Below are positions 1 through 64,000 of a stretch of 64,000 bases of DNA, one piece after another. The stretch is from the sequence record OM386661.1; one strand, written 5' to 3'. The notes below the pieces were generated by a model that had not been told where the DNA came from, made no database searches, and saw nothing but the letters and a program-made list of their open reading frames with translations. The first letter of the stretch is position 1. Every line of letters begins with the position of its first letter. The position numbers were made by a program, and so were the translations under genes. Origin of the DNA: Escherichia phage vB_EcoM_ESCO45.

Positions 1-7021: not shown

Positions 7022-8623
7022 ATGGACTTAAATACTGTTAAGCAGAAGCGAGTGGAAGATGTTAGGAAAGTCCTAGCTGGAGAGTTGGGGCTTTCTGATG
7101 AAGTAAAAGAAATTATTAAATCATTCGGTAAAGACCCCTCTAAATTCCTTCCAACTCAAATTCTGACTTTATTAAGATACACACCAGACCAAGTTCGCCT
7201 CATCTTTAAATTGATGACTGATAAGAACTATGTAGCCCCTCAGCCGGGTTCTCAAGAGGTCTTTTTAAACACTAATGCTGACTTGGTTCTTTATGGTGGT
7301 GCTGCTGGTGCTGGTAAGACTGCCGCATTGTTAATGGACTCTTTAAGATTTATTGAAGACCCTAACTATAATGCTGTGTATTTCCGTCGAAACACAACAC
7401 AGTTACAAGGTGGTTTATGGCCTGCTGCAAAGAAACTATTTGGTAAGTTTGGTGGGATTCCTCACGAGCAGAAAATGACTATCACATTCCCTTCTGGGGC
7501 AACTATCAAGTTTACCTACCTAGAACTTGAAAAGCACGCTGAAGGTCATCAGGGTATTGAATACTCAGCTATTTACTTTGATGAAGGTACACACTTCTCT
7601 GCTTCACAGATTTCATACCTACAAACCCGTCTACGTTCTGGTGCTGATGGTGATTCATACATGAAGATTTCCATGAACCCAGATAGAGACCACTTTATTT
7701 ACGATTGGGTAGAACCATTCTTAGATGAAGAAGGTTATCCAGACCCTGAAAAGTGTGGTCGTATTCGTTGGTATGTAATGAATGATGGTGTGATGGTTTC
7801 TGATTGGGAGAGAGACAAGATTATTGAAATGTTCCCTCTTGAGATTCCTCAAACATACACCTTTATCTCTGGTACGATTGATGATAACCCAATCCTTGAC
7901 TTCTTAGAGCCTAAGTACCGTGGTAAGTTGGAAAACAACACTCCTGTAAACGTTGCAAGACTTCGTTTTGGTAACTGGAAGGCTCGTGCAGAAGGTTCAA
8001 ACTACTGGCAAAGACAATGGTGTGAGATTGTTGATTCACTCCCAGAAGATGTATTTGATGTTAGAGCATGGGACTTAGCAGCAACTTTACCATCTGAGGT
8101 TAACCCTAATCCAGACTGGACAGCAGGTGTTAAGATGGGTAAATCTAAAAAAGACGGTTGCTATTATATCATTGATGTAGTAAGATTTAGAGATAGACCC
8201 TCTGGAGTCGAAACACAAATTAATTTGACTGCTGAAAGTGACGGTAAGCGAACTGGTATTTTTATCCCTCAAGACCCAGGCGCTGCTGGTAAATCCTACG
8301 CAACATCCCTCATCAGGAAACTTGCCGAGAAAGGCTATCGTGCAAGAGCTAAACCAACAAATAAAGATAAAGTTACCCGCTTTGCGGGATTTTCTGCTGC
8401 TTCTGAAGCTGGACTTGTAAAAGTCTTGAGAGGTAGTTGGAATGAAGCTTACTTTCAAGAGCTTGAAGGCTTTTGTGGTGATGGCAAATCTAAAGATGAC
8501 CAAGTGGATGCTACCAGTGATGCTTTCAACAGTCTTAATGAAGTTAAATTATTCAAGCCACCATCAATGGGTTCTCACACAGACTTAGTGAGAGGAAACC
8601 CATATGAGGGGCTTAGACGTTGA
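7022..8623 (+). CDS. terL: terminase large subunit
   Basis: Walker A LYGGAAGAGKT, acidic nuclease-like C-terminal half; GGAGG RBS 7 nt before ATG at 7022 (track start 7007). Confidence 0.85.
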   Translation: MDLNTVKQKRVEDVRKVLAGELGLSDEVKEIIKSFGKDPSKFLPTQILTLLRYTPDQVRLIFKLMTDKNYVAPQPGSQEVFLNTNADLVLYGGAAGAGKTAALLMDSLRFIEDPNYNAVYFRRNTTQLQGGLWPAAKKLFGKFGGIPHEQKMTITFPSGATIKFTYLELEKHAEGHQGIEYSAIYFDEGTHFSASQISYLQTRLRSGADGDSYMKISMNPDRDHFIYDWVEPFLDEEGYPDPEKCGRIRWYVMNDGVMVSDWERDKIIEMFPLEIPQTYTFISGTIDDNPILDFLEPKYRGKLENNTPVNVARLRFGNWKARAEGSNYWQRQWCEIVDSLPEDVFDVRAWDLAATLPSEVNPNPDWTAGVKMGKSKKDGCYYIIDVVRFRDRPSGVETQINLTAESDGKRTGIFIPQDPGAAGKSYATSLIRKLAEKGYRARAKPTNKDKVTRFAGFSAASEAGLVKVLRGSWNEAYFQELEGFCGDGKSKDDQVDATSDAFNSLNEVKLFKPPSMGSHTDLVRGNPYEGLRR

Positions 8624-8639
8624 TAGCTAGGTGAGAAGA

Positions 8640-10106
8640 ATGGCAGATATTACAGAAACACAAGAAAGCTTACCACCATTTAGGATGGGTGAAGTAGGTT
8701 CTTTGGGTCTGAAGGTTAAGAATGGAAGAATCTATGAAGAACCTCGTCAGGCACTAAGGTTCCCTGAAAGTATTAAAACTTTCCAATTAATGATGCGTGA
8801 CCCTGCTGTAGCAGCATCTGTAAATATTATTAAGATGTTTGTCAGAAAAGTCAACTGGAGATTCGTACCTCCAAAGGGAAAAGAGCAAGACCCTAAAATG
8901 CTTGAAAGAGCAGACTTCTTTAATTCTTTAATGGATGACATGGAGCATGATTGGGCAGATTTTATTAATTCTGTAATGTCATTCTGCACTTATGGATTCT
9001 GTGTTAACGAGAAAGTTTATAAGAAGCGACAGGGTAAAAAAGGAAAGTACCAGTCAAAGTTTGATGATGGTCTAATTGGATGGGCTAAATTACCAATCAG
9101 AAACCAATCAACACTTGATAAGTGGTATTTTGACGAAGACTTTAGAAAAGTTACTGGTGTTAGACAGAATCTGAGAAATGTTTCACATATTGCTGGAGCA
9201 ATTAATCTTGGAGAAAGACCACTGACAAGAAAACTTCCACGAGCTAAATTCATGCTGTTTAAGTATGACGATGAATATGGAAACCCAGAAGGTCGTTCAC
9301 CATTACTTAATGCCTATGTGCCGTGGAAGTATAAAGTCCAGATTGAAGAGTACGAAGCTGTTGGTGTTTCAAGAGACTTGGTAGGTATGCCAAAGATTGG
9401 TTTACCACCAGATTATCTGGATGAAAATGCAGAACCTGAAAAGAAAGCTTTCGTACAATACTGCAAAACTGTCGTTAATGATATGATTGCTAATGATAGA
9501 GCAGGTTTAATCTGGCCTAGATATATCGACCCAGAGACTAAAGAGGATATTTTCGAGTTCTCATTAGTTTCTAGACAGGGTGCTAAAGCATACGATACAG
9601 GTTCTATTATTGACAGATATTCCAAGCAGATTATGATGGCATTTATGTCAGATGTTCTTGCGATGGGTCAGTCAAAATATGGTTCATTCTCTCTTGCAGA
9701 TTCTAAGACAAGCTTACTAGCAATGTCAGTAGGTATTCTGCTGAAGCAAATTAAGAACGTAATTAATCGTGATTTAGTTGCACAGACTTATGCTCTTAAT
9801 ATGTGGGACGATGAAGAACATGTACAAATCACTTATGATGATATCGAAACTCCAGACCTTGAAGCAATTGGTTCTTATATCCAGAAGACTGTTGCAGTAG
9901 GTGCTTTGGAAGTTGACAAAGAGCTATCTAACAAGCTTAGAGAGCATATTGGTCTTCCTCCTGCTGATGAGTCTCAGCCAGTATCTGAAAAGCTTTCTCC
10001 AAATACCCAAAGCCGTTCAGGAGATGGTTATAAGACCGCTGGAGAAGGTACTGCAAAGACACCTTCAGCGAAAGACCCAAGCACAGCAAATAAGGCAAAT
10101 AAATAA
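8640..10106 (+). CDS. portal protein (putative)
   Basis: Directly follows terL, about 490 aa, precedes protease and capsid genes. Confidence 0.6.
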   Translation: MADITETQESLPPFRMGEVGSLGLKVKNGRIYEEPRQALRFPESIKTFQLMMRDPAVAASVNIIKMFVRKVNWRFVPPKGKEQDPKMLERADFFNSLMDDMEHDWADFINSVMSFCTYGFCVNEKVYKKRQGKKGKYQSKFDDGLIGWAKLPIRNQSTLDKWYFDEDFRKVTGVRQNLRNVSHIAGAINLGERPLTRKLPRAKFMLFKYDDEYGNPEGRSPLLNAYVPWKYKVQIEEYEAVGVSRDLVGMPKIGLPPDYLDENAEPEKKAFVQYCKTVVNDMIANDRAGLIWPRYIDPETKEDIFEFSLVSRQGAKAYDTGSIIDRYSKQIMMAFMSDVLAMGQSKYGSFSLADSKTSLLAMSVGILLKQIKNVINRDLVAQTYALNMWDDEEHVQITYDDIETPDLEAIGSYIQKTVAVGALEVDKELSNKLREHIGLPPADESQPVSEKLSPNTQSRSGDGYKTAGEGTAKTPSAKDPSTANKANK

Positions 10107-10606
10107 TGGCTGAAGTTATCTCTATTTCAAATGCTACACGAGTGCATTCGTATAGAGGTATTCTTATCATTACTGACGAGTTATCTGTAGAGGCTGGCTC
10201 AAGAGTCAGCCTTTCAGGTTATGTAAGTGATGGTGGAACCTCTGACGTTTTCACTATTTGCAGGTTACTTGATGCTCCAATGAGTGGAAAACCGTTTATT
10301 TCAGGAAATTGTAGTGAAATTGTTAAAATTCCATTTGACAGTTCATGCCTTTTGGGTGTAAAGTTATATAACTGTGAGAATAAACGTATCAATGTTAATA
10401 GCATTGAAGCCGCTTTCATTACCCTCGACACTGCATTTCAATCTCCAATGACAGTTAATAAAGAAACAAACAGACTTGAATACATTTTTTCACAAAATGA
10501 TTACAAAGTGCTTGTCAAAGGTAAAGTATATGATATGATTGTAAATGTGGTAGATGAATCTGGTAACCATTCAACAGTCCTTAAACAAAAAGTAAGGTTT
10601 AATTAA
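10106..10606 (+). CDS. hypothetical head-module protein
   Basis: ORF with ATGA overlap to portal stop. Confidence 0.4.
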   Translation: MAEVISISNATRVHSYRGILIITDELSVEAGSRVSLSGYVSDGGTSDVFTICRLLDAPMSGKPFISGNCSEIVKIPFDSSCLLGVKLYNCENKRINVNSIEAAFITLDTAFQSPMTVNKETNRLEYIFSQNDYKVLVKGKVYDMIVNVVDESGNHSTVLKQKVRFN

Positions 10607-10938
10607 TGGGAACATTAACTATTGATGGTAAGAATAAAATCCTCGCCACGCTAACCCCAACGACTATTATTTTACACAATGTAGACCCAACGGCAGACCC
10701 TACAGCAAATAAGGTTACTCAGCCAGTGGCTATTTATTTTTCTGAACCGGATAATGGCTTAATTGCCTCAGAAGACACAGTTCATATTACTGTTCCAGCT
10801 TCTGCAACGGTCTCACACTATAGCTTGTGGGATGCTAACGATAAATGCGTGGCAACTGGTGCTCTTAGCGAACCTCAATTCTTTGCTGAAGAAGGTATCT
10901 ATGTTATCTCTTCAGTCTCTGTAGATTTAAACAAATAG
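10606..10938 (+). CDS. hypothetical head-module protein
   Basis: ORF start overlaps upstream stop. Confidence 0.4.
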   Translation: MGTLTIDGKNKILATLTPTTIILHNVDPTADPTANKVTQPVAIYFSEPDNGLIASEDTVHITVPASATVSHYSLWDANDKCVATGALSEPQFFAEEGIYVISSVSVDLNK

Positions 10939-10949
10939 GGTGAGTAAAA

Positions 10950-12296
10950 ATGAGTTCGAATATCTTCAGACTTGCTGATAGATTATTCAACCAACCTTTA
11001 CTAGCCACTGAATCATTAGCTCACTCAGCAGCAACTTATGTGAATAACAGATTGCTGGGTGATGTCCAAGCAGCAGTAAACTTTGATAAACCAAAAGGTG
11101 AAGCAAGAAGTCTTTTAAAAGTAAAAGATGACATTGCTATTATCCCTATTATGGGTGGTTTAACCCATCGAATGACATTCATTGATGCAATGTGTACAGG
11201 TGGGTTAAGCTCTTATGAAGGTTTGCGTAGAGGCTTTGACGAAGCTTTAGCAGATGAGTCAATCAAGACTATTGTTCTGCACATCGATTCTGGTGGTGGT
11301 GAAGCTTCAGGTTGCTTTGAATTAGCACGTCACATTATGGCTTCAAGAGGCCAAAAGAAAATTATTGCTTATGTAGATGAGTTCGCTTGTTCCGCTGCAT
11401 ATGCTCTTGCATCTTCTGCTGAAGAAATTATTGCATCACCAGATGCAGATGTTGGTTCTATTGGTGTAATTATGGTTCATCAAGAATTAACTAAGGCATT
11501 TGAAAAGAATGGCGTAACAATTAACGTCATCAAAGCTGGTGAGTTTAAAGGTATGGGTTCACCATTCCAAGCACTCTCAGAAGAAAGCAAAGAAAGACTT
11601 CAAAAGAGAATTAATGACACCTACGCAACCTTTACAGGTTTTGTAGCCGAATCTCGTAACCTCTCTGAAGAAGCTGTAAAGAATACTGAGGCGAATGTTT
11701 ATTCTGCTCAGGAAGCTCTTGAACTTGGTTTAATTAACTCAATCATGTCTCAAGATGATTTCTTAAATTACTTACAAGGTTCTGAAGAGGCTCCTGTAAG
11801 TTTAAACGTTAACAATTCAGGTGAAGAAATGACTGAACAAGAAAAGCAAGAACTAGAAGCTTTGCGTCTTCAGGTTGCTCAAATGAAAGCTAAAGAACAG
11901 GAAGCTGCTTTGTCAGATTTGACTAATAAGATTTCTGCTTCTGCTGAAGCTTTTGGATTTGATGCAAAAGAAGCTGCAACGACTATTTTAGGTGCTGGTC
12001 TTGATAACCCTCTGAGCGTTCTGTTTATGAATGTTATGGAAGGTGCTAACCAGAAACTTAATGAAACTATCGCGTCCCATGCTTCTGCAATGGAAGAAAA
12101 AGAATCAGAAATTACCAAGTTGAAAGAAACTGCTGGTGCTGTTCTTGAACATTCCAATGCTATGGAAGAAGTGGGTAATGACGGTGAAGCTGATTTGGTT
12201 GAAGAAGAAAAAGAACCAGCTAAGAATGCTTCCGAAGACACCGCTGAACAACGCAAACTGGCTCTCCAGAATGCTCTAAAATCTCTTATCAAATAA
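10950..12296 (+). CDS. prohead protease (S49/ClpP-like) fused to scaffold-like coiled coil
   Basis: S49-type peptidase core (IAIIPIMGG...VLHIDSGGGEASG...DEFACSAAYALASSA); C-terminal Glu/Lys/Ala-rich coiled coil. Confidence 0.8.
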   Translation: MSSNIFRLADRLFNQPLLATESLAHSAATYVNNRLLGDVQAAVNFDKPKGEARSLLKVKDDIAIIPIMGGLTHRMTFIDAMCTGGLSSYEGLRRGFDEALADESIKTIVLHIDSGGGEASGCFELARHIMASRGQKKIIAYVDEFACSAAYALASSAEEIIASPDADVGSIGVIMVHQELTKAFEKNGVTINVIKAGEFKGMGSPFQALSEESKERLQKRINDTYATFTGFVAESRNLSEEAVKNTEANVYSAQEALELGLINSIMSQDDFLNYLQGSEEAPVSLNVNNSGEEMTEQEKQELEALRLQVAQMKAKEQEAALSDLTNKISASAEAFGFDAKEAATTILGAGLDNPLSVLFMNVMEGANQKLNETIASHASAMEEKESEITKLKETAGAVLEHSNAMEEVGNDGEADLVEEEKEPAKNASEDTAEQRKLALQNALKSLIK

Positions 12297-12307
12297 GGAA
12301 CACAATA

Positions 12308-12685
12308 ATGGCATATCAAGGTTTTACTAAGTTAGGTAACAGAGAACCTCTGAATGATATCATTCTTTGGGAACAGATTACCCCAACAGGACACTCTCGT
12401 AAAGAGTACACTCCGGTTGCTTCAACAGATTACCGTGTAGGTGAAGTTCTGAAAGCAGACGGTACTAAGGTTGCAGCAGGGCAAGAAGCTCAGGCTGATT
12501 CAGTATGTATCGTTAACTTTTATGCAGACCTGCAACTGTCTTATCATGGTCAGTTGAAAGTGGTAGGTATCTACCGTGATGCAGAACTAAAAGACACGCT
12601 TACTCTTGGAACAGGTGTTAACGCTGCCTCAGTCAAGGCAGCTCTGGCTGCTAAAGGTATTACTTTCGTACCAACTGGCCTGTAA
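12308..12685 (+). CDS. head decoration protein (lambda gpD-like, putative)
   Basis: 125 aa between protease and major capsid, same position as lambda D; Gly/Ala/Val-rich. Confidence 0.45.
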   Translation: MAYQGFTKLGNREPLNDIILWEQITPTGHSRKEYTPVASTDYRVGEVLKADGTKVAAGQEAQADSVCIVNFYADLQLSYHGQLKVVGIYRDAELKDTLTLGTGVNAASVKAALAAKGITFVPTGL

Positions 12686-12718
12686 TAACAATAATAAGAC
12701 ATTCTGGAGAATTTTACA

Positions 12719-13834
12719 ATGTTGACTAATTCTGAAAAAAGCAGATTTTTCCTTGCTGACCTGACTGGTGAAGTCCAGTCTATCCCAAACACTTATGGGT
12801 ATATTTCCAACTTAGGTCTGTTCCGTTCAGCACCAATCACCCAAACTACTTTCCTTATGGATTTGACTGATTGGGATGTTAGCTTGCTTGATGCGGTAGA
12901 CCGTGATAGTCGTAAAGCAGAGACTAGCGCACCTGAGCGTGTTCGTCAAATCAGCTTCCCAATGATGTACTTCAAAGAAGTTGAAAGCATCACTCCTGAT
13001 GAGATTCAGGGTGTACGTCAGCCAGGCACTGCAAACGAACTGACCACTGAAGCTGTAGTCCGTGCTAAGAAGCTGATGAAGATTCGTACCAAGTTCGATA
13101 TTACTCGTGAGTTCCTGTTTATGCAAGCTCTGAAGGGTAAAGTTGTTGATGCTCGTGGTACACTGTATGCTGACCTGTACCAGCAGTTCGACGTTCAGAA
13201 GAAGACTATTTACTTCGACCTTGACAACCCTAATGCTGACATCGACGCATCTATTGAAGAACTGCGTATGCACATGGAAGACGAAGCTAAGACTGGTACT
13301 GTAATCAACGGTGAAGAAATTCATGTAGTTGTTGACCGTGTATTCTTCAGCAAACTGACTAAGCATCCTAAGATTCGTGACGCTTATCTTGCACAGCAGA
13401 CTCCACTGGCTTGGCAACAGATTACTGGTTCTCTGAGAACTGGTGGTACTGACGGCGTTCAGGCTCATATGAACACCTTCTACTACGGTGGTGTTAAGTT
13501 TGTCCAGTACAACGGTAAGTTCAAAGACAAGCGTGGTAATGTTCACACTCTGGTGAGCATTGATGGTGTAGCATCAACTGTTGGTGTTGGTCATGCTTTC
13601 CCTAACGTATCTATGCTTGGTGAAGCTAACAACATCTTCGAAGTTGCATATGGTCCATGTCCTAAGATGGGTTACGCAAATACACTTGGTCAGGAACTGT
13701 ACGTATTCGAATACGAAAAAGACCGTGACGAAGGTATTGACTTCGAAGCTCACTCTTACATGCTGCCATACTGTACTCGTCCTCAGTTGCTGATTGATGT
13801 TCGCGCTGATGCTGAAGACACTGAAGACGCATAA
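12719..13834 (+). CDS. major capsid protein (lambda gpE-like family, putative)
   Basis: 371 aa after protease and decoration genes; GGAG RBS; highly expressed-type codon usage. Confidence 0.7.
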   Translation: MLTNSEKSRFFLADLTGEVQSIPNTYGYISNLGLFRSAPITQTTFLMDLTDWDVSLLDAVDRDSRKAETSAPERVRQISFPMMYFKEVESITPDEIQGVRQPGTANELTTEAVVRAKKLMKIRTKFDITREFLFMQALKGKVVDARGTLYADLYQQFDVQKKTIYFDLDNPNADIDASIEELRMHMEDEAKTGTVINGEEIHVVVDRVFFSKLTKHPKIRDAYLAQQTPLAWQQITGSLRTGGTDGVQAHMNTFYYGGVKFVQYNGKFKDKRGNVHTLVSIDGVASTVGVGHAFPNVSMLGEANNIFEVAYGPCPKMGYANTLGQELYVFEYEKDRDEGIDFEAHSYMLPYCTRPQLLIDVRADAEDTEDA

Positions 13835-13855
13835 TATTCTTAAGGAGGGTTATGA

Positions 13856-14305
13856 ATGTGTTATACAGGCGACCCAGCCAATAACCCTCTTGATAGAGTA
13901 AGAATCCTCTGCACAGACACTAATAATGATGAAATTCTTATCGAGCAGTCTGTGCTAGAGTGGTTCTATCTAGAGTCTGGAAAGGATGAAAAGAAAGCAG
14001 CCATCAAAGCTCTTAAATACTTACTCTTTCAAGTAGCCAAGATGGGAGATGAGAAGGTTGGTGGTGTTTATTTACGTAACTCTTCCAGATTCAAATCTCT
14101 GAAAGCTGTTTATGACGACCTTGTTAAAAGCTCTGTTTCAGGACTACCCTATGCAGGTGGTATTAATCAGTGTGATATTGACATGCGTCGTCATAATCCT
14201 TGCTCTGTCAAGAAATACACAGAATATGGTGATGCTGCCAGATACGAAGGCAGAGATTACTGCAACCGTGTTAATGGCGTATTTATTATCGAGCGAGATG
14301 AATAA
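13856..14305 (+). CDS. hypothetical head-tail joining protein
   Basis: Position between capsid and sheath genes; AAGGAGGG RBS. Confidence 0.35.
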   Translation: MCYTGDPANNPLDRVRILCTDTNNDEILIEQSVLEWFYLESGKDEKKAAIKALKYLLFQVAKMGDEKVGGVYLRNSSRFKSLKAVYDDLVKSSVSGLPYAGGINQCDIDMRRHNPCSVKKYTEYGDAARYEGRDYCNRVNGVFIIERDE

Positions 14306-14787
14306 TGGTTAAAAGGGTTATTCACCCCGCTAGAGCAAAATTAGTCGGGGCTATGAAGAACTTGCAAACGGCTAATGCTCAAGTTGGGTATTTTCAAGAA
14401 CAAGGTCAACATAGCTCTGGTTTTTCTTATCCTGCTTTAATGTATTTACAAGAAGTTATTGGGGTTCCTTCAGCTTCTGGTAAAGTATATCGTAGGTTGT
14501 TTGAAATCACTATGATGCTAAACAAACAGACCTTGTTAGAGCAGACTAAGAAGAATCTATATAAGCAACTTAGCAGTCTCAACACAGACCCTTCAAATAC
14601 CTTAGAAGCATTTGCAAAGAATGCTCAAAAGGCAATTAAAAGAGGGTTTGGTAATTCTGCTATCCTCCCTCCTAACGCACCTTCCACAGTCAAGAAAAAA
14701 GGCTTTAACGCACCTCTTGTTGAGACAGGTGACTTAAGAGATAACCTTGCTTATAAAATTTCTACTAAGAAGGGTATTAAGAAATGA
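14305..14787 (+). CDS. hypothetical head/tail completion protein
   Basis: Position; overlapping start/stop. Confidence 0.35.
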   Translation: MVKRVIHPARAKLVGAMKNLQTANAQVGYFQEQGQHSSGFSYPALMYLQEVIGVPSASGKVYRRLFEITMMLNKQTLLEQTKKNLYKQLSSLNTDPSNTLEAFAKNAQKAIKRGFGNSAILPPNAPSTVKKKGFNAPLVETGDLRDNLAYKISTKKGIKK

Positions 14788-15185
14788 GACTCTTAAACAG
14801 ACACAGCTTTGTAGTAAAGCGTAAAGTCTCTGAAGATGGTTATTACAATGATGATGGTGATTGGGTAGCTTCACAAGATATTGTAGAGGTTAACTGTAAA
14901 GGTAATATCCAGCCATATATCAAAGGTTCTGTAAAGAATGGTACACAGATTGCTTTACCGGAAGGTATTAGGCTTACCGATACAAGAATCCTGTATACCA
15001 CATATAAACTTAGAACTTCAGATGATGTAGAGTGGAATGAGTCTGATATTGTTATGATTGATGGTCATGAGTATGAAGTATTTATGTCTATGGATTGGTC
15101 ACAGCAATTAGCCCATACGTCCCATTATGAATATATCATTATTAGAAGGGATAAAATGAATGCAGTTAGAAACAGCAGAACTTGA
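14784..15185 (+). CDS. hypothetical head/tail completion protein
   Basis: Position; overlapping start/stop. Confidence 0.35.
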   Translation: MRLLNRHSFVVKRKVSEDGYYNDDGDWVASQDIVEVNCKGNIQPYIKGSVKNGTQIALPEGIRLTDTRILYTTYKLRTSDDVEWNESDIVMIDGHEYEVFMSMDWSQQLAHTSHYEYIIIRRDKMNAVRNSRT

Positions 15186-15759
15186 AAAAGGTCTAGTTAG
15201 AACCTTAGTGGATGTTATTGGTCACAGACTAGCTCGTGATAAAAATAATAGACCGAATGTAATTAGAGCTTACCCTTCTGATAACTCAAATGACAAAGGT
15301 TTAAAACCTGACCAGCCATTTATTACCGTATATTGTCAAGATGCTGCAACACCTTATGGTTGGGTTCTTGATAAGTTTGTTGAGGATGATGTAGTTTGCT
15401 ACAGAATTGCTTTTCAGATTCCTGTATTGATTACGGTAAATGGTAAAGGTGCTCACAGTATTATGCTTGAGCTTAAACAACGATTAGAGATGAGTTCAGT
15501 CAGAGATTTAATCCTTGAAGAAACAGGGGCTACAGTATTAGACACTGGAGCTATCCCGAATGACTATACTTATCTCAATACAGATTTCGAAAATTCTGCA
15601 CCTCTTGTTGTAACTCTTGTAAAAAACTCAGTCCTGAAAGATGAACGTGGGAGTATTATTGAACATGTCATTGTTGATGGTGAGTTGGTTTATGAAGAAG
15701 GACAAGAGCCACCAGAATATACTATCCATCTAGATGTAGACTCCAAAGGGGTAAAATAA
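15160..15759 (+). CDS. hypothetical tail completion protein
   Basis: Position immediately upstream of sheath gene. Confidence 0.35.
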   Translation: MQLETAELEKGLVRTLVDVIGHRLARDKNNRPNVIRAYPSDNSNDKGLKPDQPFITVYCQDAATPYGWVLDKFVEDDVVCYRIAFQIPVLITVNGKGAHSIMLELKQRLEMSSVRDLILEETGATVLDTGAIPNDYTYLNTDFENSAPLVVTLVKNSVLKDERGSIIEHVIVDGELVYEEGQEPPEYTIHLDVDSKGVK

Positions 15760-17112
15760 ATGTGGAATCCAATTGTTAATGTAGATATTACATTGAACAC
15801 CGCAGGAACTACAAGAGAAGGTTTTGGTTTGCCACTATTCTTAGCTTCAACAGATAACTTTGAAGAAAGAGTTCGTGGCTACACTTCCTTAACTGAAGTT
15901 GCTGAAGATTTCGATGAGAATACTGCTGCATATAAGGCTGCTAAACAACTTTGGAGTCAGACTCCTAAAGTGACTCAGCTTTATATTGGTAGACGTGCTA
16001 TGCAGTACACTGTATCAATTCATGATGAAGTTACTGAAAGTACAGACTACTCAATTACTGTAGCTGTTGGTGGTGGCATCTCTCAACCATTCCAGTATAC
16101 AGCACAAGATTCAGATACTGCTGATGTAGTTTTGCAACAGTTTAAAACACAGATTGAAGCTGACCCAACAATCAACGATAAGGTTTCTGTGAATGTAACT
16201 GGTAGTGGTGGTTCTGCCACAATGATTATTACTAAAGCTGGTGATAATGACTTTGTGAAAGTAACAACCACAGCACAGACTGTATACATTGCAAGTACAA
16301 CTGCCGATACAGCATCAACTGCTCTGGCAGCTATTGAAGCTTACTCTACCGACTGGTATTTCATTGCAGCAGAAGACAGAACTCAACAGTTTGTCTTAGC
16401 AATGGCTTCTGAGATTCAGGCTCGCAAGAAAATCTTCTTTACAGCTAACTCTGATGTAGCAGCACTGCAAGGGACAGAATTAGCCAGTGCAAATGATGTT
16501 CCAGCACAGCTTGCTAAGAATATGTACACTCGTACAGTTTGCTTGTGGCATCACGAAGCAGCAGAAGATTACCCAGAAATGGCATACATTGCTTATGGTG
16601 CTCCATATGATGCAGGTTCAATCGCTTGGGGTAATGCTCAGCTAACTGGTGTAGCAGCTTCTCTACAACCATCTAATCAGAGACCTCTGGCAAGTATTCA
16701 GAAGTCTGCTTTAGATGCACGTCACTGTAACTTTATTGACCTTGATGGTGGTGTTCCAGTGGTTCGTAGAGGGATTACTTCTGGTGGGGAATGGATTGAT
16801 ATCATCCGTGGTGTTGACTGGTTAGAATCAGACCTGAAAACTTCTCTGAGAGACTTGCTAATTAACCAGAAGGGTGGTAAGATTACTTATGATGATACTG
16901 GTATTACCCGTATTCGTCAAGTCATTGAAACCTCTCTGCAAAGAGCAGTCAACAGAAACTTCCTGTCATCTTACACAGTTAATGTTCCTAAAGCCTCTCA
17001 AGTTGCTTTAGCAGACAAGAAAGCACGTATCCTGAAAGATGTTACCTTCGCAGGTATCTTAGCAGGGGCTATCTTGGATGTTGACTTGAAAGGTACAGTG
17101 GCTTACGAATAA
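15760..17112 (+). CDS. tail sheath protein
   Basis: 450 aa; C-terminal region (GGEWIDIIRGVDWLESDL...FAGILAGAI) resembles the conserved sheath C-terminal domain; followed by tube and chaperone genes. Confidence 0.7.
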   Translation: MWNPIVNVDITLNTAGTTREGFGLPLFLASTDNFEERVRGYTSLTEVAEDFDENTAAYKAAKQLWSQTPKVTQLYIGRRAMQYTVSIHDEVTESTDYSITVAVGGGISQPFQYTAQDSDTADVVLQQFKTQIEADPTINDKVSVNVTGSGGSATMIITKAGDNDFVKVTTTAQTVYIASTTADTASTALAAIEAYSTDWYFIAAEDRTQQFVLAMASEIQARKKIFFTANSDVAALQGTELASANDVPAQLAKNMYTRTVCLWHHEAAEDYPEMAYIAYGAPYDAGSIAWGNAQLTGVAASLQPSNQRPLASIQKSALDARHCNFIDLDGGVPVVRRGITSGGEWIDIIRGVDWLESDLKTSLRDLLINQKGGKITYDDTGITRIRQVIETSLQRAVNRNFLSSYTVNVPKASQVALADKKARILKDVTFAGILAGAILDVDLKGTVAYE

Positions 17113-17127
17113 TAGAGGTAAATTGGA

Positions 17128-17574
17128 ATGGCTATGTATCAGCAATATTCCCCTAAAGACGTTGTATGTAGCTGGAATGGTATTGCCATTGAAGGCTTTG
17201 CCCCAGACTCATTCTTACGTCTACAGAGAACATCACCACTTGTGACACCAGTTGTTGGTGCAGGTGGTCAGGTTGCTCTGACAAGAAATGCAGACAAGAC
17301 AGGTACTATTGAGATTGAGTTAATGCAGACTTCTCTCTCTAACCAGATGCTTTCTGCAATTCAAGCTAAACAAGACAATATGGAACTTGAAGAAGAAATC
17401 TCTTCTAACTTCGTAATCTACGACCCATCAGGCTCTGTTCTGGCAACTGGTATTAATGCTTGGTTGCAGGAATTACCACAGATTGAACTTGGTCGTGACC
17501 AGAACTCTAAAACTTGGATTTTTGGTTGTGAGAAGCTAGACTACACTTCTACAATTCCAGCGTCAAGTGTTTAA
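17128..17574 (+). CDS. tail tube protein (putative)
   Basis: 148 aa immediately after sheath, before terminator and chaperone genes. Confidence 0.55.
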   Translation: MAMYQQYSPKDVVCSWNGIAIEGFAPDSFLRLQRTSPLVTPVVGAGGQVALTRNADKTGTIEIELMQTSLSNQMLSAIQAKQDNMELEEEISSNFVIYDPSGSVLATGINAWLQELPQIELGRDQNSKTWIFGCEKLDYTSTIPASSV

Positions 17575-17585
17575 TAAATCCTATA

Positions 17586-17621
17586 AGGGGGAGACTTTAA
17601 AAGGTCTTCCCCTTTTTTGTT
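17586..17621 (+). terminator. rho-independent terminator
   Basis: GGGGGAGAC-TTTAAAA-GGTCTTCCCC hairpin followed by TTTTTT. Confidence 0.6.
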
Positions 17622-17647
17622 TCTTTTAAAAGTATTAAGGAATCACA

Positions 17648-18046
17648 ATGAAAACAGAATCTAGAGTAATTAATGGTAAGAAAGTAAATATTGTTCTGCT
17701 TGGGGCAAGAGATGGTATTAAGATGTCTATGAAGTTGGGTAAAATTGTTGTTCCAACCTTTGCACAGATGCTATCAAGTCTGACTGACAAGGGTAAGAAG
17801 GAAGCTCCGACGGTTCCATTTAAAGAACTTGTTGAAGCTTGTTTTGACAGAATTGAAGAAATTAACCTTGAAGAGATGGCGACCCTGTTATTTCAAGGGG
17901 CAACTGTTGATGACTTCCCACTTAATATTGATACATACTTCCAAGCAAACTATGGTGAATTTATTGATTACTTAGCATTTGCGCTGGAGGCAAACTTCGG
18001 AAGTTTTTTCGAAGCAAGCATTTTCAAAAGCCTAACTTCTCAGTAA
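17648..18046 (+). CDS. tail assembly chaperone (gpG-like)
   Basis: Small ORF immediately upstream of tape measure; contains candidate slippery heptamer near 3' end. Confidence 0.5.
   Translation: MKTESRVINGKKVNIVLLGARDGIKMSMKLGKIVVPTFAQMLSSLTDKGKKEAPTVPFKELVEACFDRIEEINLEEMATLLFQGATVDDFPLNIDTYFQANYGEFIDYLAFALEANFGSFFEASIFKSLTSQ
18004..18010 (+). other. candidate -1 programmed frameshift site (T TTT TTC)
   Basis: X_XXY_YYZ heptamer in zero frame of 17648..18046; the -1 frame is open from about 17968 through 18288. Confidence 0.4.
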
Positions 18047-18048
18047 AC

Positions 18049-18287
18049 ATGGGTAACACTCTACAGACACCACTAACTGATGCTGCTGTAGAGGCAACCT
18101 ATGAAGAAGCAGACGAGATGAAATTTGTGCTTGCTATTTATGGTATGGAAGGGTGTAAAGAAACACTTGACCAACTCTTTGCTATGACATTCTCTGATTT
18201 ATTATCATTGAGACAATTTCTTGAGATTCAGAGGTCGTATAAAGAGGAAATTGCTTACAACGAACTTAGAAGAGCAGGAAAAATGTA

Positions 18288-18288
<1 letters not shown>
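18049..18288 (+). CDS. tail assembly chaperone extension (gpGT-like -1 frame ORF)
   Basis: In -1 frame relative to 17648..18046, ends at tape-measure start. Confidence 0.45.
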
Positions 18289-26319
<8,031 letters not shown>

Positions 26320-26321
26320 TA

Positions 26322-27470
26322 ATGGCAGTAGGTGAAATTCAAATTAGTGCCTTGCCTCAAGCAGCCTTACCGATTGACCTTAGTGATATCTTCCATCTTA
26401 AACAGGGTATCGAGGATAAGAGATGTACTCTTGAGCAATTACTTGCTCCACACTCAAGCCTAAGAAATAACCCTCATGGTGTTACTAAGACACAAATTGG
26501 TTTAGATAACGTTATTAATGCTCTCCAGTTAGTTGCTGAAAATAACTTATCAGACATTGTTAGTGTAGCTGAGGCAAGAGCAAATCTACAGATTATGTCT
26601 TCAGAAGAGGTTAATAATCTTATTCAACAGCATATTGATGATAAGAGTAACCCACACAACACCACTAAGGCACAGGTTGGGTTAAGCAATGTTCAGAACT
26701 GGGTGACATCTAACCTTTATAATGAGGATGCAGATAAGTATGCTACAGCAAGAGCAGTAAATAACTTGTACAAGGCTGTTCAGGCTTCTTATCCAGTAGG
26801 TACTATCCATCTCTCTATGAATCCTGCAAACCCTTCTACATATTTAATTTGTGGAGGTACTTGGGAGTTAGTTTCAAGAGGAAGAGCACTTGTAGGTTAT
26901 GATAGTGCTTCTAGGCCAGTTGGTTCAACGTTTGGTTCGCAGACTACTGCACTGACAGTTAACAACATTCCTGCACATACTCACTCAGTATACGTCACTG
27001 GTGGTGGTCACACACACGGTGCAACGGCATCTATCAGTGCTTTTGACTACGGTACTAAAGGGACTACAACGTTTGACTATGGAACAAAGACTGTATCTAC
27101 TTATGACTATGGTAACAGAACAACCAGTGCTGCTGGTTTAACACAAACAACATTCATTAATCGTGGTTATGCTGATGGTGGTTGGAGAGGTTTATCAGTT
27201 GAGGGGGCAAGCTATGACCCAAGAGCTACGCTGACAACAGCTAACAACCACACTCACTCTGTAGCAATTGGTGCGCATAATCACACAGTTGAGATTGGTG
27301 CTCACAGTCATTCTGTTGCAATTGGCTCCCACAACCACTCAGCAACAGTAACAGTAACCGGAGCAGGTGAGCATTCGCACTCTGGCACAACTGGCACAAC
27401 TGGTTCTGGTCAAGCATTTAGCGTTGAACAGCCATCCTTCGTATTGTATGTATGGCAGAGAACAGCTTAA
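26322..27470 (+). CDS. tail fibre protein with His-box (HxH) repeats
   Basis: Repeated HTHS / HNHT / HSHS motifs like metal-binding His boxes of T4 gp37-type fibre tips; C-terminus shared with next fibre gene. Confidence 0.65.
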   Translation: MAVGEIQISALPQAALPIDLSDIFHLKQGIEDKRCTLEQLLAPHSSLRNNPHGVTKTQIGLDNVINALQLVAENNLSDIVSVAEARANLQIMSSEEVNNLIQQHIDDKSNPHNTTKAQVGLSNVQNWVTSNLYNEDADKYATARAVNNLYKAVQASYPVGTIHLSMNPANPSTYLICGGTWELVSRGRALVGYDSASRPVGSTFGSQTTALTVNNIPAHTHSVYVTGGGHTHGATASISAFDYGTKGTTTFDYGTKTVSTYDYGNRTTSAAGLTQTTFINRGYADGGWRGLSVEGASYDPRATLTTANNHTHSVAIGAHNHTVEIGAHSHSVAIGSHNHSATVTVTGAGEHSHSGTTGTTGSGQAFSVEQPSFVLYVWQRTA

Positions 27471-27482
27471 TTTCTTTACAGG

Positions 27483-27506
27483 GGCTGTATAGCCCCTTTT
27501 AAGAGG
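27483..27506 (+). terminator. rho-independent terminator
   Basis: GGGGCT-GTAT-AGCCCC hairpin followed by TTTT. Confidence 0.5.
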
Positions 27507-27516
27507 AAAATTTATA

Positions 27517-29871
27517 ATGGCAGATTACAAGTTGAGTGAATTAAACTCAATTGATACAATTCGTTCAGACGACCTTCTTCATGTCAGAGTTAAAAAGAGA
27601 CCTGAAATGCTGGGTGATGAAGACCGTCGAATGACCTATCAAGACTTCTTAGCATCTTTTAAACTTGAAAGATTTGTTCAGATTGCTGGTAGCACTATGA
27701 CGGGTGACTTAGGGATTGTTAAGTTACTTTATGGTGGTAAGGCAGTATTTGACCCAACAGGCTCTTCTGAGATTACTATTGGGGATGTTTTAAAGACTTT
27801 TAAAATTAACGCAAATGGTCTTAAACTAACTATTGCAGATGCTTCAAGGTCGGCAACTGTTTATCATACTTTGAATAAACCAAGTCCTAATGAACTTGGG
27901 ATGAGAACTAATGAAGAAAATGATGCAAGATATGCAAGGCTTGCTGTAACAAACACATTCTCTGGGACTCAAAATATTCTCTCTGACAATGAAGCCCTTA
28001 TTTTTAAGAATACCACACAAGGGATGCCACTCTATATTCGTGGTCAAGATGCAGATGGCACTAACAGATGGTATCTAGGTAATGATAATAGAAACACAGA
28101 CAACCTTGTTTTAAAAAACGTTAAATCTGGTGCATACGTAGCGATTTTAGCTAACCTAATCTCTGTGAATAAATCAATTCAAATCACTGGCCAAGTTCAA
28201 CCTTCGGACTTCTCTAACTTAGATGCTAGATACTTCACTCAGACAGTAGCTAATCAGAGATTTGCACAGTTAACTGCTGATAATACTTTTAGTGGCTCTA
28301 ACACTTTCAACCAACTAAATGTTTTCAAAAAAGATGGTGAAGTAATTAGGCTACAGAATGCCAATGCTGCACAACCATTGTACATTAAAGCGATTGATAG
28401 CACAGGTGCCAACAGATGGTACATTGGTAATAATAATGGAGGTGATAACGTAGCTCTAGAAAACTACAAAACTAGTGGCAAAATTACTGTAGGGACAAGT
28501 GTTGATATCAATAAAACACTAACTGTAACTGGTCAAGTACAACCTTCCGATTGGGCTAACATTGACTCTAGATACATTCCAGCAGCTACTTTGAGCAATC
28601 TTGCTAAGCTAAGCGATGTAAACACTTTCAGGTCTGCGCAAGTTATCAACCAGAATGGCTCACTGTTACGGCTAAAGAACACCACACAAGATAATGAGCT
28701 ATACATTGCTGGTCATAATGCTGATAATGCGAGAAGATGGTACATTGGTAGCGGGGAAAGAGACAACCCAACAAGGCTTATTATCCACAACGACAGAACT
28801 TTAACTACGATTTATATGCAAGATGATTTCTTGCTGAATAAAACTGTTAGAATTACTGGTCAAGTTCAACCATCTGATTGGTCTAACTTAGATGCTAGAT
28901 ACTTCACTCAGGCAGCAGCTAATCAGAGATTCATGGTTGCAGGTTCTACAGGAGAAGCTACAGAGCAGAATGCAGATGGTGTGGCATGGAACGCTAAAAC
29001 AGGCTTATATAATGTAACCTCAACAAATGCTGATTACACAGCACTTGTGTTTCAAATGTATCAGGGGGTTAACTCTTCTACTGCCTGTGCGCAATTAAAG
29101 TTCCAGTATAAGAACGGTGGGATGTGGTACAGAACATCTGTAGATAGTAAAGGCTTTGAAGCTAAGTGGTCTAAGATTTACACAGAAGCACAGAAGCCAA
29201 CACCTTCAGAGCTTGGTGCATACACTAAAGCAGAAACTGACCAGAAAATTGCACAGGCAGTAAGTGACTCTACAGACCTTAACAAAATCTATCCAGTAGG
29301 TATTGTAACGTGGTTTAACAGTAATGTTGACCCTAATACAGCACTGCCTGGTCTAACTTGGACGTATCTGAACAACGGTGTTGGTAGAACTATCAGAATT
29401 GCAGCAGCAAACGGTTCAGATGTTGCTACAACAGGTGGTTCAGATTCTGTTACGTTAGCAGTTGGAAACTTACCTTCACACACTCATAGTTTCTCTGCGA
29501 CTACCTCATCGTTTGACTACGGAACAAAAAACACTAACACGACTGGTGCTCACACCCACACTGTAAGTGGTTCTGCTGCATCTGCTGGTAACCACAACCA
29601 CGCTATCTCATGGATTGGTCAGAACTCTACACACTATTCTGGTGGTGGTGGTGGTAAAATCGGTACAGGACCGGGTTACACTGATTCTGCTGGTGCTCAC
29701 ACCCACACAATCTCTGGTACTGCTGCATCAAATGGTAACCATGCTCACAGTGTTGGTATTGGTGCTCACACCCATACAGTAAGCGGTAACACTGGCGGTA
29801 CAGGTTCTGGTTCAGCATTTAGTGTTACTAACCAGTTCTATAAGTTAATGGCTTGGGTAAGAACTGCTTAA
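27517..29871 (+). CDS. long tail fibre protein with internal repeats and His-box tip
   Basis: 784 aa; about four ~100-aa repeats (GQVQPSDW/FSNLDARYFTQ...RWYIGN); C-terminal HTHT/HNHA/HAHS boxes; last ~20 aa similar to 26322..27470. Confidence 0.7.
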   Translation: MADYKLSELNSIDTIRSDDLLHVRVKKRPEMLGDEDRRMTYQDFLASFKLERFVQIAGSTMTGDLGIVKLLYGGKAVFDPTGSSEITIGDVLKTFKINANGLKLTIADASRSATVYHTLNKPSPNELGMRTNEENDARYARLAVTNTFSGTQNILSDNEALIFKNTTQGMPLYIRGQDADGTNRWYLGNDNRNTDNLVLKNVKSGAYVAILANLISVNKSIQITGQVQPSDFSNLDARYFTQTVANQRFAQLTADNTFSGSNTFNQLNVFKKDGEVIRLQNANAAQPLYIKAIDSTGANRWYIGNNNGGDNVALENYKTSGKITVGTSVDINKTLTVTGQVQPSDWANIDSRYIPAATLSNLAKLSDVNTFRSAQVINQNGSLLRLKNTTQDNELYIAGHNADNARRWYIGSGERDNPTRLIIHNDRTLTTIYMQDDFLLNKTVRITGQVQPSDWSNLDARYFTQAAANQRFMVAGSTGEATEQNADGVAWNAKTGLYNVTSTNADYTALVFQMYQGVNSSTACAQLKFQYKNGGMWYRTSVDSKGFEAKWSKIYTEAQKPTPSELGAYTKAETDQKIAQAVSDSTDLNKIYPVGIVTWFNSNVDPNTALPGLTWTYLNNGVGRTIRIAAANGSDVATTGGSDSVTLAVGNLPSHTHSFSATTSSFDYGTKNTNTTGAHTHTVSGSAASAGNHNHAISWIGQNSTHYSGGGGGKIGTGPGYTDSAGAHTHTISGTAASNGNHAHSVGIGAHTHTVSGNTGGTGSGSAFSVTNQFYKLMAWVRTA
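28190..28930 (+). repeat. intragenic tandem repeats (about 300-bp units) in long tail fibre gene
   Basis: Protein motif GQVQPSD[WF][SA]N[LI]D[AS]RY recurs about every 100 aa; boundaries approximate. Confidence 0.5.
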
Positions 29872-29878
29872 TCCCTTG

Positions 29879-29907
29879 TTGACTGATTGTTAAGATGGTG
29901 TTAATAT
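29879..29907 (+). promoter_or_regulatory. sigma70-like promoter
   Basis: TTGACT-17-TAATAT between tail fibre stop and the holin-like gene. Confidence 0.5.
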
Positions 29908-29950
29908 TCTTTATGGGTATTCTCACCATCTTGGCTGATGAGGTGATTAA

Positions 29951-30145
29951 ATGCCTACAATCCTAGCAATTCTCCTAAAAAATCTAGGTAGCTTCTTCTG
30001 GAAGCTCATTTTATCCCTTCTAAGTGAATACATGATTGAGAAAGTGTTCTTTAAGCTTGCAAGATATCTTGCGAGTAAAACAGACACACCTATTGATGAT
30101 GAGTTCGTAGACAACTTAGAAAAAGCTTTTAAGGGGGAGGAATAA
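29951..30145 (+). CDS. putative holin-like small membrane protein
   Basis: 64 aa, hydrophobic N-terminal helix, charged acidic C-terminus. Confidence 0.35.
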   Translation: MPTILAILLKNLGSFFWKLILSLLSEYMIEKVFFKLARYLASKTDTPIDDEFVDNLEKAFKGEE

Positions 30146-30511
30146 ATGAAGTGGCTAGAGGAAGCTTTTAAAAACAATATTGGTGCAATTGTAGTTGGTA
30201 TTTTTAGTGTTATCGGAATGTATACCACCATGCAAGTGTCAAGTGGTAAACAAGAGGTGTCTGTCAAAACAAAGTTACAACAGTTGGATAATTACACAAG
30301 TAGTAACTATTCAGCTATTCGTGATTTACAGTCTGACATGAGACTGCTTCAGTTAGGGATGGAGAACCAGAAAGTTCAGTTAGAGAATGTTAAGGGTGAA
30401 AACGCAAAACTTACCAAAACTCTTGATAAATTCTCTGACAGTGTGAATAATCTGGCTCAATCAGTATCAGCCCTCCAAGCTATTACTGAGAAGAATACAG
30501 AAGAACACTGA
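30146..30511 (+). CDS. membrane-anchored coiled-coil protein (spanin-like or lysis accessory, putative)
   Basis: N-terminal transmembrane helix followed by coiled-coil heptads. Confidence 0.3.
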   Translation: MKWLEEAFKNNIGAIVVGIFSVIGMYTTMQVSSGKQEVSVKTKLQQLDNYTSSNYSAIRDLQSDMRLLQLGMENQKVQLENVKGENAKLTKTLDKFSDSVNNLAQSVSALQAITEKNTEEH

Positions 30512-30522
30512 AAATAAAATTT

Positions 30523-30551
30523 TAAGGCTCCTTTTTACGGGAGCCTTTTTT
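30523..30551. terminator. bidirectional rho-independent terminator between convergent gene blocks
   Basis: GGCTCC-TTTTTAC-GGGAGCC hairpin with T-run on plus strand and A/T-run for minus strand. Confidence 0.6.
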
Positions 30552-30554
30552 GTT

Positions 30555-31454
30555 TTACTTACCTACTGACAAAGGTGCTTCAATCTTTCCTGCATGTTGG
30601 TAGTTGTTAATGCCACCAATAAAATCACTTGCAGTAAGGTGTTTTAGGTCACTTAGTGTGTTAAGCTGTACACCAATCTCAAAAGTAGGTGCATGAAACT
30701 CTTCATTGTTCATCAGTTCATAAACCTGTTTCATATGGTTCTGATAAATCTGAGTATCTCCGAAGACGCCTATCAAATATCGTGGAGTGTATCCAGTCAT
30801 CTTACAAAGAACTTCCAGAATAAAACCATAAGATGCAATGTTAAATGGAAGTCCTAAAAAGGTGTCTACAGAACGTTGATACCATTGTAAGTCAACTTCA
30901 CCTTCGTTAGTGATATAAATCTGAAACAGAACATGACAAGGTGCTAAAGCCATCGAGTTGGCTGCAATATCTGCTGCATTCCAAGCATTAACAAGCATGT
31001 AACGGTCTGTGATATCACCTTTCATCTTCGTTACTAAGGTCTCTAGTTGGTCTACAACACAACCATTATGACCTTCGAAGTTTCTCCACTGAACCCCGTA
31101 GATTCTACCACCTGCATCTTCTAGCCAGTCTTGTTCAGAAGAATAGTTAGAGCTTAACCAGCGTTTAAAATCATCTGACCAGATAGTCCAGCGTTCCCCA
31201 TCATTTTCACCCCAAGTACGATAACGGAGTTCACCAAGCTTATTCTCACCGTTCAGGAACCATAAAGCTTCTCCAATAACTTGCCGTGTAAACACCTGTT
31301 TAGATGTTAAGAGTGGGAAACCAGTACGCATATCAAAACGAAATTGTGGTGGAGCAAATGCAGAGATAACGTCTCCAGTTCGTGTAGTACGCAGTTCGCC
31401 AACGGATAAAACATGGTTCAGGATATTTTTGTAACTCAAATCAGCTTGTGACAT
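30555..31454 (-). CDS. thyA: thymidylate synthase (ThyA family)
   Basis: ALAPCHVLFQIY active-site motif, WYQRSVD, FLGLPFNIASY, GDTQIYQNH, all close to E. coli ThyA. Confidence 0.85.
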   Translation of the reverse strand: MSQADLSYKNILNHVLSVGELRTTRTGDVISAFAPPQFRFDMRTGFPLLTSKQVFTRQVIGEALWFLNGENKLGELRYRTWGENDGERWTIWSDDFKRWLSSNYSSEQDWLEDAGGRIYGVQWRNFEGHNGCVVDQLETLVTKMKGDITDRYMLVNAWNAADIAANSMALAPCHVLFQIYITNEGEVDLQWYQRSVDTFLGLPFNIASYGFILEVLCKMTGYTPRYLIGVFGDTQIYQNHMKQVYELMNNEEFHAPTFEIGVQLNTLSDLKHLTASDFIGGINNYQHAGKIEAPLSVGK

Positions 31455-31455
31455 A

Positions 31456-32001
31456 TCAAAAGTGTCCTTTTACTTGTGGAACATAAATCTCAAAGGTTGC
31501 TTTACCATCATCTGAGGGTCTTGACTGCACCTTTGCAAATACACGGCTATCATACAGTTTATCGAAGAAGTTTTCAAAAGGTAAATGCACAGTGGCCTCT
31601 TCAGTAACTTTATGGAAAACTGTATGGAAAACTACATCAGCATACGGCAAAGCATCGACAAGAACACCTGCACCACCAATTACAAAGACGTCTTCATCAA
31701 TAGAGCTATCAAGATACTTCAAAAATGCTCCAAAGGACTCTTTACTAGCCTTAGCATACATTACATCGTCTTTGTCAAAGTCTATCCCAAAATATGGCAC
31801 AGAGTTTGTTAAGATAAGATTTTCACGTTCTGGTAAAGGCTTACTACCTAGAGTCTTAAAAGTCTCATTACCCATAACTACCAAGTTGTCTTTAGTGAGT
31901 CTCTTAAACTCTTGCATATCTTGCTTATGTCGAGGCCACGGCATACCAGTTGGAGTACCAAACTCCCCATTTTCACCACTTGCAAAGATTAATTTAATCA
32001 T
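31456..32001 (-). CDS. folA: dihydrofolate reductase
   Basis: N-terminal MIKLIFASGENGEFG...PWP DHFR signature; VIGGAGV motif; adjacent to thyA. Confidence 0.85.
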   Translation of the reverse strand: MIKLIFASGENGEFGTPTGMPWPRHKQDMQEFKRLTKDNLVVMGNETFKTLGSKPLPERENLILTNSVPYFGIDFDKDDVMYAKASKESFGAFLKYLDSSIDEDVFVIGGAGVLVDALPYADVVFHTVFHKVTEEATVHLPFENFFDKLYDSRVFAKVQSRPSDDGKATFEIYVPQVKGHF

Positions 32002-32258
32002 TTTGTAAACCCTTTCTTAATAAACCAGTTGATAACATTCTTCACAGCTTTATTGCTATGGTAGATTAAGTGTGGTGTAGGTTGGTATAAACCATAAGCC
32101 CAGAAAGCAATGATTTCATTACATCCTGTACACCTTGTACTCTCTTCAGCAATATGACCGTTGACTATTTCACTTACCTCACCTTGTAAGTCTGTACACC
32201 CACAATGCGGACATCGGATAGGTGTTCCGTCAGACTCATAGCAGTGTTCAATTTTCAT
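31998..32258 (-). CDS. zinc-ribbon protein, hypothetical
   Basis: CPHCGC ... CTGC double CxxC. Confidence 0.4.
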   Translation of the reverse strand: MKIEHCYESDGTPIRCPHCGCTDLQGEVSEIVNGHIAEESTRCTGCNEIIAFWAYGLYQPTPHLIYHSNKAVKNVINWFIKKGFTK

Positions 32259-32498
32259 CTATTTAACCTCAAAAACTGGCTCAAGAACCAATATAAAGTC
32301 TACACAGTCATCTTCTTCATCCAGAATACCATCAAAGTTCTTAGGAACGAAGTCGAAGAGGCTCATAACAAAACCAGCTTCGTCGCCACATGTAACTATT
32401 TTAAAAGATGCTTCATTCTCATACTGTGAAGCCATAAGCTTTTTAAGCATCTCTTTAAGGAAATCTGCATGAGCATCTTGTAAGTAGACATCAATCAT
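32259..32498 (-). CDS. hypothetical acidic protein
   Basis: 79-aa ORF contiguous with neighbours. Confidence 0.35.
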   Translation of the reverse strand: MIDVYLQDAHADFLKEMLKKLMASQYENEASFKIVTCGDEAGFVMSLFDFVPKNFDGILDEEDDCVDFILVLEPVFEVK

Positions 32499-32511
32499 AG
32501 TTAATCACCTA

Positions 32512-32871
32512 TTATGGGAACAGGCACTTAATGTCATCGTTTTTGAAAACAAAACTTGTGTAGTTATGACCGTCAACATCCAGCCAAACAGCCTGAACAT
32601 CTACACCATCAAGATTCTGGTAAAGCTCTTTGATGAAGTGGTCTTTCACAATCTGACTGCTAGTGGTTTCCAGCTTAATGTTCGAGATTGCTGAACCTAC
32701 AGCCATATAACCCATGACACGTTTCTTCTCAGTATGCTTAATCTTACCATCTTTGTAAGCCATAATAAGATTGGAGAGAATCTTTACACCATAATACTTT
32801 TCAAGGTGAGTAGGCACACCATAAAAGCCTAATGCGAAGTTTTCAGAGTGGATAATGTTTTCACGTTTCAT
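32512..32871 (-). CDS. hypothetical protein
   Basis: 119-aa ORF in minus-strand early block. Confidence 0.35.
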   Translation of the reverse strand: MKRENIIHSENFALGFYGVPTHLEKYYGVKILSNLIMAYKDGKIKHTEKKRVMGYMAVGSAISNIKLETTSSQIVKDHFIKELYQNLDGVDVQAVWLDVDGHNYTSFVFKNDDIKCLFP

Positions 32872-32872
32872 A

Positions 32873-33202
32873 TTAGTCTGCCAACCTTAAATTGAAATTA
32901 ACACCAAATTTTTCACACACTCCCAACATATACTCAAGGGAAACATTCCCAGTGAGGTGGATTATGTTGGATACACGAGCCTGAGAGATACCACAAATTT
33001 TAGCAACTTGCTCTTGAGAAAGACCTCTGGATTTAATCTCTCTCTTAAAACGATGTGCAACGAAATCTCTCATTTCGTCTACATCCATTGGACAAATATA
33101 ACTCTCCATTTCAGCCTCTCTATCAGCCTCCCAATCATCTTGTGGGGCATAAGGGTCAAAAACCTCATTCATCTTTCTTCTTCCGTTTGCGTGAAGTGTC
33201 AA
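32873..33202 (-). CDS. HTH (XRE-type) DNA-binding protein
   Basis: LSQEQVAKICGISQARVSNI helix-turn-helix motif. Confidence 0.55.
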   Translation of the reverse strand: MTLHANGRRKMNEVFDPYAPQDDWEADREAEMESYICPMDVDEMRDFVAHRFKREIKSRGLSQEQVAKICGISQARVSNIIHLTGNVSLEYMLGVCEKFGVNFNLRLAD

Positions 33203-33377
33203 TTAATGAATCTATGTTTGTAGCCCTAACCTTTTCACGTTCATCGTTAAGATAATCATCAAGAGCCTTTTCAATCTGTGAATCATCTTGACAGATAACT
33301 GTAAAGACTGTAAAGCCGTCTGTATCATCAATTATCTTACCATAACCGCTTCTGGGATGTAACTTTTTAAGAGCCAT
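33165..33377 (-). CDS. hypothetical protein
   Basis: 70-aa ORF, basic C-terminus. Confidence 0.3.
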   Translation of the reverse strand: MALKKLHPRSGYGKIIDDTDGFTVFTVICQDDSQIEKALDDYLNDEREKVRATNIDSLIDTSRKRKKKDE

Positions 33378-33378
33378 A

Positions 33379-33762
33379 TCAAATACCTGTGCAGCTTCTG
33401 TTTTCTAAGAAATACTCAACACCATACATAGCTTTTTGCATCAAATCTTCTTTAAACTGGATACGGTGGTTGAGCATAGCCTGTACATCAATATCATCAT
33501 GGTGTTTCTCTTTAATGTTTGCAGATTGCAGGAAATACTCTGCAAGAACACGATACTGGTAGTCAGTTACCTTATCAGTCATCTCTGTCAAAGACTCTTC
33601 AGAGATTGGTTTAAGCAGCTCACCTTTATATAGAGCAACACCTTTTACAATCTGGCAAGTGTCTTCTGGAACACCTGATAAGTCCACATTGGGAAGTTCT
33701 GTTGCATTGACTGGTAAATTCATTGCCATAACCGTTGCAGCAGCTAATAAAATCTTTTTCAT
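33379..33762 (-). CDS. secreted/periplasmic hypothetical protein
   Basis: Signal-peptide-like N-terminus MKKILLAAATVMAMNLPVNA; weak minus-strand TTGACA promoter upstream near 33807-33835. Confidence 0.45.
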   Translation of the reverse strand: MKKILLAAATVMAMNLPVNATELPNVDLSGVPEDTCQIVKGVALYKGELLKPISEESLTEMTDKVTDYQYRVLAEYFLQSANIKEKHHDDIDVQAMLNHRIQFKEDLMQKAMYGVEYFLENRSCTGI

Positions 33763-33870
33763 AATGACCTCAAAGTTATATTAAATTTTGTATTACGTTG
33801 AGTATAAAAATAAGCTATAACACCTGACTTGTCAACAGATTTTATAGCTTATTTGGCAGATTTTTTATAA

Positions 33871-34112
33871 GGCTACTGCCATCCTTCCATACCAAACCTC
33901 ACCTGACCTCGCCTAACCCTACCTTACCCCACCATACAGCACCTTATTAAAACACCCTGTTTAAAGACCTTTTAAAAAGGTAAGTCTCATTTTAATGTAG
34001 CTGAGACTAACTACCCATACCTCACCCTACCAGACCCTACCAGACCAGACCTTACCCTACCAGACCCTACCGAACATCACTTAAAAACCCTCTTAGAAGA
34101 CTCTTAAGTGAT
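33871..34112. repeat. composite repeat copy A (G-depleted CA-rich tracts + conserved hairpin + inverted repeat)
   Basis: GGCTACTGCCATCC start, CA-rich tract, CCTTATTAAAA..GACCTTTTAAAAAGG, hairpin TAAGTCTC-ATTTTAATGTAGCT-GAGACTAA, CTACCCATACC, second CA tract, IR ATCACTTAA...TTAAGTGAT; near-identical module order to 35386-35647. Confidence 0.7.
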
Positions 34113-34113
34113 G

Positions 34114-34235
34114 TAATCGAATTTTAATGTAGCTCCGATTAACTACCCATACCTCACCTCACCCAACCATACCATGCCTTGCCAGACCGCACCTTACCTC
34201 ATTAAAAGACCCTCTTAAAAGACCTTTTAAAAAGG
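34114..34235. repeat. partial/rearranged third repeat copy with covarying hairpin
   Basis: Hairpin TAATCGA-ATTTTAATGTAGCT-CCGATTA has the same loop as copies A and B but a different, still complementary stem; then CA tract and CCTCATTAAAAGACCCTCTTAAAAGACCTTTTAAAAAGG. Confidence 0.6.
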
Positions 34236-34251
34236 AGCCTCCGAAGAGGCT
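34220..34251 (-). terminator. candidate minus-strand terminator downstream of cassette
   Basis: AGCCTC-TTCG-GAGGCT hairpin followed on minus strand by CCTTTTT. Confidence 0.4.
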
Positions 34252-34262
34252 ACCTAGTCAAC

Positions 34263-34703
34263 TTAGAAAGGTTTTCTACGTTGCTTGTTAATGTTAGCTT
34301 TCATAGCAGCTAAATGGTTTTGCTGTTCAATCAGTCGTGAACGTTCTTGATGACTAAGCGCCATAGTGTTCACATTCTCAATTGCTTGAGTGGCTTGCTT
34401 TAAAGCTCGACCAATCTTACCAGACATTTTGCGTTTTGCAATAGTTGCTTGATGCTTAGGTTCAACCACACGATAACCAACACCCATTGAAGCAACCAGA
34501 TAAATCTTCTCTTCTTTAAGAAGCTTTTCAATAAACTTCTCAAGTCGGTTTAGACGTGTAAGTGCATAAGCCTTCATTTCATCTTCGTACTTAACAATGT
34601 CACCTTGATAAGTTGGCTTCACAATACCTAAGAAGGTGTCCATCTCGGAATGTGATACAGTGTCGCCGTAACTAAACTTTGCTGCTAATGCTTTTGTATT
34701 CAT
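34263..34703 (-). CDS. hypothetical protein (cassette gene 2 of 2), coiled-coil with basic tail
   Basis: 146 aa, no motif I can assign; C-terminal KQRRKPF. Confidence 0.45.
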   Translation of the reverse strand: MNTKALAAKFSYGDTVSHSEMDTFLGIVKPTYQGDIVKYEDEMKAYALTRLNRLEKFIEKLLKEEKIYLVASMGVGYRVVEPKHQATIAKRKMSGKIGRALKQATQAIENVNTMALSHQERSRLIEQQNHLAAMKANINKQRRKPF

Positions 34704-34705
34704 AA

Positions 34706-35311
<606 letters not shown>

Positions 35312-35385
35312 TTAGTTGATTGTTAAGTTGTTTGTAAAGAACCCTCAACAGAAGACTCTTTAGAAACTTGGTAGATTTTTAACGT

Positions 35386-35647
35386 GGCTACTACCATCCA
35401 CCCACACCGTGCCACACCACACCACACCACACCATACCCAACTCCACCTAACCCTACCACACCTTATTAAAAGACCCTCTTAAAGACCTTTTAAAAAGAT
35501 AAGTCTCATTTTAATGTAGCTGAGACTAACTACCCATACCGAACCTCACCGCACCATACTACACCTGACACCACCTTACACCACCGCACCATACCTGACC
35601 GAGCTACACATCACTTAAAAACCCTTTTCAAAGACTCTTAAGTGATG
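35386..35647. repeat. composite repeat copy B
   Basis: GGCTACTACCATCC start, CCACACCACACCACACCACACC tract, same modules and order as copy A. Confidence 0.7.
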
Positions 35648-35677
35648 CTGGTGAGTACCCGTTGGTTTATGCTGCTC

Positions 35678-35705
35678 AGTATACTCACCAAATTTTCTAT
35701 GTCAA
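35678..35705 (-). promoter_or_regulatory. sigma70-like promoter on minus strand reading into repeat B and cassette
   Basis: Minus strand reads TTGACA-16-TATACT just downstream of the ligase stop. Confidence 0.45.
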
Positions 35706-35712
35706 CAACTTT

Positions 35713-36813
35713 TTATTCATAATCTCGTATAACGAGACCAACAGGGAACTGTAAAGAACCCTTACGAGTCATCTTCTGGAACTGAACCGTTAAAGGCTTC
35801 CCGATAAACTCTTCAGGATGCTCAGCAAGATACTGTTTCTTCTCATGAGTAGTCTTCCATGAGACATCTACAAAGACGTTAGGAAGAGTCTCTACAACGA
35901 ACTTACCGTGGCCACGTTTATCGGTCTTGACACCAGTCACTTTAAACTCTTCAGTGTGCATCTTCTTATGCTTAATCAAGAAGTATGAACGGTGACCACA
36001 CTCATAGAAGGAGTCTTCAGAGATTGAACGGTACATTGCACCTTCAAACTTAGCTTCAACCCACTTATCATGGGCTTCATCAAGCTCTTCCCAAGAATTT
36101 ACACGGATAGTCTGTACAGGAACAACTCTACAGGTATCTCCAAGTTCAACAATGGGTGAGTTATCAATAACTTCACGACGCTCAGGCCAAGATTTTGAAT
36201 TGTCACAGATATCATACCAGTAGAATTTAAGAAGGTGACGGTCTGGATTATCAGCATTCTTAATCATAGACACAATATCTTCTAAGTCCCAACCATGAGC
36301 ATAAATCTCTCCATCAAAGTCTTCAACTTGTGGATGTAATTTAAGCAACAAAAGCAAATCTGGGATTAGTTCTGCTGGAACGTTGTAAACAGTATTCTCA
36401 CGAGAATAAGCTGTGAAACTGACTGAATCAGCATCTCTTGAAATTCTACAACGTACACCATCCAGTTTTGGTTGAGCATCAGCAGGGAACTTCAGATACT
36501 TTGCATGGCTAACCTTTGCAGCATCATGAGCAAGCTGTACACCTACCTTCTCAGTATTCTGTGCAGACTCTTTTGTGTAAGCATAACCTTTACGGTCAAC
36601 TTGCTTTTTATACTTAGCAGCAACTTCAAAGAGAGCTTGCTGTTCAGCATTACGCTCATTCTTTTTACCGATATTTTTAGGTTCTGCTGTATACTCTTCA
36701 AACATCATCTTGCCATTTTCTTTACCGTAGGTTGTAATAACTTTGTCACCTACAGCAGCACATGACCAGACGTTGAAAGAACCATCTTTATTTTGTTTGT
36801 ATAGTGTTGTCAT
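35713..36813 (-). CDS. ATP-dependent DNA ligase
   Basis: Nucleotidyltransferase motif I KLDGVR (KxDG), downstream DGEIY and EGAMYRS motifs; size similar to T7-type ligases. Confidence 0.8.
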   Translation of the reverse strand: MTTLYKQNKDGSFNVWSCAAVGDKVITTYGKENGKMMFEEYTAEPKNIGKKNERNAEQQALFEVAAKYKKQVDRKGYAYTKESAQNTEKVGVQLAHDAAKVSHAKYLKFPADAQPKLDGVRCRISRDADSVSFTAYSRENTVYNVPAELIPDLLLLLKLHPQVEDFDGEIYAHGWDLEDIVSMIKNADNPDRHLLKFYWYDICDNSKSWPERREVIDNSPIVELGDTCRVVPVQTIRVNSWEELDEAHDKWVEAKFEGAMYRSISEDSFYECGHRSYFLIKHKKMHTEEFKVTGVKTDKRGHGKFVVETLPNVFVDVSWKTTHEKKQYLAEHPEEFIGKPLTVQFQKMTRKGSLQFPVGLVIRDYE

Positions 36814-37016
36814 TTTCTCTTACTACCAATTTCTACGTCGATAACTTGAACATCACCAGCAACATCAAACTTATGAATGATGCTTTCCACAGTGTAAGTC
36901 CAACCCTCAATGCGAACAAACTCACCTTCTCGTGGGACGATTGGGTTACGTTGAGCTACGGTTGTAGTGGAGTGAACAACATCATAACGATAGGTATAGT
37001 TTACTAGGACTTCCAT
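36810..37016 (-). CDS. hypothetical small protein
   Basis: 68-aa ORF overlapping ligase start. Confidence 0.35.
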   Translation of the reverse strand: MEVLVNYTYRYDVVHSTTTVAQRNPIVPREGEFVRIEGWTYTVESIIHKFDVAGDVQVIDVEIGSKRK

Positions 37017-37025
37017 CGTTTTCCC

Positions 37026-37259
37026 TTAAAAGGATAAGTCAATATTAATACGTTCGCCCTTAAGGACTCCTGTACGGTCTCTTGCAATCTTGCCGTCAAC
37101 AATAAGGATATGTGCAGACCTTAAAGCGTCACCATTAAAAGTTTTTACGAACTTACTAGGCATCACTACAATGGGCATCTCCTGAATCATCTCTTGAGTA
37201 TAGCAATTGTCGTGAAGTTGCTGAATAACGTCTGCAAGTGTCATTTTTGATGTCTCCAA
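37026..37259 (-). CDS. hypothetical small protein, paralog of 37447..37665
   Basis: Shared C-terminal motif IVDGKIARDRTGVLKGERINIDL vs IAGGKIAKDKTGYLKGERVGIENL. Confidence 0.45.
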   Translation of the reverse strand: METSKMTLADVIQQLHDNCYTQEMIQEMPIVVMPSKFVKTFNGDALRSAHILIVDGKIARDRTGVLKGERINIDLSF

Positions 37260-37450
37260 TATTCAATATCAATAAGTTCTTGTGCAATACTTTTCAGATT
37301 ACCTTTCAAGAAAACCTTCTCAGAACCTGAAAGAGATGAATTGTCAATTAACCTGTTCATTCTCTCAAACAACTTCTGTTTACGGTTCTTGATAGTCTCC
37401 TTTGAAGCACCTTTCATCATCGCTGCATGGGTTCTTCCACGGTGGCTCAT
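37241..37450 (-). CDS. hypothetical small basic protein
   Basis: 69-aa ORF. Confidence 0.35.
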   Translation of the reverse strand: MSHRGRTHAAMMKGASKETIKNRKQKLFERMNRLIDNSSLSGSEKVFLKGNLKSIAQELIDIEYWRHQK

Positions 37451-37665
37451 AGCAAATTCTCGATGCCTACACGTTCACCTTTTAAGTACCCTGTCTTGTC
37501 TTTTGCAATTTTGCCTCCAGCAATAAAGATATCTACTCTACGCAGAAATTCAGGACTTACCTTCAAATTTCTGGAACCACTGCAAAGAACAATAAACATC
37601 CCTTCAATCTCTTTTTGAGAATAACCAGCACATTGCAACTGAACTTCAATCTCTGAAAGTGTCAT
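37447..37665 (-). CDS. hypothetical small protein, paralog of 37026..37259
   Basis: See paralog; similar length and C-terminal motif. Confidence 0.45.
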   Translation of the reverse strand: MTLSEIEVQLQCAGYSQKEIEGMFIVLCSGSRNLKVSPEFLRRVDIFIAGGKIAKDKTGYLKGERVGIENLL

Positions 37666-37716
37666 AAGTCCTCCTATACAAGATATAGTATAAGGTACTC
37701 TTCCCTGAGCACCTTG

Positions 37717-38220
37717 TCAACTTAGTTTTGCAAACTCTCCGTGGAGTTTAATAGCAGCTTCACAGTAAGCTTTATGGGCTTCTTCAGGTGTGTCAAATAA
37801 ACCAAGTGATGTCCTTTTACCTCTGCATGTTATAGCTGCCCTCCACTTATTGCAGTCTTTAAAGTAATATACACCCTTGTAACCTGATTTGTTAGTCGTC
37901 TGCTTTACTCTGTTTTGAGCGTTTCCATATTTATCGGCCTCTCTAAGATTAGAAATGTGGTTATTACTCCTATTACCATCAATGTGGTCTATCATCTTAG
38001 TAGGTTTGTAACCATGCTCAAACCACCAAACAAGGTGATGTACTTTTATTACAACACCTTTGAATTTAAGTACCCTGTAACCATAAGCATCACTTCCTCC
38101 GGCAACCTGACCAGCTTTAGCTTGCCTATTCCTGTCATACTTGTTGTAGAAGACCCCTTTGTCGGGGTCGTAAATAAAATTATCCTTGTAATCTTGAAGT
38201 GTTAGTGTACGGCGTACCAT
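37717..38220 (-). CDS. HNH homing endonuclease with AP2 DNA-binding domain
   Basis: HHLVWWFEHGY...IDHIDGNRSNNHISNLR (HNH) then YKGVYY...WRAAI...GLFDTPEEAHKAY (AP2-like); abuts DNA polymerase gene. Confidence 0.8.
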   Translation of the reverse strand: MVRRTLTLQDYKDNFIYDPDKGVFYNKYDRNRQAKAGQVAGGSDAYGYRVLKFKGVVIKVHHLVWWFEHGYKPTKMIDHIDGNRSNNHISNLREADKYGNAQNRVKQTTNKSGYKGVYYFKDCNKWRAAITCRGKRTSLGLFDTPEEAHKAYCEAAIKLHGEFAKLS

Positions 38221-40931
38221 GTCTTACCTACCTTACCAGTGCCTGTAACAAGCGTCTTACTCTTTAATCCAAGATTTTTTGATGCTTGACCATACATTCT
38301 ATCAATAATCTCCTTAACATCTGGTACATCTTTTGTTGGAACCTCTAAAGAAACTTCGTCGTGGTAACTACAGACCCATCTAGCACCAATAGCTGGTTTC
38401 CTACCATTTAGGACTGTAAGTTTTCGCTCTGTTAACTCTCTGTTAGCCAAGTTAATACCCTCATTCTGCACCTGCGCCTCACTGCCCATAAGTGTGTAAT
38501 TCAATAACTTATGTGGAGATTTACACCATAACCACGCTCCAGCAACTTTGATATAACCACCTTTGGCAATTGCAGAAGTTTTTCCAAAAACCTCTTCAAG
38601 TGCTTTCTTAGTTGCTTTGAAGTCCTCCTCTAGTCTATCGAGCAGCTTTTTAATCTTAGGTAGACGCACAAAGTAAGTTTGTTTAGTCAATGCACCTTCT
38701 TCCGTAGATGATGCCTTGATAGTTTTCGCGAACTTCTCATCTCCGGCTCCAAATAACAGGGCGTAGATGCCATTTTTGCTCTTCTTACGGCCTTTTGTAA
38801 TCTCGTGAAGAAGTTCCTCATCCTGTGTCTCCCTACAACGAACAATATCTTCTTCTTTGTTCAGACCAAAGTAAATACTGTTCAGTGTATGTGCATCAGT
38901 CCCTGTGTAGACTTCATAGAGGTCATTTTCAGCATCATAACGCAGATACTTGTCAGTTTCTGGGTTAAGATACTTGTCAAGATGCTTACAGTAGTATCTA
39001 CCATCATCTTGCTTAGTGAACTCTACTGACTCTTTACCCTCAGTTACCGCTTTAGTGAAGTCTTCATCACCCATAAAGTTACAAAGAAGAACTAGCTGGG
39101 CTGAGTTTTGGTCTACGGAGATGATATCTGTACCATCTTCACAAGTCCACACCTCCCTCATAGGTGCTCCATAAACAGCAGCACCAGACGGTACGTTTAC
39201 AATACCATATTGTGTCATACGTCCAGTTGAAGTACCAAACACCATTGCACCAGCACTAAGGCGACCATCTGGACGAATCTGGTTCAACCAACCTTTTTCA
39301 TCATCCTTTGAGTTCTCAATAGTTCTGCGTCGGTGCATCAAAGTATAGTATTTAGCAATCTTCTGTCCAAGTTCACCTTCAATCGTATCATAAGATGATT
39401 CAGTAAGTTTTGGTGAAGTACGGATTAAGCAAGGCTCAAGCAAATCTGTGTATTTCTTCACAGACCAGTTATGCTCAATGTACTGGACACCTTCATGTTC
39501 AACATAACTCAAACCACACTGCTCAACCATTTCCTGCCACTTAGGATGTTTTGTAATCATCTTTTTATTGTCTTTGAAACGACAAACTTTGACAGGGCGA
39601 CCGTCTGAGTCTTTCTTGTAGTTCCAGTCATCTGGAATCCAACCAACTGATTTCAAGTAGTCTTTAACAACTGCTACCTGAGTCATACGAGAAACTTCAA
39701 ACTCAATTGGTGTATACGGTGCATCAATCAAACCTGTGTAGCGACTTGACTCAAGTTCAAAGTGGTTAACAACGTGGCTGTTATAATACTTCACAGTTTT
39801 GACTGTTTTTACTGGCTTCCAGTCTTTGCACTTCTTACCAATCTTTGCATTCAACTCGTTGCAAATTGCACGAGCATCCTTCATTGCTACAAAACCTTCC
39901 TTGTACTCTTCACCAGTTACAGAGTTGGTTGGTGTATAGCAATTCCTTTTTTCAATGTTAAAAATCTTTGTAGTTGGCTTACCAAATGGTTTGATTTCGT
40001 ATGTCTGCACCTCACCATTACGTACCTGCTGACGATACTTTGTCTTAGGGTACTTGGTAATTCTTTTCAGTCCATCTGCATGACCAAATGTTTCAACATA
40101 CTCATTCCAAGCTTTTGCAAACTCTTCTCCAGTGACTTTACCTTTGGTCTTAATAGTTGGAGGAAGATGTGGTTCAACTTCTGAAGCAAGCTCATTAGTC
40201 AACTTGTCAAGTTCCTTTACATGGAACTCCATAAGCTCTTTATCAGCTTTCCAGCCATTGATAGCTTGTTGACTCATCCAGAAAGATGTTTCTTTAGCTC
40301 GCATGTAGGTTTCATAAGTGTCTATGCCACACTTCTTAAGCTTGAGATACTCGTTATCAAGTGCCCGTTTAGTTTTGGCGTTAATACGGATATCATCTAC
40401 AACACGAGTGAAGATTTCTGCATTCCACACACCCCAATGCTCAATCTCTGGCTTACGAACACCAACACGAGCACCCCATGCAGCCAAACCATGAGCACCT
40501 TTATAACCCTTTGGAGTTGGCCTATCCATCCACTGAACACGAGACTGGATAAGAGAATCCTGAAAGAAATTACTCCACGGCTTACATTTTGGATTATCAA
40601 AGTTCCATAAATCAGGTGCAATGTGATTGAAAACCCACCAGTCATAACCGAGACCATTATGGATGCAAAGACGTTTCGCCTTTAACGCAAACTCAACACC
40701 TTCACGTAAACCACCTTTAAGGTACTTAGTGTACTTGTGACCGAGGATAGGCTCATCTGTAAAGACCCATACAGGTGGCTCTTCATCGTCAGATTTATAG
40801 TCTGCGAAAGCCATTACGTGCACTTTAGTGAACTCAAGGAGCAAACCATCAGTTTCTGTATCGCCAACTAAATGTAAGTTTTTAAAATCTACGTTTTCCA
40901 TTTTTACTCCCTCTACAATCATTAACCTCAT
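38202..40931 (-). CDS. DNA polymerase, family A, with 3'-5' exonuclease domain
   Basis: Exo motif VGDTETDGL; motif A-like ISVDQNSAQLVLL, motif B-like KNGIYALLFGAG, motif C SYHDE; true start may be the internal Met (MENVDF) 10 codons downstream. Confidence 0.85.
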   Translation of the reverse strand: MRLMIVEGVKMENVDFKNLHLVGDTETDGLLLEFTKVHVMAFADYKSDDEEPPVWVFTDEPILGHKYTKYLKGGLREGVEFALKAKRLCIHNGLGYDWWVFNHIAPDLWNFDNPKCKPWSNFFQDSLIQSRVQWMDRPTPKGYKGAHGLAAWGARVGVRKPEIEHWGVWNAEIFTRVVDDIRINAKTKRALDNEYLKLKKCGIDTYETYMRAKETSFWMSQQAINGWKADKELMEFHVKELDKLTNELASEVEPHLPPTIKTKGKVTGEEFAKAWNEYVETFGHADGLKRITKYPKTKYRQQVRNGEVQTYEIKPFGKPTTKIFNIEKRNCYTPTNSVTGEEYKEGFVAMKDARAICNELNAKIGKKCKDWKPVKTVKTVKYYNSHVVNHFELESSRYTGLIDAPYTPIEFEVSRMTQVAVVKDYLKSVGWIPDDWNYKKDSDGRPVKVCRFKDNKKMITKHPKWQEMVEQCGLSYVEHEGVQYIEHNWSVKKYTDLLEPCLIRTSPKLTESSYDTIEGELGQKIAKYYTLMHRRRTIENSKDDEKGWLNQIRPDGRLSAGAMVFGTSTGRMTQYGIVNVPSGAAVYGAPMREVWTCEDGTDIISVDQNSAQLVLLCNFMGDEDFTKAVTEGKESVEFTKQDDGRYYCKHLDKYLNPETDKYLRYDAENDLYEVYTGTDAHTLNSIYFGLNKEEDIVRCRETQDEELLHEITKGRKKSKNGIYALLFGAGDEKFAKTIKASSTEEGALTKQTYFVRLPKIKKLLDRLEEDFKATKKALEEVFGKTSAIAKGGYIKVAGAWLWCKSPHKLLNYTLMGSEAQVQNEGINLANRELTERKLTVLNGRKPAIGARWVCSYHDEVSLEVPTKDVPDVKEIIDRMYGQASKNLGLKSKTLVTGTGKVGKTWYAVH

Positions 40932-40961
40932 ACATTACTGCAAAAAATTATAAAAAGCAAG

Positions 40962-40990
40962 TTGACAATGTACTTGACAAGGTGTTAATC
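40962..40990 (+). promoter_or_regulatory. sigma70-like promoter (tandem TTGACA) in divergent intergenic region
   Basis: TTGACAatgtACTTGACAAGGT; AT-rich region with palindromes AGCTTTTAAAAAGCT and CGTATAGAATACG. Confidence 0.45.
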
Positions 40991-41158
40991 TTTGCGAAGT
41001 GGGTTTTTACTTAAAAGGTTACTTAACAGTTTAACTATACAGATACTTTAAAACTCTTAAAAGATTATTTAATAGCTTTTAAAAAGCTTTAAAGTATAAC
41101 GTATAGAATACGTTAAGATAAAAGATTAAAACTTAATAGTTACTTAAAAGAGGCTTAC

Positions 41159-41581
41159 ATGCAGAAAATGTTTGTTCACCCAGACATAGCTGACTTTGTT
41201 AGAGCTTTGCAGAAGTTGGAAGAACTTGACATTGCTGCTCAACGGGAATATGCTCACCATCACAGGAGAATGGTTGATATACAACATGAAATAGAGTTGT
41301 CTGAAAACTATGAAGATGACTTAAAATGCTCTGTATTTGAGCATATGAAAGATGTTGCTACAGCGAGACGTAAAGCTAAAGACACAGTTGCTTTACTAGA
41401 TTCTCTTAAAAAGAGGTTGCAAAGTGGTACAGACCTGTGTAATCTAGCGTCACTGATTAATGATGTTGAAACTTCTTGGGATAGGCACTATTATCCACGT
41501 TCTGAAAAGACACTTGACTTTTCTTCATCCGAAAACTTAAAATGTTCTAGAAAGAAACTTAACCAACTGAGAGAGAAATAA
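41159..41581 (+). CDS. hypothetical early protein
   Basis: 140-aa ORF, first gene after divergent promoter region. Confidence 0.35.
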   Translation: MQKMFVHPDIADFVRALQKLEELDIAAQREYAHHHRRMVDIQHEIELSENYEDDLKCSVFEHMKDVATARRKAKDTVALLDSLKKRLQSGTDLCNLASLINDVETSWDRHYYPRSEKTLDFSSSENLKCSRKKLNQLREK

Positions 41582-41582
41582 T

Positions 41583-42383
41583 ATGAATATCAATGTAGAA
41601 AAGATGCTTGAAGAAAAGGGTATTGACGAAGCGTTCTTAATCAATGCCGTAGAAAGTATGGCTATGATTCTTCGTGGGAACAACTACACAGAACAGTTTA
41701 TGCCTGCAAGCTACAATCTGCCTAAAGACAAGTCTGATAACGATGCTTTTGCAGAACAGGTTAACATGATGTTGACAGACACTACACTTGCTCTGGCATC
41801 TATTGCGGTTGGTGTTGATGCACTTGCTGAGTTCATTTTTTATGAAATGCAAAAGAATGACTATATCAGGATGTCAGACGAAGATAAGGAACTGCTGCTG
41901 ACTAAGGACACTGATTTCATTATTGATACGCTTATCTCATCAACGAGTGCTGTTATGGCTGTTCTTGAGAAGCGTATGGAAGAAAAGCTGTCACGATATG
42001 AAAAGCTTGATTGGGGTGTAGAAGAACTAAACCCACGAATCAAAGAGATTATCCAGCAAACCAAAGAGTCTTTGGAAGAAGCTGTGGAGAATGACTTTGT
42101 AGCTGATATAGAGCCGCTTCAGGTGAAAGTTGCACTGATGATTCCAGCTATCTCTACAATGATGAATATCGTTGCACTAATCCAACTTTCACAGGTGATG
42201 GGTGTGAGTATGGAGTTCATTGAGGAGATGACTGGTGGTGTTAGTATGCAAGCAATCAATGATGTTTTGGTGAACATTGGTGCTTCAATCATTGAAGAGA
42301 AACTACGCATTAACTTCGGTGATGATTTTGTGAAGCAACTCTCAGCTATGGCTGAAAAAGAGTCTGCTGAGCAACTGCACTAA
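41583..42383 (+). CDS. hypothetical protein
   Basis: 266-aa ORF, acidic. Confidence 0.35.
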   Translation: MNINVEKMLEEKGIDEAFLINAVESMAMILRGNNYTEQFMPASYNLPKDKSDNDAFAEQVNMMLTDTTLALASIAVGVDALAEFIFYEMQKNDYIRMSDEDKELLLTKDTDFIIDTLISSTSAVMAVLEKRMEEKLSRYEKLDWGVEELNPRIKEIIQQTKESLEEAVENDFVADIEPLQVKVALMIPAISTMMNIVALIQLSQVMGVSMEFIEEMTGGVSMQAINDVLVNIGASIIEEKLRINFGDDFVKQLSAMAEKESAEQLH

Positions 42384-42401
42384 GTCTTTATAAATCTTAC
42401 A

Positions 42402-42426
42402 AGCCTCCTTAGTTGGGGGCTTTTTA
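42402..42426 (+). terminator. rho-independent terminator
   Basis: AGCCTCC-TTAGTT-GGGGGCT hairpin followed by TTTTT. Confidence 0.5.
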
Positions 42427-42444
42427 GTAATTAAGGGAGATAAA

Positions 42445-43188
42445 ATGAGTAAAATCATTGCATTTACTGGAAAGGCACGTTCTGGAAAAGACACCTCATG
42501 TTCTATTGTGAAGAACACCTTAGAGGATGAGTATGGCTACAATGTTGAAGTAATGGCCTTTGCAGACAACCTTAAACTATCTGCATCAAAGATATTTGAC
42601 TTGACTTGGAATGACCTGTACGGTGAAACTAAAGAGACTCCACAGGTATTTGACTTATCATATCCTGAACTGATGTTTAAAGTTACGGAAGCTATGGAGT
42701 TTACCTTCAAAGGTGAACGTTATCACACGGACTTTAAACTTGTGTCGGAATTGACAGGACGCTTAATCATGGAGCTTAAGAAGGTTGCTAAACCGACTCT
42801 ATTGACACGTCTGGGGTTTAGCAAAAAGTATAAATTCTCATCAAGACAAATTCAACAGATTTGGGGCACTGAAGTTATCCGTAAAGTTATGGGTGACAAG
42901 TTCTGGGCTAAAGACCTTGAAAAACGAATGGCTCGCTTCTTTGAATCTTGTTCACTTAGAAATCAAGAAGGTGTTGTTTTAATCAGTGATTTAAGATTTG
43001 ACTCTGAAGCTGAGTGGCTGAGTAGATTTGCACACCAAACTATTGAAGTAAAAAGAGACAATGTGGGCAAAGTTTCATCACATGTTTCAGAAAATGGCAT
43101 TTCTACAAAATATGAGCGTGACATTATTCATAATAATGGTACTATTGAAGACCTTGAGAGCAAGCTAAGAGCTATCCTGAAGATTTAA
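42445..43188 (+). CDS. deoxynucleoside monophosphate kinase (T4 gp1-like, putative)
   Basis: N-terminal P-loop IAFTGKARSGKDT matching the T4 dNMP kinase GxxRSGKDT motif. Confidence 0.6.
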   Translation: MSKIIAFTGKARSGKDTSCSIVKNTLEDEYGYNVEVMAFADNLKLSASKIFDLTWNDLYGETKETPQVFDLSYPELMFKVTEAMEFTFKGERYHTDFKLVSELTGRLIMELKKVAKPTLLTRLGFSKKYKFSSRQIQQIWGTEVIRKVMGDKFWAKDLEKRMARFFESCSLRNQEGVVLISDLRFDSEAEWLSRFAHQTIEVKRDNVGKVSSHVSENGISTKYERDIIHNNGTIEDLESKLRAILKI

Positions 43189-43196
43189 AAGAGAGA

Positions 43197-43397
43197 ATGA
43201 AGATGAGAGTAAAAGACAATTTTAAAGTGATTGACCACCGTTTAGTGGAACTCTCATCTCTTTCCAATGAGGTAATGATTGAACGTCTTAAGAGAGTTGA
43301 ATCACGAAGGAAAGAGATTGCAGATGAAATTCATGAACTGGACAAGATTGAAAATGGACTGAAGGTAGAACTACAACGAAGAGGTGCTAATGTCTAA
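43197..43397 (+). CDS. hypothetical coiled-coil protein
   Basis: 66-aa ORF. Confidence 0.3.
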   Translation: MKMRVKDNFKVIDHRLVELSSLSNEVMIERLKRVESRRKEIADEIHELDKIENGLKVELQRRGANV

Positions 43398-45375
43398 AGG
43401 TCGTAAATTGAAAGAGGCTGGTCAGTTTATTGGTCATTGTGCATGTCCACGTTGTGGTTCATCAGATGCTGGTTCAATCTATCATCATGATGATGATTCT
43501 TATTCGATGACTTGCTTTAGTTGTAACAAAGGTTTCCCAGAGTGGGATTTTGATAAAGGACAAATCGTGAGCGCTTATTCTACTGGTTCAGACAATAAAA
43601 ACCGTACTTTCCGTGGGATGGATTTAGACGATGTGAAAGAAAACCTTGAAGCAATGGACTTAAAGGACAGGAAGATTCCTGCAAAAGTCCTTGAACGCTT
43701 AGGTATCAAGGTTGACATTGACAGTGACGGTGAAATTGATGCGCACTTCTATCCGACTTACAAACGTAATGAAGATGGCAAGCTAGAGCATGTTGGCTAC
43801 CGTGTTCGTCACCGTTACCCAGAAGACCATCCAAAAGAGCACCTACGTGGTAAGTTAAAAGACTTTTCAGGTGGTGTTGGAGACATTAAAGGTGAACTGG
43901 CAATGTTCGGTTCATGGATTGCTCCAGAAGGCGGTAACCGTCTATTCATCTGGGAAGGTGAGATGGAATGTGCGACAGCAATCTATATGACTTCTTTGGC
44001 GATTAAAGATAAGTCTCGTCGTAAGAATTACTGTCACGTATCTGTTCCATCAGGTGCAAACATTAAGTCTATCAAAGACAACTACCAGTACATCACATCA
44101 TTTGATGAGATTTACTTGTGCTTTGATAACGATGAAGCAGGTGCTAAAGCCACTAAAGAGGCTGCTGGTATCCTACCCATTGAGAAGGTTCGTTTATTCC
44201 AGTATCCAGAAGGTGTAAAAGACCTTAACGAGTGGTGGACAAAGTTCTATAAAGAGAAAGATACAGTTCTGGAAGGATTTAAGCAGCGTATCTACAATGC
44301 ACCTCGTTACTGCCCTGCTGGTATCAAGAACTTCGCAGATGGTTTTGAGGCAATGAAGAATCGTGGTCAGATTCCATTGATTCCTTTCCCAGAATCTTTC
44401 GGAGATTTGAACAGGCTGACTTATGGCGGTTATGGTTTAGGTGAGATTACAACTCTGGCAGCACCATCTTCAGTGGGTAAATCTGCATACACTCGTGAAA
44501 TGATTTATACTGCTTGGAAAGATACCGATTACAACATTGGTGTAATTCCTGTAGAAGATACCTATGAAGAGTTGATGGAGATGCTCTGTGCAATCCACCT
44601 GAGCAAGCAGATTTCTGAGATTCCTTATGACGAACGTGATTGGGATGAATTGAAGGAGGCACACGCAGAACTGTCTAAAGGTCGTCGTATCCACATCGTT
44701 GACCATCAAGGGGCAATTGACCAAGATAACTTGCTGGAATTTGTTGACTATCTTGTTAACAGTTTAGACTGTAAGATTATTATTCTTGACCCTATTACGT
44801 TGGCTCTGTCACGTTCAGATACGGATGAAGAGGAAGTTTTGTCTGAGCTATTGCGTCGTTGCAAACGCTACCAGTATGCACAGGTAAACGTCTGTCACGT
44901 TCGTAAGAGTGCAGGTGGTCAGAAGGCTAACTCTGAAGGTGGAGATATCTCTGAAGAGGATATTAAAGGCTCTGGTGCGTATTTCCAGATTTCTATGAAC
45001 AACATTCTGTTAATGCGTAACAAGGTTGACCCAGACCCTGTTAAGAAAAACTTGACAAAAATCAAGTTAACTAAATGTCGTCGTCACGGTAAGTCAACGG
45101 GTATTGCTGGTCATACTTGGTACAATCCAGATACAGGGCGTCTTATCAAAGCATCTGGTTGCGGAGTTGACATTGACGGTGCAGCAGAAAATATTCGCCA
45201 ACAGTTTGGCATTGGTGAAGCTGAAGACCATTACGATGACTCTTTGCCACATTATGAGGATGAAGTGTTTGACCGTGATACTGGTGAAGTCTATACTGAA
45301 GAGCAGCGTCAAAGCTCAACGATTCCACCTGTATTAAGTGAGGATGCAGATGACTGCCCGTTCGAAACTGAGTGA
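43384..45375 (+). CDS. bifunctional DNA primase-helicase (T7 gp4-like)
   Basis: N-terminal zinc ribbon CPRCG...CFSCNKG; TOPRIM-like acidic motifs (WEGEME, FDNDEAG); helicase Walker A APSSVGKSA. Confidence 0.85.
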   Translation: MLMSKGRKLKEAGQFIGHCACPRCGSSDAGSIYHHDDDSYSMTCFSCNKGFPEWDFDKGQIVSAYSTGSDNKNRTFRGMDLDDVKENLEAMDLKDRKIPAKVLERLGIKVDIDSDGEIDAHFYPTYKRNEDGKLEHVGYRVRHRYPEDHPKEHLRGKLKDFSGGVGDIKGELAMFGSWIAPEGGNRLFIWEGEMECATAIYMTSLAIKDKSRRKNYCHVSVPSGANIKSIKDNYQYITSFDEIYLCFDNDEAGAKATKEAAGILPIEKVRLFQYPEGVKDLNEWWTKFYKEKDTVLEGFKQRIYNAPRYCPAGIKNFADGFEAMKNRGQIPLIPFPESFGDLNRLTYGGYGLGEITTLAAPSSVGKSAYTREMIYTAWKDTDYNIGVIPVEDTYEELMEMLCAIHLSKQISEIPYDERDWDELKEAHAELSKGRRIHIVDHQGAIDQDNLLEFVDYLVNSLDCKIIILDPITLALSRSDTDEEEVLSELLRRCKRYQYAQVNVCHVRKSAGGQKANSEGGDISEEDIKGSGAYFQISMNNILLMRNKVDPDPVKKNLTKIKLTKCRRHGKSTGIAGHTWYNPDTGRLIKASGCGVDIDGAAENIRQQFGIGEAEDHYDDSLPHYEDEVFDRDTGEVYTEEQRQSSTIPPVLSEDADDCPFETE

Positions 45376-45631
45376 TAGTTATAAAAGAGAGGGGTTCACA
45401 CCCTTCTTTGAAGAAAAAAGTTTAAATAAATTTCAGGAAGAGTGTTTGACAAAGCTTGATAGGTTCTATAGAATGCTCCTCATGAAATGCGATGGGGAAG
45501 TTGAGGTAAAAGAAGATTTCCACCAAAGCATGATTACAGTCATTATTTCACTGCATCAGCATAACATTAGCTGGCTGTTTATAATGAAAGAAAACGTGTT
45601 TGAATATCAAGTATATCGGAGAATATCATGA
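45338..45631 (+). CDS. hypothetical protein
   Basis: 97-aa ORF overlapping helicase 3' end; true start uncertain. Confidence 0.3.
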   Translation: MRMQMTARSKLSDSYKREGFTPFFEEKSLNKFQEECLTKLDRFYRMLLMKCDGEVEVKEDFHQSMITVIISLHQHNISWLFIMKENVFEYQVYRRIS

Positions 45632-45784
45632 AACACTCTAAAGCATTTGAAAAAGTTTTTGGGGATTCCTTAAAAGCCACTGCTGGAAAACCAGCAAAAT
45701 ACTATGAAGAAAAACGTGTAAGAACTGGAAAAACTGCACGTAAAGCAGCTTCTAAAGATAAGCACAACTTCCAGTAATTAGTAT

Positions 45785-45813
45785 TTGACAATAGAGTATC
45801 AACAAACTAGAAT
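45785..45813 (+). promoter_or_regulatory. sigma70-like promoter upstream of SSB-like gene
   Basis: TTGACA-17-TAGAAT. Confidence 0.6.
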
Positions 45814-45849
45814 TGGTACTCTTCATAAATTGAGATAGAGGTTTAAATA

Positions 45850-46704
45850 ATGTCTAAAGTTGTTAAAATGAAAGCTCCGGTAGAGAAGTACAACGGTACT
45901 GAACGTCAAACTCTGCGTTACCTGCTGAAAGATGTCTGGTTTTATTACTTGAATACTTCACCACGTCCGGGGAAAGGTAAGTCTATTGATAAGAAATTCC
46001 CAGGCAAAGACTGTAACTACAGCGTATCAATTCTGGCAGAAGACGGTAACAAACTATTTAAAGAGTTTACTAAGTCTAAGAAGAACCCAGAAGGTTGGGA
46101 TAAAGTTACTACTGAAGCAGTTGATGCAGATGACTTCGAAGAGAAGTTTGGTTGCAAACCACCTTTTGAAGCAGACACTTACCACATCTTGAAAGTAAGT
46201 CGTGCAGCAGCTTATAAAGATGGTGCTGTATGGACAGCTAAACAGTCATTCCCTGTAATGCTGATTGAAGAAGTAAATGGTAAGCGTGTAGCTGTTAAAC
46301 AGCCGATGAAGAAAATCAAAGCTCAAGCATCTGATAAACATGAAGATGACAAGAACTATGATGTAATTCATCCAGATATTGCAGTTGGTAACGGTTCTTT
46401 TGGTAGTGTGATTCTTTCTACTCACTTCTACACTTTTGAGAACAATGTTCTGACAAAACCTATTCAGGAACAGTTTATCATTGATACTCTTGTACCTTAC
46501 GCTGGCGGTAACGGTGCTAATGGTGAACCTGAACTGGATGAAGATGAACTGGCTATGCTTGGTCTTGACGGTGTTGAAGATAACGGTGAAATCACTGAAG
46601 AAGACGCAACAGACCACAAACCTTCGAATGATTCTGATGATGATGAAGAAGATTTGCCAGACCCAGATGACGAAGAAGATGAAGACTTCGATACAGAAGA
46701 CTAA
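45850..46704 (+). CDS. single-stranded DNA-binding protein (T7 gp2.5-like, putative)
   Basis: Strongly acidic C-terminal tail (DDDEEDLPDPDDEEDEDFDTED) with Phe near the end; sits among replication genes. Confidence 0.5.
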   Translation: MSKVVKMKAPVEKYNGTERQTLRYLLKDVWFYYLNTSPRPGKGKSIDKKFPGKDCNYSVSILAEDGNKLFKEFTKSKKNPEGWDKVTTEAVDADDFEEKFGCKPPFEADTYHILKVSRAAAYKDGAVWTAKQSFPVMLIEEVNGKRVAVKQPMKKIKAQASDKHEDDKNYDVIHPDIAVGNGSFGSVILSTHFYTFENNVLTKPIQEQFIIDTLVPYAGGNGANGEPELDEDELAMLGLDGVEDNGEITEEDATDHKPSNDSDDDEEDLPDPDDEEDEDFDTED

Positions 46705-46724
46705 TCTCTAAAAGTTACTTTAAA

Positions 46725-46760
46725 GCCCTGTACTCAGTATGGGGCTTTTTCATATGGAGA
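46725..46760 (+). terminator. candidate terminator
   Basis: AGCCC...GGGGCT imperfect hairpin followed by TTTTT. Confidence 0.4.
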
Positions 46761-46766
46761 GCCATA

Positions 46767-47807
46767 ATGGAGAAGTACACATTAACAAAACTTCCCGATT
46801 CAGTTACACATGTTTTTATTGACTCTGACAGTATCGCCTATAAAGGTGCTTGTGTAGTTGAGAAAGCAAAGTATAAATACGTCAATAAACTCACAGCAGA
46901 AGAATCTGAGCCATTTGATAATGCGAAAGATGCTGCAAGATGGTTAGCAGACCAGAGAATCCTTGTGGAAGAACTTGGCCTGACATTTGATGAAGATGAA
47001 TGGGAAAGACAGACTTGGAAAGAAGCTAAGAGCGAAAAAGAAGCTATCATGGCTACTCAACAGGTTCTTCAGGAATGGCTTAAGGTTGTTGGTAAAGAGA
47101 GAACTTGGGTAGGCTATTTAACAGAGAAAGGTGTGCATAAACATAAAGACGTTAAAGGTCTTGAGCACCAATATCAAGGTAACCGCAAAGATGCTGTCAC
47201 ACCAACACACTTAGTTGCTTGTCGTGAATATCTTTTATCCAGACCAGAGTTCAAACTAATTCTTGATGGATTTGAAGCCGACTCTATCGTTATTGCTAAA
47301 GCTGAAAAGATGGGTAAAAAGGCTGCCTTAATGAGTATTGATAAAGACCTTCGCCAAGCTGAAGGAACTTACTGCATTGATATGACCTATGAAAAGTCAC
47401 CTTTGATTTTCATTGCTGATAACAACGTTGGTGAAATTTGGGATTGCCCAATAAAATCAACACCAAAAGCTAAGAAGACAGTTGGTGTAGGTTTTAAATT
47501 CCTTTGTTACCAAGCTGTGGCTGGTGATAACGCGGATAATTATTTTGGTTTAAAGGGCGTTGGTAAGGCTACTGTAATGAAAGCACTTGAAGGTAAAACC
47601 ACCTACAAAGAGTGTCTTGATGCAATTTATGAGCTTTATGCTAAGAAAGAGTCATACACTTATGTCTCGTGGGATGGTCAAACAATCACCAGAACACCTT
47701 TAGAGTTAATGCAGCAACACTTTTTCTTAGCTTATCAGGAAAGAAACAAGAAAGACGATTTCACTTTTAAGAAATATAATTGGGAGCCGTGTATGAATGA
47801 AGATTAA
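46767..47807 (+). CDS. 5'-3' exonuclease / flap endonuclease (T7 gp6-like)
   Basis: Acidic clusters (FIDSDSIA, SIDKD) and H3TH-like GLKGVGKAT motif. Confidence 0.65.
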   Translation: MEKYTLTKLPDSVTHVFIDSDSIAYKGACVVEKAKYKYVNKLTAEESEPFDNAKDAARWLADQRILVEELGLTFDEDEWERQTWKEAKSEKEAIMATQQVLQEWLKVVGKERTWVGYLTEKGVHKHKDVKGLEHQYQGNRKDAVTPTHLVACREYLLSRPEFKLILDGFEADSIVIAKAEKMGKKAALMSIDKDLRQAEGTYCIDMTYEKSPLIFIADNNVGEIWDCPIKSTPKAKKTVGVGFKFLCYQAVAGDNADNYFGLKGVGKATVMKALEGKTTYKECLDAIYELYAKKESYTYVSWDGQTITRTPLELMQQHFFLAYQERNKKDDFTFKKYNWEPCMNED

Positions 47808-48294
47808 AGGATTTGGCAATTGCCCTACCTATGGTCATTGGGTATCTTTATGTGGGGAAGTTGACCCCACTAAACATTTTGGCTTTGTCTATTTAGTACA
47901 CTGTAAGAAGACTGGACAATATTATATCGGAAAGAAACAGCTTAACAGTGTGACCAAAAGAAAAGTTGCTGGGAAGACTCGGAAGAAGGTAGTCACTAAG
48001 GAAAGTGATTGGCTGACTTACGAGACTTCTTCTGAGTATATTAAAAAAGATATTGAAAGCTTTGGAAAGGAATCTTTTGACTTTTACATTATTCAGACCT
48101 ACTACACAAAAGGTGGCCTAGTCTATGGTGAAGCAAACCTTCAACATAAATTCGATGTAATGACAAAAAGGATTGACTCTAAGCTCAGACTCTTCTACAA
48201 TGCCAACATTGCAGCAATTAAGTTTATTACTAAAGAAACTTATGAAGATGCTGAAAAAAGAATCCATAAGGTAATGAAAGCAAATTGTGCTTGA
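47797..48294 (+). CDS. GIY-YIG nuclease
   Basis: FVYLVHC...GQYYIGKK matches GIY-(x10)-YIG spacing; basic region follows. Confidence 0.55.
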   Translation: MKIKGFGNCPTYGHWVSLCGEVDPTKHFGFVYLVHCKKTGQYYIGKKQLNSVTKRKVAGKTRKKVVTKESDWLTYETSSEYIKKDIESFGKESFDFYIIQTYYTKGGLVYGEANLQHKFDVMTKRIDSKLRLFYNANIAAIKFITKETYEDAEKRIHKVMKANCA

Positions 48295-48320
48295 CAACTA
48301 TTGAGAGAGATTAAAATGTT
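48292..48320 (+). promoter_or_regulatory. TTGACA -35 candidate immediately upstream of 48316 ORF
   Basis: TTGACAactattgagagagatTAAAATG; -10 would overlap the start codon, so weak. Confidence 0.3.
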
Positions 48321-48564
48321 TAACAAAAGTAAGGCTGTGAGTCATGTAGCGAAAGTTGACAGCAAGATTGAAGAACTTGAGCGCATCCTTGCAAATGCTA
48401 GAGAGTCAATAATTAAAGAAGTTGAAGCTGTTGAATCTCAAATGCAGCACCTAATTCTTAAACGTCAAGAGTTACGTGAGCATCTAGAATATATTGAAAC
48501 ACGAGAGCTAAAGGTTAACAAATATTTTAAGGAGTCCAAATGTTTAACTCAAGAGAATCAGTAA
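48316..48564 (+). CDS. hypothetical coiled-coil protein
   Basis: Track ORF starts at TTG 48301; first ATG at 48316. Confidence 0.35.
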   Translation: MFNKSKAVSHVAKVDSKIEELERILANARESIIKEVEAVESQMQHLILKRQELREHLEYIETRELKVNKYFKESKCLTQENQ

Positions 48565-49295
48565 AAAACTGGAACCTTCGTTGTGGAAACACTCAAAAGC
48601 AACCTTATAGTGATGAGTATTGGGAATCTTTAAAATCTCAATCTCTGTGTATGCTTGAAGAAGCAAAAGAGCTTGTAAAAGCAATTGAAGAGAAAGACCC
48701 CATTGAGACACTGGATGCTCAGGCAGATTTGCAATATGTTCTTGACGGTTTGATTTACCTGTCACAACATGACCATAGTGGTGCTATGAAAGCTGTTTGC
48801 CATAATAACGACCTGAAGTACACAGATGACTATGAAGAGGCTTTAAAACGTCTTGCAGACATTGAAAAGCGTACTGGTCAAGAGTGTACTATCAGAATGT
48901 CAGTAGTTGATGGTAAAGAGTGGTATGCGATTGTTCGTGCAGCCGATGGGAAGATTATGAAGCAATCAAATCTCCCTAAAGTACAGCTTGGTGAATACAT
49001 TGTAGAGCTTGAAAGCCAAGAACTTTTTGTGGTAGTATCTGAGACATGCGTTATCTGCAAAGGTCTTGTAGGTAGCTTAAAGGATTTGGGTGTAGATGGT
49101 TTTGTAGAAGTTAATCCAATTACCTCTAAAGCAGATAAAGACTTCTGTAAAGAGAATGGACTATGGATTGCAGATATTGTCTACTATGATGGTGAACAGT
49201 TCCATGTAACCTCATACCCGAAACTGAATTATGATGCTAATAACCTGAAGTGCTGGTTAAAAGGGGTTGGTTATAATGGATTCACAGAACATTAA
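48540..49295 (+). CDS. MazG-like nucleotide pyrophosphohydrolase domain protein with extra C-terminal domain (putative)
   Basis: N-terminal helical segment with EExxE...D acidic pattern (LEEAKELVKAIEEKD...LDAQADL). Confidence 0.35.
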   Translation: MFNSRESVKNWNLRCGNTQKQPYSDEYWESLKSQSLCMLEEAKELVKAIEEKDPIETLDAQADLQYVLDGLIYLSQHDHSGAMKAVCHNNDLKYTDDYEEALKRLADIEKRTGQECTIRMSVVDGKEWYAIVRAADGKIMKQSNLPKVQLGEYIVELESQELFVVVSETCVICKGLVGSLKDLGVDGFVEVNPITSKADKDFCKENGLWIADIVYYDGEQFHVTSYPKLNYDANNLKCWLKGVGYNGFTEH

Positions 49296-49599
49296 TAAAG
49301 AGGGTGTGGCTCAGAAGAGCCACTTCTCAAACTACAATATTTCTATGACGGTGTTTATGAATGACCCGTTACTTGAAAAGTATGGTGAGACTCCAGATAC
49401 ACTTCTGGATAATGAACAAGTTTTAAAAGCAGTCCTGTACAAATACGGGATTGACATTGAGAAAGAGTATTCTTTTGAAATCTGCCAACACAGGAATACC
49501 TTTGGTAAAGTTGTGATGGCTCCGCTCTTTATGGGTGTAGAAAGGACTGACTATGGTTGGCTGTATCTGAAAAGAAACTTGGAGAGATACTGTGTCTAA
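49267..49599 (+). CDS. hypothetical protein
   Basis: 110-aa ORF. Confidence 0.3.
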   Translation: MVIMDSQNINKEGVAQKSHFSNYNISMTVFMNDPLLEKYGETPDTLLDNEQVLKAVLYKYGIDIEKEYSFEICQHRNTFGKVVMAPLFMGVERTDYGWLYLKRNLERYCV

Positions 49600-49930
49600 A
49601 ACAAAAAAGCTATCTTATGATAATATTATCTCAGGTGCTAAGTTAGGTGTTGATAGTATCGGACAAGATGTTAAGCACGGAGACACAGTTATGTACTGTG
49701 ATGACCGAAGAGGCAGAAGTGCAATCTTGTTTGGAAGAATTGTTTGCAAGATGCGAGGTAATTACGTTGTTGCAGACATGGATGTGAACGCTACACAAAA
49801 ACTTGAAACACTTAGGGATGATAATACATCATCATGGTTCTCCCTGAATTGTATGCACACCTCTTCAGTCACAAAAGTAAGTGATAAGTTTTACGATATG
49901 TGGCAGAATGAGCAAATTTTCAAGATTTAA
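49592..49930 (+). CDS. hypothetical protein
   Basis: 112-aa ORF followed by terminator. Confidence 0.3.
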   Translation: MSKTKKLSYDNIISGAKLGVDSIGQDVKHGDTVMYCDDRRGRSAILFGRIVCKMRGNYVVADMDVNATQKLETLRDDNTSSWFSLNCMHTSSVTKVSDKFYDMWQNEQIFKI

Positions 49931-49933
49931 ACT

Positions 49934-49962
49934 AGGGAGCCTCTTCGGAGGCTCTTTTCATC
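49934..49962 (+). terminator. rho-independent terminator
   Basis: GGGAGCCTC-TTCG-GAGGCTC hairpin followed by TTTTC. Confidence 0.65.
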
Positions 49963-49976
49963 TGTAGGATTCGAAA

Positions 49977-52211
49977 ATGATTAAGACAATTAAAAAATCA
50001 AACGGTACAGTAGCAAGCTTTGACCCAGAAAGACTGAATAAGTGGGCATCATGGGCAGATAAACGTGGAATTATCTGGTCAGAAGTTACTATGGAAGCTA
50101 TGAAACGCGTCTATGAAGGTTGCACTACAAAAGAGATGCACCAAGCCATGATTGATGTTTGTGTTGACAAACAAACTCAAGAATACTCAGATATGGCTGG
50201 GCGGCTACTTTTGGGTATCATCTACAAAGAAGCCTTTGGAGGCTTTACTAAGGTTCCTACGCTGGTTACCTTCGTTAAAAATATGGAAAGAGCAGGACTT
50301 TGGGAGAAGATGGATTATTCACAGGAAGAGCTTGAATACCTGCAAGGTTACATCGTGCACTCAAAAGATATCTCTTACGGTTATGCAGTCTTGAAACAGT
50401 TCAGAGACAAGTACGGTATCCGTGATATTAAAACTGGAAGACTTTTTGAGTCACCACAATTTATGTTTATAGGTATGGCTATGAAAGCCTTTGAGAAGCA
50501 ACCAAAGCACCGTAGACTGCAAGATGTTATCAAGCTGTACACTTACCTATCTGACCTGAAGATTAACGCTCCTACGCCTTATTTAAACGGTTTAAGAGCC
50601 ACCAAGTCAGGCTATGCGTCATGCTGTTTGATTAAGGCAAATGATACTGCTGAATCACTTGGTATTGCTGCAAAGGTTGCTTATGATATGACTACAAAGC
50701 AAGCTGGTATCGGTATGCTGATGGAGACTCGCACTATTGGTGATGGTATCCGTCAAAACACGATTGAGCACATGGGTAAGCTACCTTATTACAAGCTTGT
50801 ACGTTCATCTGTAGAGGCAAACAAACAGAAGAGTCGTGGTGGTTCAGCTAATAACTTCTACACTGCTCTAGACCCGCAGATTGAAGATTTACTGCGTTTG
50901 AAGCACCCTACAACGGTTCCTTCTAAACGTATTAATGAGATGGACTACTCATTCGGCACAAACGATTATTTCTGGCAGTGTGTTCAGTATGATACAGATT
51001 GGTTGCTATTCTCTTACAAAGATGCACCAAAACTCTATGACATGTTCTACACAGCATCTGCTGATGAGTTTGCTATGGCAGTTGGTCACGCAGTACATTC
51101 AGGAGTTAAGCACAGACGAGTAAAGGCTCGTGAAATTGCTAAGCTGTTTATTCAACAGCGTTATGCTACAGGTCGTGTGTATCCATTCTTCACTAACAAT
51201 GCGAACACACATACACCATTTAAAGAGCCTTTGAAGATGTCAAATCTTTGTATGGAAATTGTGTTGCCAGTGTATGGTTTTGAGAAAGAGACAGACCTTT
51301 ACAGAGACGACGCTGTGAAAGAGGATGGTGAGGTGGCTCTTTGCTTCCTAGCTAGTTTGGTTGCAGGGAGAATTTCAGAAGATGAATACGCTGACGTTGC
51401 TTATTATGCTCTTGCAATGGTTGACTCCGTTATTGACCTTATGGATTATCCGTATCCGTCGATGCGTAACCATGTACAGAAGCGTCGTTCTGTTGGGATT
51501 GGCCTTACAAATGTGGCTCATTACCTTGCGAAGAACTACGTGAACTACTCTTCACGAGCAGGTAAAACGAAACTTCATGAACTTGCAGAGATGCACTCTT
51601 ACTATCTGCATGAAGCCTCTCTGAGACTTGCTAAAGAGCGTGGTGTTCCAGAGTACATGAAGTTCACTAAGTATCCTGAAGGCTGGATTCCTCCAAAGAC
51701 AGCTAACAAGAAGATTGATGAAAAGCATGATGCAAAACTACGATATGATTGGGATGACTTAGCACAACGTATCAAAGAGAATGGTGGAATCCGAAACTCT
51801 GTATTAGAAGCTTACATGCCTAATGAGAGTTCTTCACTAGCAACTAATACGACAAATGGCTTGTACCCAATTCGTGACTTTATTTTAACTAAAAAGTCTG
51901 CAACTGGTAACGTGCTGTTTATTGTTCCAGATTATGAAGAGTTGAAGTATGTATATGAAATTGCTTGGGATATCGACACCTTTGATATGATTGACTGTTA
52001 TGCAATTGTTCAAAAGTTCACTGGTCAAGCTATTTCTTCAGACTTCTATGTTGACTATGCAAAGTCTAAAAAGGTATCATTGGCTCAAGCTCTGAAGTAC
52101 ATGATTTATGCCAACTCGGTAGGTATGAAAACCATGTACTACCTTAACAGTCGCATTGGTGTAGGTAAATCTGCACTGCAAGATGCTTATTGCGAGGGTT
52201 GTGGTGTTTAG
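49977..52211 (+). CDS. nrdA: ribonucleotide reductase class Ia large subunit
   Basis: N-terminal ATP-cone-like segment, 744 aa, C-terminal Cys pair (CEGCGV), followed by nrdB and glutaredoxin. Confidence 0.85.
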   Translation: MIKTIKKSNGTVASFDPERLNKWASWADKRGIIWSEVTMEAMKRVYEGCTTKEMHQAMIDVCVDKQTQEYSDMAGRLLLGIIYKEAFGGFTKVPTLVTFVKNMERAGLWEKMDYSQEELEYLQGYIVHSKDISYGYAVLKQFRDKYGIRDIKTGRLFESPQFMFIGMAMKAFEKQPKHRRLQDVIKLYTYLSDLKINAPTPYLNGLRATKSGYASCCLIKANDTAESLGIAAKVAYDMTTKQAGIGMLMETRTIGDGIRQNTIEHMGKLPYYKLVRSSVEANKQKSRGGSANNFYTALDPQIEDLLRLKHPTTVPSKRINEMDYSFGTNDYFWQCVQYDTDWLLFSYKDAPKLYDMFYTASADEFAMAVGHAVHSGVKHRRVKAREIAKLFIQQRYATGRVYPFFTNNANTHTPFKEPLKMSNLCMEIVLPVYGFEKETDLYRDDAVKEDGEVALCFLASLVAGRISEDEYADVAYYALAMVDSVIDLMDYPYPSMRNHVQKRRSVGIGLTNVAHYLAKNYVNYSSRAGKTKLHELAEMHSYYLHEASLRLAKERGVPEYMKFTKYPEGWIPPKTANKKIDEKHDAKLRYDWDDLAQRIKENGGIRNSVLEAYMPNESSSLATNTTNGLYPIRDFILTKKSATGNVLFIVPDYEELKYVYEIAWDIDTFDMIDCYAIVQKFTGQAISSDFYVDYAKSKKVSLAQALKYMIYANSVGMKTMYYLNSRIGVGKSALQDAYCEGCGV

Positions 52212-52266
52212 TTTTAACAACTATGAGGGTCGTAAAAGACCCTCTAAAAATAACTTTGGAGAGACC

Positions 52267-52524
52267 ATGAAAGACTTAATAGAAAAACATGAGCGACCTA
52301 TATACTTGCTTCACAAGCCTCGGAAAACGATGTACTATGTGAGTAGCACAGATATGATGATAAAACAAAAAGATGACTCATGGGTTACTGGTATCTCTTA
52401 CATCTCTACAGCAGATGGTAAAATCTACGCAAGACCTTATGAGATGTTTAACAAAGAAAATTGGGAAGTTTTAGACAGAAAACAAGCCTCAGAAATGATA
52501 AAGAAAGGAGAAATCACACTATGA
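52267..52524 (+). CDS. hypothetical protein between nrdA and nrdB
   Basis: Track ORF 52183..52524 overlaps nrdA 3' end; first ATG at 52267. Confidence 0.3.
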   Translation: MKDLIEKHERPIYLLHKPRKTMYYVSSTDMMIKQKDDSWVTGISYISTADGKIYARPYEMFNKENWEVLDRKQASEMIKKGEITL

Positions 52525-53594
52525 TTAACCAGCACCCAATCTTTTTAGGTGGTGAGAGAAAAACTTTTGACTCACTTAATAAACACTACCCAAAAATCTT
52601 TGAACTTTATAAACAACAAAAAGCACAAGACTGGTCAGAAGATGAGTTCCCTTTTGAACAATCACGTCTTGATTTTGAGAGTGTCCCAGCATCTATGTCA
52701 GGTGTAATGCTTGAGATTCTTAAGTGGCAATGGGAAGCAGACACTCAAGTTGCTAAGAGCTTGGCATTTGCCTTTGCACCCTTTATCTCTGACGACATCT
52801 ATGCAACTGCAATTATGAAGCAGTCTGAGATTGAAAACCTACATGCTCTTACTTACTCAGAGATTGTAAGACAATGTATTAAAAACCCTGAAACAATCTT
52901 AGATGAGATTAACCAGAATGTTGCTGTACAAGACCGATTAAAAACTGTGAATCGTGTTCTTGAAGAATTACTGGATGAAGGTATAAACTATCGTCTGAGT
53001 TATGTGCGTGACTCACTTCTGGACAAAGACCCTTTACACTTCCATAAAGTGATTCTGAAAGGTCTATTTGCAGTGACTGCACTGGAAGGTATATCTTTTA
53101 TGGCATCCTTTGCATGTACCTTTGCACTTGATGCTCAAGATAAATTTCAGGGTATTGCTCAAGCTGTCCAGAAAATTATGCTTGACGAAATCCTTCACAC
53201 TAAAATTGATATTGAAGTTTTAAAAGAAACTTTAAGAGACGATGAGTGGCAGAAAGCTTTTCAACAAATTCTTCCAGAGATTAAAGTAATCTTAGATGAA
53301 GTAGTTGAAAGTGAAGAGAAATGGTCGTATTATATCTTCTCCGAAGGACGTGCTGTAGTTGGCTTAAATACAAAGCTTCTTCATGAGTGGGTTTACTATA
53401 ATGCTGCCCCGCTGTATGATATGTTTGGTATTCAAAGAGATTTTGTAGCTCCTAAAGAACCACCTTTGAAGTACATGATTAAGAAGATGGAAATTGATAA
53501 AGAGCAGAATGCTAATCAGGAGCAACAGAACGGTGCGTACCTATTGAATACTGTTGTAGACGATTTGAATAGTGGATTTTTAGAGGTTCCTTAA
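52521..53594 (+). CDS. nrdB: ribonucleotide reductase class Ia small subunit
   Basis: Ferritin-like helical protein after nrdA; start trimmed to ATG at 52521 after AAAGGAG (track start 52461). Confidence 0.8.
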   Translation: MINQHPIFLGGERKTFDSLNKHYPKIFELYKQQKAQDWSEDEFPFEQSRLDFESVPASMSGVMLEILKWQWEADTQVAKSLAFAFAPFISDDIYATAIMKQSEIENLHALTYSEIVRQCIKNPETILDEINQNVAVQDRLKTVNRVLEELLDEGINYRLSYVRDSLLDKDPLHFHKVILKGLFAVTALEGISFMASFACTFALDAQDKFQGIAQAVQKIMLDEILHTKIDIEVLKETLRDDEWQKAFQQILPEIKVILDEVVESEEKWSYYIFSEGRAVVGLNTKLLHEWVYYNAAPLYDMFGIQRDFVAPKEPPLKYMIKKMEIDKEQNANQEQQNGAYLLNTVVDDLNSGFLEVP

Positions 53595-53836
53595 TGACTT
53601 ATGTAATTTACTCCAAAACTGGATGCCCTCAGTGTGAGACTGCAAAGAATTTTGCAAAAGCCCGTGGTATTGACCATGTTGTGAGAATGTTAGGGCAGGA
53701 TTATGAGCTATCAGAACTAATGGATATTGCACAGATGCCAGTTCGTCAGATGCCATTCATCATGAAAACTGATGGACAAAACCTAAAACCTGTTGGGACG
53801 CTACAGAATTTTATGGCAGAGGTGAATAATGCTTAA
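53594..53836 (+). CDS. glutaredoxin-like protein (NrdH/T4 NrdC-like)
   Basis: CPQC active-site motif in an 80-aa thioredoxin-fold-sized protein adjacent to RNR genes. Confidence 0.75.
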   Translation: MTYVIYSKTGCPQCETAKNFAKARGIDHVVRMLGQDYELSELMDIAQMPVRQMPFIMKTDGQNLKPVGTLQNFMAEVNNA

Positions 53837-54035
53837 ACACATTTGGGAAGGTTTGGTTGTTGATGCACCAGCTATTGTGATTGGTATACTTATTGTTAAC
53901 CTATTTACTGACTTTGAACAAGGTTCGTTGTTTGGAGCCATGTTACTATGGGTTATCTTTGAAATATTAGAGATACAGTTAGGTATCACTGAAAAACTAA
54001 GAGAACTCTTTGCGAAGTTTTCTAAAAAGATTTAA
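53829..54035 (+). CDS. small hydrophobic protein
   Basis: 68 aa with two predicted hydrophobic helices. Confidence 0.3.
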   Translation: MLKHIWEGLVVDAPAIVIGILIVNLFTDFEQGSLFGAMLLWVIFEILEIQLGITEKLRELFAKFSKKI

Positions 54036-54042
54036 AATGAAA

Positions 54043-54066
54043 GGGTCTCTTCGGAGACCTTTTTAG
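54043..54066 (+). terminator. rho-independent terminator
   Basis: GGGTCTC-TTCG-GAGACC hairpin followed by TTTTT. Confidence 0.6.
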
Positions 54067-54083
54067 AATGTAAAGGGGCAATA

Positions 54084-56228
54084 ATGAACAAAGTACAGAT
54101 TATTAAAAAGAATGGCTCACTCGAAGAACCTGATATCAAAAAAGTTTTAACAGCAGTCACAAAGTCAGCTAACAGAGTTGGTTATAAAGAGCTTCCACCA
54201 GATGTTACCCAAGCTCTTGAGTCAGCATTTATGAGGGTTCTGGTAAAATCCACTAAGCAGAATAATTTACTCATTTCAGTAAATGATATTCACAGTATTG
54301 TTGAGGGTGCTTTGGCAGAAGTCAACCACGAGATTTATGAGTCTTACTCAACATATAGAAATTACCGTAAAGAAGTTGCTCAAAATTGGGATGAACTTTA
54401 CCAGAAGACCAAAGATACACTCTTCTTAGGTGACAGAGAGAATGCTAACTTTGACAGCAGTTTAATTTCTACAAAAGGCTCAATTATTCGTGGTTATCTG
54501 ACTAAAGAAATCTTTAAACAGTACCATTTAACACCAGAGGAACTTGAAGCCATTGAAAAAGGGTTTATCTATATCCATGATTTAAGAGACCTAATTTTTG
54601 GTGGTATCAACTGTTGTCTGTTTGACATTGGTAAAGTCCTGAAAGGTGGCTTTGAAATGTCTGGCATTGAATATTGTGAACCGAAGTCTGTACTGTCAGC
54701 CTTACAGGTTATTGGTGACGTAGTTCTTTCAGCAACTGCACAGCAATTTGGTGGTTTTACTTTAGCAGAGATTGATAAGGTACTTGTGCCGTATGCTAAG
54801 AAGTCTCTACGCTATCATGCTGAGAAAGCAGCATCTTATGGTATTCCTAAAGAACATTACCACAATTATGTCATGGAACAGCTACAGATTGAACTGACTC
54901 AAGGTTTCCAGTCACTTGAAATGAAACTAAATACTGTACCTTGTAGTCGTGGGGATTTTGCATTCACAACTTTGACATTCGGGTTACTTGACTCAGATAT
55001 GTCTAATGAAGATAACCGACTGCAATACATGATTGCGAGCACTCTCCTAGATGTTCGTATGAATGGACAAGGTAAGAGCAAGAAGCCTGTTGTATTTCCT
55101 AAACTGGTTTATATTTATGACCAGAAGAGACACGATGAGAATATCTGTCAAGGACACCTGTACAGTAAAGCCATTGAGTGTTGCTCTAAAGCAATGTATC
55201 CAGATTTCTTAAGTGTATCTGGTCATGGTGCTGTAGCAGAGGCTTTTGAGCGTTCTGGTAAGGTTATTTCACCGATGGGTTGCAGAGCCTTCTTATCTCC
55301 ATATTTTAACGAGAATGGGGAAGAGTTCTACGTTGGTCGTGCTAACATTGGTGCTGTCTCTTTGAACTTACCAATGATTTATCAGTACACCAAAGAGAAT
55401 GGTTTAGATTTCTGGAAAGAGCTTGATAAGTACCTAGAGATGATTCGCAGCTTCCACAAGAAACGTTACGAAATGATTGCTAATATGCCAGCAAGTTCTA
55501 ACCCTCTTGCATTTACACAAGGTGGTCTGTATAAAGGTACTAAGAAGCCTACTGACAAGGTTGGTTGGGATATCGTGAAATCTTTCACAGCCTCTTTTGG
55601 GGTTACTGCGCTTGATGAGCTATCTGTTCTTGCTGAGGGTAAACGACTCCATGAAGTTGGAAGCTGTAGTTTTGCATATGATGTTCTGGCATACATTAAC
55701 ATGAAAACTGAAGAGTTTAAGAACGAAGATGGCTTCTTGTATGCGGTATATGGCACTCCAGCAGAATCACTTTGTGGAACTCAGTTAAAACAGTTCAGAG
55801 ATATGTTTGGCGTTATTAAAGGTGTCTCTGACAAGGAATACTTTACAAACAGTTTCCATATGAATGTTGCAGCAGATATTACACCATTTGAGAAGCAGGA
55901 CTTAGAAGAACCCTTCTTCCATATCTGTAGAGGCGGCAGAATCCAGTATGTAAGGGTAGCTAATCCAGAAAACTTATCAGCACTTAAAAGTTGTATTACA
56001 AGGGGGATGTTGAAAGGTTTCTATCAGGGACTTAACTTTGACTTAGCAATCTGTGAACATTGTGGTAACAGACCAAAGGCTGATGTTGAAGAATGTGAGG
56101 TTTGTCATTCACACGATATCTCTGTGATTAACAGGGTGTGCGGGTACTTGTCATTCACAAAAATTAAAGGTCAGTCTCGAATGAATGACGCTAAGATGGC
56201 AGAAATTAAGGATAGGGTTTCTATGTAA
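54084..56228 (+). CDS. nrdD: anaerobic ribonucleotide reductase (class III)
   Basis: C-terminal zinc ribbon CEHCG...CEVC and glycyl-radical motif RVCGYL. Confidence 0.85.
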   Translation: MNKVQIIKKNGSLEEPDIKKVLTAVTKSANRVGYKELPPDVTQALESAFMRVLVKSTKQNNLLISVNDIHSIVEGALAEVNHEIYESYSTYRNYRKEVAQNWDELYQKTKDTLFLGDRENANFDSSLISTKGSIIRGYLTKEIFKQYHLTPEELEAIEKGFIYIHDLRDLIFGGINCCLFDIGKVLKGGFEMSGIEYCEPKSVLSALQVIGDVVLSATAQQFGGFTLAEIDKVLVPYAKKSLRYHAEKAASYGIPKEHYHNYVMEQLQIELTQGFQSLEMKLNTVPCSRGDFAFTTLTFGLLDSDMSNEDNRLQYMIASTLLDVRMNGQGKSKKPVVFPKLVYIYDQKRHDENICQGHLYSKAIECCSKAMYPDFLSVSGHGAVAEAFERSGKVISPMGCRAFLSPYFNENGEEFYVGRANIGAVSLNLPMIYQYTKENGLDFWKELDKYLEMIRSFHKKRYEMIANMPASSNPLAFTQGGLYKGTKKPTDKVGWDIVKSFTASFGVTALDELSVLAEGKRLHEVGSCSFAYDVLAYINMKTEEFKNEDGFLYAVYGTPAESLCGTQLKQFRDMFGVIKGVSDKEYFTNSFHMNVAADITPFEKQDLEEPFFHICRGGRIQYVRVANPENLSALKSCITRGMLKGFYQGLNFDLAICEHCGNRPKADVEECEVCHSHDISVINRVCGYLSFTKIKGQSRMNDAKMAEIKDRVSM

Positions 56229-56231
56229 AAC

Positions 56232-56261
56232 TTGACAAGGTGGTGTGGGTTTTGATAGGCT
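56232..56261 (+). promoter_or_regulatory. sigma70-like promoter candidate upstream of nrdG
   Basis: ACTTGACAAGGT core then TAGGCT. Confidence 0.4.
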
Positions 56262-56292
56262 TACATCACCTTTTTATTGGTGAGGTAACTAG

Positions 56293-64000: not shown

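What the first reader, a model, noticed from the sequence alone, without database searches (positions are those of the whole stretch)
17968..18288. Candidate -1 programmed frameshift in the tail assembly chaperone pair
The ORF 18049..18288 is in the -1 frame relative to 17648..18046 and that frame is open from about 17968. A canonical slippery heptamer T_TTT_TTC (18004-18010, zero-frame codons TTT TTC) lies about 40 nt before the stop of the upstream ORF. This matches the conserved G/GT-type frameshift upstream of tape measure genes in tailed phages, and would yield a fusion of roughly 210 aa.
Basis: partly seen in the sequence, partly recalled or inferred. Interest (0 to 1): 0.5.

Follow-up and report, generated by a model that had tools for sequence, protein, structure and literature searches.

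The report
Known tail-chaperone frameshift, Felix O1-like phage
This is the standard -1 ribosomal frameshift that tailed phages use to make a short and a long version of their tail assembly chaperone, here in a Felix O1-like phage; the sequence evidence is strong, but it is ordinary and already annotated in close relatives.

Summary
ORF1 (17648-18046) is a tail assembly chaperone (Pfam Phage_TAC_15). It carries an in-phase slippery heptamer T_TTT_TTC at 18004-18010. ORF2 (18049-18288) lies in the -1 frame, which is open from 17968. The pair sits between the sheath/tube genes and the tape measure gene of a Felixounavirus, a contractile-tailed phage.

A -1 shift gives a 213-aa, 24-kDa fusion. 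All 43 relatives read here keep the heptamer in the same phase, followed by an open -1 extension of 92-123 codons. These include relatives with only 28-31% chaperone identity (rV5-like phages, phiTE, an Alteromonas phage).

ORF2's ATG is not conserved: it reads ATA in one close relative and is missing in Erwinia, Yersinia, Vequintavirinae and Alteromonas phages. ORF2 also has no Shine-Dalgarno sequence. Nucleotide identity to distant genera peaks at the slip site. I found no conserved downstream RNA structure. A GGAGG 13 nt upstream may act as a stimulator.

GenBank records of phages Mushroom and Moogle already annotate the joined CDS, and the Moogle and Michonne genome papers state the frameshift. 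The fusion protein has not been shown experimentally in this lineage. Verdict: real, interpretation supported, already known, low interest.

The parts
17648..18046 (+). ORF1: tail assembly chaperone, zero-frame product (G-like), 132 aa, 14.7 kDa
   Evidence: Pfam PF21822 Phage_TAC_15, E = 2.6e-19, 70.5 bits against a cutoff of 22, profile positions 1-124 of 127. PHROG 1613 'tail assembly chaperone', 5.6e-48. AAGGA Shine-Dalgarno sequence upstream of the ATG.
18004..18010 (+). Slippery heptamer T_TTT_TTC (zero-frame codons TTT 18005-18007 and TTC 18008-18010)
   Evidence: Read directly. Present in the same phase in all 43 related loci; it reads TTTTTTT in the Alteromonas phage. U_UU.U_UU.C is one of the heptamers with more than 0.1% frameshifting in E. 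coli without a stimulator, and it is used by IS elements (PMC4066793).
17968..18046 (+). Overlap zone where both the zero frame and the -1 frame are open (79 nt)
   Evidence: In Yersinia phage P778 the -1 frame opens only 3 nt before the heptamer, and ORF1 stops 27 nt after it. Any shift must therefore occur in a window of about 40 nt that begins at the heptamer.
17648..18288 (+). Predicted frameshift fusion (GT-like): join(17648..18010, 18010..18288), 213 aa, 24.2 kDa, junction ...ANFGSFF|RSKHFQKPNFSVNMGN...
   Evidence: The same joined CDS is annotated in Salmonella phage Mushroom and Citrobacter phage Moogle. The deposited sequence of phage CL1 has T7 at the slip site and encodes the same 213-aa architecture, identical from the junction onward, as one plain ORF.
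18049..18288 (+). ORF2: the -1-frame extension (T-like module), 79 aa if started at its own ATG
   Evidence: PHROG 4963 'tail assembly chaperone', 2.8e-55; no Pfam hit. No Shine-Dalgarno sequence in the 18 nt before the ATG. The ATG reads ATA in L009 and is absent in Kolesnikvirus, Yersinia P778, Vequintavirinae and the Alteromonas phage.
18005..18034 (+). Island of nucleotide conservation covering the slip site and the 24 nt after it
   Evidence: In 30-nt windows, identity to the Erwinia, Yersinia and Hafnia phages is 0.93, 0.83 and 0.93 here, against about 0.52 over the whole ORF1-ORF2 region. In the listed blastn rows, the Erwinia/Kolesnikvirus-type phages match the 721-nt query only at 17993-18033. 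Conserved peptides in both frames explain it (FFEASIFK and FFRSKHFQKP).
17986..17990 (+). GGAGG inside ORF1, 13 nt upstream of the heptamer: a possible Shine-Dalgarno-like upstream stimulator (inferred)
   Evidence: GGAGG occurs 16 times on the + strand of the 64-kb window. The same motif at the same spacing is found in Moogle, SUSP1-like phages and the rV5-like phage LL12. It is absent in the Erwinia, Hafnia, Yersinia and phiTE homologues.
18288..20531 (+). Tape measure protein gene; its ATG overlaps the ORF2 stop (TAATG)
   Evidence: Pfam TMP_3, 3.9e-16; PHROG 4036, full length; sequence.
15760..17574 (+). Context: tail sheath gene (15760-17112) and tail tube gene (17128-17574)
   Evidence: PHROG 205 'tail sheath', 4.8e-122, and Pfam DUF3383. 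Tube: Pfam KPP10_Orf10 and PHROG 280.
17585..17614 (+). Terminator-like hairpin plus T-run between the tube gene and ORF1
   Evidence: 13-pair stem followed by TTTTGTTTCT. The listing for the region searched shows a 'terminator' feature in several relatives' records. It may lower expression of the chaperone and tape measure genes relative to sheath and tube (inference).

Best explanation
This is a programmed -1 ribosomal frameshift in the tail assembly chaperone gene of a Felix O1-like myophage.

Most ribosomes translate ORF1 to its stop and make the 132-aa chaperone. A minority slip back one base on U_UUU_UUC, when tRNA-Phe occupies both the P and A sites (UUU UUC re-pairs as UUU UUU). They then continue in the -1 frame through ORF2 and make a 213-aa fusion that shares its first 121 residues with the short form.

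By analogy with lambda G/GT and P2 E/E+E', both forms bind the tape measure protein through the shared N-terminal part. The C-terminal extension recruits the tube protein. The fixed low ratio of long to short form is set by the frameshift efficiency.

Shown here:
- the anatomy, the gene identities and the deep conservation of site, phase and frame continuity;
- the dispensability of ORF2's own start codon.

Inferred:
- that the shift is ribosomal;
- its efficiency;
- the roles of the two products;
- a possible stimulation by the GGAGG 13 nt upstream.
For: Sequence anatomy.

Gene identity and order: ORF1 belongs to Pfam Phage_TAC_15, and the order is sheath-tube-ORF1-ORF2-tape measure.

Uniqueness: this is the only one of 43 in-phase heptamers in the window followed by a long -1 frame.

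Conservation: the heptamer, its phase and an open -1 extension of 92-123 codons are conserved in 43 of 43 loci. These span Felixounavirus, Mooglevirus, Suspvirus, Kolesnikvirus, Hafnia and Yersinia phages, Vequintavirinae (LL12, phiTE) and Alteromonas phage PT11-V22.

Frame continuity: indels between the slip site and the conserved ORF2 core come in multiples of three.

ORF2's own start:
- In Kolesnikvirus, phiTE and the Alteromonas phage, the first possible start codon in the -1 frame lies at codon 56-64 of the extension.
- Yersinia P778 has only a TTG.
- L009 has ATA in place of ATG.
- The window's ATG has no Shine-Dalgarno sequence.

Nucleotide conservation peaks at the slip site.

Prior annotation and literature:
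- Joined CDS in Mushroom and Moogle.
- The frameshift is stated in the Moogle and Michonne genome papers (PMC4319497 and PMC4591319).
- U_UU.U_UU.C is a competent E. coli frameshift motif (PMC4066793).
- The general G/GT mechanism is described in PMC5009743.
- ORF2-frame protein was detected by mass spectrometry in the relative Sf14 (PMC11821841).
Against: - In the papers I found, no experiment in this lineage shows the fusion protein or the trans-frame junction peptide.
- There is no conserved downstream hairpin or pseudoknot at the usual 5-9 nt spacing. The alignment fold gives -0.66 kcal/mol with no covariation. The only significant local hairpin starts 48 nt downstream and is not conserved.
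- In Felixounavirus, ORF2 has an ATG 2 nt after ORF1's stop, so reinitiation is also possible there.
- In Sf14 virions, the ORF2 homologue was detected by mass spectrometry while the ORF1 homologue was not. That is not what a simple fusion-only model predicts.
- Most GenBank records, including the Felix O1 RefSeq record, annotate two separate genes.
Confidence: 0.86

Rival explanations
1. There is no recoding. ORF2 is an independent small gene, translated from its own ATG at 18049 by termination-reinitiation. ORF1's stop is only 2 nt upstream, so ribosomes could restart there. On this reading the heptamer is incidental.
For: TAA-AC-ATG arrangement. Two separate CDS are annotated in most records, including the Felix O1 RefSeq record. 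Virion mass spectrometry of Sf14 detected gp42 (the ORF2 homologue) but not gp41 (the ORF1 homologue).
Against: No Shine-Dalgarno sequence precedes the ATG. The ATG reads ATA in the close relative L009. There is no start codon before codon 56-64 of the extension in Kolesnikvirus, phiTE and the Alteromonas phage, and only a TTG in Yersinia P778. Yet the heptamer, its phase and frame continuity are invariant. The -1-frame peptide upstream of the ATG (FFRSKHFQKP) is conserved. Independent initiation could still occur in addition to frameshifting in Felixounavirus.
Confidence: 0.05
2. The cause is transcriptional slippage. RNA polymerase adds one extra U while copying the T6 run. A fraction of mRNAs then encode the same 213-aa fusion by ordinary translation.
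For: A one-base insertion in the run gives exactly the same protein, as the T7 sequence of phage CL1 illustrates. A weak terminator-like hairpin at 17984-18000 sits just upstream of the T-run. Hairpins upstream of slippery runs are known to promote polymerase slippage (PMC5009743).
Against: By established knowledge, a run of six T is short for efficient slippage by bacterial RNA polymerase; productive cases usually need about 8-9 or a strong hairpin. The hairpin has only 6 pairs, two of them G-U, and its sequence is not conserved in the Erwinia, Hafnia and Yersinia phages. The homologous lambda case is described as ribosomal frameshifting. The site is a perfect in-phase X_XXY_YYZ heptamer in every lineage.
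Confidence: 0.06
3. The arrangement is a chance or decaying one. ORF2 is not expressed, or the two ORFs are a broken single gene (a sequencing or mutational indel in the homopolymer).
For: Phage CL1's record has T7 and a single fused ORF. A homopolymer is a typical place for indel errors.
Against: T6 with two ORFs is found in about 300 independent phage records and in all 43 other loci read here, CL1 excluded. ORF2's protein sequence is conserved across genera. ORF2 product was detected in Sf14. CL1 is the outlier, so it is more likely the error.
Confidence: 0.02

Closest known systems
Phage lambda G / GT tail assembly chaperones (Levin et al. 1993; Xu, Hendrix and Duda 2004, 2013, 2014; as summarised in PMC5009743)
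   Same: - Two overlapping ORFs lie immediately upstream of the tape measure gene.
- A -1 shift on a heptamer near the end of the first ORF gives a short form and a C-terminally extended form with a shared N-terminus.
- No strong downstream RNA stimulator is evident.
   Different: - Lambda is a siphovirus and uses G_GGA_AAG; this is a contractile-tailed phage using U_UUU_UUC.
- I did not test for sequence similarity to G or T; ORF1 belongs to Pfam Phage_TAC_15.
- Lambda G and GT are absent from virions, whereas the ORF2 homologue of relative Sf14 was reported in particle mass spectrometry.
- Efficiency and function are untested here.
Phage P2 E / E+E' (the myovirus counterpart; cited in PMC5009743 as having 2- to 3-fold higher efficiency than lambda)
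   Same: Contractile-tail context with the gene order sheath, tube, chaperone pair, tape measure, and a -1 frameshift.
   Different: I did not test homology to P2 E. The statement that the P2 slip site is of the T-rich type rests on my own recollection and is not verified here.
[quoted passage not shown]
   Same: The same gene family and the same heptamer at the same position. ORF1 is 73.5% identical to Moogle's and the region is 98% identical in DNA to Mushroom. Joined CDS are annotated and the frameshift is described in PMC4319497 and PMC4591319.
   Different: Nothing substantive: the window's locus is the Felixounavirus orthologue. Those annotations are also bioinformatic and have no experimental support.
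E. coli dnaX and IS911/IS3 -1 frameshift signals
   Same: A heptamer combined with a possible internal Shine-Dalgarno-like stimulator upstream: GGAGG 13 nt before the site here. From memory, such upstream elements act at roughly 10-14 nt spacing. U_UU.U_UU.C is used by some IS elements.
   Different: dnaX and the IS elements also have strong downstream hairpins or pseudoknots; none is conserved here. The GGAGG is absent in several relatives that keep the heptamer, so it cannot be essential to the family.

Membership tests
Tailed-phage tail assembly chaperone pair with conserved -1 frameshift (lambda G/GT type, Xu et al. 2004) | Position between the major tail/tube protein gene and the tape measure gene, on the same strand | tested here: met
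   Sheath 15760-17112, tube 17128-17574, ORF1, ORF2, tape measure 18288-20531.
Tailed-phage tail assembly chaperone pair with conserved -1 frameshift (lambda G/GT type, Xu et al. 2004) | A second ORF overlaps the 3' end of the first in another frame and extends to about the tape measure start | tested here: met
   The -1 frame is open over 17968-18288, with a 79-nt overlap. Its stop overlaps the tape measure ATG.
Tailed-phage tail assembly chaperone pair with conserved -1 frameshift (lambda G/GT type, Xu et al. 2004) | A slippery sequence in the correct phase inside the overlap | tested here: met
   T_TTT_TTC at 18004-18010. It is the only canonical heptamer in the overlap.
Tailed-phage tail assembly chaperone pair with conserved -1 frameshift (lambda G/GT type, Xu et al. 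2004) | The arrangement is conserved in relatives despite sequence divergence, and the downstream ORF lacks a conserved start of its own | tested here: met
   43 of 43 loci, down to 28% identity. Start codon absent or not conserved.
Tailed-phage tail assembly chaperone pair with conserved -1 frameshift (lambda G/GT type, Xu et al. 2004) | Both the short and the frameshifted long protein are made, at a fixed low ratio, and both are needed for tail assembly | not testable with these tools
   Only indirect evidence: the ORF2-frame product was detected in Sf14 particles (PMC11821841). I found no junction peptide or genetic data.
Tailed-phage tail assembly chaperone pair with conserved -1 frameshift (lambda G/GT type, Xu et al. 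2004) | The chaperones are absent from the mature virion (as for lambda G/GT) | tested here: inconclusive
   Literature only. In Sf14, gp41 (ORF1 homologue) was not detected and gp42 (ORF2 homologue) was detected in a particle preparation. The result could reflect a trace contaminant or genuine retention.
Pfam PF21822 Phage_TAC_15 | Score above the curated gathering threshold over the full profile | tested here: met
   70.5 bits against a cutoff of 22; profile positions 1-124 of 127; E = 2.6e-19.
-1 PRF signals with a downstream structured stimulator (IS3/IS911/dnaX type) | A conserved hairpin or pseudoknot beginning about 5-9 nt after the heptamer | tested here: not met
   Only a weak 4-bp helix starts directly after the site. 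The consensus fold of 12 diverse relatives gives -0.66 kcal/mol with 0 compensatory pairs.

The most novel reading that the evidence does not exclude
The C-terminal, -1-frame module (ORF2) may not be a chaperone that is simply discarded. It could be retained in the finished virion, either as the fusion, as a processed fragment or as a separately initiated 9-kDa protein. The hint is the Sf14 particle mass spectrometry, which found the ORF2 homologue but not the ORF1 homologue. In addition, the frameshift may be driven by a structure-free context rather than by an RNA fold: an upstream GGAGG plus the invariant 24 nt after the site.
Probability: 0.12. Interest if true: 0.4.

Novelty: already known. 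Interest (0 to 1): 0.12.

Why it matters
The main value is annotation quality. Most of the roughly 300 Felix O1-like records, including the type-species RefSeq record, list two separate small genes instead of a short product and a frameshifted long product. At least one record, CL1, carries a fused ORF that probably reflects a homopolymer error. Felix O1-like phages are used for Salmonella and E. coli typing, biocontrol and therapy, so a correct structural gene map has practical use. Biologically, the locus adds nothing new to the well-established G/GT paradigm. It does show that this chaperone family keeps the same U_UUU_UUC site across at least two subfamilies and a marine phage.

Tried and rejected
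- **Downstream stimulator.** I folded 18011-18110 and 17980-18070 and ran an alignment fold of 12 diverse relatives. No conserved structure appeared. The hairpin at 18058-18093 is too far from the site and is not conserved.
- **Solved structures.** A sequence search of ORF1 against PDB chains gave no hit at E <= 1.
- **IMG/VR loci.** The search for related loci on IMG/VR returned only Ounavirinae relatives. The more distant homologues came from tblastn against GenBank phages.
- **Proteomic evidence of the fusion.** Literature searches found only the Sf14 virion table. It does not consider the frameshift, and its supplement has no peptide-level data. The one paper hit for 'Felixounavirus + frameshift + chaperone' (PMC6669636) concerns host LPS gene frameshift mutations and is irrelevant.
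- **Other slip sites.** I looked for alternative sites in the overlap and found no other X_XXY_YYZ heptamer.
- **+1 frame.** It is closed: only 18036-18056 is open.
- **Not run.** I did not run structure prediction or the large protein database searches. The Pfam and PHROG assignments and the comparative data already settle the question.

Full report
**What the window is.** The region 15700-20600 is 95-99% identical to dozens of Escherichia and Salmonella phages of the genus Felixounavirus (Felix O1-like, contractile tail). A megablast found 297 phage records, 250 of them covering at least 80% of the query. Profile searches give this gene order:
- tail sheath, 15760-17112 (PHROG 205, Pfam DUF3383);
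- tail tube, 17128-17574 (PHROG 280, Pfam KPP10_Orf10);
- ORF1, 17648-18046;
- ORF2, 18049-18288;
- tape measure protein, 18288-20531 (Pfam TMP_3, PHROG 4036).

ORF1 matches Pfam Phage_TAC_15 over the whole profile (70.5 bits against a cutoff of 22) and PHROG 1613 'tail assembly chaperone'. ORF2 matches only PHROG 4963, which is also labelled tail assembly chaperone.

**Checking the observation.**
- ORF2 is in the -1 frame relative to ORF1. That frame is open from 17968, because the last stop is TGA at 17965.
- TTTTTTC occupies 18004-18010 with zero-frame codons AGT TTT TTC, which is the X_XXY_YYZ phase.
- The heptamer ends 33 nt before ORF1's TAA.
- A -1 slip gives join(17648..18010, 18010..18288). 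The product is 213 aa and 24.2 kDa, with junction ...ANFGSFF/RSKHFQKPNFSVNMGN....
- The +1 frame is closed.

On chance: a crude gene set of the window contains 43 in-phase slippery heptamers at 19,017 codon positions (0.23%). About 0.06 would be expected within the 26 codon positions of the overlap. Only this one of the 43 is followed by a long -1 frame (92 codons; the next longest is 26). On its own this is suggestive but not decisive.

**Comparative evidence.** I read the homologous region in 43 other loci that keep the two-ORF arrangement; phage CL1, a 44th locus, is treated at the end. These came from GenBank phage records and IMG/VR contigs and cover:
- Felixounavirus;
- Mooglevirus (Moogle, Sf19, Sf14);
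- Suspvirus (SUSP1);
- Kolesnikvirus (Erwinia phiEa21-4, Hafnia SPARTY);
- Hafnia phage SarahDanielle and Yersinia phage P778;
- three much more distant homologues found by tblastn at 28-31% ORF1 identity: the rV5-like phage LL12 and Pectobacterium phage phiTE (both Vequintavirinae), and Alteromonas phage PT11-V22.

Every one has TTTTTTC at the same place in ORF1 and in the same phase; the Alteromonas phage has TTTTTTT. In every one a -1 frame opens shortly before the heptamer. The frame then runs 92-123 codons, to or close to the tape measure gene start where that gene is seen.

The position of the shift is tightly bounded. In Yersinia P778 the -1 frame opens only 3 nt before the heptamer, and ORF1 stops 27 nt after it. 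Length differences between the slip site and the conserved core of ORF2 are multiples of three.

I ran it and it failed to refute.

**Is ORF2 an independent gene?** In the window, ORF2's ATG lies 2 nt after ORF1's stop and has no Shine-Dalgarno sequence within 18 nt. The ATG is not conserved:
- One near-identical IMG/VR genome (L009) has ATA.
- Kolesnikvirus has no ATG, GTG or TTG before codon 56 of the 94-codon extension.
- The Alteromonas phage has none before codon 61, and phiTE none before codon 64.
- Yersinia P778 has only a TTG.

By contrast, the -1-frame peptide that begins directly at the slip site (FFRSKHFQKP) is conserved within Ounavirinae. It is still recognisable in Vequintavirinae (FFHTRRFRKP).

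The extension is therefore reached from ORF1 in most lineages. Independent reinitiation may occur in addition in Felixounavirus, but it cannot be the family's mechanism.

**Nucleotide conservation.** In the listed blastn rows, the Erwinia/Kolesnikvirus-type phages match the 721-nt query only at 17993-18033, at 92.7% identity. In 30-nt windows, identity to the Erwinia, Yersinia and Hafnia phages is 0.93, 0.83 and 0.93 at 18005-18034, against about 0.52 overall. Third codon positions of one frame are first or second positions of the other. Conservation of both peptides is therefore enough to fix every base, and no extra RNA element is required to explain the island.

**Stimulatory elements.**
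- Only a 4-bp helix begins right after the site.
- The one significant hairpin (18058-18093, z = -2.2) starts 48 nt downstream.
- An alignment fold of 12 diverse relatives gives -0.66 kcal/mol with no compensatory changes.

This does not argue against frameshifting. U_UU.U_UU.C is among the heptamers that shift at more than 0.1% in E. coli without any stimulator, and IS elements use it (PMC4066793). The lambda G/GT event is itself low-level, with a short-to-long ratio of about 30:1 (PMC5009743).

One candidate stimulator did turn up. GGAGG at 17986-17990 lies 13 nt upstream of the heptamer. From memory, Shine-Dalgarno-like elements stimulate -1 shifts in dnaX and IS911 at about this distance. 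GGAGG occurs only 16 times on this strand of the window. It recurs at the same spacing in Moogle, SUSP1-like phages and the rV5-like LL12. It is missing in the Erwinia, Hafnia, Yersinia and phiTE homologues. At best it is a lineage-specific enhancer, and it is partly explained by the conserved Leu-Glu-Ala/Val codons.

**What is already known.** The GenBank records of Salmonella phage Mushroom and Citrobacter phage Moogle annotate a joined two-piece CDS spanning both ORFs, alongside the short product. [quoted passage not shown] 2004 (PMC4591319).

Most other records, including the Felix O1 RefSeq record and the closest match ESCO49, list two separate genes. The feature is therefore known, but it is annotated inconsistently and only on bioinformatic grounds.

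**Experimental hints.** The only proteomic data I found are from the cryo-EM study of the Mooglevirus Sf14. In mass spectrometry of particles, gp42 was detected and gp41 was not (PMC11821841). The Sf14 record shows that gp41 is the ORF1 homologue and gp42 the ORF2 homologue, with the same heptamer.

This shows that the -1-frame sequence is translated. It does not show how, because the paper does not consider the frameshift and gives no peptide-level data. The result is mildly at odds with the lambda picture, in which neither product is in virions. I leave that as the small open point.

**Rivals.**
- *Independent initiation as the sole route* is contradicted by the start-codon data.
- *Transcriptional slippage* adding one U would give the identical protein, and sequence alone cannot exclude it. 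A weak terminator-like hairpin precedes the T-run. However, six T is short for bacterial RNA polymerase slippage, the hairpin is weak and not conserved, and the homologous systems are ribosomal.
- *A broken gene or sequencing artefact* is excluded by about 300 independent records.

**An outlier record.** Phage CL1's deposited sequence has T7 instead of T6 and so encodes the predicted fusion as a single plain ORF. This is most likely a homopolymer error. It incidentally illustrates the product.

**Verdict.** It is an orthologue of a frameshift that is already annotated and published, within a textbook class. Interest is low.

Noticed in passing
window 2364-6577 (tRNA-Phe at 5576-5651): A cluster of 18 phage-encoded tRNA genes. 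It includes tRNA-Phe(GAA), the tRNA that decodes both codons of the slippery heptamer. Whether the phage's own tRNA-Phe affects frameshift efficiency is unknown.
   Followed up: no
L045 (Escherichia phage CL1, OK040806.1) 701-1342; aligns to window 18004-18009: The deposited sequence has seven T instead of six at the slip site. ORF1 and ORF2 therefore form one 213-aa ORF, annotated as a single 'tape measure chaperone' and identical from the junction onward to the predicted frameshift fusion. This is probably a homopolymer sequencing error. If it is real, the phage would make only the long form.
   Followed up: partly
L009 (IMGVR_UViG_3300045988_004167), position equivalent to window 18049-18051: A near-identical Felixounavirus genome has ATA where ORF2's ATG start codon sits. 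This is a natural knockout of independent initiation.
   Followed up: partly
window 17986-17990: GGAGG inside ORF1, 13 nt upstream of the heptamer. The same motif at the same spacing occurs in the distant rV5-like phage LL12 and in Moogle and SUSP1-like phages, but not in the Erwinia, Hafnia, Yersinia or phiTE homologues. It is a possible Shine-Dalgarno-like upstream frameshift stimulator.
   Followed up: partly
window 17585-17614: A strong terminator-like hairpin (13 pairs plus a T-run) between the tube gene and the chaperone gene. It may step down transcription of the chaperone, tape measure and baseplate genes relative to sheath and tube.
   Followed up: no
window 18058-18093: A perfect 8-bp inverted repeat, CTCTACAG...CTGTAGAG, inside ORF2. 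The 100-nt fold has z = -2.2. It lies 48 nt downstream of the slip site and is not supported by the alignment fold. Mooglevirus and Suspvirus have a different potential stem (CCCCG/CGGGG) at the same place by eye, which I did not test.
   Followed up: partly
Sf14 record L043 29825-30462; PMC11821841 Table 1: Mass spectrometry of Sf14 particles detected the ORF2 homologue (gp42) but not the ORF1 homologue (gp41). That paper does not consider the frameshift. The raw data (MassIVE MSV000096931) could be re-searched for the junction peptide.
   Followed up: partly
GenBank records hit: Several records look mislabelled. 'Staphylococcus phage SA1' (GU169904.1) holds this Felix O1-like region at 96.8% identity. 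'Campylobacter phage A112b' and 'A142' hold rV5-like sequence. The VpaE1_ev records label this region 'head closure / tail completion / sheath', which suggests shifted annotations.
   Followed up: no

Follow-up and report, generated by a model that had tools for sequence, protein, structure and literature searches.

For phages of the Felixounavirus type, fiber tips resembling T4 gp37 and a shaft built of repeats are already known from VpaE1 (2015), Sf14 (2025), and Bas63 (2025). Homology to the T4 gp37 adhesin was found for two VpaE1 proteins, gp74 and gp75 (PMC4690856), and the reports on VpaE1 and on the Shigella phage Sf14 describe T4 gp37-like tips, T7 gp17 pyramid-like and Mu-like domains, no chaperones, and the possible use of two receptors (PMC4690856, PMC11821841). 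Cryo-electron microscopy (cryo-EM) of gp26 and gp27 from Bas63 (Escherichia phage JohannRWettstein) revealed collar-needle-head tips, 7 and 6 di-histidine motifs, respectively, and five shaft domains, and the gp25-type protein serves as the attachment point for the long fiber (PMC12609058). The needle of T4 gp37 contains seven irons along its length, with H929/H931 being indispensable (PMC6957217).

Here, we describe a pair of fiber genes in a 64-kb window (the whole stretch of DNA that was analyzed); the DNA is 98.5% identical to that of Felixounavirus ESCO56 and is matched by 238 phage records. Very probably, they encode two Felixounavirus fibers that each end in a T4 gp37-type tip, with the shaft of the longer one being a mosaic that evolves by cassette exchange; the basis for this reading is gene identity, homology, the correspondence of His boxes, the pattern of variability, and the mosaic left by recombination. 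Since His-box tips and a repeat shaft have been described before, the window adds nothing fundamental; the reassortment of shaft cassettes and a short-fiber head that is invariant in 32 phages are small additions to the published picture.

Fiber genes and their orthologues

The LTF platform gene and the two fiber genes described here are located on the plus strand, and gene order and lengths in this region are identical to those of Bas63 gp23 to gp27 (wedge 2, wedge 1, long tail fiber [LTF] platform, short tail fiber [STF], and LTF). The LTF platform protein of 100 amino acids (positions 26017 to 26319; phrog_4141) is the orthologue of Bas63 gp25, with the position and length of bas63_0025. 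It is followed by an open reading frame (ORF) at positions 26322 to 27470 encoding 382 amino acids, which matches phrog_2097 (E value of 9.5e-127), is 97% identical to Bas63 gp26, and has Sf14 gp52 and VpaE1 gp74 as further orthologues. The next ORF, at positions 27517 to 29871, encodes 784 amino acids, matches phrog_4277 over the full length, and has the same sequence as the tail fiber protein of ESCO45 (100% identity); its orthologues are Bas63 gp27, Sf14 gp53, and VpaE1 gp75. Both ORFs have the coordinates given in the original prediction, which had been made from the DNA letters, and, judged by these matches, they are the STF and LTF genes of a Felixounavirus myophage.

Bas63 belongs to the same genus and shares with the window the gene order, the fiber lengths, the number of HxH boxes (7 and 6), and a multi-domain LTF shaft. 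Its gp27 is only 75% identical to the LTF over the full length; the difference stems from repeat bodies 1 and 2 and from domain 5 of the shaft (see below), which belong to other cassette types (46%, 32%, and 44% identity, respectively). The fiber pairs of Sf14 and VpaE1 are likewise orthologous, but these phages have different hosts, the head types are others (12 to 29% head identity), and the STF carries nine HxH boxes instead of seven. A promoter/terminator scan found no terminator between the STF and LTF genes, and promoter-like sites were no more common than in shuffled sequence. A counterpart of the T4 chaperone gp38 was not found in the 64-kb window (tblastn; no match better than an E value of 0.2), suggesting that folding differs from that in T4. 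The ORFs downstream of the LTF gene belong to phrog_402 and phrog_4038, the latter being labeled as a holin in relatives; a U/Tfa-type chaperone gene is absent there.

Tips of the T4 gp37 type

All of the HTHS, HNHT, HSHS, and HAHS motifs and the C-terminal strings that the original prediction had quoted were found in the fibers. The STF contains seven HxH boxes (at amino acids 219, 230, 310, 319, 328, 337, and 351) and the LTF six (at 655, 679, 693, 728, 742, and 751). In a phmmer search against the PDB, STF residues 146 to 352 matched residues 18 to 229 of 2XGF (E value of 2.5e-13), and LTF residues 650 to 763 matched residues 94 to 218 (E value of 8.1e-17); 2XGF is the entry in which the tip of T4 gp37 was solved by crystallography. 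A three-way alignment paired the T4 boxes at 883, 915, 929, 966, 980, and 989 (positions read from the gp37 sequence) with the six LTF boxes in order, such that six of the seven T4 boxes are positionally conserved and the seventh is missing from the LTF. The spacings of 14 and 9 residues agree between the two proteins, and the LTF tip loop between the ascending and descending boxes (amino acids 696 to 727; nucleotides 29602 to 29697) comprises ∼32 amino acids versus ∼34 in T4. In the STF, four boxes are aligned and three are its own; compared with T4 gp37, the boxes are distributed differently (two ascending and five descending) and the head is longer. Identity between T4 gp37 and the window fibers is only 32 to 37%, but collar, HxH-box needle, and head are recognizable from sequence in both. 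The idea that the His-box regions form a T4 gp37-type tip is thus supported by the 2XGF matches of both fibers, the one-to-one correspondence of boxes between T4 and LTF, and the similar appearance of the Bas63 tips in cryo-EM. In T4, Fe2+ is coordinated octahedrally by six histidines at each site of the homotrimer (PMC6957217), and metal coordination by both window tips would be expected from this.

The STF tip begins with a collar of the Gp10_C/tail-collar type (amino acids 146 to 215; positions 26757 to 26966), which scores 65.9 bits with PF21939 (Pfam gathering threshold of 27 bits), aligns to the 2XGF collar and to T4 gp10, is conserved in relatives, and is modeled by AF2 with a pLDDT of 73 to 91. 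The needle and head (amino acids 216 to 355; positions 26967 to 27386), defined by HxH counts, the three-way alignment, and variability, comprise an ascending strand with two HxH boxes and three (F/Y)DYG(T/N)(K/R) decapeptides, a variable head at about amino acids 261 to 309 (nucleotides 27102 to 27248), recognized by its variability among relatives, and a descending strand with five boxes. The C-terminal segment (amino acids 356 to 382; positions 27387 to 27467) ends with GSGQAFSVEQPSFVLYVWQRTA and shows about 90 to 97% column conservation and a pLDDT of 84 to 88. The LTF collar (amino acids 587 to 650; positions 29275 to 29466) aligns to the T4 gp37 collar and is 89 to 94% conserved; its Gp10_C score of 23.1 bits is below the threshold. 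The LTF needle and head (amino acids 651 to 757; positions 29467 to 29787), defined by the 2XGF match and the HxH alignment, have three ascending boxes (655, 679, and 693) and three descending boxes (728, 742, and 751), with a variable region at amino acids 681 to 740. The C-terminal segment (amino acids 758 to 784; positions 29788 to 29868) ends with GSGSAFSVTNQFYKLMAWVRTA, is 93 to 98% conserved, and occurs as one sequence type in 121 LTFs.

The variability of both fibers would fit a chain reversal, since conserved His boxes lie on either side of a variable head and the C-terminal segment is conserved as well; the single-chain AF2 models gave no resolved geometry. The Bas63 maps, which are too poor for side-chain modeling, support chain reversal at the head at the domain level (PMC12609058). 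For the STF, the needle was not reproduced by single-chain AF2 (66-sequence alignment), which yielded a mean pLDDT of 62.9 and values below 50 in the head, and Foldseek found only weak gp10 C-terminal matches for this model in the PDB (E value of about 0.01), without 2XGF among them. In the model of the full LTF, the tip (amino acids 584 to 784) has a pLDDT of about 30, and only the shaft domains are usable. Since a single-chain model is uninformative for an intertwined trimer, that of the STF was not counted against a needle, and the tip geometry rests on sequence homology and the published maps. The last ∼20 amino acids of both fibers are probably scaffold and not the receptor-binding part, as they are 88 to 98% conserved across relatives and by analogy to T4 gp37 would return to the collar.

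There is next to no chance that the His-rich runs lack a structural role and represent linkers of low complexity or motifs that arose by chance. The moderate or low AF2 confidence in these regions would fit such a reading, but by chance only 0.99 (STF) and 0.34 (LTF) HxH boxes are expected on average, and none of 50,000 residue shuffles reached the observed counts. In addition, the boxes coincide in the alignment with those that bind iron in 2XGF, those of the STF are predicted to be beta strands, and histidines 219, 221, 310, 312, 337, and 339 are invariant in 66 STF homologues; the linker or chance reading is effectively refuted. A relation between the two tips themselves is evident from BLASTP, which aligns STF residues 157 to 382 with LTF residues 592 to 784 (32% identity; E value of 1e-13). 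The original prediction had called the fiber ends near-identical and the tips duplicated. The final ∼20 amino acids are indeed similar, but with 12 of the last 22 identical (55%) they are not near-identical, and the claim of duplication was not upheld. The genes are adjacent and on the same strand, with the same C-terminal domain order and a common ending motif, as would be expected if the tips had arisen by a recent tandem duplication in this phage lineage and had been kept similar by gene conversion. Against this highly improbable scenario, the score of the STF-LTF comparison (54 bits) is no higher than the BLASTP score of STF-T4 (60 bits) or LTF-T4 (77 bits), which argues for an old shared module and not a recent duplication. 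The longest DNA stretches common to both tips are 36 to 58 nucleotides (nt) at 72 to 81% identity (36 nt at 81% for the fiber ends), and Felixounavirus, Mooglevirus, and Suspvirus phages alike have fibers of both types. The DNA repeat comparison gave no sign of exchange between the STF and LTF tips in this genome, and recent duplication or gene conversion was rejected on account of the bit scores and because no long stretch of DNA is common to both.

Domains of the LTF shaft

The LTF repeats were defined from DNA repeats and a hidden Markov model (HMM) built on the repeat units; self-BLASTP of the LTF returned the identity match only and did not recover them. Repeat 1 (amino acids 123 to 229; positions 27883 to 28203) consists of a helical linker and a beta-rich body that resembles the pyramid domain of T7 gp17. 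Repeat 2 (amino acids 230 to 343; positions 28204 to 28545) and repeat 3 (amino acids 344 to 452; positions 28546 to 28872) are, like repeat 1, supported by Pfam, DNA repeats, the unit HMM, profile comparison, and AF2, with Foldseek in addition for repeat 1. A partial fourth copy contains the linker motif only (amino acids 453 to 473, SDWSNLDARYFTQAAANQRF; positions 28873 to 28935), detected as domain 4 by hmmsearch (E value of 2e-5) and by DNA repeat family D3 (86% identity). Tandem repeats had thus been noticed correctly, but not their number, given as about four: there are three full copies of ∼110 amino acids and a partial fourth linker. Among themselves, the full repeats share 35 to 38% identity; in the DNA they recur with periods of 342 and 327 nt, and Pfam PF20744 (gp37_trimer) covers three stretches of the LTF (E value of 5e-63).

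The repeat bodies, modeled with a pLDDT of 80 to 89, are similar to the T7 gp17 pyramid domain in profile (4A0T/4A0U; E value of 1e-7) and in fold (4A0T; root mean square deviation of 1.6 Å over 65 columns in Foldseek). Unlike T7 gp17, the LTF carries this domain three times in tandem, with conserved helical linkers between the copies, and has no T7-type tip domain. The shaft as a whole resembles the rod repeats of T4 gp34 (4UXG, 5NXF, and 5NXH), and Foldseek matched the LTF model to 4UXG (E value of 1.2e-5) and to Mu 8JU3 (E value of 1.8e-5). Each window fiber is a single polypeptide, whereas the T4 fiber is an assembly of gp34, gp35, gp36, and gp37. Domain 5 (amino acids 471 to 586; positions 28927 to 29274) belongs to PF12604 (gp37_C; Pfam E value of 1.6e-18; PDB 8JU3, E value of 2.2e-17), is also supported by the Foldseek match to 8JU3 and by tblastn matches in P2, P1, and Mu, and is homologous to Mu gpS, P2 gpH, and P1 gpS. 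Domains of the PF12604 type are a classic mosaic tail fiber module common to unrelated coliphages. In contrast to the Mu, P2, and P1 fibers, the domain is internal in the LTF shaft and followed by a gp37-type tip, with no U/Tfa-type chaperone gene downstream.

Variation among relatives and receptor use

Variation across relatives is concentrated in two places, the head that separates the ascending from the descending His boxes and the repeat bodies of the LTF. Among 16 phages, identity drops to 0.55 to 0.68 at STF residues 261 to 320 and to 0.48 to 0.59 at LTF residues 681 to 740; collar and C-terminal segment stay at 0.88 to 0.98. The proposal of a recombination-driven host-range module agrees with this peak in the head and with the mosaic structure of the LTF described below, both seen in comparison with relatives that include phages of other hosts.

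The LTF is a recombinational mosaic, in which the repeat bodies are discrete cassettes that reassort at conserved linkers. Relaxed constraint and drift by point mutation could in principle generate variable bodies; these are shaft domains rich in beta structure, in which few residues are invariant, and tolerance of missense mutations is listed as a possibility by the authors of the Bas63 study (PMC12609058). Drift is a very unlikely explanation, however, as pairwise identities of the LTF segments are bimodal (20 to 40% or 60 to 100%), with 9 to 13 discrete types per segment, 71 type combinations among 121 LTFs, and, for several segment pairs, the two commonest types in every one of the four possible combinations. 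Furthermore, DNA identity to close relatives jumps between >90% and 42 to 60% exactly at the conserved linkers, and there are body types that occupy position 1 in some phages but position 3 in others. For the STF, it is conceivable, though rather unlikely, that only the LTF binds a receptor and that the STF tip mainly serves for docking to the tail sheath or as a mechanical trigger, with no dual specificity. In the extended tail of Bas63, the STF head is placed at the tenth ring of the sheath, between domains D2 and D3 (PMC12609058), and diversity is far lower in the STF than in the LTF (107 to 347 members per 90% identity cluster versus mostly 1). The STF head is, on the other hand, the most variable part between phages of different hosts (12 to 22% identity, versus 81 to 97% for the N terminus), and the head type of the window recurs with 100% identity in 32 phages, most of which come from isolations on Escherichia coli K-12 in a sampling that is strongly K-12 biased; both observations fit a host-facing surface and not a contact with the conserved sheath. 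Dual receptor specificity of STF and LTF, a published hypothesis for Sf14 (PMC11821841), is unproven, and what suggests it here is the correlation with the isolation host.

From homology and the cryo-EM of the orthologues, each fiber would form a homotrimer that is held at the baseplate by its N-terminal end. In the tip, the chain is predicted to run from a globular collar along an ascending strand to a small variable distal head and back to the collar along a descending strand. In the resulting six-stranded needle, each chain would contribute one HxH box per site, and the six histidines of a site are expected to hold a metal ion, which is Fe(II) in T4; seven such sites are predicted for the STF versus six for the LTF. 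The variable head would contact the lipopolysaccharide (LPS) core, and the His boxes, the collar, and the last ∼25 residues are probably conserved because they form the scaffold. The LTF shaft leads from three repeats resembling the T7 gp17 pyramid and the T4 gp34 rod via the Mu/P2-type domain to the tip, with repeat bodies and head probably evolving via the exchange of discrete cassettes at conserved linkers. The order of events may be T4-like, the LTF acting first and reversibly and the STF thereafter. More tentatively, and with a low probability, the exchangeable LTF repeats might be more than passive spacers and add lateral recognition of the host surface or evade a fiber-sensing defense, the invariant STF head might be an adhesin for the K-12 LPS core, and host range might be combinatorial, set by two tips and the shaft cassettes.

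Felix O1-like phages serve in the diagnostics and biocontrol of Salmonella and E. coli, and their fibers set the host range. Cassette boundaries at conserved linkers and an STF head type that is invariant in K-12-isolated phages may aid the design of fiber swaps.

Fibre genes and their setting

The genes for the short tail fibre (STF; 26322 to 27470, plus strand, 382 aa) and the long tail fibre (LTF; 27517 to 29871, plus strand, 784 aa) lie where the original prediction had placed them, and the sequences that it quoted are exact. The LTF ORF has 100% identity with the "tail fibers protein" of phage vB_EcoM_ESCO45. The surrounding region (26000 to 30000) shares 98.5% identity with Escherichia phage vB_EcoM_ESCO56 and matches 238 phage records, nearly all of Felixounavirus and other Ounavirinae. 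Gene order and gene lengths in the fibre locus are exactly those of phage Bas63 (JohannRWettstein): baseplate wedge 2 (489 aa, Baseplate_J), wedge 1 (285 aa), the LTF platform (100 aa), the STF (382 aa), and the LTF (784 aa), then two small ORFs and the converging genes for thymidylate synthase and DHFR. Neither a tail-fibre chaperone gene nor a T4 gp38 homologue was found within the window. The N-terminal half of the STF contains the motif NPHxxTKxQxGLxNV twice, 60 aa apart, at aa 50 to 64 (26469 to 26513) and aa 110 to 124 (26649 to 26693).

Located 3' of the LTF gene are two small ORFs (29951 to 30511; 64 and 121 aa; phrog_402 and phrog_4038), the second of which is annotated as a holin in relatives and gave a weak Rz-like spanin match. 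A bidirectional terminator-like hairpin (30524 to 30547; 9-bp stem, T-runs on both sides), near which the GC skew changes sign, separates the late structural/lysis genes from the thymidylate synthase and DHFR genes, which converge on them from the minus strand. At 2364 to 6577 (plus strand) lies an array of 18 tRNA genes, tRNA-His among them; such arrays are typical of Felix O1-like phages (PMC4690856).

His-box tips

The STF contains seven HxH boxes and the LTF six; residue shuffling gave means of 0.99 and 0.34, respectively, and reached the observed counts in 0 of 50,000 shuffles. Among 66 STF homologues, His 219, 221, 310, 312, 337, and 339 are invariant. The two proteins have a common C-terminal module of ∼230 aa (32% identity, E 1e-13), as predicted, and their C-termini, described as both similar and near-identical, are similar, with 12 of the last 22 residues identical. 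Both match the crystal structure of the T4 gp37 receptor-binding tip (2XGF; collar, HxH needle, and head), the STF at aa 146 to 352 (E 2.5e-13), covering collar through needle, and the LTF at aa 650 to 763 (E 8.1e-17). The T4 gp37 sequence has boxes at 883, 915, 929, 966, 980, 989, and 998, and a three-way alignment places the first six at LTF 655, 679, 693, 728, 742, and 751. Their 14- and 9-residue spacings are the same in both proteins, and the tip loop between boxes 3 and 4 measures ∼32 aa in the LTF versus ∼34 aa in T4 gp37. Four STF boxes, the first and three on the descending strand, fit this alignment; the STF also has three boxes of its own (two ascending and five descending in all) and a longer head. 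The boxes of T4 gp37 serve as ligands for seven iron atoms along the needle, H929/H931 being essential (PMC6957217). Homology to this tip upholds the reading of the STF and LTF boxes as a predicted metal-binding needle.

Single-chain AlphaFold2 was of limited use, since the tips are expected to form an intertwined trimer; it yielded no usable model of the LTF tip. For the STF, the model was confident in the collar and C-terminal strand; the head had a pLDDT of <50, and Foldseek gave only weak gp10 C-terminal matches. The His-box stretches were predicted as beta strands rather than unstructured linkers, and the putative needle geometry of both fibres rests on homology and on published structures.

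His-box fibre tips are a feature already known, which the original prediction read correctly. Both fibres of phage VpaE1 were described in 2015 as homologous to the T4 gp37 adhesin, with a highly variable middle of the long fibre (PMC4690856). The 2025 report on Shigella phage Sf14 described a pair of long fibres, possibly with different receptors, and noted domains like the T7 gp17 pyramid and Mu-like ones, a tip resembling that of T4 gp37, and the absence of chaperones (PMC11821841). The 2025 cryo-EM study of Bas63 described both fibres as having a collar, an HxH needle, and a head. It counted seven and six di-histidine motifs, likened the five shaft domains to T4 gp34, and reported variability of tips and shaft without mention of recombination (PMC12609058). 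A recent duplication of the tips is rejected on the bit scores (54 for STF-LTF versus 60 for STF-T4 and 77 for LTF-T4) and on the short common DNA, as the two genes have no common stretch beyond ∼58 nt at 72% identity.

Shaft repeats and cassette exchange

The tandem repeats predicted in the LTF are real at both the DNA (periods of 342 and 327 nt) and protein levels, but instead of about four there are three full units (aa 123 to 229, 230 to 343, and 344 to 452; pairwise identity 35 to 38%), followed by a fourth copy consisting of the ∼20-aa linker motif alone. Pfam likewise marks three gp37_trimer stretches. The repeat-unit profile matches the pyramid domain of T7 fibre gp17 (4A0T/4A0U; E 1e-7). 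In the LTF AlphaFold2 model, confident beta-rich bodies (pLDDT 80 to 89) alternate with low-confidence helical linkers, and the model matches the T4 gp34 rod (4UXG, 5NXF; E ∼1e-5), the Mu fibre (8JU3; E 1.8e-5), and T7 gp17 (rmsd 1.6 Å over 65 columns). Residues 471 to 586 form a PF12604 domain, common to the Mu S, P2 H, and P1 S fibres.

When the STF and LTF genes of 15 Ounavirinae were aligned, the N-termini, collars, His-box strands closest to the collar, and last ∼25 residues were conserved, and conservation fell at STF aa 261 to 320 and LTF aa 681 to 740 (head and adjoining needle). Such a pattern would be expected of a head that contacts the receptor and a common C-terminal motif that acts as scaffold. 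In the LTF, variability extended to the repeat bodies and to domain 5 (aa 471 to 586), with linkers kept. The repeat 2 body has 90 to 91% identity to ekra and JK55 versus 32% to bumzen, Bas63, and C600M2, and repeat 3 shows the reverse; LTF DNA identity switches between >90% and 42 to 60% at the linkers. The variable segments of 121 LTFs sort into 9 to 13 discrete types each, with bimodal identities; 71 type combinations occur, and for several pairs of segments the commonest types appear in all four combinations. Judged from these comparisons, the LTF is a recombinational mosaic. Among the LTF repeat bodies (27958 to 28851 in the window), one type (proteins P0173 and P0230; identity of 65% or more, with a best match of 88% over 76 aa) occupies repeat position 1 in 12 proteins and position 3 in 14, which suggests ectopic exchange between repeats via the common linkers; position 2 types remain at position 2. 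The more distant Erwinia phage phiEa104 (Kolesnikvirus; 4662 to 8071 of its sequence) keeps an STF homologue (45% identity) and has several different tail and tail-fibre genes in place of a single LTF gene.

Tip heads and hosts

The STF head segment (aa 250 to 317; 27069 to 27272) has 100% identity in 32 phage records and 97% identity in another two. K-12 derivatives of E. coli were the isolation host for about 28 of these 34, and their LTFs diverge widely, by up to ∼28%. Phages of Salmonella, O157, E. coli B, Shigella, and Citrobacter have an unrelated STF head (12 to 22% identity) and nine HxH boxes in the STF. The LTF head has 80 to 88% identity among K-12 isolates versus 15 to 42% to others, with one exception, mistaenkt. 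This correlation, drawn under heavy sampling bias, fits both tips facing the host. The invariant STF head may be a determinant for the K-12 LPS core, an intact form of which Bas63 needs, or may reflect sampling bias.

Head variation in relatives and the LTF mosaic support the predicted host-range module; the dual receptor specificity suggested with it is a possibility. Only two points are added to published work: LTF cassettes explicitly reassort, some even changing repeat position, and one invariant STF head is associated with K-12.

Follow-up and report, generated by a model that had tools for sequence, protein, structure and literature searches.

Directly downstream of its family-A DNA polymerase gene (pol), the Escherichia phage vB_EcoM_ESCO45 (OM386661.1) very probably carries a free-standing homing endonuclease that combines an I-HmuI-like HNH core with an AP2 domain, and this is our best explanation for the gene at 37717-38220. 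Its nuclease activity, its cut site and its homing are what we infer from sequence comparisons. The 64,000-nucleotide stretch of DNA that was analysed (the window) belongs to Felixounavirus, shows 98% identity with the E. coli phage ESCO56 and was compared with a set of about 263 related GenBank records. Around pol, mosaicism affects only the final ~1 kb of the gene and follows the element content. Judged by identity and position, the gene is an orthologue of the annotated genes Felix O1 gp95 and ESCO56_00112 and was therefore already known.

The HNH-AP2 gene and its position at the 3' end of pol

A preliminary description of this DNA had proposed a free-standing HNH endonuclease with an AP2-type domain next to a family-A polymerase gene, and both assignments are borne out by the ORF and the domain and PHROG matches (Table 1). 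The scores of HNH_3 and AP2 both exceed the Pfam gathering score in the 167-aa protein, which also matches PHROG 99 ('HNH endonuclease') at 3.9e-66. Its nearest relative with a solved structure is I-HmuI (PDB 1U3E, phmmer E 4e-5), and D78-H79, N91 and N100 of the window protein align with D74-H75, N87 and N96 of I-HmuI; the roles of these catalytic residues were reportedly described by Shen et al. in 2004. The catalytic D-H...N...N motif is unchanged across every allele family at the pol site. The AP2 domain weakly matched AP2/ERF domains of plants in the PDB, and a single-sequence AlphaFold2 model of the protein was unusable (pLDDT 39, pTM 0.35). NCBIfam gave no match for the HNH-AP2 protein or for the GIY-YIG protein described below, and tblastn of both against all 64 kb returned self-matches only and no paralogues.

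Table 1: Features of the HNH-AP2 locus and of the GIY-YIG region in the window.
Feature	Position	Strand	Evidence
Free-standing HNH-AP2 homing endonuclease gene (predicted), allele family 'w', 167 aa	37717..38220	minus	ORF and Pfam domains
HNH_3 catalytic (beta-beta-alpha-metal) domain, aa 59-101	37918..38046	minus	Pfam PF13392, E 1.7e-12
AP2-type DNA-binding domain, aa 112-161	37738..37887	minus	Pfam PF00847, E 2.5e-11
Constant 3' end of 69 nt (EEAHKAYCEAAIKLHGEFAKLS, the last 23 codons)	37717..37785	minus	allele alignment
GC hairpin GACCCC-N6-GGGGTC in the HNH coding region (codons D18 P19 .. G22 V23)	38152..38169	minus	motif scan
Conserved intergenic segment TTGACAAGGTGCTCAGGGAAGAGTACCTTATACTATATCTTGTATAGGAGG, right-hand border of the insertion site	37666..37716	minus	alignment, pairwise comparisons
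19-nt overlap of the HNH start codon with the last pol codons and stop	38202..38220	minus	sequence, alignment, junctions
Family-A DNA polymerase (pol), uninterrupted	38202..40931	minus	PF00476 2.5e-15; PHROG 17 3.5e-112
Divergent pol 3' haplotype block tied to the w HNH allele	38221..39200	minus	sliding identity, diagnostic sites
Empty group I intron site in motif B of pol, between NGIYA and LLFGAG	38758..38759	minus	relatives' intron boundaries
3' part of the 5'-3' exonuclease gene, divergent up to the second HNH-AP2 site	47200..47807	plus	identity to wV8
GIY-YIG (SegE-type) domain protein, 165 aa	47797..48294	plus	PF19835 SegE_GIY-YIG, 6.9e-28

As pol extends from 40931 down to 38202 and the HNH gene from 38220 down to 37717 on the same strand, the HNH gene lies at the 3' end of pol. 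The overlap of about 19 nt noticed earlier is thus real and measures exactly 19 nt, but its placement at the 5' end, against the start of pol, has to be corrected. The pol gene, for which the annotations of relatives give a start at 40922 and 906 aa, has a complete C-terminus (...GKVGKTWYAVH, followed by the stop codon). The HNH ORF has its own ATG in a frame other than that of pol and lies outside any intron or intein. An Rfam scan found no group I intron within the window, and an intron- or intein-encoded origin of the gene is excluded by the intron-less window and by the separate ORF after a complete pol. The ATG arises from the pol codons ACA-TGG (T904-W905), which read AGC-TGG in phages with an empty site, and the pol codons GGTAAGGTAGGT slightly upstream of it resemble a Shine-Dalgarno sequence; translation of the HNH gene is probably coupled to pol or re-initiated from it. 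In empty-site phages the intergenic segment TTGACAAGGTGCTCAGGGAAGAGTACCTTATACTATATCTTGTATAGGAGG comes straight after the pol stop. A promoter and terminator scan of 37300-38600 gave nothing beyond shuffle expectation, and the conserved intergenic TTGACA...TATACT was not called a sigma-70 promoter because its spacer is 22 nt.

The window gene itself adds little, being a copy of the annotated HNH-AP2 endonuclease of the Felix O1 family. Felix O1 ORF95 (gp95; Felix01p176, NP_944955 'HNH endonuclease') shows 94.4% nt and 95% aa identity to it and ESCO56_00112 (UPW39821.1) 99.6% nt and 99% aa identity; both have the same position and the same 19-nt overlap with the pol stop, and with no substantive difference between them the window gene is another isolate's copy. 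Annotations as HNH or homing endonuclease at the same position are found in ESCO56, ESCO50, Felix O1 and fBSPA4; ESCO56 and ESCO50 were isolated in the same study as ESCO49, whose site is empty. Felix O1 has been reported with six HNH copies (PMC3185647), and the HNH-AP2 architecture has been in the literature since 2004, when, as cited in PMC6781369, Magnani et al. described AP2-HNH endonucleases of Trichodesmium, Tetrahymena, phage RB49 and Felix O1. Going by that citation, this set shares the two-domain architecture of the window gene and has Felix O1 proteins among its founding examples. DNA binding was assayed for the cyanobacterial AP2 domain with poly(G)/poly(C) and not for the phage proteins, as far as the account in PMC6781369 goes.

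Empty sites, allele families and the mosaic block in pol

The site is empty in 99 records, where the pol stop TAAT is directly joined to AGTATTGACAAGG, and occupied in about 155 records carrying the HNH 3' end, which in the checked loci was found only at the pol-linked site. Clean inserts of 504-535 nt in an otherwise matching haplotype were seen when the empty-site phage ESCO49 was compared with the genomes L015 and L026 and with Mushroom, and when Mordin was compared with Michonne, with 97.7% identity across pol. Occupation of this one site is shared by at least four HNH-AP2 allele families with a mutual aa identity of only 38-56%, the w allele of the window being present in 17 records. Across these families the constant 3' end shows 94-100% nt identity, and it is missing from the HNH-AP2 paralogue linked to the exonuclease gene. 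All eight w alleles sampled were intact without frameshifts or stops, with a dN/dS of 0.04-0.15 over the whole ORF and a dS of 0.1-0.49 among them. A truncated HNH copy, annotated at 354 nt, was found in Si3.

The sequence flanking the insertion is divergent as well. Compared with relatives lacking the w allele, sliding identity is 95-100% over the first two thirds of pol, drops to 60-85% in the block and is back at 96-99% directly after the HNH stop, whereas the last ~1 kb of pol is 92-100% identical to phages carrying w. Consistently, 128 of the 137 diagnostic pol sites fall within the last ~980 nt, and the left border of the block differs between genomes, though only modestly among those with w. 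The w pol block was found in exactly 17 records at 92.9-98.6% (next best match 68.7%), and all w-HNH records that were listed or compared as loci are among them. For the last kilobase of pol at least eight haplotypes tracking the element content could be distinguished, while pol positions 1001-2000 form one cluster. This explains how users of phages in therapy and biocontrol can be misled by phylogenies built on pol and by PCR typing that targets its 3' end. With empty sites, clean insertions and a sharp mosaic boundary, the earlier reading of the HNH gene as a homing-type gene and mobile element adjoining a conserved essential gene gains support, and the comparison with HNH-less relatives proposed there gave 99 empty-site records in place of a universal presence at the locus.

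The GC hairpin inside the HNH gene occurs once in the window (0.03 expected), in 26 of 26 HNH-bearing loci and in none of 19 loci without a free-standing HNH-AP2 gene. All four stem codons are invariant across five allele families, compared to 3 of 26 other columns with an invariant amino acid. It is present in both the MFE and the centroid fold of 38100-38260, a region with an overall z-score of 0.14 in which only this local 6-bp hairpin stands out. A specificity of the hairpin for HNH genes had to be rejected with 89 of 124 IMG/VR instances outside HNH ORFs, and these often precede T-runs and resemble ordinary terminators.

Proposed homing and its alternatives

We propose that in a mixed infection with an empty-site phage the enzyme would nick or cut the rival's DNA within or close to the junction of pol stop and intergenic segment, and recombinational repair would then copy the donor HNH gene plus flanking pol sequence (co-conversion). 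As a result the HNH gene would spread and the pol 3' markers of the rival would be excluded. Free-standing endonucleases of phages are known to carry out intronless homing, co-conversion and trans homing (PMC3984707, PMC2790892), and our literature search found no biochemical or genetic test of any Felixounavirus HNH-AP2 protein. I-HmuI and I-HmuII from the Bacillus phages SPO1 and SP82 are, like the window gene, associated with a phage family-A DNA polymerase. I-HmuI, however, is located inside a group I intron and has a different C-terminal DNA-binding region, whereas the window gene is free-standing, follows the pol stop and has an AP2 domain; the similarity covers only ~57 residues. Since I-HmuI is a nicking enzyme (PMC3428280), a nick-initiated mechanism is suggested by analogy for the window enzyme. 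T4 MobE and SegG are free-standing endonucleases between conserved genes like the window gene; co-conversion of flanking essential genes in tracts from hundreds of nt up to about 2 kb, and a nearby non-autonomous intron that may ride along, are further likenesses to what is proposed for the window locus. MobE/I-TevIII trans homing and SegG co-conversion have been described (PMC2790892). MobE differs in its host genes nrdA/nrdB, in the lack of an AP2 domain and in that its activity has been demonstrated, while that of the window enzyme is predicted.

A retention of the gene for the benefit of the phage, either as a weapon in interference competition with co-infecting relatives or in another role in DNA metabolism, and not as a purely selfish or currently homing element, appears somewhat unlikely to us. 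The divergence of the w alleles together with the strong purifying selection would fit long-term beneficial retention at least as well as homing by invasion and decay: dN/dS stays at 0.04-0.15 despite a dS of up to 0.49, every sampled w allele is intact, multiple allele families are kept at one locus and, as outlined in PMC11620839, there is a precedent for an endonuclease in phage-phage competition. Against this stand the 99 relatives without any gene at the pol site, for which the HNH gene must therefore be dispensable, and the truncated copy in Si3. Furthermore, marker exclusion is common to both readings, and a benefit of this kind would not exclude homing. The linked w block could also go back to one ancient recombination followed by vertical inheritance in the 17-record clade, instead of repeated homing. 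That its left border varies only modestly among w genomes likewise counts against homing.

A second alternative concerns a group I intron in pol, which is absent from the window. In 97 relatives it interrupts pol at the equivalent of 38758/38759, 555 nt upstream of the pol stop, either without an ORF (~270-315 nt) or with an ORF of 160 aa (~800 nt), and Rfam RF00028 was matched with 59-62 bits in Mushroom, fBSPA4 and REP6. The intronic ORF is a PF02945 Endonuclease_7 protein without HNH_3 or AP2 match, and this family assignment excludes it as a homologue of the free-standing HNH gene. The megablast search for it caught one of two sequence variants (21 records), and counts of ORF-containing introns are therefore lower bounds. 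With a free-standing HNH gene next to pol and an ORF-less intron in the pol of relatives, the HNH-AP2 enzymes might cut pol at or near the motif-B intron site and in this way mobilise their own genes along with the ORF-less intron. The constellation resembles T3 gene 5.3, a free-standing HNH gene adjoining the phage DNA polymerase gene with relatives carrying a group I intron in pol; T3 gene 5.3 and I-TslI of PhiI/W31 are homologous and cut at the same position, as reportedly found by Bonocora and Shub in 2009. Precedents for such collaborative or trans homing are T3 gene 5.3, F-CphI and MobE (PMC3984707, PMC2790892).

Several observations point in this direction. The ORF-less form of the intron is found with HNH genes of the w, B and M types (L007, L010, L041, L004), tootiki and fBSPA4 being phages that combine it with the w HNH. 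None of the 45 ORF-less-intron records listed is found among the listed empty-site records, while most introns with the Endonuclease_7 ORF (at least 19 of 28) lie in genomes whose HNH site is empty. In addition, the divergent tract linked to w (39200-38221) covers the intron site, and genomes of the B type share the w haplotype only from ~370 nt upstream to ~110 nt downstream of this site. Yet none of the 137 diagnostic pol sites, nor the intron site among them, distinguishes Mi- and M-type genomes (L015, L019, L026) from empty-site genomes, so that enzymes of these types targeting this sequence would cut the very genomes that encode them. The same match between Mi-/M-type sites and empty-site genomes is the reason why synonymous differences near the intron site found no general support as an immunity against the HNH enzymes. 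In contrast to the T3 5.3/I-TslI pair, the intronic ORF of the relatives comes from another family and is no HNH_3-AP2 relative. Moreover, most HNH-bearing genomes, the window included, are intron-less, and the association comes from few independent lineages with markers 555 nt apart, so that linkage alone could yield it. We regard trans homing of the intron by the HNH-AP2 enzymes as unlikely.

That the ORF is an inactive remnant or an AP2-only DNA-binding regulator without nuclease function is very improbable with the catalytic D-H...N...N invariant in all allele families, eight of eight alleles intact and a low dN/dS throughout the ORF, even if AP2 domains elsewhere serve as DNA-binding modules of transcription factors and constraint at the DNA or RNA level is evident from the conserved GC hairpin and the constant 3' end.

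One could also picture the last kilobase of pol as an arena of several homing elements, in which at least four HNH-AP2 alleles compete at the pol stop, the motif-B intron is present with or without its Endonuclease_7 gene, the ORF-less intron is mobilised or maintained in trans by the HNH-AP2 enzymes and a selected, terminator-like hairpin (GACCCC-N6-GGGGUC) in the 5' coding region of all HNH-AP2 genes throttles HNH expression, but we consider this whole picture speculative and rather doubtful. Felixounavirus is a convenient natural system for studies of homing: 38% of its ~260 genomes have the empty site, four or more alleles are available and, at a distance of 555 nt, there is an intron that may or may not encode its own endonuclease, and these easily grown E. 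coli and Salmonella phages could serve for tests of intronless homing, allele competition and trans homing.

The GIY-YIG gene and the exonuclease-linked site

The GIY-(x10)-YIG motif noticed earlier at 47797 is present (FVY32-x10-Y43IG) in a match to the SegE-type Pfam model, but the use of this gene as a second marker of mobility and of a mosaic boundary could not be upheld. The first 11 nt of its ORF are shared with the end of the 5'-3' exonuclease gene (46767..47807) that precedes it. The gene was found in 297 records, 261 of them with the full length, with per-host counts equal to those of the pol region, and it is syntenic in Felixounavirus, Mooglevirus and Kolesnikvirus with 61-99% aa identity and with Y32, Y43-I44-G45, E112 and N135 invariant across the three genera. 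No clean empty site flanked by the exonuclease gene and the small downstream ORF turned up in any of the 297 records. Given this distribution it belongs to the fixed core genes of the Ounavirinae, lies outside any mobile element detectable here and is unsuitable as a mobility marker.

An active mobile Seg-like homing endonuclease at a mosaic boundary is highly improbable here, although the SegE-type domain is matched at 6.9e-28, some GenBank records call the product 'GIY-YIG homing endonuclease' and a divergent tract lies directly upstream. T4 SegE and other Seg enzymes have an N-terminal GIY-YIG catalytic domain as the gene at 47797 does, but the latter has no recognisable DNA-binding extension: just 27 residues remain beyond the catalytic domain, and Pfam and NCBIfam gave no hit to a DNA-binding domain. 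A PDB sequence search gave a chance match to a kinase only and no relative. Instead of a patchy distribution the gene shows fixed, subfamily-wide synteny, being present in all relatives with the pol region, and it is itself 93-100% identical to wV8.

The divergent tract upstream belongs to another HNH-AP2 site. Compared with wV8, the 3' part of the exonuclease gene shows 69-90% identity and the sequence upstream of it 95-100%. This second site is empty in the window and occupied in wV8 and Felix O1, with wV8 gp114 being an HNH-AP2 relative of 35% identity.

Results and Discussion

The HNH-AP2 gene of the window abuts the gene for the family-A DNA polymerase (pol) and, since both genes lie on the minus strand, pol precedes it in the reading direction. 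The preliminary description had placed the endonuclease gene at the start of pol and had the orientation wrong, as it lies at the 3' end; apart from this the observation is real, and the overlap has the claimed length, covering the last 19 nt of pol with its stop codon (38202–38204) inside. The C-terminus of the polymerase is complete in the window (...GKVGKTWYAVH, followed by the stop). The HNH protein matches Pfam HNH_3 (aa 59–101, E 1.7e-12, 47 bits, cut-off 24.8), AP2 (aa 112–161, E 2.5e-11, 44 bits, cut-off 33.3) and PHROG 99 ‘HNH endonuclease’ (3.9e-66).

Features of the pol locus (window coordinates unless a locus is named; L004, L007 and L010 are fetched loci of relatives)
Feature	Position	Strand	Remarks
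HNH-AP2 gene	37717..38220	minus	ORF, 167 aa
Family-A DNA polymerase	38202..40931	minus	PF00476; PHROG 17 at 3.5e-112
Hairpin GACCCC-N6-GGGGTC	38152-38169		encodes D18-P19..G22-V23 of the HNH protein
pol intron site	38759/38758 (window-equivalent)	minus	motif B, between NGIYA and LLFGAG
Intron in L004	4513-4817		
Intron in L007	4095-4377		
Intron in L010	4642-4925		

The pol-to-ligase region (5.3 kb) matches 263 phage records, nearly all from Felixounavirus or other Ounavirinae, with E. coli phage vB_EcoM_ESCO56 as best match (98.2% over 100% of the query). The HNH gene is already known, since ESCO56, ESCO50, Felix O1 and fBSPA4 carry the same 504-nt gene with the same overlap, annotated as HNH or homing endonuclease, and since the literature on Felix O1 describes such genes: its genome paper noted six HNH endonuclease copies without functional data (PMC3185647), and its AP2-HNH proteins belong to the earliest AP2 proteins reported from outside plants, according to the passage of PMC6781369 that refers to Magnani et al. 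2004. Felixounavirus pol/HNH/intron sequence with 94–99% identity also occurs under the names of unrelated hosts in GU169904 (Staphylococcus phage SA1), MG065664 and MG065668 (Campylobacter phages A132 and A126), probably due to contamination or mis-assembly.

The proposed comparison with relatives lacking the gene fixed the insertion boundary. In ESCO49 and JH2 the downstream small gene directly follows pol, and by alignment with filled loci the empty site reads ...GGTACACTAAT joined to AGTATTGACAAGGTGCTC..., the filled site ...GTACACTAA, about 480 nt and then AAGTTGACAAGGTGCTC.... A 53-nt query spanning the empty junction, which scores only if the junction is contiguous, detected empty sites in 99 records; the HNH gene, at least its 3' end, is present in 155, both counts including GenBank/RefSeq duplicates. 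In every locus opened the HNH 3' end comes directly after pol. ESCO49 is collinear with Mushroom and with two further filled loci (L015, L026) up to the pol stop, where 504–535 nt are inserted before homology resumes at TTGACAAGG, and even one Mooglevirus species includes an empty (Mordin) and a filled genome (Michonne) with 97.7% identity in pol. These pairwise comparisons are clean insertions at the pol 3' site and, together with the empty sites and a mosaic boundary, they support the reading of the HNH gene as a mobile-element-type gene.

At least four protein families occupy this site with a mutual identity of only 38–56%, all of them with HNH_3 and AP2 domains: w (167 aa; window, Felix O1, ESCO50/56 and fBSPA4), M (178 aa; Mushroom), B (177 aa; bumzen and REP6) and Mi (170 aa; Michonne, and Si3 with a copy annotated as truncated). 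Their junctions with pol differ, as the ATG of w is built from the pol codons ACA-TGG and that of M lies inside TAT-GAG, and B starts 3 nt past the stop. The last 69 nt (23 codons; window 37717–37785) are common to all four families with 94–100% nucleotide identity. As the exonuclease-linked HNH-AP2 paralogue in wV8 does not have it, this constant 3' end is a property of the pol locus and not of the protein family, and it might serve allele replacement as a recombination arm, or contain an overlapping DNA signal. The pol locus is a tidy natural system for the study of competing homing elements, which is an extension of what is known and no surprise. Downstream of the HNH gene the window has two paralogous small genes of PHROG 4230 (37026–37259 and 37447–37665, minus strand, 77 and 72 aa) with a PHROG 5180 gene (37241–37450) between them; the HNH-adjacent copy (~210 nt) is absent from Felix O1, Mushroom and bumzen; the polymorphism is a duplication or an indel.

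Sliding identity between the window and 11 relatives revealed a mosaic pol gene. In the 5' two thirds non-w phages show 95–100% identity and w phages are likewise high; from 39200 to 38201 the values are 60–85% for non-w and 90–100% for w phages, and just below 37700 ESCO49 shows 96–99%. The haplotype comparison was extended by 31 further IMG/VR loci, and in it all eight w-HNH genomes, but no others, had the w haplotype across the final 280 nt of pol (94–100% versus 63–71% identity to the window). Pol positions 1001–2000 put all 31 Felixounavirus loci into a single cluster with at least 93% identity; the final kilobase falls into at least eight haplotypes that track HNH allele and intron state. 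The window differs from the commonest haplotype at 137 diagnostic sites, of which the first 1750 nt contain 9 and the final ~980 nt 128, and the left border of the divergent block varies somewhat among genomes. The polymerase proteins of the window and ESCO49 are near-identical to residue ~596, with about a quarter of the positions differing beyond it. Over all GenBank records, exactly 17 have the w-type 3' segment of pol (92.9–98.6%, next best 68.7%); the w HNH is also in 17, and all w-HNH records listed or fetched are within the former 17. Endonuclease-linked co-conversion of the flanks would be expected to leave this pattern (PMC2790892, PMC3984707), and a single old recombination passed down within a clade would look similar.

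The DNA ligase gene (35713–36813) is intact in the window and annotated as two CDSs in skuden, radambza, momo and others, and identity to JH2, Si3 or fBSPA4 dips to 68–74% around 36100–36400. A further insertion or mosaic site is probable in this gene.

The eight w alleles that were sampled are all intact, with pairwise dN/dS of 0.04–0.15 at dS of 0.1–0.49. The closest solved structure to the HNH protein is I-HmuI (1U3E, E 4e-5), an HNH homing endonuclease that nicks DNA and is encoded in the intron of the SPO1 polymerase gene. D78-H79 and N100 align with its D74-H75 and N96, residues of the catalytic motif, and the D-H...N-L-R...N columns are invariant in all allele families of this putative endonuclease. 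Genomes bearing Mi or M equal empty-site genomes at 137/137 diagnostic pol sites. Because for these alleles the insertion junction is the sole sequence difference between self and target, the data point to the classical case of a putative recognition site that is split by the insertion, and homology would favour the same for w.

Mushroom, fBSPA4 and REP6 have pol annotated as two CDSs, separated by a full-length group I intron (Rfam RF00028, 59–62 bits, cut-off 50). An intron at pol motif B is present in 97 related records, either ORF-less (~270–315 nt) or, as in JH2, Si3 and EC6, ~800 nt long with a 160-aa Endonuclease_7 ORF; none was found in the window, which has an intron-less pol allele, and our literature search found no published description of the motif-B intron. 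None of the 45 ORF-less-intron records listed is among the empty-site records listed, and the HNH site is empty in at least 19 of the 28 records whose intron contains an ORF. Among the records cross-checked, ORF-less introns occur only with a free-standing HNH gene, a co-occurrence that resembles collaborative or trans homing (PMC3984707, PMC2790892). We nevertheless consider such a partnership unlikely, as the two sites lie just 555 nt from each other, there are few independent lineages, and the match of M/Mi genomes to empty-site genomes at the diagnostic pol sites speaks against cleavage at the intron position.

The gene at 47797 does encode the GIY-YIG domain noted before (PF19835 at 6.9e-28, FVY-x10-YIG), yet it is no marker of mobility or mosaicism as had been suggested, but a fixed core gene. 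It occurs in 297 records, in 261 at full length, its per-host counts equal those of the pol region (Escherichia 119/119, Shigella 23/23, Citrobacter 11/11 and so on), and the order exonuclease, GIY-YIG, small ORF, MazG, nrdA is kept in Felixounavirus (wV8), Mooglevirus (KPS64, 85% aa) and Kolesnikvirus (Erwinia phage FIfi106, 61% aa). The protein extends only 27 residues beyond the catalytic domain and showed no DNA-binding domain. Some records mislabel the gene as ‘NAD synthetase’. The divergent tract nearby (47200–47800, to 47807) is the last ~600 nt of the 5'-3' exonuclease gene, with 69–90% identity to wV8 compared to 95–100% around it and 93–100% inside the GIY-YIG gene. Between these two genes there is a second HNH-AP2 insertion site (1980–2504 in the fetched locus L043), where wV8 and Felix O1 carry an HNH-AP2 gene 35% identical to the pol-linked one; in the window this site is empty. 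The architecture is that of the pol locus.

A GC-rich hairpin, GACCCC-N6-GGGGTC, lies inside the HNH gene and occurs once in the window (0.03 expected). It is present once per locus in 26/26 HNH-bearing loci, the exonuclease-linked paralogue included, and in 0/19 loci without a free-standing HNH-AP2 gene. Across 12 sequences from five families (35–56% identical) all four stem codons are invariant, including the otherwise rare CCC and GGG, compared to 3 of 26 other invariant-amino-acid columns keeping a single codon; the loop is variable, and the hairpin appears in both MFE and centroid folds. A terminator scan did not call the w-allele hairpin, whose U-tract is weak. In IMG/VR the motif lies outside HNH genes in 89 of 124 instances, often with T-runs after it, and these copies look like ordinary intrinsic terminators. 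The hairpin could plausibly attenuate read-through that enters the endonuclease gene from the gene upstream of it. Elsewhere in the window 16 tRNA genes are clustered at 2364–6574 (Rfam), as is typical of Felix O1-like phages.
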